This document shows, one piece after another, positions 1 to 35,462 of a stretch of 35,462 nt of DNA (its first letter is position 1; every line of letters starts with the position of its first letter). The translations under genes and the position numbers were made by a program. The notes under the pieces were generated by a model that saw only the letters and a program-made list of their open reading frames with translations, made no database searches and was not told where the DNA came from. Source of the DNA: a virus (taxonomy: Duplodnaviria > Caudoviricetes); the IMG/VR virus record IMGVR_UViG_3300047279_000034, positions 1 to 35,462 of that record. The stretch is one strand, 5' to 3'.

Positions 1-127
1 AGTAGATACTCAATGGCAGATTACTGGTTACAACATTAACCAAGATACCAATGTAGTTACAGTTTCAGGTCAAACGATTCAAATGAGCCAAATGGCTTCA
101 GGTACAGGTACAGGAGCAGTCGTTTTA
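1..127. repeat. Terminal direct repeat, identical to 35336-35462 (probable assembly overlap of a circular contig)
   Basis: agtagatact...gtcgtttta occurs at both ends; 127 nt is a common assembler k-mer length; an ORF reads through the junction. Confidence 0.95.
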
Positions 128-640
128 GCTCAAACTGCTTATACCCTTCCACCTGACTTTGAACGAATTACTGATAGAACTCAATGGGATAAGTCAAAAC
201 ATTGGGAAGCTCTAGGGCCTGAGAGCGCACAGCAATGGCAATGGCTTAAATCAGGATATATTTCTACAGGCCCTCGTATTCGTTGGCGTATTTTGGATAA
301 CCAATTTCAAATATGGCCACCAATGAACACCAATGAGTATCTTGGATGGGAATACCGTTCTAAAGGATGGGCTAGAGGCGTAGACAATACTGTTAAAAAC
401 AGCTTTACAGCCGATGATGACACAGCTATTTTAGATGACCGTATTATCGTTTTAGGCACAAAACTCAAGTATTGGTCTATTAAAGGCTTTGATACTACGA
501 CTCTAATGCAAGAATATCAGCGTTATTTGTCTATTGCTAAAGCTAACGATAAGGGTAGTCCTAACCTTAGTTTTGCTCCATATCCAAGTAAGGTTCTTAT
601 TGGTTACGCTAATATCCCTGATACAGGCTATGGTTCATAA
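1..640 (+). CDS. 3' part of head-tail adaptor / tail tubular A-like protein; gene starts at 35070 and crosses the junction (301 aa total)
   Basis: ATG 83 corresponds to 35418, which is in frame with ATG 35070; lies immediately upstream of the nozzle gene with a TAATG overlap. Confidence 0.7.
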   Translation, partial: VDTQWQITGYNINQDTNVVTVSGQTIQMSQMASGTGTGAVVLAQTAYTLPPDFERITDRTQWDKSKHWEALGPESAQQWQWLKSGYISTGPRIRWRILDNQFQIWPPMNTNEYLGWEYRSKGWARGVDNTVKNSFTADDDTAILDDRIIVLGTKLKYWSIKGFDTTTLMQEYQRYLSIAKANDKGSPNLSFAPYPSKVLIGYANIPDTGYGS

Positions 641-2649
641 TGTTCGGCTCACCTAAAACCAATACAGCTTCTACAGCTTCAGTTCCGTCTCCTATTGGAG
701 GCTGGAACGCTAGAGACTCACTTGCAAATATGAGTCCTACTGATGCTGTGCAAATGATTAATTTCTTTCCTACGCCTACTGATGTAATGATGCGTAAGGG
801 CTATACCCAAGCGTCTACAGGCATTGATGGCAAAGTAAATACTCTGATGAACTACTCAGATACTTCATTACCTGCTGGATATAGCTTGTTTGCTGCTGCT
901 GGAGATAAGATTTATGACGCTAAACCTGACCCTGCTGAAGTCGTATTTACAGGCATTACTAGCGATAAATTCCAATCTGTAAACCTGACAAACCAAGCAG
1001 GTCACTTTTTGGTGGCTTGTAACGGTGTAGACCCTACAATGGTTTATGACGGTTCTAGATGGTTTTATTTAGCAACTACGATAACTGCTCAAACAATCAG
1101 CACAATTACTCATGTAGGCGCAGTAGCTACTTTGACTACAGATGTAGCTCATGGATTAGTAGATGGAAACAGAGTTACTATTTCAGGTGCAGTAGAAGCT
1201 GCTTATAACGGTGTTTATGTCATTAATGTAACTGGATTAAATACTTTTACTTACACAATGGCATCAACTCCTGCTGCTAATGCTTCTGTAGTGGGTATTT
1301 ATACAGTATTAGGCATTACCAATACCGTAGTTGGTCAAACAATTAGCACTATTACTAAATCTAGTACAACAGCTACTTTAACAACTGCTACAGCTCATGG
1401 TTTATCAACTGGAGCTAGAGTATCAATTACTGGAGCAACTGCCAATAATTACAACGGTACTTATGTTATTACAGTTACTTCTACAACGACATTTCAGTAC
1501 ACAATGGTTAGCGCACCAGCAGCAGACGCTACTGTTGTAGGCACTTATAGCGTTTTAAGCCTTGATTCTTCTAACTTTATCAATGTCAATCTGTTTAAAA
1601 ATCGTCTTTATTTCACACAAAAAGATACCCTTACTTGCTGGTATTTGGATGTAGATTCGATTGCTGGAGAGGCTTTACCATTGTTTTTTGGTGGAATTGC
1701 TCGTAATTCAGGTTACTTGCAAGCTATGGGAACATGGACTTTAGATGCAGGTCAAGGCGCAGATGACTATGCAGTATTTGTCACTTCAATGGGTGAAGTC
1801 ATTGTTTATAACGGTACAGACCCTAATGTGGCAGAAACTTGGTTACTTAAAGGCGTATGGCAATTAGGTCAAACTTTTAACCGTAGATGCTTCTTTAAAT
1901 GGGCAGGAGACTTACTTTTGCTTACTCAAGATGGTCTTGTGCCTCTTGCTTCTGCTCTCCAATCGTCTCGCTTAGACCCTCGTATTAACTTAACAGACAA
2001 GATTTACTATGCTGTAAGTCAAGCTGCAACTGCGTATTACAATAATTTTGGCTGGCAGATTAACTATTACGCTAGTGAAAATATGCTGATTTTGTCTATT
2101 CCTACAAGTATAGGAATGGAACAATATGTAATGCACACCATTACAAAAGCATGGGCTAGATTTACAGGTATTGAGGCTTATTGTTGGGAAGTAAGCGGTG
2201 ATGCTGATATGCACTTTGGCGGTGATGGTTATGTAGGCAAGTTCTACAATACCTTTGCTGATAATGGCAATAACATTAATGCTTCTGTACAACAGGCTTT
2301 TTCTTATTTTGATTCGCCAGGTCAATTAAAACGCTTTACCCTAATAAGACCTATTATTCAGACTTCTAATGGTTTACCCTCAGTTCTTTGCGGTATTCGT
2401 ACAGATTTTGATGTATCTCCATTAGTTAATCAAATTGCTTTTAATCCTAATGTTCAATCTGTAGGCGTATGGGATGTAGGTATTTGGGATGATTGCACAT
2501 GGTACGGTGGTCTTATTACTACTAAGATTTGGCAAGGCGTGACAGGATTAGGCTTTAGTGGTTCAGTAAACATGAATGTGGCATCACAAGGAATTGAGTT
2601 TCATTGGGCTTCTACAGACTATGTAATGGAGCGTGGAGGCGTAGTTTGA
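640..2649 (+). CDS. Tail nozzle / DNA stabilization protein (P22 gp10 / tubular B-like) with two inserted repeat domains
   Basis: 669 aa beta-rich protein; N-terminal PSPIGGWNARD; position between adaptor and GNAT/ejection genes. Confidence 0.7.
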   Translation: MFGSPKTNTASTASVPSPIGGWNARDSLANMSPTDAVQMINFFPTPTDVMMRKGYTQASTGIDGKVNTLMNYSDTSLPAGYSLFAAAGDKIYDAKPDPAEVVFTGITSDKFQSVNLTNQAGHFLVACNGVDPTMVYDGSRWFYLATTITAQTISTITHVGAVATLTTDVAHGLVDGNRVTISGAVEAAYNGVYVINVTGLNTFTYTMASTPAANASVVGIYTVLGITNTVVGQTISTITKSSTTATLTTATAHGLSTGARVSITGATANNYNGTYVITVTSTTTFQYTMVSAPAADATVVGTYSVLSLDSSNFINVNLFKNRLYFTQKDTLTCWYLDVDSIAGEALPLFFGGIARNSGYLQAMGTWTLDAGQGADDYAVFVTSMGEVIVYNGTDPNVAETWLLKGVWQLGQTFNRRCFFKWAGDLLLLTQDGLVPLASALQSSRLDPRINLTDKIYYAVSQAATAYYNNFGWQINYYASENMLILSIPTSIGMEQYVMHTITKAWARFTGIEAYCWEVSGDADMHFGGDGYVGKFYNTFADNGNNINASVQQAFSYFDSPGQLKRFTLIRPIIQTSNGLPSVLCGIRTDFDVSPLVNQIAFNPNVQSVGVWDVGIWDDCTWYGGLITTKIWQGVTGLGFSGSVNMNVASQGIEFHWASTDYVMERGGVV

Positions 2650-3080
2650 GGCGTGTTACTACTGAAAATCAAGATGAGCTTAGAAGTTGGCTATCTGAAG
2701 TTGGAAAGTTTAACTATCCTCAAGAAACAATGTGTATAGGACAGGAAAAAGACGGCAAATTAATAGCTGTTGTTGGTTATAACGAATTTCTAACCGATTC
2801 CTGTCATATTCATGTTGCTAGTACAGAAGTAATTTGGCTAACAAAAGATTTATTATTTGCAATATTTGATTATCCCTTTAACAAGCTAAAAGTTAAGGTT
2901 ATACTTGCACCAATAGGACAGAACAATATTAAGTCCTTGAATTTGTGCCGAAAACTTGGCTTTAAGCAGGTAGCTGATATTCCTTACTCTCATCCTGATG
3001 GGAATTTGGTAATAATGGCAATAAAGCGTAATCAATGCAAATGGTTACAACAAGGAGAAAGCAATGGGCGGTATTGTTAA
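2646..3080 (+). CDS. GNAT-family acetyltransferase-like protein of the tail module
   Basis: C-terminal NIKSLNLCRKLGFKQ GNAT motif; TTG start at 2646 overlaps the upstream TGA, with GGAGG at 2635. Confidence 0.7.
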   Translation: MRRVTTENQDELRSWLSEVGKFNYPQETMCIGQEKDGKLIAVVGYNEFLTDSCHIHVASTEVIWLTKDLLFAIFDYPFNKLKVKVILAPIGQNNIKSLNLCRKLGFKQVADIPYSHPDGNLVIMAIKRNQCKWLQQGESNGRYC

Positions 3081-3930
3081 TGCAGTAGGTAGTTTATTTA
3101 GCGGTGGGAGTAGTAGTCAATCTGCTCCTGCAACTCCTGACTATACAGGCGCAGCTAACGCTACAGCTCAAGGAAACTTAGACGCTGCTAGAGCTGCTTC
3201 TGCTGCCAATCGTGTAAATCAAGTAACTCCTTACGGAAACCTTAATTACACTCAATCAGGTACAGATTCTTACGGAAATCCTACTTGGACTGCTACTACT
3301 GCTCTTAATGAGACAGGTCAAAAGCTATTAGACCAACAAAATCAAGCTGCTTTAGGTCTTGGAAGCACTATTAATGCTCAGTTAGGTCAAGTTCAGCAAA
3401 CAATGGGACAAAAGTTTGACCCTAATTTGCCTTCTACTGGTATGAATCCAGGACAGTCATATCAAGATGCTTATATGCAGCGTCTTGCTCCACAGATTGC
3501 ACAAGGTCGTGAATCTAATACTGCTGCTTTGGCTAATCAAGGTGTAGTGCCTGGTACTAAAGCATACGAAAATGCTATGCGCCAACAGTCAATGAAAGAA
3601 AATGACTTGTTATTGGGTGCTACAACTCAAGGCTTTGGAGTAGGTCAGCAAGCTAATCAGCAAGCCTATAACCAAGCAATGACTAACTACAATTTGCCTT
3701 TAAATACATTAAACGCATTGCGTACAGGCGCACAAGCTCAAAACCCTACTTTTGTAAATACTCCACAACAAGCTACTACTTCAGGAGCAGACCTTTTGGG
3801 TGCTACTCAAATGACAGGAAATTACAATCTTGGTACTTATAACGCAGGTCAAGCTCAAAATTCAGGTATGTTAGGCGGTCTAATGAGTCTTGGTGGCACA
3901 TTAGGTTCTGCTTACATGGGGATGAAATAA
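3064..3930 (+). CDS. Internal virion / DNA ejection (pilot) protein
   Basis: A/Q/G/N-rich; N-terminal SSSSQSAPATPDY; Gly-rich hydrophobic C-terminus; GGAG RBS; synteny. Confidence 0.6.
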   Translation: MGGIVNAVGSLFSGGSSSQSAPATPDYTGAANATAQGNLDAARAASAANRVNQVTPYGNLNYTQSGTDSYGNPTWTATTALNETGQKLLDQQNQAALGLGSTINAQLGQVQQTMGQKFDPNLPSTGMNPGQSYQDAYMQRLAPQIAQGRESNTAALANQGVVPGTKAYENAMRQQSMKENDLLLGATTQGFGVGQQANQQAYNQAMTNYNLPLNTLNALRTGAQAQNPTFVNTPQQATTSGADLLGATQMTGNYNLGTYNAGQAQNSGMLGGLMSLGGTLGSAYMGMK

Positions 3931-4706
3931 TGAGCTTTTGGAGCGACCCTTCCGCATCATTCGACCAACTAGGTAAAGACCCTTGGCACTCAATGGAAAA
4001 CTTTGGAACTACTGGTTTAGTACCAATGATTCCTTATGTTGCTGGTGCTGTAGGTAGTTTTTTTGGTGGGCCTGCTGGTGGAATGGCTGCTGGTTCTGCT
4101 GCTCAAGAAGGTGTTGATTATTTTTCAGGAAACTCCAAAGCAAGAACAGGTCAAGGAATTTTAGGAAGTCTTACTTCAGGTGCAGGTAAAGGCTACTTAG
4201 GTGGTATGGGTGCTGGATATGGAATGGATTTTTTTGGTGGAGCTGGTGGTGAAGGTGTAACTTCAGCAATTCCTTCAGATGGAAATGTTGGTGATGTATT
4301 TGCTGGATGGTCACCTACAGGTTCTTCTGCTAGTGGAATGGGAAGTGGTTTAGGTACTTCTAGTTCTAATCCTTTAGCTTACAACGACCCTTATGCAGCT
4401 CAAGATGTTATGCAACAAGCTAGAGATACTTCTGCTGCTAGTGGCAGTCCTACTTCATGGGATACAGGTTCTTCTAGTTCAGGTTTTGATTTACAAAGCT
4501 ATGGCAAGCAAATTGCTAAACAACTATTAAATCAAAAACAAGGCGGTATGGGTGGTATGGGTGGAAATCAACAAGGTTATCAATATCAGCCTCAAACTGT
4601 TCAAAGACAGGGAGCTTTTGCTCCTACTCCAGCACCATTTCAAGTACAAGATAAATCAGATATTGCAGCTTTAGTAGCTGCTCTTAGAGGCAAGGGAGCA
4701 ATTTAA
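3930..4706 (+). CDS. Gly/Ser-rich putative ejection protein with glycine-zipper segment
   Basis: VAGAVGSFFGGPAGGMAAGSAA; TAATG coupling at both ends. Confidence 0.5.
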   Translation: MSFWSDPSASFDQLGKDPWHSMENFGTTGLVPMIPYVAGAVGSFFGGPAGGMAAGSAAQEGVDYFSGNSKARTGQGILGSLTSGAGKGYLGGMGAGYGMDFFGGAGGEGVTSAIPSDGNVGDVFAGWSPTGSSASGMGSGLGTSSSNPLAYNDPYAAQDVMQQARDTSAASGSPTSWDTGSSSSGFDLQSYGKQIAKQLLNQKQGGMGGMGGNQQGYQYQPQTVQRQGAFAPTPAPFQVQDKSDIAALVAALRGKGAI

Positions 4707-6121
4707 TGGCAACTCAAGAAGAACTCAATTTATTGCAACAGAGTCAGCTTCCACCTGATTTATTAGCTGCTCAACAACAGCTAAATCGCCAACAAAGAAT
4801 GGCTGAAATGTTGATGCAACAAAATCAACAGCCTCAAGGTCAGATGATTAGTGGGCGTTATGTAGCTCCTGCATGGACTCAACAACTAGCTCCAGTAGTT
4901 AATCAACTTACAGGTGCTTATCTAGCCAATAAAGGCGATGAAAAAGCTACTGCTTTAGCACAGCAATTAAGAACTGGTCGTAATGCTGCTGAAGAATCAA
5001 TCATTAATAAAATGACAGGTACACCTGCACAAGCTACTGAATTAGCAGGGCCATACACAGGTAACATTCCTAAACCAATGGCAGTACAACCTGCTGTAGC
5101 TCCTGATTTAGCTGGTGCTTTAAGAGAAATTGGCACAAATCAATATGGTGCTGGTAAAGATTTAAAAGCAAGCATTCTTAAATCAATGATGCCTGACCCT
5201 ACAACTCTTGAGCGTGAATTTAAATCAGCACAAAATGACCCAATTAAGCCATTTAAAGGTTCATTTAACGAATTTAAAAATCAAATGTCCGATGCTGATA
5301 AAGCTCGTATTAATATTGATAGAGCTAGATTAAATCTTGCTGCACAAGAGCAAGCATGGAATTTAGGTTTACCTATGAGTGGTGGAGTAGGTGGTGGTGC
5401 GCCTATGCAAAATGCGCCACAAGCTCCTTTACAAACTATTAATCAAGGTAGTCCAATACTTGCTCCAAATCAACAATTACCTACTCAGGGTATGCCACAA
5501 CAAGGTATGCCACAAGGTCAAATGCCTAGATTTAATTCTAAGATGGAACAAGATTTATACCTTGATAAACAAAAGAAAATTAATCAATTACAAGCTGATG
5601 CTCAAAATGCTTTGCCTGGTGCATTAAATACAGTTAATTCAGGATTACAAGCTCTTAATGGAATGCTTGGTGATACTAGCGTGGATGCCAAAGGTAATGT
5701 TGTTTATGGCAAACAAGAGCCTCATCCAGGCTTTCATGGAGCAGTCGGTATTTCAGGTCTTGGTTCAGGTTTTGGAGCTGCTGGATTTTTACCAGCTACC
5801 GATGTTACTGACTTTAAATCACGATTTGAAGAAATTAAAGGCAAATCATTTTTGGAAGCCGTTGGCTCATTGCGTGGAACTGGTGCTATTAGTGAAATTG
5901 AAGGTGCTAAAGCAACAGCAGCTATTAATAGAATGTCTTTATCGCAATCTGAAGCTGAATTTGTTAGAGCAGCAGATGATTTAAGAAAGATTATGCTTAA
6001 AGGATATACGGCTGCTCAACAAAGAGCTGGTGCTGTTCCTATAAATTTAAATGCTAGTCCTACTATCCCAGGCGCACAGCCAAAAATGAAATACAACCTT
6101 CAAACAGGTCAATGGGAATAA
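4706..6121 (+). CDS. Internal virion / ejection protein
   Basis: Q-rich 471 aa helical protein; LRGTGAISEIEG motif typical of podovirus ejection proteins; synteny. Confidence 0.55.
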   Translation: MATQEELNLLQQSQLPPDLLAAQQQLNRQQRMAEMLMQQNQQPQGQMISGRYVAPAWTQQLAPVVNQLTGAYLANKGDEKATALAQQLRTGRNAAEESIINKMTGTPAQATELAGPYTGNIPKPMAVQPAVAPDLAGALREIGTNQYGAGKDLKASILKSMMPDPTTLEREFKSAQNDPIKPFKGSFNEFKNQMSDADKARINIDRARLNLAAQEQAWNLGLPMSGGVGGGAPMQNAPQAPLQTINQGSPILAPNQQLPTQGMPQQGMPQGQMPRFNSKMEQDLYLDKQKKINQLQADAQNALPGALNTVNSGLQALNGMLGDTSVDAKGNVVYGKQEPHPGFHGAVGISGLGSGFGAAGFLPATDVTDFKSRFEEIKGKSFLEAVGSLRGTGAISEIEGAKATAAINRMSLSQSEAEFVRAADDLRKIMLKGYTAAQQRAGAVPINLNASPTIPGAQPKMKYNLQTGQWE

Positions 6122-6124
6122 ATT

Positions 6125-8092
6125 ATGCCAATAATTGAAGTTGTTGGAATTGGGGATGTAGAACTGCCTGATGGAATGTCCAAAGAGCAGATGGCAGAGG
6201 CTTTAAATAAGCTACCTAAACCTGTTGAACAAAATCGTGGAACTCCTATTTATGGAGATGTTCCTACAGTAGCAGGTGCAAAACCTAATATTGTTGGCTA
6301 TGAACCTGCTCCTACTAAAAAGCCTATAACTATGCTTGATAGGGTTAAAACGCTTTATGAAGTGCCTACAGCTATTGTTGCGCCAATGGTGACAGAACCA
6401 GCTTCAATGCTTTATGGTCTTGGTAGAAGTGCTGTAGAAGGTGCTATGCAAGGTCAAATGCCTACTGGTGAAGCTAGAGATAAGTATTACAGACAAGCTA
6501 GTCAAGCAATGCAATATCAACCTACTTCACCTGTATCTCAAGAAGTTTTAGGTAATGTTGGAGAAGCATTAACAGCAGCAAAAATTCCTCCTTATATTGG
6601 AAATATTGGAGCTATTCCTTCTTTTGTTCAAAAAGCACCAAATGTTAGACCTGTTGTGCAAGAGTCAGTAATGCCAGCAGCTAATAGAATGGCTGGAGCT
6701 TTGCGTAACGAAGGTCAAATGATTCAAGAAGCAGTACAACCTGTAACTAACAGAGTTGCACAAGCTGTAGAACCTGTTACTTCAAGAATTGCACAAGTTC
6801 TTACTAAAGAACCAACAATGAGTGGAGTAGGAGCTGCACAAGTTCCTGAAGCTGTTAATAGAGTCCAAATGGCTCAACAATTAAGAGTTCCTGTAAAACT
6901 TAGCAAAGGTATGGCAGAGCGTGATTTAGGAGTTCAACAGTTTGAATCTGAAATTGCTAAACAATACCCTGAAACTATTGGCAAACCTTTAATTGTTAAT
7001 AAAGCTCAAGCCAATGATGCTATTTTGCAAAACTTTGATGCTTATGTAGATGCTACAGGCAAAGAAACTTATGGATTGCGTGAAACTGGAAAAGTAGTTG
7101 ATAAGGCTTTGATGAATCAAGTCAATAAAGCCAAATCAGATATTAATGCAGCATATAAAGCAGCTAAAGACGCTGGTGAAATGCAAGAACCAGTACCTTA
7201 TGTAGGAATTACGCAATACATTGAAAAACAAACTCCTACTGTAAGAGCCAAATTAGCTCCTATTCTTGATGCCGTTGATGAACAAATTAAAGTAAATGAC
7301 CCTAAGAAAACAGGTGCTATTCCTATTAATGCAATGGAAGATGTTTACAAATTTATTAACAAAAACTACGACCCTAGCGATGCAGTAGGAATGATGCACT
7401 CTATAGAAATGAAAAAGTTAATTAATGCTGCTACTCAAGACAAAGGTGGAGAGTTGTATCAAAAAGCTCGTTCTTTGCGTAGCAAGTTTGGTAGTCAATT
7501 TGAAGATGTTGGTGCTGTTGATAAGCTATTGCGTACCAAAAAAGGCACTACAGACCGAGCAATAGCTTTTGAGGATGTATTTAAGCATTCTATTCTTGAT
7601 GGCTCTAAAGACGATGTAGCTGCTATTGGCTTAACCTTGAAAAAAGGTGGAGCAGAAGGTCAGCAAGCATGGAAAGAGCTACAAGGTCAAACAATACAGC
7701 ACATTAAAGACAAAGTTACTCAATCTATTGATGTAGATTCTTTTGGAAATCCTGTTGTTTCTCCTGCTAAATTCAAATCAGCTATTAACGAACTAGACCA
7801 AGACGGTAAGTTAGATTACATTTTTGGTAAAAAAGGTGCTGAAGAAATTAGAAACTTGTATCAAACAACGCTTAATGTAAATGCTCCATTAAAAGGAGCT
7901 GTAAACTACTCAAATACATCTAGCGCATTAATGAAAGCATTGGATAATATATCAATACTACCTGTAGCTCGTGTTATTGGCGTTAAACAAGGACTTCAAA
8001 AAGTCAAAGAAGCTGGAATTAAAAAGCAAGTTGAAGAATCTGTTAATTATTCGCCTGAAAGCATGGCAAATCAGTTAAGAAAAGGAAAGTAA
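6125..8092 (+). CDS. Large internal virion / DNA transfer protein
   Basis: 655 aa helical protein; last gene before the tailspike, as for P22 gp16. Confidence 0.55.
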   Translation: MPIIEVVGIGDVELPDGMSKEQMAEALNKLPKPVEQNRGTPIYGDVPTVAGAKPNIVGYEPAPTKKPITMLDRVKTLYEVPTAIVAPMVTEPASMLYGLGRSAVEGAMQGQMPTGEARDKYYRQASQAMQYQPTSPVSQEVLGNVGEALTAAKIPPYIGNIGAIPSFVQKAPNVRPVVQESVMPAANRMAGALRNEGQMIQEAVQPVTNRVAQAVEPVTSRIAQVLTKEPTMSGVGAAQVPEAVNRVQMAQQLRVPVKLSKGMAERDLGVQQFESEIAKQYPETIGKPLIVNKAQANDAILQNFDAYVDATGKETYGLRETGKVVDKALMNQVNKAKSDINAAYKAAKDAGEMQEPVPYVGITQYIEKQTPTVRAKLAPILDAVDEQIKVNDPKKTGAIPINAMEDVYKFINKNYDPSDAVGMMHSIEMKKLINAATQDKGGELYQKARSLRSKFGSQFEDVGAVDKLLRTKKGTTDRAIAFEDVFKHSILDGSKDDVAAIGLTLKKGGAEGQQAWKELQGQTIQHIKDKVTQSIDVDSFGNPVVSPAKFKSAINELDQDGKLDYIFGKKGAEEIRNLYQTTLNVNAPLKGAVNYSNTSSALMKALDNISILPVARVIGVKQGLQKVKEAGIKKQVEESVNYSPESMANQLRKGK

Positions 8093-8094
8093 TA

Positions 8095-10464
8095 ATGTCT
8101 AGAAACGGTAACGGTACATACAATCTTCCTGCTGGTAATCCAGTAGTTACAGGCACAACTATTAGCTCTACATGGGCTAATAATACCCTTGCAGATATGG
8201 CTAATGCCATTACAGGTTCTATTGCTGCTGATGGTCAAACACCTATTACAGGTGCTTTAAAAGGCACTAATGGTACTGTTTCTTTTGCTGGAGTAGGTCA
8301 AACCAAGATTCCTAGTGGAACTACTGCTCAAAGAGCTGCAAGTCCTACAGATGGAATGATTCGCTACAACACAGACTTAAAGCAATATGAAGGTTATAAA
8401 GATGGTGCTTGGTCTATTTTTGGTAATGGTGCTGGTGGTACATTGTTTAGCGATACAGTTACAGCTACTCAAGGTCAAACTGTTATTGTTTTGACTACTG
8501 GTTATGTATTAGGTGGAGATAACTTATCTGTTTATGTAAACGGTAGCCGTCAAATTTACAATGTAAATTACACAGAAACTTCTACTACTTCATTTACATT
8601 TACTACAGGCTTAAACGCTGGTGATTTAGTAAACTACACCATTGGAGCTTCTACTTCTCTTTCTGTAAATGCTACTTCTGTGCTTTATAACGAAGGTGGA
8701 ACAGGTGCTGTAGACCAAAATGTAGAATCTAAATTACAAGAATCTGTATCTGTTAAAGATTTTGGAGCAGTAGGCAATGGAACTACAGATGATACTGCTG
8801 CTATTCAACTTGCTTTATCTAGTGGTGCAACTCGTATTTATTTTCCAACTGGAACATATAAAATTCTTTTAACTGAAGGCAGTTATTTACATAAATTTAC
8901 AAGTGGTGATATAGAGCTTTTTGGTAATGCCACAATTTTAGATACTTCTACTTATACGCTTAATGGCCCATTTACTGAAATATTTTGGTTTGATGGAGTT
9001 TCTTCTGCTTCTGTTACAGGTATTAATTATCTAGGACCAGTTGTTTCATCTCCTACTACACAAGTTGGATATTTAGGTGCAATTTTTGTAAGAGCTACAA
9101 CAGGTTCAACAAATATTACAGTTAATGCTCAAATTGAAAATGCTAGATATGGTGTGCAATCAGGCGAATATGCAACTCCAGCATTAGGATATTGTTCTAA
9201 TTTTGATTTAACTTTAGATTGTTTATTAGTTGGTTATCCTTTAGCTACTTATCTAGCTAACAATATTAATGCCAATATTAATGCCGAAAAAACACATAGA
9301 GCTGCGTATGTTGCTGGCGGTAAAAATGTCAATATAGATGCTCAGTTTAAAAACCAATATATTGCTGATGTACAGGTACTTTTAACTGATGCAATGACTG
9401 GAACTGGAACTTCAGTAGGCTGTAGCGATTGCACAGTAAGAGCAATAGACTTAGGTAGTACTATATTCACAGCAAATAGTTATTGCGCTGGTCTTAATTT
9501 ATCAAGAGTAGACCCATATACTTATTTTAAAAATATTAGTTTTAATATATATGTAAATGCTAGTGATACTGTAGCTTCTACTATTGGTGGTGTAATTATA
9601 AGTGGTACTGGTACTGGGTATCCAAACGATTGGATTCAAACTGTTGGATTAACTAATATATCCATTAGCGGTGTTATTGATAGGTCAGGTCAAACAATAA
9701 CTGAACATGGCGTTGGAGAGATATATGTATACACAGAGTCTACAAATCCAGCATATTACGGTACTGTTCGTGAATTAAATGTATCTAACTTTACTTATTT
9801 ACCTGGCTCTGGCTCAAAACCTAGAGGATTTTGGTTTGTAATGCCAGGACTTACAGGACAAGCAAATTTTAACAATAGTTATTTTGGAACAGCTACACCA
9901 TTTTTATATTTAACTAATTCCACTTCAAGCACTTTAGTTTCTAATTGCACATTACAAGGTACAAGCAATGTTTTAAATGGCGCAGACCCAAATTCAAGCA
10001 AAATTTGTTTTGTTGGTTCAACTATATCTAATCAAAACTATACGCCAACTGATAGCTACAAATCGTTTCTTAATACATCTATTCAAGGTGCTGGTTCTGT
10101 TGTTAAAACATTGTCTAAAGAAATAGCTTTAGTTGGAGCATTACCAACATGGACTGGAGCTTTACCAAACAACTCTATTATTTTGGGTGTTTCAGGATAT
10201 TTAACACAAAGCATTACTGGTGCAACTGGTATGTTAATTGGTGTTACTGGTAATACTACTAGATTTTTAGATACAAATACTACTACTGCTGGGCTATCTT
10301 TTTCTGTTTCTAACGGAACAGATACAACGCCACAAATTCAAGTTGGAACAGGAAATATTATTATTACTCCTAAAGTTGTAACTATTCCACCAACAGCCGT
10401 ATTTACTGGTGGTAGTTTAAGATTAGTTGTATCTTATATAACAATTAATGCACCAACTTCTTAA
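8095..10464 (+). CDS. Tailspike / tail fibre with N-terminal virion anchor and pectate-lyase-like beta-helix (putative depolymerase)
   Basis: MSRNGNGTYNLPAGNPV anchor; VSVKDFGAVGNGTTDDTAAIQ..IYFPTGTY motif. Confidence 0.85.
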   Translation: MSRNGNGTYNLPAGNPVVTGTTISSTWANNTLADMANAITGSIAADGQTPITGALKGTNGTVSFAGVGQTKIPSGTTAQRAASPTDGMIRYNTDLKQYEGYKDGAWSIFGNGAGGTLFSDTVTATQGQTVIVLTTGYVLGGDNLSVYVNGSRQIYNVNYTETSTTSFTFTTGLNAGDLVNYTIGASTSLSVNATSVLYNEGGTGAVDQNVESKLQESVSVKDFGAVGNGTTDDTAAIQLALSSGATRIYFPTGTYKILLTEGSYLHKFTSGDIELFGNATILDTSTYTLNGPFTEIFWFDGVSSASVTGINYLGPVVSSPTTQVGYLGAIFVRATTGSTNITVNAQIENARYGVQSGEYATPALGYCSNFDLTLDCLLVGYPLATYLANNINANINAEKTHRAAYVAGGKNVNIDAQFKNQYIADVQVLLTDAMTGTGTSVGCSDCTVRAIDLGSTIFTANSYCAGLNLSRVDPYTYFKNISFNIYVNASDTVASTIGGVIISGTGTGYPNDWIQTVGLTNISISGVIDRSGQTITEHGVGEIYVYTESTNPAYYGTVRELNVSNFTYLPGSGSKPRGFWFVMPGLTGQANFNNSYFGTATPFLYLTNSTSSTLVSNCTLQGTSNVLNGADPNSSKICFVGSTISNQNYTPTDSYKSFLNTSIQGAGSVVKTLSKEIALVGALPTWTGALPNNSIILGVSGYLTQSITGATGMLIGVTGNTTRFLDTNTTTAGLSFSVSNGTDTTPQIQVGTGNIIITPKVVTIPPTAVFTGGSLRLVVSYITINAPTS

Positions 10465-10562
10465 TATTATCTTGTTAAAAAGTTTATTGAAGATTAAAAA
10501 ATGTTTATAATTATTTGCATGTTTGATAAAGTTAAATAAAAAATTAAAAAAAGAAAGCTGAC

Positions 10563-10817
10563 ATGGATTCTCAAACAATCATAAATACTGCCATTGCTTT
10601 AGTTGGCTTTCTTGGTGGCTGGATATTAAAGGTTATTTGGGAAGCCGTAAAAGAGCTACAATTTGCCGACAAAATATTGGTAGATAAAGTTAATACCATT
10701 GAGATTTTGATAGCTGGAAACTATATATCTAAGCATGATTTTGACAAGATTGCTGCTGCTATCTTTGCCAAATTAGACAAGATAGAAGATAAGCTGGATA
10801 AAAAGGTAGACAAATGA
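10563..10817 (+). CDS. Holin/antiholin-like single-TM protein
   Basis: N-terminal TM segment followed by a charged coiled coil; first gene of the lysis cassette. Confidence 0.5.
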   Translation: MDSQTIINTAIALVGFLGGWILKVIWEAVKELQFADKILVDKVNTIEILIAGNYISKHDFDKIAAAIFAKLDKIEDKLDKKVDK

Positions 10818-10996
10818 AAATGCACAAGTCAAAAACAATGATATTTTCATTATTGTTAGTGATTTTTGGTGCTTTATTTGATAATTTTTCTTATGTCCAA
10901 AACAGTATTAATCCAAAATATTATGGCTTTATCCTTATTGGGATTGGCGTTATTGTTGCTGTATTGCGCTTTGTGACTTCTAAGCCTATTGAGTAA
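10814..10996 (+). CDS. Putative holin (2 TM)
   Basis: Two hydrophobic helices in 60 aa; ATGA overlap; lysis cassette. Confidence 0.6.
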   Translation: MKMHKSKTMIFSLLLVIFGALFDNFSYVQNSINPKYYGFILIGIGVIVAVLRFVTSKPIE

Positions 10997-11403
10997 TGTT
11001 TCCTTTGACAATCCTTACTTATGTCAGAATTGGGGCTATTGTTATTGGTATGCTTTTTTCTGTGTATATTGGTTATCGCTATGAGCATAATAATTTTATG
11101 GGATATAAGGCAAAAATTGAGTTGTCTACAAGAGTTGAGGAACAACGAACCCAAAATGCAACAGACGAAATCAGGAAAGTAAAAGATGCTCAAATACGCA
11201 CTATTAACTCTCAGCTCGTTGATGCTATTAGCAGCTTGCACAACCGTTCCAGTAACGCCACAAAAACCATCAATGGACAGGATTGCAACGGAGCAACCCT
11301 TTCTGCCACCGATGCAGAATTTCTTATCAGGCAAGCAGCAAGAGCCGACCAAATAAGAGTTGGATTACAGGCTTGTTATAACCAATACGATGCTATCAAA
11401 TGA
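10996..11403 (+). CDS. Rz: Inner-membrane spanin (Rz-like)
   Basis: N-terminal TM, coiled coil and C-terminal Cys residues; contains an embedded lipoprotein ORF. Confidence 0.8.
   Translation: MFPLTILTYVRIGAIVIGMLFSVYIGYRYEHNNFMGYKAKIELSTRVEEQRTQNATDEIRKVKDAQIRTINSQLVDAISSLHNRSSNATKTINGQDCNGATLSATDAEFLIRQAARADQIRVGLQACYNQYDAIK
11186..11356 (+). CDS. Rz1: Outer-membrane lipoprotein spanin (Rz1-like), embedded in the +1 frame of Rz; not in the ORF track
   Basis: MLKYALLTLSSLMLLAAC-TTVPVTPQKPSMDRIATEQPFLPPMQNFLSGKQQEPTK; lipobox LAAC, Pro-rich mature part, AGGA upstream. Confidence 0.85.
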   Translation: MLKYALLTLSSLMLLAACTTVPVTPQKPSMDRIATEQPFLPPMQNFLSGKQQEPTK

Positions 11404-11996
11404 GCTTATTAACACTTGAAAAGCTAAGTAGACTAGGAATTGAAGATAAGTGGCTTCAGCCCTTAAATGATGCTTTTGCCAAATACGATATATCTACACC
11501 TAAAAGACAGGCTTGCTTTTTAGGTCAAGCAATGCACGAATCAGGTAATTTTAAGAATCTTGAAGAAAATTTAAATTATTCAGCTTTAGGTCTTATGAAA
11601 ACATGGCCTAGCCGATTTCCTGATTTAGATACAGCAGATAAATATGCTCATAATGCTGAAAAGATAGCTAATAAGGTCTATGCTGGTCGTATGGGAAACA
11701 TTGAAGAAGGCGATGGATATGCCTTTAGAGGCAGGGGAATCTTTCAGCTAACAGGTAGAGAAAACTATGCTAATTTCGGACATAATGCTTCTGTGGATGT
11801 TCTTAGTAATCCTAATTTGCTGTCTACTCCTGAATATGCGACTTTAAGCGCAGCTTGGTATTGGAACAAGCGGTCACTCAATCAATACGCTGATGTAATG
11901 GATGTAGAGTCCTTAACTAAGCGTATCAATGGTGGAACAATAGGACTTGATAACCGTAAAGCTCAGATTAACAAAGTCCTAGATATTATTGCTTAA
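11400..11996 (+). CDS. Endolysin, glycoside hydrolase family 19
   Basis: FLGQAMHESG, LEENLNYS, FRGRGIFQLTGRENY and TKRINGG motifs. Confidence 0.95.
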   Translation: MSLLTLEKLSRLGIEDKWLQPLNDAFAKYDISTPKRQACFLGQAMHESGNFKNLEENLNYSALGLMKTWPSRFPDLDTADKYAHNAEKIANKVYAGRMGNIEEGDGYAFRGRGIFQLTGRENYANFGHNASVDVLSNPNLLSTPEYATLSAAWYWNKRSLNQYADVMDVESLTKRINGGTIGLDNRKAQINKVLDIIA

Positions 11997-12260
11997 CTAC
12001 TTGCTAAGTCCTGAAGCTAGTCGATTAGCTTTAAACAGGTAGTCATTCCTAGTAGTAGAAGGTGCAATCCAACCGTAGGCTTTCCAAATCTTCTGTACAT
12101 CACTTCCTGATGAATACTTAAAAGTGCTTTTGGTAGCTATTGCTAGTTTTTCGTTTTCCATAGTTTCCTCAACATTGATAGTTAATGAACCGTCTTTTTC
12201 AGTAAAAATTCCAAAAAATGGGATTGGATGCTCTAACTCAGATAGTGTAAAAGTTGCCAT
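11997..12260 (-). CDS. Hypothetical protein (possible second in-frame start at 12161)
   Basis: AGGAG RBS before ATG 12260; GAGG RBS before internal ATG 12161. Confidence 0.6.
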   Translation of the reverse strand: MATFTLSELEHPIPFFGIFTEKDGSLTINVEETMENEKLAIATKSTFKYSSGSDVQKIWKAYGWIAPSTTRNDYLFKANRLASGLSK

Positions 12261-12268
12261 TATTTCTC

Positions 12269-12607
12269 CTAAACAGTAGATTTTTCAATAAAACGGTTAT
12301 TTGCTTGGTTAGTGCGCCAAATGTCCACTCTGAGCTGTGCGCCTATGAGTTGATACCTGAGTGTCTCCTCTATCTCAATCGCCTCTCTAAGACCCTTTAA
12401 AAGCTCTTGGTACTCTGTTCTAGCATAAGCATCTCGCTCTTGTGCTGCCATAGTTTCAACTCCAGCACAAAAAGCCTCTTGCATGAGTAATGCCTTTTTT
12501 GACTTTCTAAACTCCTCTAGGTAGATTCTTTCTGATTTCGCCTTTGCAAATAATTTAGCGTTTTTAAGTAGAAAATCTACTGCTGCATTAGGGTTAATTT
12601 CTTCCAT
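12269..12607 (-). CDS. Hypothetical coiled-coil phage protein
   Basis: GAGG RBS; 112 aa helical protein; part of the leftward operon. Confidence 0.7.
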   Translation of the reverse strand: MEEINPNAAVDFLLKNAKLFAKAKSERIYLEEFRKSKKALLMQEAFCAGVETMAAQERDAYARTEYQELLKGLREAIEIEETLRYQLIGAQLRVDIWRTNQANNRFIEKSTV

Positions 12608-12614
12608 GTTTTCC

Positions 12615-13631
12615 TCAATTCAAAGAATTTTTGATTGTTAATAAGACTTCTTCTTTTTCTTTTAATACCAGCTCTACATTCGATTGCTGCACTTGCATTA
12701 ATTCTAGGTATAAACCCTTATCTGCTTTTAAATCTTGATACAACTCCAGCAGCTCATCACCATTCTTAATAATCTGTCTTGGATGAATGTTGTAGCCACT
12801 TAAATCAATCGTCTTTTGGCAGCGATAGTCATAGACCAAAAGCGTGTTATTCATCAAACACTCATAAAAGCGGTTTGCCATAAAAGCGTAGTTTTCATGC
12901 GTATGCTCATCTTCAAAGTAAATAGACAGCATGAAGTCTTTGAGTCTTAGACCTACTGGTTCAAACATATCGCATTTAGAACCATCCCAAACCAGCTTTT
13001 CTATAAACTTAGCGGTAATACCTGCTGATTGGTATTTCAGGTGATTTCTACGGTTAGAACTGAGACGGTAGGAGACATTGTTGTAGTCTTTCATGTCTTT
13101 AATACGGTTCTTTCTAAATGTTCCGTAGTACAGAATCTCGTCTTTAGATTGATTGTCTTTGGTCTCTAGGTACTTGCTTTCGTCAAATACCAAAGTATTG
13201 AGATTGACCGTATACCAGTTATTAATCCAATCGTTTAAAGTTTTTTCGTGTACTTTCTTGCCTAAAATCCAGCCTCTATAACCTGAACGAGGATTGTTGC
13301 AAATCATGTCGTACTGTTTGCTGTACTTGACAGTCCATTTTCTGAGCAAAATGTTATCTTCAACATCGTGGTCATTCATCATCCAAAACACTTTAGCGTC
13401 AGGATTTCGGTCAAGAATCTCCAAATAAGCGTTGTATTTCATATATGGAGACGCATAGACGCAAATGATTGCATCGTAAGACTTGTCTATAACGCTAGGA
13501 ATATGCTCTGCATGACTGATGAAGTCGCAGCCTAAGTAATCCCTTAATATCACAGCGTTTTTGACATGAACCATTGTGTAATTAGATTTAATCTCTCTTT
13601 TTTCACAAGACTCAATGATGAGCGTTCTCAA
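12615..13631 (-). CDS. GT-B glycosyltransferase resembling T4 DNA beta-glucosyltransferase
   Basis: Colinear motifs VFWMMND, ILYYGTFRKNR, FMANRFYECL and IKNGDELLELYQDLKADKGLYLELMQVQ; similar length; TTG start overlaps the upstream TGA. Confidence 0.75.
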   Translation of the reverse strand: MRTLIIESCEKREIKSNYTMVHVKNAVILRDYLGCDFISHAEHIPSVIDKSYDAIICVYASPYMKYNAYLEILDRNPDAKVFWMMNDHDVEDNILLRKWTVKYSKQYDMICNNPRSGYRGWILGKKVHEKTLNDWINNWYTVNLNTLVFDESKYLETKDNQSKDEILYYGTFRKNRIKDMKDYNNVSYRLSSNRRNHLKYQSAGITAKFIEKLVWDGSKCDMFEPVGLRLKDFMLSIYFEDEHTHENYAFMANRFYECLMNNTLLVYDYRCQKTIDLSGYNIHPRQIIKNGDELLELYQDLKADKGLYLELMQVQQSNVELVLKEKEEVLLTIKNSLN

Positions 13632-13786
13632 AATGGCGCATCCTCAAAGACAACCTTAATTCTAGGAATCTTTACCTTAACAAAGCTCCAGCCGTTCCTG
13701 ATGCCAACAATCTCTTTGGCTTCTTGCAAAGAACGCACTTTACGCATCAATTCACCTGATTCATCGTATATGTAGTATCTAAACAT
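13628..13786 (-). CDS. 52 aa hypothetical protein ending FEDAPF; not in the ORF track
   Basis: MFRYYIYDESGELMRKVRSLQEAKEIVGIRNGWSFVKVKIPRIKVVFEDAPF; fills the gap in the operon exactly. Confidence 0.7.
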   Translation of the reverse strand: MFRYYIYDESGELMRKVRSLQEAKEIVGIRNGWSFVKVKIPRIKVVFEDAPF

Positions 13787-13792
13787 CACTTA

Positions 13793-14287
13793 TCAGCCTT
13801 TAAAGTTAATCTTGTCTAGGTAATGATTCCCTACATCCATGTCTTTAGGCATAGGAATACCGTCATCGTCAATTACAAAAGTACGCTTATCTAGCTCTCC
13901 GATGATGTTTTTACGAGTTTTAAGCAAGTTTTTAGGACTATGCAACTCATTTAATCCCATTTCAAACAACAGCTCAGATACCTTCTTATCGGCTAAAGCA
14001 AAGAAAGTAGTCTTGTTATTGCCTTTAAAAAACTTCTCAGGATTGGTACACATATCGAAAAGATTGCGTAATTTGTCGTTTTGATGGATTCGTACCGTTA
14101 CTTGGTCATTTTTGCTAGGTTTAAGACCAAAGTGAAATCGGCAGTAAAACTTGCTTTCTCCGTTAGTTCCAGCAGACAAAGTACCTGTTAATCCACAACC
14201 ATAGGCAGAACAAACTAAAGGCTGCGCTTGTGATGGATTTTCTTCTTGTCTCTCAGTCTTAACAAATCCTTTTTTAAATTGGCTCAT
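13793..14287 (-). CDS. Zn-finger-containing protein downstream of the replication initiator
   Basis: CSAYGC...FYCRFH; ATG 14287 forms an ATGA overlap with the initiator stop. Confidence 0.65.
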   Translation of the reverse strand: MSQFKKGFVKTERQEENPSQAQPLVCSAYGCGLTGTLSAGTNGESKFYCRFHFGLKPSKNDQVTVRIHQNDKLRNLFDMCTNPEKFFKGNNKTTFFALADKKVSELLFEMGLNELHSPKNLLKTRKNIIGELDKRTFVIDDDGIPMPKDMDVGNHYLDKINFKG

Positions 14288-15057
14288 TTGTTGTAGTTCC
14301 CATCTATGATTTTTTGAAAGTTTGCTGGTAAAAGAATCCATTGAAGGTCAGGTTTCCAAGACCTATCTTTAGACTCAAAGCCTTCTGATAGTTTTGTATC
14401 TGTAGCGATATAGCTAAAGAAACCATCCCACCATTCAATTCCATCTTCTTTTGTTTTGTAGCCGTCAGGAGAGTATTGAGACGGTTTAGAGGCTTGAATC
14501 CATCTGCTTTTCATATTGGCTTGTCTTGAACCTTCCCAAGTTCTAGGCTGCGTTAAATGAGGCAAGTGCTTTTTCCATAAAAGTAAAAGAGAATCATAAG
14601 GACATGGGGGAAACTTAGTTTCTCCTAATGATGGTTTTAATTGGGTATTGGGTATTGGGTCTTGGGTATTGGGTAGCATACCATTCGCATCATGTTCGCA
14701 TTGCGTTTGCATTGCGTTCGCATCACTTTCCTTATGTTTCCTACTCCAGCGAGCATTAGCAGAAGCCCTTGCACTCTCTGATTTACCATAAATGTGAGCA
14801 AGCTCTTTATCGCATCTATGGTGTATATACCCTTCTTCAGTTAAAGAAAAGAAATCAGTAAGAACATTTTGAAGTGCTTGCTGTTCATCATTAGTGCGAA
14901 TACTATGCGAACGCATCAATTTCGCAAGGTCATTGCTTAGTGGTACTTCTTCCAAATAATAAGTATCTAAAAGCTGACGATAGATTCCATGCTCTAGCAA
15001 CGATAAATGAGAAGTATCTTTACGATAATCTCCAATGTTATGAGGGTAATGGTGCAT
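14284..15057 (-). CDS. Replication initiator, DUF1376/YdaU family
   Basis: MHHYPHNIGDYRKDTSHLSLLEHGIYRQLLDTYY; C-terminal WKPDLQWIL..NFQKIIDGNY; internal iterons. Confidence 0.85.
   Translation of the reverse strand: MHHYPHNIGDYRKDTSHLSLLEHGIYRQLLDTYYLEEVPLSNDLAKLMRSHSIRTNDEQQALQNVLTDFFSLTEEGYIHHRCDKELAHIYGKSESARASANARWSRKHKESDANAMQTQCEHDANGMLPNTQDPIPNTQLKPSLGETKFPPCPYDSLLLLWKKHLPHLTQPRTWEGSRQANMKSRWIQASKPSQYSPDGYKTKEDGIEWWDGFFSYIATDTKLSEGFESKDRSWKPDLQWILLPANFQKIIDGNYNK
14641..14725. repeat. Putative replication origin: 5 x 7 bp (TTGGGTA) plus 4 x 11 bp iterons (consensus approx. CGTTCGCATYR)
   Basis: Tandem repeats at 14641-14675 and 14682-14725 inside the initiator gene, as with ori in lambda O. 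Confidence 0.75.
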
Positions 15058-15060
15058 GGT

Positions 15061-15258
15061 TTAACCTTTCTTAAAAAGGTCAGGTCTTAACTGTTCTCTT
15101 GTCAAACGAAGCTCAGAAAGCTCCTCAATTTGGCGTAAATACTTAAATGGAATCTTGGTAGAGTTCCATAAATAAATGGTTTGAGGCTTGATTCCTAGCT
15201 TCTCAGCAAGGTTTATTAAGCTGCCAAACTCAATTTTTAATAAATCTGATGGGTTCAT
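15061..15258 (-). CDS. Cro/YdaS-like HTH regulator
   Basis: FGSLINLAEKLGIKPQTIYLW..IP and C-terminal LRPDLF; AAGGAG RBS. Confidence 0.85.
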   Translation of the reverse strand: MNPSDLLKIEFGSLINLAEKLGIKPQTIYLWNSTKIPFKYLRQIEELSELRLTREQLRPDLFKKG

Positions 15259-15391
15259 AAGTTCTCCTTTTCCGCTATCATATACCTAAAATATGGGAAA
15301 ATACACCTATTAGGGAAAGTCCCTATAAAAAAACTATATGAACCTATATTTTTCGTGTATAGTGGAGTCTAGTTCAACAGTAAAGGAGTAA
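15259..15391. promoter_or_regulatory. Divergent early promoter/operator region
   Basis: Only divergent intergenic region in the genome; -10-like TATAGT (15358, +) and TATGAT (- strand); palindrome TAGGGA-AAG-TCCCTA at 15311-15325. Confidence 0.6.
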
Positions 15392-15394
15392 GTG

Positions 15395-15475
15395 ATGAAA
15401 ACAGCAATAATCGAATGGGTAGGCGTAATTCTTCTAGGTATTCTTTTAGGCGCAATGTTCGCCTTTGGAGCTTAA
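15395..15475 (+). CDS. 26 aa single-TM peptide; not in the ORF track
   Basis: MKTAIIEWVGVILLGILLGAMFAFGA with strong AAGGAG RBS. Confidence 0.7.
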   Translation: MKTAIIEWVGVILLGILLGAMFAFGA

Positions 15476-15477
15476 TC

Positions 15478-15771
15478 ATGGGAATGAACAGAGCTGATGC
15501 CTACTACGAACCTGATGACTATGATGACCGTTCTGATGAGATTGAAGAACGCACATGGGAATTAATGAAAATCGGTGCAAACTATGATTACAGGACTTCA
15601 GGTGCAATATCTGAAGCTCTTAGTGAAATGGGTGTAGACGATGCCAAAGCCTTGCAAGATGTTATTGATACAGGCGATTATGAGCAAATCGGTAGAAAAA
15701 TAGTAATGATGGCTATGGATTACATGGAACATCATGCCAAAGAAGTAGCAGAATTTGAAATCAACGACTAA
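15478..15771 (+). CDS. Acidic hypothetical early protein
   Basis: Start moved to ATG 15478, just after the peptide stop, with GGAG upstream; D/E-rich. Confidence 0.65.
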   Translation: MGMNRADAYYEPDDYDDRSDEIEERTWELMKIGANYDYRTSGAISEALSEMGVDDAKALQDVIDTGDYEQIGRKIVMMAMDYMEHHAKEVAEFEIND

Positions 15772-15778
15772 GGAGTAA

Positions 15779-16315
15779 GTGATGAGTTATTTAGAACTAC
15801 GCAAGATTAATGTAAACGAACACACAGAAAAAAAAGGTAAATTTACCTACCTTTCATGGGCTTGGGCAGTAGACCAGCTCTTACAAGCTGACCCTATGGC
15901 AACATGGGATTATCAAGCTCCTATGCAGTTTGGTGACACTTTGATGGTCTTTTGCTCAGTATCAGCTTTTGGCAAAACCATGACAGCTCAGTTACCAGTA
16001 TTGAATCCTCAAAACAAAGCTATCTCCAATCCTGACTCTTTTGCAGTCAATACAGCTATGCAACGCTGCCTAGCCAAAGCTATTGCACTTCATGGAATCG
16101 GTCTTTATATCTACGCTGGTGAGGATATTCCTGATGAACCAACTCCTGATTTGACTGATTTAGCAAAAGAATGGGTAGGAGAAATCAATGTATGCAAAAC
16201 CATTGAAGATTTAAAAAGGGTTTATGGAACGGCTTATGCAGCACTAGCTAAAGATAAAAACGCAGTTCAGTTAATTGCCAACGCCAAAGACTTGAAAAAA
16301 GGAGAATTTGCATGA
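15779..16315 (+). CDS. Single-strand annealing protein, Sak/DUF1071 (Rad52-like)
   Basis: EKKGKFTYLSWAWA and NTAMQRCLAKAIALHGIGLYIYAGED. Confidence 0.9.
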   Translation: MMSYLELRKINVNEHTEKKGKFTYLSWAWAVDQLLQADPMATWDYQAPMQFGDTLMVFCSVSAFGKTMTAQLPVLNPQNKAISNPDSFAVNTAMQRCLAKAIALHGIGLYIYAGEDIPDEPTPDLTDLAKEWVGEINVCKTIEDLKRVYGTAYAALAKDKNAVQLIANAKDLKKGEFA

Positions 16316-16728
16316 AATACGGGAAAGACCATAAAAATGCAACTCATGGTATGCGATATACGCCTGAATATGCAATTTGGGCTGAAATGAAAAAAAGATG
16401 TTTAAACCAAAAAAACAAAGACTATGTAAGGTATGGAGCTAAAGGAATAACAATTTGCAAAGAATGGGTAGATTCTTTTGAGCAATTTTATAAAGACATG
16501 GGAAATAAGCCTGAAGGTTTTTCTATAGAAAGAATTGACAACACAAAAGGATATTTTCCTAAAAATTGCAAATGGGCTAACAGAAGCACTCAACAACGAA
16601 ACAAATCAAATTCTTTGTGGATTGAATGGAAAGGTCAAGTGAAGCACATTATGGAAGTTGCTCAAGAGTTAGGAATTTCTAAAGGTGCTGCACATTTACG
16701 CTACAAAAGGGGAAAACTGTATGTATGA
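16312..16728 (+). CDS. HNH-type homing endonuclease-like protein
   Basis: THGM..TPEY.IW..MKKRC, YGAKGITICKEW, SIERIDNTKGYFPKNCKWA. Confidence 0.85.
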   Translation: MKYGKDHKNATHGMRYTPEYAIWAEMKKRCLNQKNKDYVRYGAKGITICKEWVDSFEQFYKDMGNKPEGFSIERIDNTKGYFPKNCKWANRSTQQRNKSNSLWIEWKGQVKHIMEVAQELGISKGAAHLRYKRGKLYV

Positions 16729-17338
16729 AGGAATTATTCAAGGCTCTGAAGAATGGTTAAAGTTAAGGTCTGGCAAAGTAACAGCTTCTAGGGTAGCCGA
16801 CATACTCGCAAAGACAAAAACAGGTACTTCAGTTAGTCGGCAAAACTATCTGATTGAGCTTGCCTTGCAGCGAACTACAAAGACCATAGAACCATCATAT
16901 ACCAATGCTGCTATGGAATGGGGAACAGCTACAGAGCCTCAAGCAAGGGTAGCTTATGAAGTCAGTACCAATAACTTTGTAGACCAAGTACCATTTATTG
17001 ACCATCATAAGATTCAAGGATTTGGATGCTCACCTGATGGATTAGTAGGAGCTGATGGACTTTTAGAGATTAAATGTCCTAACTCTGCTACGCATTGGGA
17101 ATACTTTAAAGCTAAAGAGCCACCTAAAAAATATTTTATTCAGATGCAAGCTCAAATGGCGGTAACTGGAGCGAAATGGTGCGACTTTGTATCTTTTGAC
17201 CCTCGTATGCCTGAACGCAGTCAGCTTTTGATTGTGAATGTGCGTAGAGACCCTGAATTTATCCTATACATGGAAGCAGAAATCAATCAGTTTTTAGAAG
17301 AAGTATCTACAGAAGTTAAATTAATGGAGAATCAATAA
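16721..17338 (+). CDS. YqaJ-like (lambda exonuclease family) recombination exonuclease
   Basis: QGSEEWLKLRSGKVTAS, AMEWGT..EP, GCSPDGLVG..GLLEIKCP, YFIQMQAQM. Confidence 0.93.
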   Translation: MYEGIIQGSEEWLKLRSGKVTASRVADILAKTKTGTSVSRQNYLIELALQRTTKTIEPSYTNAAMEWGTATEPQARVAYEVSTNNFVDQVPFIDHHKIQGFGCSPDGLVGADGLLEIKCPNSATHWEYFKAKEPPKKYFIQMQAQMAVTGAKWCDFVSFDPRMPERSQLLIVNVRRDPEFILYMEAEINQFLEEVSTEVKLMENQ

Positions 17339-17586
17339 TGGCTATCACTCATTTTGTAAAAGCAGCAGTTTCAGAGTACCAAGACAAAGAAGGAGCAATT
17401 AAAAAGCGTTATCAGTCGATTGGCGTAATCATGGAAACCAAACATGGATTGATGCTTAAACTGGAAATATTGCCTTTATATGCAATAAAAGAAGGCGGTC
17501 TATTAGCTTACTTAAATCCACCTGAAGATAAAGCTATTCCTACTCAACAAGTTTCTAAGGAGTTTATTGATGATGTTCCATTCTAA
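17338..17586 (+). CDS. Small putative ssDNA-binding protein
   Basis: Follows annealase and exonuclease; SSB-like acidic tail FIDDVPF. Confidence 0.6.
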   Translation: MAITHFVKAAVSEYQDKEGAIKKRYQSIGVIMETKHGLMLKLEILPLYAIKEGGLLAYLNPPEDKAIPTQQVSKEFIDDVPF

Positions 17587-17845
17587 ACTATTGATTCTAT
17601 TAGCTTTTTTTGGTACTGCACAAGCTCAAACTTATGTAATATCAACTCCTCAAGGCTATCAAGCTGGAGTCATACAGGTACAAGGTAATCAAGCTACTGT
17701 CGTTAATAACGCTGGTTATCCTGTACAGAACATTACTGTCTATCCAAACCAAGTCGTAACGCCTTCAGGTTATGCGATTGGAACGCCTAGCTATACAGTT
17801 CCTATGTCTCCTCCATCTCCACCATCACCAAGAGTATTGCAATGA
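17570..17845 (+). CDS. Exported protein with signal peptide and Pro-rich C-terminus
   Basis: KLLILLAFFGTAQA-Q cleavage motif; AAGGAG RBS at 17558. Confidence 0.65.
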   Translation: MMFHSKLLILLAFFGTAQAQTYVISTPQGYQAGVIQVQGNQATVVNNAGYPVQNITVYPNQVVTPSGYAIGTPSYTVPMSPPSPPSPRVLQ

Positions 17846-18090
17846 ACAATGAACCAGTAGCGTGGGGGATGTTGGATAAGGATGGTGGTATTTACGATTC
17901 AATTAGTCCTGAAGAACACGACAGAGAAGAAGGTTCTTACACCATTCCACTCTATACCCATCCAGTAAAAGAACTAACAGATGAAGAAATAGATACTATT
18001 TGGGTTGAAATGTCAGAGCAATGCGATGAGGAATTTATAGACATGAAACAGTTTGCTAGAGCAATACTAAGAAAGGCAAGTGAGAAATGA
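17842..18090 (+). CDS. Hypothetical early protein
   Basis: ATGA overlaps at both ends; EPVAW...PLYTHP..LTDEEI pattern. Confidence 0.7.
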   Translation: MNNEPVAWGMLDKDGGIYDSISPEEHDREEGSYTIPLYTHPVKELTDEEIDTIWVEMSEQCDEEFIDMKQFARAILRKASEK

Positions 18091-18272
18091 CTGAACACAC
18101 ACATTGCTGGCACTCAACAAATACTATGCTTTGCTCTATGCCTCCACAAAGGGTAGAAGTCTGTTGTGTTTGCGGAGAAAAAAGAAACTTGATAATTCGT
18201 AGCATGGAAGATAACCCTGAAGGACATGGGAAATTTCATCCAAATGCACTAAGAAAAGCACAAGAAAAATGA
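18087..18272 (+). CDS. Cys/His-rich small protein
   Basis: HTHCWH...CCVCGE; ATGA overlaps. Confidence 0.65.
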   Translation: MTEHTHCWHSTNTMLCSMPPQRVEVCCVCGEKRNLIIRSMEDNPEGHGKFHPNALRKAQEK

Positions 18273-18454
18273 CATTCACAATAATGAATATTGCTGCAGC
18301 TAAAGTGCGGTCAAATCAACCATTAGCATACAGATTGATGCAAAAAGCAGACGGAACAACGGTATTGCAAGGTGCTTTTTATTGGACTGAAGGCAGTAAT
18401 GGCGGTCACGATTGGGAAGATATACCTACAATTATTGAGGCACAAGAGAAATGA
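18269..18454 (+). CDS. Hypothetical small protein
   Basis: ATGA overlaps at both ends. Confidence 0.65.
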   Translation: MTFTIMNIAAAKVRSNQPLAYRLMQKADGTTVLQGAFYWTEGSNGGHDWEDIPTIIEAQEK

Positions 18455-18582
18455 TACCTGAACAGGACATTTACGATTTCTATATGGCTAAAGCAACTAC
18501 TCCAATACCAAATCGTTTTCAGAGCTATTTAAAGAAGTTCAGGAAGATTGAACAATTTATTAGAGAACATGATAAGAAATGA
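18451..18582 (+). CDS. 43 aa hypothetical protein; not in the ORF track
   Basis: MIPEQDIYDFYMAKATTPIPNRFQSYLKKFRKIEQFIREHDKK; ATGA overlap; fills the gap. Confidence 0.6.
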   Translation: MIPEQDIYDFYMAKATTPIPNRFQSYLKKFRKIEQFIREHDKK

Positions 18583-18585
18583 AAA

Positions 18586-19035
18586 ATGACTGACATAGTT
18601 CTTAGTCCTTCTGAAATTCAAATGGCTGCTTTTGTAGGATGCCAAAGAGCTGTACAAAACATTCAAAACAAGGAAACATACAGCGTTTCAGGTGAAAAGG
18701 TCGATGACTTTTGGCAAAGAATGATAGGTGGTGCATTAGCTGAAGCTGCTTTTGCTAAACACCTAAACCTGTATTGGTGGAAGGGAGCTAAAAACATTCC
18801 TGATGTAGGAGAATTTGAAATAAGAACAACTCCTTATGCCAATGGAGATTTGCATATAAAGCCTAATGACCCTGAAGATAAGCAGTTTTATCTACTTACA
18901 GGAGATAATGGAACATATAAAATCAGAGGATGGTATACAGCTAAAGAAGCTAAATTACATCCTGAATGGTTATATTCCAAAAAAGAAGGTAGAGAAAAGC
19001 AATATTGGATTCCTCAAACAAGCCTACATGACTAA
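18586..19035 (+). CDS. Possible PD-(D/E)xK-fold nuclease-like protein
   Basis: GALAEAAFAKHL...PDVGEFEIRTT resembles E...PD...ExK, with R in place of K. Confidence 0.45.
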   Translation: MTDIVLSPSEIQMAAFVGCQRAVQNIQNKETYSVSGEKVDDFWQRMIGGALAEAAFAKHLNLYWWKGAKNIPDVGEFEIRTTPYANGDLHIKPNDPEDKQFYLLTGDNGTYKIRGWYTAKEAKLHPEWLYSKKEGREKQYWIPQTSLHD

Positions 19036-19303
19036 AAATGAAAAAGAACGATACAGAAAAATTGCAGAAATTGGGTGCATATTGTGTTACACACAAGGAA
19101 ACGAAGGTACGGAATGTGAAATTCACCATATCCGTAGAGCAGGTCAGCGAAAAACAGCTCCCACTATCGGACTCTGCCCAGTACATCACCGATTCCATCT
19201 TGGTATTCACCAGCTTGGGCGTAGAGCTTGGGAATCTACTCACTCAACGACAGAGGAAACTTTGCTTGAACTCACCAATCGGTTACTAAATGTTGGTGCT
19301 TAA
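19028..19303 (+). CDS. Ref/DUF968-like Zn-binding HNH-fold nuclease
   Basis: GCILC, EIHHIR, IGLCPVHHR, GIH motifs; ATG 19028 overlaps the upstream stop region. Confidence 0.75.
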   Translation: MTKNEKERYRKIAEIGCILCYTQGNEGTECEIHHIRRAGQRKTAPTIGLCPVHHRFHLGIHQLGRRAWESTHSTTEETLLELTNRLLNVGA

Positions 19304-19655
19304 CCTTCCACTTCCTCCTTCAATAAATCACTATTTGGGAACGCATGGTCATAGAAGGTATGTATCTAAAGCTGGAGTAGCCTTTAAGCAACAAGTATCA
19401 GATTATGTAGCTGAATACGCAGTACCCAAACTAGGAGCTGCAAGACTAGAATTTCAGGTCACTTTATATCCTAGAGATAGACGAAAACAAGATATAGATA
19501 ACCGAATAAAGGCTTTATGGGATGCTTTAGCTGATGCTGGAGTATTTGATAATGACGAGCAAATAGATGTATTAATCGTACATCGTGGAGAGATTAAAAA
19601 AGGTGGTGGATGTTTGGTTTATATTGATATAATTGATGAAAAGCAAAGCCCTTAA
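19290..19655 (+). CDS. rusA: RusA Holliday junction resolvase
   Basis: LPLPPSINHY and DIDNRIKALWDALADAGVFDNDEQI. Confidence 0.93.
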   Translation: MLVLNLPLPPSINHYLGTHGHRRYVSKAGVAFKQQVSDYVAEYAVPKLGAARLEFQVTLYPRDRRKQDIDNRIKALWDALADAGVFDNDEQIDVLIVHRGEIKKGGGCLVYIDIIDEKQSP

Positions 19656-19715
19656 AGAGCGACTAACTCAATAAGGGCTTTTAGCCAAACTGCTTGTGAA
19701 GGAGTATTTTGGCTA
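19645..19715 (+). promoter_or_regulatory. Two abutting stem-loops at the early/late boundary
   Basis: AAAGCCCTTA/TAAGGGCTTT (19645-19681) and TAGCCAAA/TTTGGCTA (19682-19715). Confidence 0.55.
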
Positions 19716-19743
19716 TGTTAATTTTATATTAAAAGGAAGTGAT

Positions 19744-20103
19744 ATGAATGAAAATGTTGCTATGTTTGTTGCTACCCTATTCCATAGTGGCACTAATACT
19801 CACTTCTTTCATTTATCCACTAATTCTTACTCACAGCATAAGGCTTTGGGCAATTTCTATGAATCTATCATAGAGCTTGCAGATGACTACGCTGAAGCGT
19901 ATATGGGCAGATACGAGCAGTTAAAGTCGTTTCCTAGCACCTACCATCTTCCTAAAGACCCTTTAAAGTACCTAGAGTCATTAAAGACTTTTGTAGATGA
20001 AGCCAATAAAGACCTTCCTAAAGAACAAGAATTGGTCAATATCGTAGCTGAAATCCAGCAACTCATAGATTCAACTCTATACAAACTACGCTTTCTTAAA
20101 TAA
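19744..20103 (+). CDS. Dps/ferritin-like four-helix protein (DUF5856-like)
   Basis: THFFH...SYSQHKALGNFYE...ADDYAEAYMG; AAGGA RBS before ATG 19744. Confidence 0.75.
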   Translation: MNENVAMFVATLFHSGTNTHFFHLSTNSYSQHKALGNFYESIIELADDYAEAYMGRYEQLKSFPSTYHLPKDPLKYLESLKTFVDEANKDLPKEQELVNIVAEIQQLIDSTLYKLRFLK

Positions 20104-20771
20104 TGCAGCTCGTAGGCTTATCTGCTCTTGAGTACGATGAGCAGTATTACGCAGAGCATAAAGATGCTGACCTTGATTATCTTGGTCATGGTTACTGGCA
20201 AGAAGAATACGCTAAAATGGTATCTAAGGGTTTACCAGTAGATTCAGTTGTATTTGATGGTGGATGTGCTTGTGGCTCAATCCTCAATGGCTTTAAAAAG
20301 CTAGGATTTAAAACGATAGGTATGGACTTATCGGCATACATGATTGAGCTAGGAACAGAACACTTTGACAACGATGAACTTATTTGCGGTTCTCTTACTA
20401 ATATCCCTTTACCTGATAATTCTGTCGATTTAGTACATTCTGCTCAAGTCCTAGAGCATATTCCTGAAGAACTCATGGAAGATATTGTGAGTGAGTTTGA
20501 GCGTATTTTGAAGCCAAACGGCAAGATGTTCCTATGCTTAGACGCTATCAGAGACGGTGAAACCAAAGAAATGTACATGGGAGACCCTACTCATGTAAAC
20601 ATACAAAGAATTGAATATTGGTCTAAATTATTTAAAAAAGGTAATTTACTATTCGATGTTCAGAGTTATAATAATTTTGTGCGCTCTGAGTTTAAGCCAA
20701 CAGCAGAAGTAGATGCTAACTTCTTTGAGGCTTATCCTTATTGGAGCGTGTTTACTCTTATTAAGGAATAG
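20103..20771 (+). CDS. Class I SAM-dependent methyltransferase (small-molecule/glycan type)
   Basis: VFDGGCACG, GMDLS, LPDNSVDLVHSAQVLEHI, RILKPNG. Confidence 0.9.
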   Translation: MQLVGLSALEYDEQYYAEHKDADLDYLGHGYWQEEYAKMVSKGLPVDSVVFDGGCACGSILNGFKKLGFKTIGMDLSAYMIELGTEHFDNDELICGSLTNIPLPDNSVDLVHSAQVLEHIPEELMEDIVSEFERILKPNGKMFLCLDAIRDGETKEMYMGDPTHVNIQRIEYWSKLFKKGNLLFDVQSYNNFVRSEFKPTAEVDANFFEAYPYWSVFTLIKE

Positions 20772-20773
20772 AT

Positions 20774-20959
20774 ATGCCACTCGATAAAAGCGGAAGCGCA
20801 CAATCAGTCGGAAAGAACATTAAAGCCGAAATGAAAGCTGGAAAGCCTAAAAAACAGGCACTAGCGATTGCTCTTAATACAGAGCGTGAATATGCTAAAG
20901 GCAGCCGAAAAGCTAAATTAGAAGCTACCTATGACAAATATGTAAAGGAGAAAGAATAA
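20774..20959 (+). CDS. Small basic phage protein
   Basis: MPL.KSGS....KNIKAEMKAGKPKKQALAIAL pattern; AAGGA RBS. Confidence 0.75.
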   Translation: MPLDKSGSAQSVGKNIKAEMKAGKPKKQALAIALNTEREYAKGSRKAKLEATYDKYVKEKE

Positions 20960-21126
20960 TGGCTGCAAATCTCCCTGCATTAGTAGGTCGTAAAGACACT
21001 AAGAAACCTGAACTTAATGTAGCCAATAAAAACAATGTGCTACAGATTAAAGAGAATCAGCGCATGAAGCGTAAAGCTGCATTACTGACAGCTATGAACA
21101 AGATTAAAGACCCTGATATTGCTTAA
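20959..21126 (+). CDS. 55 aa basic hypothetical protein; not in the ORF track
   Basis: MAANLPALVGRKDTKK...DPDIA; TAATG overlap; AAGGAG RBS. Confidence 0.7.
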   Translation: MAANLPALVGRKDTKKPELNVANKNNVLQIKENQRMKRKAALLTAMNKIKDPDIA

Positions 21127-21153
21127 AAAATAGGCTACAATAAAGTCTATTGA

Positions 21154-21166
21154 AATCAACTACTTG
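21154..21166 (+). promoter_or_regulatory. IHF-consensus site upstream of terS (also a YUAC-loop hairpin)
   Basis: AATCAACTACTTG fits WATCAANNNNTTR; -10-like TACAAT at 21136. Confidence 0.45.
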
Positions 21167-21172
21167 ACGGAT

Positions 21173-21484
21173 ATGACAAATAAGACAGAACCTAAAATAG
21201 GTAAAAATAGGGGAAATGCTGGTAAAGGTAGACCTAAAGGCTCTCCTAACAAGATTACCCAAGAGTTCAGAGATACCGTTAAACAGCTATTGGATGACAA
21301 TGCTGATAATGTCGCTATATGGCTTTCTCAAGTAGCTATAGGTACAGAAGATGCTAAAGCTGACCCTAAAGGTGCATTAGACATACTGTCAAGATTAGCT
21401 GAATTTGCTGCTCCTAAACTAGCTAGAACTGAAGTAGTAGGCGATAAAGAAAATCCAATCATCGTACAGACAGTAAACTTTTGA
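21173..21484 (+). CDS. terS: Terminase small subunit
   Basis: GNAGKGRPKGSPNKIT and APKLARTEVVGD; directly upstream of terL; start may be TTG 21164. Confidence 0.8.
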   Translation: MTNKTEPKIGKNRGNAGKGRPKGSPNKITQEFRDTVKQLLDDNADNVAIWLSQVAIGTEDAKADPKGALDILSRLAEFAAPKLARTEVVGDKENPIIVQTVNF

Positions 21485-22896
21485 CTACCATTCGACTGCC
21501 TAATAACTGGATTCCTAGAGATTACCAGCTTCCAGCATGGAGATATATGCAGAATGGTGGCAAACATTGTGAGATTGTTTGGCATCGTAGGTCAGGTAAA
21601 GATGAGCTAGGTCTACATTGGACTGCTGTAGCTGCCTTCAAAAGGGTAGCTCAGTATTGGTATATGCTCCCTGAATACAATCAAGCTCGTAAAGCTATTT
21701 GGGATGCGATTAATCCTCATACTGGTAAAAAGCGTATAGATGAGGCTTTTCCATTAGAGCTAAGAACAAGCACTCGTAATGACGAAATGAAGATTATCTT
21801 TAAGAATGGTTCATCCTTTCAAGCGGTAGGCTCAGATGACCCTTCTAAACTCGTTGGTTCGCCTCCTGCTGGCATTGTGTACTCAGAATGGGCATTAAGT
21901 AATCCAGCTACTAGAGCGTATCTCAGACCAATTCTGATGGAGAACGGTGGATGGCAGATATTTAATACAACTCCTAGAGGCAGAAATCATGCTTATACGA
22001 CATTAGAAGCTGCTAGACACAATCCTGAAGCCTTTGCTCAAGTGCTAGATGCTACTCAGACAGGCATATTTTCACCTGAACAACTAGAAGCTGAACTAAA
22101 CAACTATATAGCTGACTTTGGTGAGGATTACGGTAGGTCTAAGTTTGAACAGGAATATCTATGTTCATTCGATGCTGCCAATTTAGGAGCAATCCTAGCT
22201 AGACAGATTACGATAAGTGAGAGAGCTGGAAAGATTAGTGATGATGTAGTCTTTGACCCTAATGGTCAGCCTATACAAATAAGCGTGGATATTGGTCGTA
22301 GAGATACAGCTACTTGGTGGTTTTGGCAGCCGACTATTGGTGGCTATAACATTATTGACTATGATTCAGGCTTTGGAATAGACGCTGAAGAATGGGCAGA
22401 ACGCATACATAAACGCCTATGTAAGTACGAATTATCAGGTAGTCGCAATCCATTAGGATGTATTTGGCTTCCTCATGACGCTAGAACTAAGACATTCTCA
22501 GCTAAAGAATCGGCTATTGAGATATTCCTGAAGTTCTTTGGAAACGATAAATGCGATATAACGCCTTCTACATCCATAGCTGACCGTATCAATGCTGCAA
22601 GGGTAATCATTTCAAGGGTTCGGTTTAATGAGACTAACTGCAAGGTAGGCTTAGATGGTCTAAGAGCGTGGAGCTATGCTTATAGCGATATAACCAAGAC
22701 ATTCGGTTCAGCTCCTTTGCATGATTGGGCTTCTCACGATGGGGATGGATTCTCATACGGATGTCAGATTATGCAGATGGCAAGTCCTCCTCCTCCACCA
22801 TTGGAAGAAATGAAAGGACTGTATGTTGGTCAGACTGATGTAAGTCTTAACGATATGTGGAAACAATCACCAAAACAAACTAATAGTAGAATTTAG
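21481..22896 (+). CDS. terL: Terminase large subunit
   Basis: PRDYQ, WHRRSGKD (Walker A), IVYSEW (Walker B), FNTTPRG, QEYLCSF, VDIG, WLPHDA, HDWASHDGDGF. Confidence 0.95.
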   Translation: MTTIRLPNNWIPRDYQLPAWRYMQNGGKHCEIVWHRRSGKDELGLHWTAVAAFKRVAQYWYMLPEYNQARKAIWDAINPHTGKKRIDEAFPLELRTSTRNDEMKIIFKNGSSFQAVGSDDPSKLVGSPPAGIVYSEWALSNPATRAYLRPILMENGGWQIFNTTPRGRNHAYTTLEAARHNPEAFAQVLDATQTGIFSPEQLEAELNNYIADFGEDYGRSKFEQEYLCSFDAANLGAILARQITISERAGKISDDVVFDPNGQPIQISVDIGRRDTATWWFWQPTIGGYNIIDYDSGFGIDAEEWAERIHKRLCKYELSGSRNPLGCIWLPHDARTKTFSAKESAIEIFLKFFGNDKCDITPSTSIADRINAARVIISRVRFNETNCKVGLDGLRAWSYAYSDITKTFGSAPLHDWASHDGDGFSYGCQIMQMASPPPPPLEEMKGLYVGQTDVSLNDMWKQSPKQTNSRI

Positions 22897-22956
22897 CGAA
22901 AAAGGGTAAAATATTTCAAACATTTCGCCAAAATAACCATCTTTTAAGGCAATTCT

Positions 22957-25296
22957 ATGGCAAACGATAAAGCAACAGTAGACCGTACATACGAAGATTG
23001 GTACAAAACCATAGCATCGTATGAGCGTACTTATAAAAGATGGGAAGCTAGAGCTGACCGAATCGTTAAGAAATATAAGGATGACAGTCGCTATGACCGT
23101 AATCCTAATGCTCGATTCAACATCCTTTGGTCTAATGTTCAAACTATTCAACCAGCTATCTTTGCAAGACTACCTAGACCTGATGTAAGCAGACGCTTTA
23201 GAGACAATGACCCTATTGGTCGTGTAGCGTCAATGATGCTTGAACGAGCTTTAGAGTTCGAGATTGAGCATTATGGTGACTACAAATCAGCAATGAATAA
23301 TGCCGTTCTTGACCGTTTATTAGGTGGTCGTGGCGTTTCATGGGTTCGCTATGAGCCTCATTTTGAAGCAGATGAAGGTGGAGAACCTGACGATGGCTAC
23401 GAAATTACCGAAGATGCAGATGAGGCAGAGACACCTGAAGGTGAAGCCGTTGAATCTCCTGAACGCATCGAATACGAATGTGCGCCTGTCGATTATGTGC
23501 ATTGGAAAGAGTTTGGTCATAGTCCTGGTGCTAGGACTTGGGAAGAAGTTACAGCAGTTTGGCGCAAAGTCTATATGTCTAGACCTGCGCTTGTTGAGCG
23601 ATTTGGTGAAGAAATCGGTGGAAAAGTTCCGCTTGATACTAAACCAGCAGATGACAAGAATTCGTACAAGAGTGAAGTAGGAGTCTATGAAGCTCTAGTC
23701 TATGAGATTTGGGATAAAGAGACAGGTAAAGTCTTTTGGATTTCCAAGTCATTAGGCAAGATTATTGATGAGCGTGATGACCCTTTACAGCTTGAAAACT
23801 TTTGGCCTTGTCCTAAACCGTTGTATTCAACTCTGACTACAGACTCACTAGAGCCGATTCCTGACTTTGTAATCTATCAAGACCAAGCTAGAGAACTAGA
23901 TACTTTATGTGACCGTATTGATGGATTGATTAACGCATTGAAGGTGCGTGGCGTATACGATGCTTCAAGTTCTGAATTACAGCGTCTATTTTCTGAAGGC
24001 GAGAACAATACTCTGATTCCAGTACAAAACTGGATGGCTTTTGCTGAGAAACAAGGCATGAAGGGAGCTATTGACCTTGTAGACATTACTCCTTTTGCAC
24101 AGGCTTTAGCTCAATGCTATCAAGCAATGGAGCAAGTTAAAGGTCAAATCTATGAATTGATGGGAATTGCTGATATTCAGCGTGGTCAATCTGACCCTAA
24201 TGAGACTCTTGGCGCACAGATTATCAAGTCTAATAACGCTTCAGGTCGCTTAAAAACGATGCAACATGCAGTAGTAGACTTTGCTACCAGCTTGTTATCC
24301 ATCAAAGCTCAGATTATTTGTAATCATTTTACAGATGAGACTTTGGTACAGATTTCAGGTGCAATGCAGTTATCTGACCAAGATAAACAGCTCATTCCAC
24401 AAGCTATTGAACTGTTAAGAAATGAAGCAGCTAAAAACTTCCGTATTGAAGTCACTAGCGATTCGATGATTTACCAAGATGAACAGCAAGAAAAGGCAGA
24501 CCGTATTGCTTTCTTATCTGCCGTAGGTTCATTCATGCAAACTGCTCTACCAGCAGCTCAAGCGTCTCCTGAACTCACTCCAATGCTATGCGAAATGCTG
24601 AAATTTGGCGTAACAGCGTTCAAAGCAGGTAAGCAACTGGAAGGCATTATTGACCAAACTGCTGATGATTTACGCAAACAGTATGAACAGTCTAAAGGTC
24701 AGCCTAAGCCTCCTCCTCCTGAAGTTCAGAAAGCTCAAATGCAGATGCAAATGGAGCAAGCTAAATTACAGGCTTCTGCTCAATCTGACCAAGCTAAAGC
24801 ACAGTTTGAAGCTCAAAAACTTCAGATGGAAGCTCAACTTGAACAACAGAAGATGCAGATGCAGATGGAGCTTGAGAAGGCTAAACAAGAATATCAAGCT
24901 CAAGAAAATCAGCTTAAATTTAGCTTAGAAGAACAGCGTAATCAGCAAGAAGCTCAGTTACAAATGCAGATAAGCAAGATGAAGTCCGATTCGGATAACA
25001 ACAAAGCAATACTATTGGCTTACTTAGACAATGCTACTAAACTAGAAACAGCTCGTATTAGTGCAGGTTTAGATGATGGTTCAGAAGCCTATATGGAAGC
25101 AGTAGACCAAGCTAAAATAATGCAAGACACTATGGGATATTCACAAATGGCAGACCATCCGTTAAAACCAGCTCTTGACCAAATGCAGATGAGCAATCAG
25201 CAATTAACAGAAATGTTAGCTGCTTTGATTCAGAAGATGCACCAACCAAAGCAAGTAATTCGTGACGAAAACGGTAAAATCGTAGGAGTTCACTAA
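22957..25296 (+). CDS. Portal protein with long Q/M-rich C-terminal coiled coil (P22-like barrel)
   Basis: Follows terL; 779 aa; NILWSNVQT, IYELMGIADIQRG. Confidence 0.85.
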   Translation: MANDKATVDRTYEDWYKTIASYERTYKRWEARADRIVKKYKDDSRYDRNPNARFNILWSNVQTIQPAIFARLPRPDVSRRFRDNDPIGRVASMMLERALEFEIEHYGDYKSAMNNAVLDRLLGGRGVSWVRYEPHFEADEGGEPDDGYEITEDADEAETPEGEAVESPERIEYECAPVDYVHWKEFGHSPGARTWEEVTAVWRKVYMSRPALVERFGEEIGGKVPLDTKPADDKNSYKSEVGVYEALVYEIWDKETGKVFWISKSLGKIIDERDDPLQLENFWPCPKPLYSTLTTDSLEPIPDFVIYQDQARELDTLCDRIDGLINALKVRGVYDASSSELQRLFSEGENNTLIPVQNWMAFAEKQGMKGAIDLVDITPFAQALAQCYQAMEQVKGQIYELMGIADIQRGQSDPNETLGAQIIKSNNASGRLKTMQHAVVDFATSLLSIKAQIICNHFTDETLVQISGAMQLSDQDKQLIPQAIELLRNEAAKNFRIEVTSDSMIYQDEQQEKADRIAFLSAVGSFMQTALPAAQASPELTPMLCEMLKFGVTAFKAGKQLEGIIDQTADDLRKQYEQSKGQPKPPPPEVQKAQMQMQMEQAKLQASAQSDQAKAQFEAQKLQMEAQLEQQKMQMQMELEKAKQEYQAQENQLKFSLEEQRNQQEAQLQMQISKMKSDSDNNKAILLAYLDNATKLETARISAGLDDGSEAYMEAVDQAKIMQDTMGYSQMADHPLKPALDQMQMSNQQLTEMLAALIQKMHQPKQVIRDENGKIVGVH

Positions 25297-28169
25297 TGGC
25301 TATAACAGTCAAGCATAAGTATGTAAGTGCTATTCCTGATGCAGGTGATTCCACTCTCGTTCAGCCTTCTAATTGGAATGATGACCATCAATTAACAGGC
25401 ACAGTACCAGTAGCTAATGGTGGTACAGGTGCTTCTACTGCTAACGATGGTTTAAATGCTTTACTTCCAAGTCAAACAAGCAATACTGGAAAAGTATTAA
25501 CTACTGATGGTACTAATGCTTCTTGGTCTACTAATGGTTCAGGAACTGTTACATCAGTTACAGGCACAGCTCCAGTTAATGTAGCTACAAGTACAACTAC
25601 TCCAATAGTTAGTCTTGCTAGTGGTTATGGTGATACACAAAATCCTTATGCAAGCAAAACTTTAAAATATGTTTTAGCTGCTCCTAATGCTGCTGACGGA
25701 GTTCCAACATTTAGACAATTAGCCAATACAGATATTACAGGTCTTGGCACAATGTCTACGCAAAATGCCAATGCCGTAGCAATTACTGGTGGTACGGTAA
25801 ACGGAACAACAATAGGTGCTACGACTGCTTCTACAGCTATATTTACTTATGCTTCTACCACTTCTACTACTAATACAACACCTGCTTTAAGCTATAACGC
25901 TTCTAATTCATCTTTTGTTAATGGTGCTACCGTTGCTGGAAGCTATTTGCAAAACATCATGCAAAACAAAAGTGGTACAGCAGGTGCTTCTACCAACTTT
26001 GCAGTAAGTAATGATTTAGGCACAGATTCTACTTATTACGGTGAATTTGGCATGAATTCCTCAGTATTTAGTGCAAGCACTCCTGCTGATTACTTTGGTC
26101 TTAATAACGGAATCTATTATTCAGGTCACGATGGTGATTTAAGTTATGGTTCAGGAAATGGCTATAAGACTTACTTTGCATGGGGAACTACTGGTCAATC
26201 TGCCCATGTCATCAATGCGACAGGTGCATTAGGACTATCTACTAACTTAGGCACAACTCCTGCACTTAGCGGTACAACAGGTTATGGAACAGCAAAGAAT
26301 GTCTTGGTATCACAAGGTTCTGCTGCTGCACCTGTTTGGTCTACAAGCACCGACATATTAGTAAATAGTGTAACTTTAGGTCTTGGTGGTGGTTCTGTTG
26401 CAGGAAACACTATAGTAGGTTCAGGAGCATTAGGTACAAATAGCACAGGTGCAAATTTAACTGCCGTTGGATACCAAGCGTTAAACAAAGTTACTGTTGC
26501 TGGTGGAACTGCTTTAGGCTATCAAGCTGGTTTTAATAATACGACAGGCGTTAATAATACATTTATTGGATTTCAAAATGGATATTCAGTAAATTCAGGC
26601 GCATACAATACATCTACTGGAGTATATGCTGGTGGTTCAGGTTCTCTTTCTACTGCCAATAACAATTCGTCTTATGGTTATTCATCATTAGGAGCAATCA
26701 CTTCAGGAGCATCTAATTCAGCTTTTGGATATACTTCTTTATCATCAAATACAACGGGAGCAAATAACAGCGCATTTGGTAACAATGCTCTTTTTACCAA
26801 TACAACAGCAGGAAATTTAACTGCTGTAGGATTTCAAGCTCTATATAGCAATACTACCAATGTGGCAACACTTGGAACAGTAACTGCTGGTTCAGGTTAC
26901 ACAAACGGTACATATACAGCCGTTGCAATGACACCTGTAAGTGGAGCTACTTTTACTACTTATCCTACAGTAACCGTAGTAGTTGCTGGTGGTGTAGTTT
27001 CTACAGTAACTTTAGTAACTAATGGAGTAGGAGCAAGTTCTGTTGCTGCCACAGTTCTTACTGTAGCTGCTGCACTTATTGGTGGTACAGGAAGTGGATT
27101 TAGCATCCCTGTAGCTACTTTTCAAAGTGGTACTATAAATACAGCCGTTGGCTATCAAGCTGGTTATACAAACAGTATAGGCACTAGACTTACTTATATT
27201 GGATATGCTGCTGGATATACAAGCAGTACAGGAAGTTACAATACATTTGTAGGATATGCTTGTGGTTATGCAACTACATCAAGTTTTTGTACAGCAGTCG
27301 GTGATTCCGCTTTAGTAACCAACACTTCAGGAACTTATTTAACTGCTGTAGGCAATGGTGCACTTCAAGCAACAAGTACAGCTTCTTATAGCACAGCCGT
27401 TGGCTATCAAGCTGGATATAGCGTAACTGGTGCTGGAAATACTTTATTTGGAACTGGTGCTGGATTTACAACAATAGCAACTACAACAGGAACTAATAAC
27501 ACTTATCTAGGTTACTCTGCTCATGGCTCTGCTGCTGCAAATACTAATGAAATAGCAATAGGATATATAGCAGCAGGTAATGGTTCAAACACAACTACCA
27601 TTGGAACTTCAGCCAATACAGCTAATTTCTTTTTTGGTAAACAATGGATTCAAACAAATGCCACAACAACAGCACAATATTTAAGTTTTGGTGACGGAAC
27701 TAATACTTACGCTGGTATCGGTGGATATTATGATTCAGCTACTACTGGTCATATAGAAACATACACCATGACAGGTGGAACATCTACAGAAAAATCTCGT
27801 ACAGATTCTCTTGGAGTTCAGTACAACTACTCACCTGCTCCTACTGCTTTATCTACTGCTGGAGCAAATACACTAACCATTGCTCAAATGCAGACAATGA
27901 TGATTACTGTTACGCAGACTGCTGCTGTAACTTTAACATTGCCTACAGGTACTTTGACTGATGCTGGTATCACAGGCGGTACTTTACCTGTCAATGCTGC
28001 TTTTGATTGGATAGTAATTAACTTAGGCTCTACTCTAGGAGCAGTAACAATGGCTGCTGGTGTTGCTCATACTTATGTGGGAGCTACAGGAGTACCAATC
28101 TCAACTTCTGCACAATTCAGAACTCGTAAAACAGCAACAAATACTTTTGTTACCTATAGGATAAGTTAA
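25296..28169 (+). CDS. Long fibre/adhesin protein with YadA-head-like repeats
   Basis: T/G/A/S-rich; many roughly 14-16 aa N(T/S)A(V/F)GYQA repeats; VPVANGGTGA motif. Confidence 0.75.
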   Translation: MAITVKHKYVSAIPDAGDSTLVQPSNWNDDHQLTGTVPVANGGTGASTANDGLNALLPSQTSNTGKVLTTDGTNASWSTNGSGTVTSVTGTAPVNVATSTTTPIVSLASGYGDTQNPYASKTLKYVLAAPNAADGVPTFRQLANTDITGLGTMSTQNANAVAITGGTVNGTTIGATTASTAIFTYASTTSTTNTTPALSYNASNSSFVNGATVAGSYLQNIMQNKSGTAGASTNFAVSNDLGTDSTYYGEFGMNSSVFSASTPADYFGLNNGIYYSGHDGDLSYGSGNGYKTYFAWGTTGQSAHVINATGALGLSTNLGTTPALSGTTGYGTAKNVLVSQGSAAAPVWSTSTDILVNSVTLGLGGGSVAGNTIVGSGALGTNSTGANLTAVGYQALNKVTVAGGTALGYQAGFNNTTGVNNTFIGFQNGYSVNSGAYNTSTGVYAGGSGSLSTANNNSSYGYSSLGAITSGASNSAFGYTSLSSNTTGANNSAFGNNALFTNTTAGNLTAVGFQALYSNTTNVATLGTVTAGSGYTNGTYTAVAMTPVSGATFTTYPTVTVVVAGGVVSTVTLVTNGVGASSVAATVLTVAAALIGGTGSGFSIPVATFQSGTINTAVGYQAGYTNSIGTRLTYIGYAAGYTSSTGSYNTFVGYACGYATTSSFCTAVGDSALVTNTSGTYLTAVGNGALQATSTASYSTAVGYQAGYSVTGAGNTLFGTGAGFTTIATTTGTNNTYLGYSAHGSAAANTNEIAIGYIAAGNGSNTTTIGTSANTANFFFGKQWIQTNATTTAQYLSFGDGTNTYAGIGGYYDSATTGHIETYTMTGGTSTEKSRTDSLGVQYNYSPAPTALSTAGANTLTIAQMQTMMITVTQTAAVTLTLPTGTLTDAGITGGTLPVNAAFDWIVINLGSTLGAVTMAAGVAHTYVGATGVPISTSAQFRTRKTATNTFVTYRIS

Positions 28170-28172
28170 ACC

Positions 28173-29651
28173 ATGACTACATTAATTCCACAATTTGATT
28201 TAAAAAATGGCGGTACTACACCAACAGGCGCAGTCAATCGTGCTATTAATCTTAAACTTGCTGAAACAGTAAGCGTATTAGACTTTGGTGCTGATCCTAC
28301 AGGTACAACAGATTCTACAACGGCTATTCAAGATGCTGTAAATTCTTCTCTTTCTGTATATTTTCCAGTAGGAACTTATTTAATTGCTGGTTCAATCTCG
28401 TTAAAAGATAATTCATCATTATTTGGATATTCAGCTACGCTAAAGAAAAGTGGCAGCACAGCTACTGCAATGATTTCTGCTCTTAATGTTGATAATATTT
28501 TAATTGACGGTTTAAATATAGATGGCAATTACACAATTCAAGCCGTAGCTATTCCTACCATTAGTTTTGAAAATGTTACTAACGGAACTATGCGTGACAT
28601 GAATTGCGTTAATATAGGTTCAGCAGCATACAGAAACGGTGGAACTATACAAATTACTAATTGTATTCATGTTCTTGTAGACAATATTACAATTAATGTT
28701 TCTAACGGTGCTTGTTCAATATTTGTAGACGGCTCGTCAGGAAACGATGTAACAGTACAAAATTGTCATATTTACAATAGTCAATCTGATAGTGCTTTTG
28801 CGACTGAAGGATGTGATAGCGTTAGATTTTTAAACAATTATTGTTCTACAGCAACAGCTAGTGTTATTTCATTTAATTCTCCTAATGGAACTGTTGCGGG
28901 AAATCTTATAGTTGCTTCGGCTCTCACTACTTTTTATGGAATTACTATAGGTCATGCCGTAGCTGGTCAAGACGCAAGCTATACAAAAGTTCATGGAAAT
29001 ATCGTTTTCATGTCTACTTATGGTACTGCTGGTATTGGAATTCAATCAGGTGATAGAAACACTATTATTGATAACTATATTTATGGAAGTTCAGCTAATG
29101 CTGGCGTTATTACTGATGGTACAAACACCATTATTACTAATAATACCGTTGTCCAATGTGGAATCGGAATAAGTGCTGCTGCTGCATCTACTAATGTTAT
29201 TGCGTCAAACAACAACTTATCTAACTTTTTAACTTATGGCATTATTTCTCAATCTAGTTGCGTATTGACTGGAAATAGACTTAAATCTGCACTTGGTACT
29301 TGTCAAGGAATACAACTTAACGCTATTGGAAATACTGTAACTGGCAACTATATTAATGTAGTTGGCACAACTGTTTCTGCTGGATATTCAGGTAGCGTAG
29401 ATGGTGGCGCATCATTTAGAGGAAATATAATTAATGATGCTGATACAAGCACAACCATTACTTTAGGTGCAAGCTCTACATCTACAACTATAACAAACGC
29501 TAATATTGTGTCAGGTGGTCTTATTTATTTAATGCCATTAAGTGCTAGTTTTGCTGCTAGAAATGCGTATTTTTCAAGCGTTTCTGCTGGTTCGGCAACA
29601 CTTACTTATTCAACAGGTACATCAGCAAGTTGTAAAGTTGTATTTTTATGA
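28173..29651 (+). CDS. Second tailspike-like beta-helix depolymerase with very short N-terminus
   Basis: VSVLDFGADPTGTTDSTTAIQ..VYFPVGTY; Asn-ladder repeats. Confidence 0.8.
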   Translation: MTTLIPQFDLKNGGTTPTGAVNRAINLKLAETVSVLDFGADPTGTTDSTTAIQDAVNSSLSVYFPVGTYLIAGSISLKDNSSLFGYSATLKKSGSTATAMISALNVDNILIDGLNIDGNYTIQAVAIPTISFENVTNGTMRDMNCVNIGSAAYRNGGTIQITNCIHVLVDNITINVSNGACSIFVDGSSGNDVTVQNCHIYNSQSDSAFATEGCDSVRFLNNYCSTATASVISFNSPNGTVAGNLIVASALTTFYGITIGHAVAGQDASYTKVHGNIVFMSTYGTAGIGIQSGDRNTIIDNYIYGSSANAGVITDGTNTIITNNTVVQCGIGISAAAASTNVIASNNNLSNFLTYGIISQSSCVLTGNRLKSALGTCQGIQLNAIGNTVTGNYINVVGTTVSAGYSGSVDGGASFRGNIINDADTSTTITLGASSTSTTITNANIVSGGLIYLMPLSASFAARNAYFSSVSAGSATLTYSTGTSASCKVVFL

Positions 29652-29923
29652 TAAATGGCATACTTTTTGCCCTATTTGTCCTACTTCAATGTATGGACTT
29701 TTACACAACCTATACCATTATTGAAACAGGTAAAGGGCATGAGGCTAACCCTATCCTAGCTTGGGTATTTGATAAGATTGGCTACCCTACAGGACTAGCT
29801 ATCTTTAAAGGATTATGTATCGTAATTGGCATATTCCTGTTAGATTTTTGGTATGCTCTTGCTATCTTAAACATATTGTATGTTTGGGTGATTTTTAACA
29901 ACTTAAAAGTTCTCAGAGGATAA
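29648..29923 (+). CDS. Small multi-TM protein (DUF5658-like)
   Basis: LQCMDFYTTY...GHEANPILAW; three hydrophobic segments. Confidence 0.65.
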   Translation: MINGILFALFVLLQCMDFYTTYTIIETGKGHEANPILAWVFDKIGYPTGLAIFKGLCIVIGIFLLDFWYALAILNILYVWVIFNNLKVLRG

Positions 29924-29924
29924 A

Positions 29925-30074
29925 ATGATTGTTTATACATTAGATGAAAAAGAAGCTCAATTTGTACTACAAGTGATTGGTCAGTTACCTACTCAATCAG
30001 GTGCTTTCCCACTATTGCAAAAGCTACAAGCTCAATACCAAGAATCTGTAGTTCCTGAATCTCCTAAAGAATAA
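29925..30074 (+). CDS. 49 aa hypothetical protein; not in the ORF track
   Basis: MIVYTLDEKEAQFVLQVIGQLPTQSGAFPLLQKLQAQ...; GAGG RBS; TAATG overlap. Confidence 0.7.
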   Translation: MIVYTLDEKEAQFVLQVIGQLPTQSGAFPLLQKLQAQYQESVVPESPKE

Positions 30075-30544
30075 TGTTTCAGACTGCCTTTCAACCTAAT
30101 GCGTTTCAAAACAACGCATTTCAGATTTCCATTGTTCCCTTTAACAGTCAAACTGGTGGGGATGGATGGACTAGGGAAGAATGGCGCAGAGCTAAAGCAT
30201 TAGATAAGAAACTAAGATTAGCTGATGAGAAGCGTGTTGCTGCGGTAAAAGCAGACCAAGATGCTCGTAAAGCATTTATTCGTGAACAAGTATCACCAAC
30301 TCCAAAAGTCAGTAAACGCAAACAAAGTATTGTAGAATCTGAACAGGTTAGGGAAGATACACCGTCAGAAGTAACCAAATATGACGCACTCATCGCTAAT
30401 CTTGAAAGACAAAAGCAAGATTTGTTTGATGCGGTGCAAATAAGACAAGCCAAGCTCCTATTAGAGCAAGAACTGGCAGTCCTAAAAGCCAAGCATGAAG
30501 CAGAACTTGATGATGAACAGGCAATAATGCTACTTATTTCATAA
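30074..30544 (+). CDS. Hypothetical protein with N-terminal FQxxA repeats and coiled coil
   Basis: MFQTAFQPNAFQNNAFQI. Confidence 0.65.
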   Translation: MFQTAFQPNAFQNNAFQISIVPFNSQTGGDGWTREEWRRAKALDKKLRLADEKRVAAVKADQDARKAFIREQVSPTPKVSKRKQSIVESEQVREDTPSEVTKYDALIANLERQKQDLFDAVQIRQAKLLLEQELAVLKAKHEAELDDEQAIMLLIS

Positions 30545-30562
30545 AGGATTGTTTTTACTGCG

Positions 30563-31450
30563 ATGACTCCTTATCAAAAGTATAAAAAAGGCGTAGATTT
30601 ACTTCATTTAGGACACTATCAAGCTGGATTCAGACTATATGAATTCCGTTGGCATCCTCTTGTGCTACAAGCTACAGGTGAAAGATGGGATAAATGGGTA
30701 ACAGCTCCTAAATGGAACGGTGAAAGACTGTTCGATAAGCACATAGTCGTTCAGATGGAGCAAGGATTTGGCGATATTATCCAATTTTGTCGCTTTCTTC
30801 CTATGCTCAAGACTTGGGGAGCTAAGAAACTAACGGTAATGACTCATAAATCCCTTATGCCTTTGATAGGACAGATGGATTGCATTGATGTGATTACTGA
30901 TGACCGTAGTGTAGACATTGAAGCAGACTACTGGATTGGCTCTATGTCACTTCCTCACTTTGCTACCTATGCGCCTCCATTCGTAAAGCAGTCATTTCCT
31001 GTTACTACCAAGCATATTGTTGGTTCAGAAGGCTATTTAGATGCTATTCCTAGCAATATTGAGCATAAAGTAGGTGTTAATTGGAGCGCATCGACTGGCC
31101 CATTACATTATGTAAAGTCAATTCCATTAGATACTTTAAGAAGTCTAGTCGGAGACGATGTTTACTCTATTCATGTGCAATTAGATGATGTTTTTGACCC
31201 TTTGCCTAATGATGGCTGGAAGCAAGACTTCTATAAGACTGCTTGTCACATGAAAGCAATGAAAGCGGTAGTTGCTCCTGATACTGCAACTGCACATTTA
31301 GCTGGAGCATTAGGAGTTAAGTGCTTTTTAATGCTACCTGATGACCAATTTATCTGTTGGCGTTGGAAAAACGCTACATGGTATGACTCTGTTGTACCGT
31401 TGAAAAAGTCCGAATGGCATACATTACCTAGACTACTGGAGGAGCTATGA
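30563..31450 (+). CDS. GT-B (GT9-like) glycosyltransferase domain protein
   Basis: PKWNGE.L..KHIVVQMEQGFGDIIQFCRF, KVGVNW, DTATAHLAGALG, WRW..WYDS. Confidence 0.8.
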   Translation: MTPYQKYKKGVDLLHLGHYQAGFRLYEFRWHPLVLQATGERWDKWVTAPKWNGERLFDKHIVVQMEQGFGDIIQFCRFLPMLKTWGAKKLTVMTHKSLMPLIGQMDCIDVITDDRSVDIEADYWIGSMSLPHFATYAPPFVKQSFPVTTKHIVGSEGYLDAIPSNIEHKVGVNWSASTGPLHYVKSIPLDTLRSLVGDDVYSIHVQLDDVFDPLPNDGWKQDFYKTACHMKAMKAVVAPDTATAHLAGALGVKCFLMLPDDQFICWRWKNATWYDSVVPLKKSEWHTLPRLLEEL

Positions 31451-31818
31451 TTTGTCCTAAATGCGGTTATTGTGAAGAAAAAGCACAAGCTAAAAAACAA
31501 ACTGATGAGGAGTTTTTCCTTGAATGGTGGACTCCTACCATTGGATTAGAGGCTGCGAAGGCTTCTTGGGAAGAAAAGCAAGTAGCTATAGGCAGAGAGA
31601 CAGCTATGGTCATGTCCGATATTGAAGGCTATGTCTCACAAGTCGATGGTTCATGGATTAAAAGCCGTAGTCACCATAGAAGTCATTTAAAACAGCATAA
31701 AATGATTGAATTAGGCAATGATGTGCCTACTGAGCATAAAAAAATTGAATTAAGTAGTAAGAGTAACGAGCAAAGAAAACGCCAAATCGCAGAGATGGCA
31801 TACGAGAAGTTAAGATAA
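31447..31818 (+). CDS. Hypothetical protein with N-terminal CPKC
   Basis: ATGA overlap; GGAG RBS; YVSQVDGSWIKSRSHHRSHLKQH. Confidence 0.65.
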   Translation: MICPKCGYCEEKAQAKKQTDEEFFLEWWTPTIGLEAAKASWEEKQVAIGRETAMVMSDIEGYVSQVDGSWIKSRSHHRSHLKQHKMIELGNDVPTEHKKIELSSKSNEQRKRQIAEMAYEKLR

Positions 31819-31840
31819 ATCCGATTACTTGGAGAAAACC

Positions 31841-32875
31841 ATGTCAGAAGAAAAATTAGACCGTTTAGATGTATTATCCGCAGCCTTTGACCAAGCCGAA
31901 GAAGGCACTTTAGAGACTCCTGAAGAAAAGGAGATTGAAGTCGTTGAGGATGATATTGCTGAAGAAGTCAAAGAAGAAGCAGAGCCAATAGAGATTGAAG
32001 CTCATTCAGAACCTGAAGAAATTGAGGAAATTGAGGAAAAACCAGCTTTAGCTCGACCTTCTACATGGAAAAAGGAATATTTACCGATTTGGGATAAGCT
32101 AACCAATGGTGAGCAATTAACCAAAGATGAAGCTCTAAAACTAGCTGAATACTCCAATCAAAGAGAGTCCGAATACAAGAAAGGCGTAAGCACTTATAAG
32201 GCAGAAGCCGATAGAGCTAGGTCTTTAGAAGATGCTATTGCTCCATTCCAAGAGGAGTTTCAACAACAGGGAATTACTCCTGCTGCATGGATTAATAATC
32301 TAGGCAGAGCGCACATGATTCTGTCAAAAGCTCCGTATGAACAAAAAATTCAAGTTTTTCAGCGACTTGCACAAGATTACGGTATACAATTAAATAATGA
32401 AGGTCAATTCGCTGCTCCACAGCAGCTTGACCCTTATACGCAACAACTGATGAATCAGCTAAACATGGTGAATCAGGAAGTTTCGACAATTAAGAATAGA
32501 TTTCAGCAAGAAGAATATTCTCGCTTGAATAATGAGATTGAGAAGTATAGTAGTAACAAGGTGGAATTTCCGCACTTTGATGTGGTAAGGGAAGAAATGG
32601 CTCAATTACTTGAGCTAGGCAAAGCCCAAGACCTAGAAACAGCTTACAAGAAAGCTGTGCGTATGAACGATGATGTATGGGCATTAGAACAGGATAGACT
32701 CCTGAAAACTGCCAAACAACAAGCGGTCAAAGCGCAGCAAGTACAGAAAGCGAAGGCTGCTGCTGTTAGTCCGAAATCCGTTACACCTAGCGGTTCGGTT
32801 ACATCAGGAGATAAAAAGGATAGACGGTCACTAATCTCCGAGCAATTAGGAGAAGCAATGAGCCGTAGGGTTTAA
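31841..32875 (+). CDS. Capsid scaffolding protein
   Basis: Acidic N-terminus and helical body; immediately upstream of the capsid gene; GGAG RBS. Confidence 0.75.
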   Translation: MSEEKLDRLDVLSAAFDQAEEGTLETPEEKEIEVVEDDIAEEVKEEAEPIEIEAHSEPEEIEEIEEKPALARPSTWKKEYLPIWDKLTNGEQLTKDEALKLAEYSNQRESEYKKGVSTYKAEADRARSLEDAIAPFQEEFQQQGITPAAWINNLGRAHMILSKAPYEQKIQVFQRLAQDYGIQLNNEGQFAAPQQLDPYTQQLMNQLNMVNQEVSTIKNRFQQEEYSRLNNEIEKYSSNKVEFPHFDVVREEMAQLLELGKAQDLETAYKKAVRMNDDVWALEQDRLLKTAKQQAVKAQQVQKAKAAAVSPKSVTPSGSVTSGDKKDRRSLISEQLGEAMSRRV

Positions 32876-32912
32876 CTAGCCAATTTTGGCAATTTTTTAC
32901 TAAGGATATATC

Positions 32913-33899
32913 ATGGCATTCGCTAACTCAGCAATCACCGATATTATCGCCACAACTATTCAAAGTCGTAGCGGTGAATTGGCAGACAACTTAACACAAA
33001 ACAACGCAATCCTACAACGATTGAACAGCAAGGGTAATGTACGCCCATTCTCAGGCGGTAATGTGATTTTGGAAGAAATCATGTACAACGACCCAAATAC
33101 TAACAACGCTAACTCTTATAGTGGCTACGAAGTATTGAATATCGCTCCTGATAGCCCTATTTCTGCTGCCCAATACAAGATTTCTCAGTATGCTGACTCA
33201 GTAACAATGAGTGGCTTGGAAATGTTGCAGAATAGTTCTAAAGAAGCAATCATCGACTTGTTAGATGGTCGTATGCAAGTTTCTGAAGCTCGTTTGCTAA
33301 ACCGTATCTCAGGTGACTTGTTCCTTGACGGCACAGGTAATGGCGGTAAAAACCTGGATGGACTCGGAGCAGCCGTTAGTGCTTCCCCTACTACTGGTAC
33401 TTACGGTGGTATCAATCGTGCAAACTGGACTTTTTGGCAAAACCAAATCACTACAGGCGTAACAACAACTCCTTCCACAACTAACATTTTGGCTAAAATG
33501 ACTGAAGCTGCTATCAAGCAGATTCGTGGCACAGACAAAGCTGACTTGATTGTTGCTGGTAACACAATGTATCAACTCTATGTAAACGCTTTGCAAGCTA
33601 TCCAGCGTATTGCTTCTGAGGAATCAGGTGCATCAGGATTTGCTTCATTGAAGTTCTACGGTGGTGGTACATCTGCTGATGTGGTACTCGGTGGTGGTTA
33701 TGGTGCTCAAGAAACAGCTACATATATGTACTTGTTGAACACTAACTACATCTTCCTACGCCCTCACAAAGAGCGTAACTTTGTACCTATCGGTGGTGAA
33801 CGCCAATCCATTAACCAAGACGCTATCGTGAAATTGTATGGCTGGGCCGGCAATCTCACTACATCAAATAGCTTCTTACAAGGTCTATTGACAACCTAA
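32913..33899 (+). CDS. Major capsid protein
   Basis: 328 aa after the scaffold; LFLDGTGNGGK..DGL motif; codon usage shifted toward C-ending codons. Confidence 0.85.
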   Translation: MAFANSAITDIIATTIQSRSGELADNLTQNNAILQRLNSKGNVRPFSGGNVILEEIMYNDPNTNNANSYSGYEVLNIAPDSPISAAQYKISQYADSVTMSGLEMLQNSSKEAIIDLLDGRMQVSEARLLNRISGDLFLDGTGNGGKNLDGLGAAVSASPTTGTYGGINRANWTFWQNQITTGVTTTPSTTNILAKMTEAAIKQIRGTDKADLIVAGNTMYQLYVNALQAIQRIASEESGASGFASLKFYGGGTSADVVLGGGYGAQETATYMYLLNTNYIFLRPHKERNFVPIGGERQSINQDAIVKLYGWAGNLTTSNSFLQGLLTT

Positions 33900-33902
33900 T
33901 AG

Positions 33903-33920
33903 ATAAGGGGAAACCCTTAT
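33903..33920 (+). promoter_or_regulatory. GAAA-tetraloop hairpin after the capsid gene (weak terminator or stability element)
   Basis: ATAAGGG-GAAA-CCCTTAT. Confidence 0.5.
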
Positions 33921-33956
33921 TTAATCTTGTCTACTTACTAATTAAAGGAAATAATC

Positions 33957-34265
33957 ATGGCATATACCACTTTACCAATCGCAGGTGTTAGCTTAAACAC
34001 CATTACAACAACTGACTTTTTATACACAAACGGAACTACTGTTGAGAACATTCCAAACTTTGGCCCTATTGGTGCTGAAACTTTTGCTTCTGACGGTAAG
34101 CGTTATGTATTTGCTCAAGCAGCAGCAACCATTCCAGCAGGAACAACAGCTTGTACCGTTAATGCTTCCACTTTCCAAGTGACAGCAACAGGCGGTTCTT
34201 ATGTTTCTCCAGCAGAATCAATGGTTTCAGGTGATTACGGCTGGTTTGGCGTAGCTTCTGTTTAA
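33957..34265 (+). CDS. Putative capsid decoration protein
   Basis: Small beta-rich protein after the capsid gene; DGKRYVFAQA and GDYGWF. Confidence 0.55.
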   Translation: MAYTTLPIAGVSLNTITTTDFLYTNGTTVENIPNFGPIGAETFASDGKRYVFAQAAATIPAGTTACTVNASTFQVTATGGSYVSPAESMVSGDYGWFGVASV

Positions 34266-34285
34266 GCATTAACTTGTAGTACCAT

Positions 34286-34322
34286 AGGGATTCCTTCACA
34301 AGAGGAGTCCCTTTTTCTTTTT
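34286..34322 (+). terminator. Rho-independent terminator
   Basis: AGGGATTCCT/AGGAGTCCCT stem followed by TTTTCTTTTT. Confidence 0.85.
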
Positions 34323-34353
34323 AACAAACCTAACTACTTAGGAGATTTAAAAA

Positions 34354-34986
34354 ATGGCTATCGACAGCGATATTCAAGGAGCAGATGCAAGATTAGCAGT
34401 CCAATTCTATAAACGGTCTATGAAGCAAGACGATGAGACTTTGGCAGCAGGTAGACCGATATTTAAAGAATTTGATTTCGTCAAAATTATGGTGCCAGGT
34501 GATGCTCTAACAGAGATTGACACTTACGCCAATGAATCCCATAAAAGCCGTTTTCCTCGACAATGGGCACATTATCAGAACCAAGTAGGTAATCAAGAGA
34601 CAGTAATGGGTACTCCATTAGAACAATGGACTCAAATTACTCGCTCCCAAGCTGAAGAACTAAGAGGATTAAAGTTCCCTACTGTGGAATCTATTGCTGA
34701 TTGCTCAGACCAACAGCTTCAACGCATTGGTATGGTAGCTGGTATGTCTCCTCATGCTTTCAGGGAAAAGGCTAAGTCTTTCCTTAATTTAGCTGAAAAA
34801 GTTGGCGATGCTAACCAAAGAGAAGCTGAACTAGAAGCTCTAAAGCAACAAAATGAGCAAATTAAAGCTGAATCGGATGCCAAGATTAGCAAGATGCAAG
34901 AGCAAATGGATGCTTTAATGGCGATGATGGCTAAACCAAAAGGTAGACCAAAAAAAGAAGTTGTAAAAGAAGCAGAAACAGAGTAA
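34354..34986 (+). CDS. Hypothetical late protein with coiled-coil and basic C-terminus
   Basis: AGGAG RBS; 210 aa; KPKGRPKK. Confidence 0.75.
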   Translation: MAIDSDIQGADARLAVQFYKRSMKQDDETLAAGRPIFKEFDFVKIMVPGDALTEIDTYANESHKSRFPRQWAHYQNQVGNQETVMGTPLEQWTQITRSQAEELRGLKFPTVESIADCSDQQLQRIGMVAGMSPHAFREKAKSFLNLAEKVGDANQREAELEALKQQNEQIKAESDAKISKMQEQMDALMAMMAKPKGRPKKEVVKEAETE

Positions 34987-34988
34987 AT

Positions 34989-35014
34989 AAAAGGGGGAGA
35001 AATCCCTCTTTTTT
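34989..35014 (+). terminator. Rho-independent terminator (possibly bidirectional)
   Basis: AAAAGGGGGA-GAAA-TCCCTCTTTTTT. Confidence 0.8.
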
Positions 35015-35069
35015 GTTTATAATCAAACAAAGCCAACTACTTGGCTAACAACCAAGTAAAAGGATATAT

Positions 35070-35462
35070 ATGTCATATACGATGCTCCAGCTTGTACAGC
35101 AGACAGCAGCAGAGCTTAACTTAGCCGTTCCTACCTATGTAGCTGGTAATACATCACAAGATGTTCAGCAAATATTGGCATTAATGAACGGTCAAGGTTA
35201 CGACTTAATCAAAGAATACGATTGGCAAGCACTTCAAGTCCAGTATCGCTTCTATACACAAGCTATTAATTGTAACGGTACATCGGTAAATGGCTCAAAA
35301 GCTCTAGTTATTGAGGCTGGAGTAGACATTACAGCAGTAGATACTCAATGGCAGATTACTGGTTACAACATTAACCAAGATACCAATGTAGTTACAGTTT
35401 CAGGTCAAACGATTCAAATGAGCCAAATGGCTTCAGGTACAGGTACAGGAGCAGTCGTTTTA
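35070..35462 (+). CDS. 5' part of head-tail adaptor gene, continuing across the junction to 640; not in the ORF track
   Basis: MSYTMLQLVQQTAAELNLAVP...LIKEYDWQAL; AAGGA RBS; frame open to the window end. Confidence 0.8.
   Translation, partial: MSYTMLQLVQQTAAELNLAVPTYVAGNTSQDVQQILALMNGQGYDLIKEYDWQALQVQYRFYTQAINCNGTSVNGSKALVIEAGVDITAVDTQWQITGYNINQDTNVVTVSGQTIQMSQMASGTGTGAVVL
35336..35462. repeat. Terminal direct repeat, identical to 1-127
   Basis: Exact match to the window start. Confidence 0.95.

Follow-up and report, generated by a model that had tools for sequence, protein, structure and literature searches.

The window, that is, the whole stretch of DNA analysed here, is a complete phage record of 35,462 bp with direct terminal repeats and a CheckV completeness of 100%, as the first-pass annotation had assumed. 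It carries genes for Cro, a DUF1376 initiator, Sak, YqaJ and RusA together with terminase, portal, capsid and lysis genes, and none of the 48 ORFs scanned matches a DNA polymerase. On the minus strand, at 12615..13631, lies an ORF of 338 aa with a TTG start that, judged by the ORF itself, its predicted fold and profile alignment, encodes a BGT-like GT-B glycosyltransferase (GT). TTG rather than M20 is taken as the start because homologs open with the same N-terminal motif. The gene lies downstream of the DUF1376 replication initiator gene (14284..15057, minus strand) and its start overlaps by 4 nt the TGA stop of a 53 aa ORF (13628..13789, minus strand), in agreement with the earlier description of a translationally coupled gene in the replication region. 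Given that in relatives the same 53 aa ORF precedes a TAGT gene, it is not specific to GT and was ruled out as its partner. The initiator is the upstream anchor of a variable DNA-modifier slot, whose downstream anchor is a 112 aa gene (12269..12607, minus strand). An unannotated gene of 182 aa that follows the initiator (13793..14341, minus strand) is shared by 7 of 83 sequences, and relatives that lack GT have it too. The GT gene is under purifying selection, with dN/dS of 0.03-0.08 in three of five pairs; of the remaining two, one is saturated and one gives 0.21 in an ungapped comparison. The protein is not basic overall, its pI being 6.6 as against 9.0 for BGT.

Two other loci of the window deserve mention. 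A lipoprotein-like ORF on the plus strand (11186-11356), nested in an Rz-like gene (10996-11403), is likely an outer spanin. A class I SAM methyltransferase gene of the small-molecule type (20103-20771, plus strand) follows a DUF5856 gene and precedes the terminase region; it was rejected as a GT partner, as it matches small-molecule families and lies outside the 70 commonest neighbour clusters.

Searched as a single sequence, GT matches no family in Pfam, PHROG, NCBIfam or PADLOC and no BGT in the PDB, and a broad profile (A2) run against PDB sequences returns nothing at E 1. The predicted structure is more telling. With the AlphaFold2 model (pLDDT 91.8) as query, the top six Foldseek matches are all T4 BGT (E 9.6e-10, TM 0.64-0.67), the D100A mutant structure being among the matches. 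VIA-align, run against 48,161 chains, places BGT first (Z 22.1, rmsd 3.2, 302 residues aligned) and AGT second (Z 19.4, rmsd 3.8, 308 aligned), followed from the third rank on by generic GT-B enzymes at Z 17.2 and downward (14-17). GT4 folds rank beneath both T4 enzymes, so that the proposed fold comparison with CgeB-like/GT4 enzymes favours BGT; PF13524, the CgeB-like/GT4 family, is weakly matched by 6 of 118 family members and is best neither by profile nor by structure. Two acetyltransferase matches, 7l7z and 7l7y (E 0.013), extend over 90 residues and were discarded in view of the structure. The sequence relation is distant: PF09198 is matched by none of the 118 members at E 0.01, although a language-model look-alike score for this family reaches 0.96 for the window GT, and an HMMER family profile aligns residues 29-338 with residues 30-349 of 1bgt at only E 0.58. 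A comparison of the GT family with T4 BGT by hhalign yields a probability of 95.6 (E 1.2e-8).

The claim that GT motifs are colinear with those of T4 BGT holds as well; all four motifs quoted earlier are in the translation, and HMMER and hhalign align them as claimed. Because the structure search ranks T4 BGT first, this likeness is more than chance. In both alignments D87 (codon 13371..13373, minus strand) corresponds to T4 D100, which we take to be the catalytic Asp; one MAFFT alignment puts D87 elsewhere. R173 and R176 (13104..13115, minus strand) correspond to T4 R191 and R195, R254 and E257 (12861..12872, minus strand) to T4 R269 and E272, and D241 to T4 D258, and all five are invariant in the 118 family members. 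The T4 residues R191, R195, R269 and E272 are presumably those of the UDP site. One family member, P0170, has its two GT-B domains in swapped order.

The family itself was defined from 819 candidates, of which 174 are homologs, and its profile was built from 91 sequences. A search with this profile yields 576 clusters at 50% identity, unnamed and almost purely viral. Members occur in 5 of 50,697 phage records, cultured carriers including Cronobacter phage S13, LPCS28 and Citrobacter phage Ci1. Plasmids gave no match, and prokaryote genomes, searched with sister-clade patterns only, gave four loci, all on MAG contigs. No published description of the family was found in the literature covered, which takes in few subscription papers. 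The accessible portions of the Cronobacter phage S13 papers contain nothing on DNA modification, and those of PMC12838424 and 10.64898/2026.02.25.707755 have no bearing on the family.

What could prime a base for such an enzyme? The first-pass annotation had recognised no hydroxymethyl-base pathway, and searches of the window bear it out: no dCMP hydroxymethylase or DNA polymerase was found (the T4 control matched), nor any TET/JBP, thymidylate-synthase-family, C5-methylase, radical SAM or 2OG-Fe(II) gene. The same picture extends to other carriers. TET/JBP was found in none of 42 GT-bearing records searched whole, of which 15 have a completeness of 90% or more, and in none of 11 further records, with the Cooper positive control matched at E 4e-8; very remote oxidases could be missed, because this control scored below the Pfam cut-off. 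PF00303, the thymidylate synthase family, is absent from 25 metagenomic records (T4 gp42 control matched), C5-methylases and N6/N4-methylases are each absent from 27 GT-bearing records, and PF13640 from 29. Cronobacter phage S13 has one strong, full-length thymidylate synthase match (E 6e-76), which we read as an ordinary ThyA. Of 29 records, 4 contain radical SAM genes. None of these belongs to the window clade, and only two records have such a gene beside or near GT: in L167 it lies directly upstream of a GT that branches within the ParB clade, and in L272 it is two genes upstream. At L167:3916-9448 two ParB-like genes and the radical SAM gene are followed by GT, then TerS and TerL. At L168:325-2003 a diverged thymidylate synthase gene (PF00303, E 2.6e-11), which may be an ordinary archaeal-type ThyA, is coupled upstream of a family member. 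Since L167, L272 and L168 have candidate priming genes nearby, some members of the family may use a primed base.

No such companion emerges in the window clade. In 83 sequences (82 loci and the window), no neighbour family recurs more often than the initiator, with 33. The co-occurrence analysis across homologous phages suggested earlier therefore reveals no shared partner, and the idea that an unrecognised protein of the window genome makes the hydroxyl becomes unlikely, because no neighbour family is common to the clade. The GT gene moves without companions across lambdoid, T4-like and other phages. A zinc deaminase was considered as a general partner and rejected; it lies upstream of GT in 24 of 83 sequences, but these belong to one phage lineage. 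In that group of large phages (L056-L082, e.g. L078:9561-9971) the deaminase gene (PF00383) is one or two genes upstream of GT.

The place that GT occupies speaks to its target. Sak served to identify 79 loci of related phages, and of these we kept the 45 with both anchor genes, dropping the 34 without them; near-identical phages recur, so that the loci are partly redundant. The slot holds a C5-methylase in 12 loci, a phrog_757 methylase in 6, Mom in 5, TAGT in 4 and GT in 3, whereas 15 of the 45 have no such modifier. Two kinds of modifier are never found in one slot (0/45), and all identified occupants other than GT belong to DNA-modifier families. GT is absent from all 20 slot relatives searched whole; Mom is present in 5 of these 20 and in none of 45 GT-bearing records. 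The exclusion of methylases by GT is not absolute, as L011 and L220 carry methylases too. A further 96 GT loci were inspected, most neighbours visually and a small number with a Pfam scan. There GT is found by itself with the initiator on one side and the helicase on the other, next to clamp genes, or flanked by two methylases; 7 of the 96 have a ParB-like partner. The TAGT found in the slot (PF20691; L377:5434-6568, L381:4805-5978, L406 and L411:2192-3343) is solitary, its small partner being encoded upstream or fused to it, and the two TAGT-bearing fragments searched hold no TET/JBP; it poses a second orphan DNA glycosyltransferase puzzle.

In a sister clade GT is part of a cassette. A ParB_N gene with a private C-terminal module of 50 aa is found in 78 of 80 loci, nearly always directly upstream of GT; the cassette, in most loci only two genes, mostly lies just before the terminase, and the main terminase large-subunit cluster is present in 54 of the 80. 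When loci were found by the 50 aa module, GT was directly downstream in 56 of 56, 12 of these being contigs outside the set that built the module. The window has no ParB_N gene beside modifier and terminase, and neither the window nor its clade has the module at E 1e-3. Mycobacterium phage Cooper has the same order, ParB, modifier, TerS, TerL, with TET/JBP as the modifier; its gp2 (L164:785-1753), annotated as queuine tRNA-ribosyltransferase, matches Tet_JBP. L011 encodes a fusion of ParB with an N6/N4-methylase. In S13, GT is preceded by a remote homolog of the ParB partner. In T4-like phages (L016:7270-8004, L303:9207-9947 and L314) a remote homolog of 245 aa, apparently with the C-terminal module twice, lies just before GT. 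The predicted complex of a sister-clade GT with its ParB partner scores 0.48, against 0.04 for the best control; contacts agree between runs to at least 87%, and the pLDDT of the partner is at least 66. Of 157 solved pairs, 116 reach the mark for such complexes, as do 2 of 215 mismatched pairs, and a score of 0.60 or less accompanies it in only 18 of the 157 solved pairs and in both passing mismatches. The model thus weakly supports binding of the sister-clade GT to its ParB partner. Taken together, the exchange of GT with methylases, Mom and TAGT in the slot and the ParB-terminase cassette of the sister clade make it probable that GT acts on DNA, as had been proposed.

Restriction sites argue against one form of this activity. 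The window contains one GATC where 99 are expected, no CGCG (19 expected), one CCGG (18 expected) and almost no ACGT, whereas fully modified T4 shows little tetramer avoidance; blanket protection of the T4 kind is therefore unlikely. The avoidance of 4 bp palindromes is alike in ten genomes with GT and ten without (p 0.24), 6 bp palindromes are avoided slightly more in the former (p 0.03), and none of 136 tetramers marks GT-bearing genomes after correction, so no k-mer signature of a target site emerges. Little 4-mer avoidance is seen in S13, G001, G032 and G033. Relatives bearing Mom (G043) or a methylase (G041 and G052) avoid GATC as strongly as the window does, and because of this GATC avoidance is compatible with a partial modification. 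Of the anti-restriction role proposed at first, then, a partial form is compatible with the avoidance data and the T4-like one is unlikely. In G041 and G052, whose methylases are of the C5 type, CCGG is not avoided and GCGC strongly is; CCGG may be the target of these methylases.

Based on sequence and predicted structure, we propose that the window GT glycosylates an unmodified base, partially, after replication and as a single gene product, a reading to which we give an even chance. GT would act alone on the double-stranded DNA of its own phage after replication, flip an ordinary base out as BGT does, at a subset of sites, and transfer a sugar from a host nucleotide-sugar, presumably a UDP-type donor, with D87 as general base and inversion at the sugar; these steps are modelled on BGT. 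As no priming enzyme was found, a canonical base would serve as acceptor. An exocyclic amine appears the best guess, cytosine N4 before adenine N6, for N4 adjoins the C5 position served by the BGT pocket; a ring N or O, or the backbone, are further possible acceptors. The modification would be partial or bound to a motif, as with Mom, and may blunt some host nucleases. In the sister clade the ParB-like partner would deliver GT late, near packaging, and the window clade would do without it. Mom modifies, alone, N6 of 15-25% of adenines according to the available text of PMC13219725, and thus offers a precedent for a lone enzyme that modifies a subset of bases. Provided that DNA is the target, we somewhat favour an activity without any priming step. 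A broader proposal, that the family glycosylates unmodified bases in one step, in ParB-dependent and ParB-independent forms, and yields a new nucleoside, for instance N4-glycosyl-cytosine or N6-glycosyl-adenine, is more tentative. Glycosyltransferases acting on an unmodified DNA base are not known to us, and none was found in the literature searched.

On the other hand, GT may be a conventional glycosyltransferase of hydroxy- or hydroxymethylpyrimidines whose handle comes from a host enzyme, from oxidative damage or from a small phage protein that escaped recognition. We hold this to be rather unlikely, yet it deserves weight: according to the accessible part of PMC13326640 every characterised DNA glycosyltransferase uses a pre-made hydroxyl, the window GT keeps the acid equivalent to D100, and the radical SAM genes near GT in L167 and L272, as well as the diverged thymidylate synthase of L168, are the kind of neighbour that it calls for. 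Against it, the most frequent neighbour family in the clade reaches only the 33 of 83 given above and is the initiator, GT moves between phage types unaccompanied, the ParB cassette mostly has just two genes, and the radical SAM genes are confined to 4 of 29 records outside the window clade.

It is also conceivable, though improbable, that the BGT-like fold was repurposed for an acceptor other than DNA, be it RNA, a small molecule, or a protein of the virion or of the host defences. The neutral pI of the window GT and the strong restriction-site avoidance would fit, generic GT-B enzymes reach Z 14-17 in the structural comparison, and about 65% of mined phage glycosyltransferases, those that lack a priming neighbour, are taken as non-DNA enzymes in the accessible text of Pyle et al. 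Set against this, the two best structural matches are both DNA enzymes, the other identified occupants of the slot all belong to DNA-modifier families, and pairing with ParB_N is obligate in the sister clade. Quite improbable, finally, is an action on DNA ends, nicks, abasic sites, backbone phosphates or the hydroxymethylated DNA of other phages. Such an activity would account for the continued avoidance of sites, T4 AGT was solved with abasic-site DNA, and GT is located in the replication module; the interchange with base methylases and Mom, however, points to modification of bases.

The characterised DNA glycosyltransferases need a hydroxylated base from a second enzyme, and orphan glycosyltransferases have been discounted as unlikely DNA-modifying enzymes. 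An orphan that swaps places with methylases and Mom makes this question directly testable. If GT sugars ordinary bases, it would represent a new DNA modification chemistry, glycosylation of DNA without a hydroxylation step, and a new route of counter-defence. It might also become a one-enzyme tool for labelling DNA, as T4 BGT became for 5hmC.

Among known systems, T4 BGT (PF09198; 1c3j, 1qkj, 1j39) is the closest. It has the same GT-B fold from end to end (Z 22.1), its D100, R191, R195, D258, R269, E272 and D283 positions are kept in the window GT, and both are phage genes of the replication region. The two differ in that they are 13-14% identical, the window GT without a match to PF09198; in that T4 has dCMP hydroxymethylase next door to BGT and the window phage has none; and in that BGT is basic (pI 9.0) and T4 avoids few sites, whereas the window GT is neutral and its genome avoids sites strongly. 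T4 AGT (1y6f), the second-best fold match, is also a DNA base glycosyltransferase, yet it is 11% identical to the window GT, needs hmC, and the motifs of GT follow BGT rather than AGT. The arabinosyl- and glycosyl-5-hydroxycytosine pathways of RB69, DLP3 and RL38J1 likewise employ GT-B enzymes that sugar phage cytosine, but as far as the accessible text of PMC13326640 goes they depend on sugar genes, a kinase and a homolog of thymidylate synthase. The window yielded none of these. According to the same text, the known DNA glycosyltransferases act on hmC, hmU or hoC.

The clusters of 5mYOX (TET/JBP) and glycosyltransferases and the ParB-dependent T-dioxygenases (10.1101/2023.12.21.572611; PMC13229309; PMC8256090) follow the same post-replicative logic; their linkage to ParB and terminase is shared by the GT sister clade, and both have ParB-dependent and -independent forms. 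Unlike the 5mYOX clusters, the GT-bearing records searched yielded no TET/JBP or C5-methylase, and ParB pairs directly with GT. Pyle et al., in the part available, consider it less likely that a glycosyltransferase modifies DNA when neither 5mYOX nor ThyS is encoded next to it. Solitary TAGT (PF20691), reported in 288 of 753 genomes in the accessible portion of PMC13216743, is like GT a predicted DNA glycosyltransferase without the expected precursor pathway and fills the slot of GT in 4 of the 45 loci; its fold is GT-A, as opposed to the GT-B fold of the window GT, and it is uncharacterised as well. Mom of phage Mu (PF25680), as described in the available text of PMC13219725, is a one-gene, partial, post-replicative modifier of a canonical base and sits in the same slot in relatives, but has a GNAT fold, uses a glycyl-tRNA donor and is unrelated to GT in its chemistry. 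By its fold GT works like BGT; if its acceptor is an unmodified base, it is categorically new.
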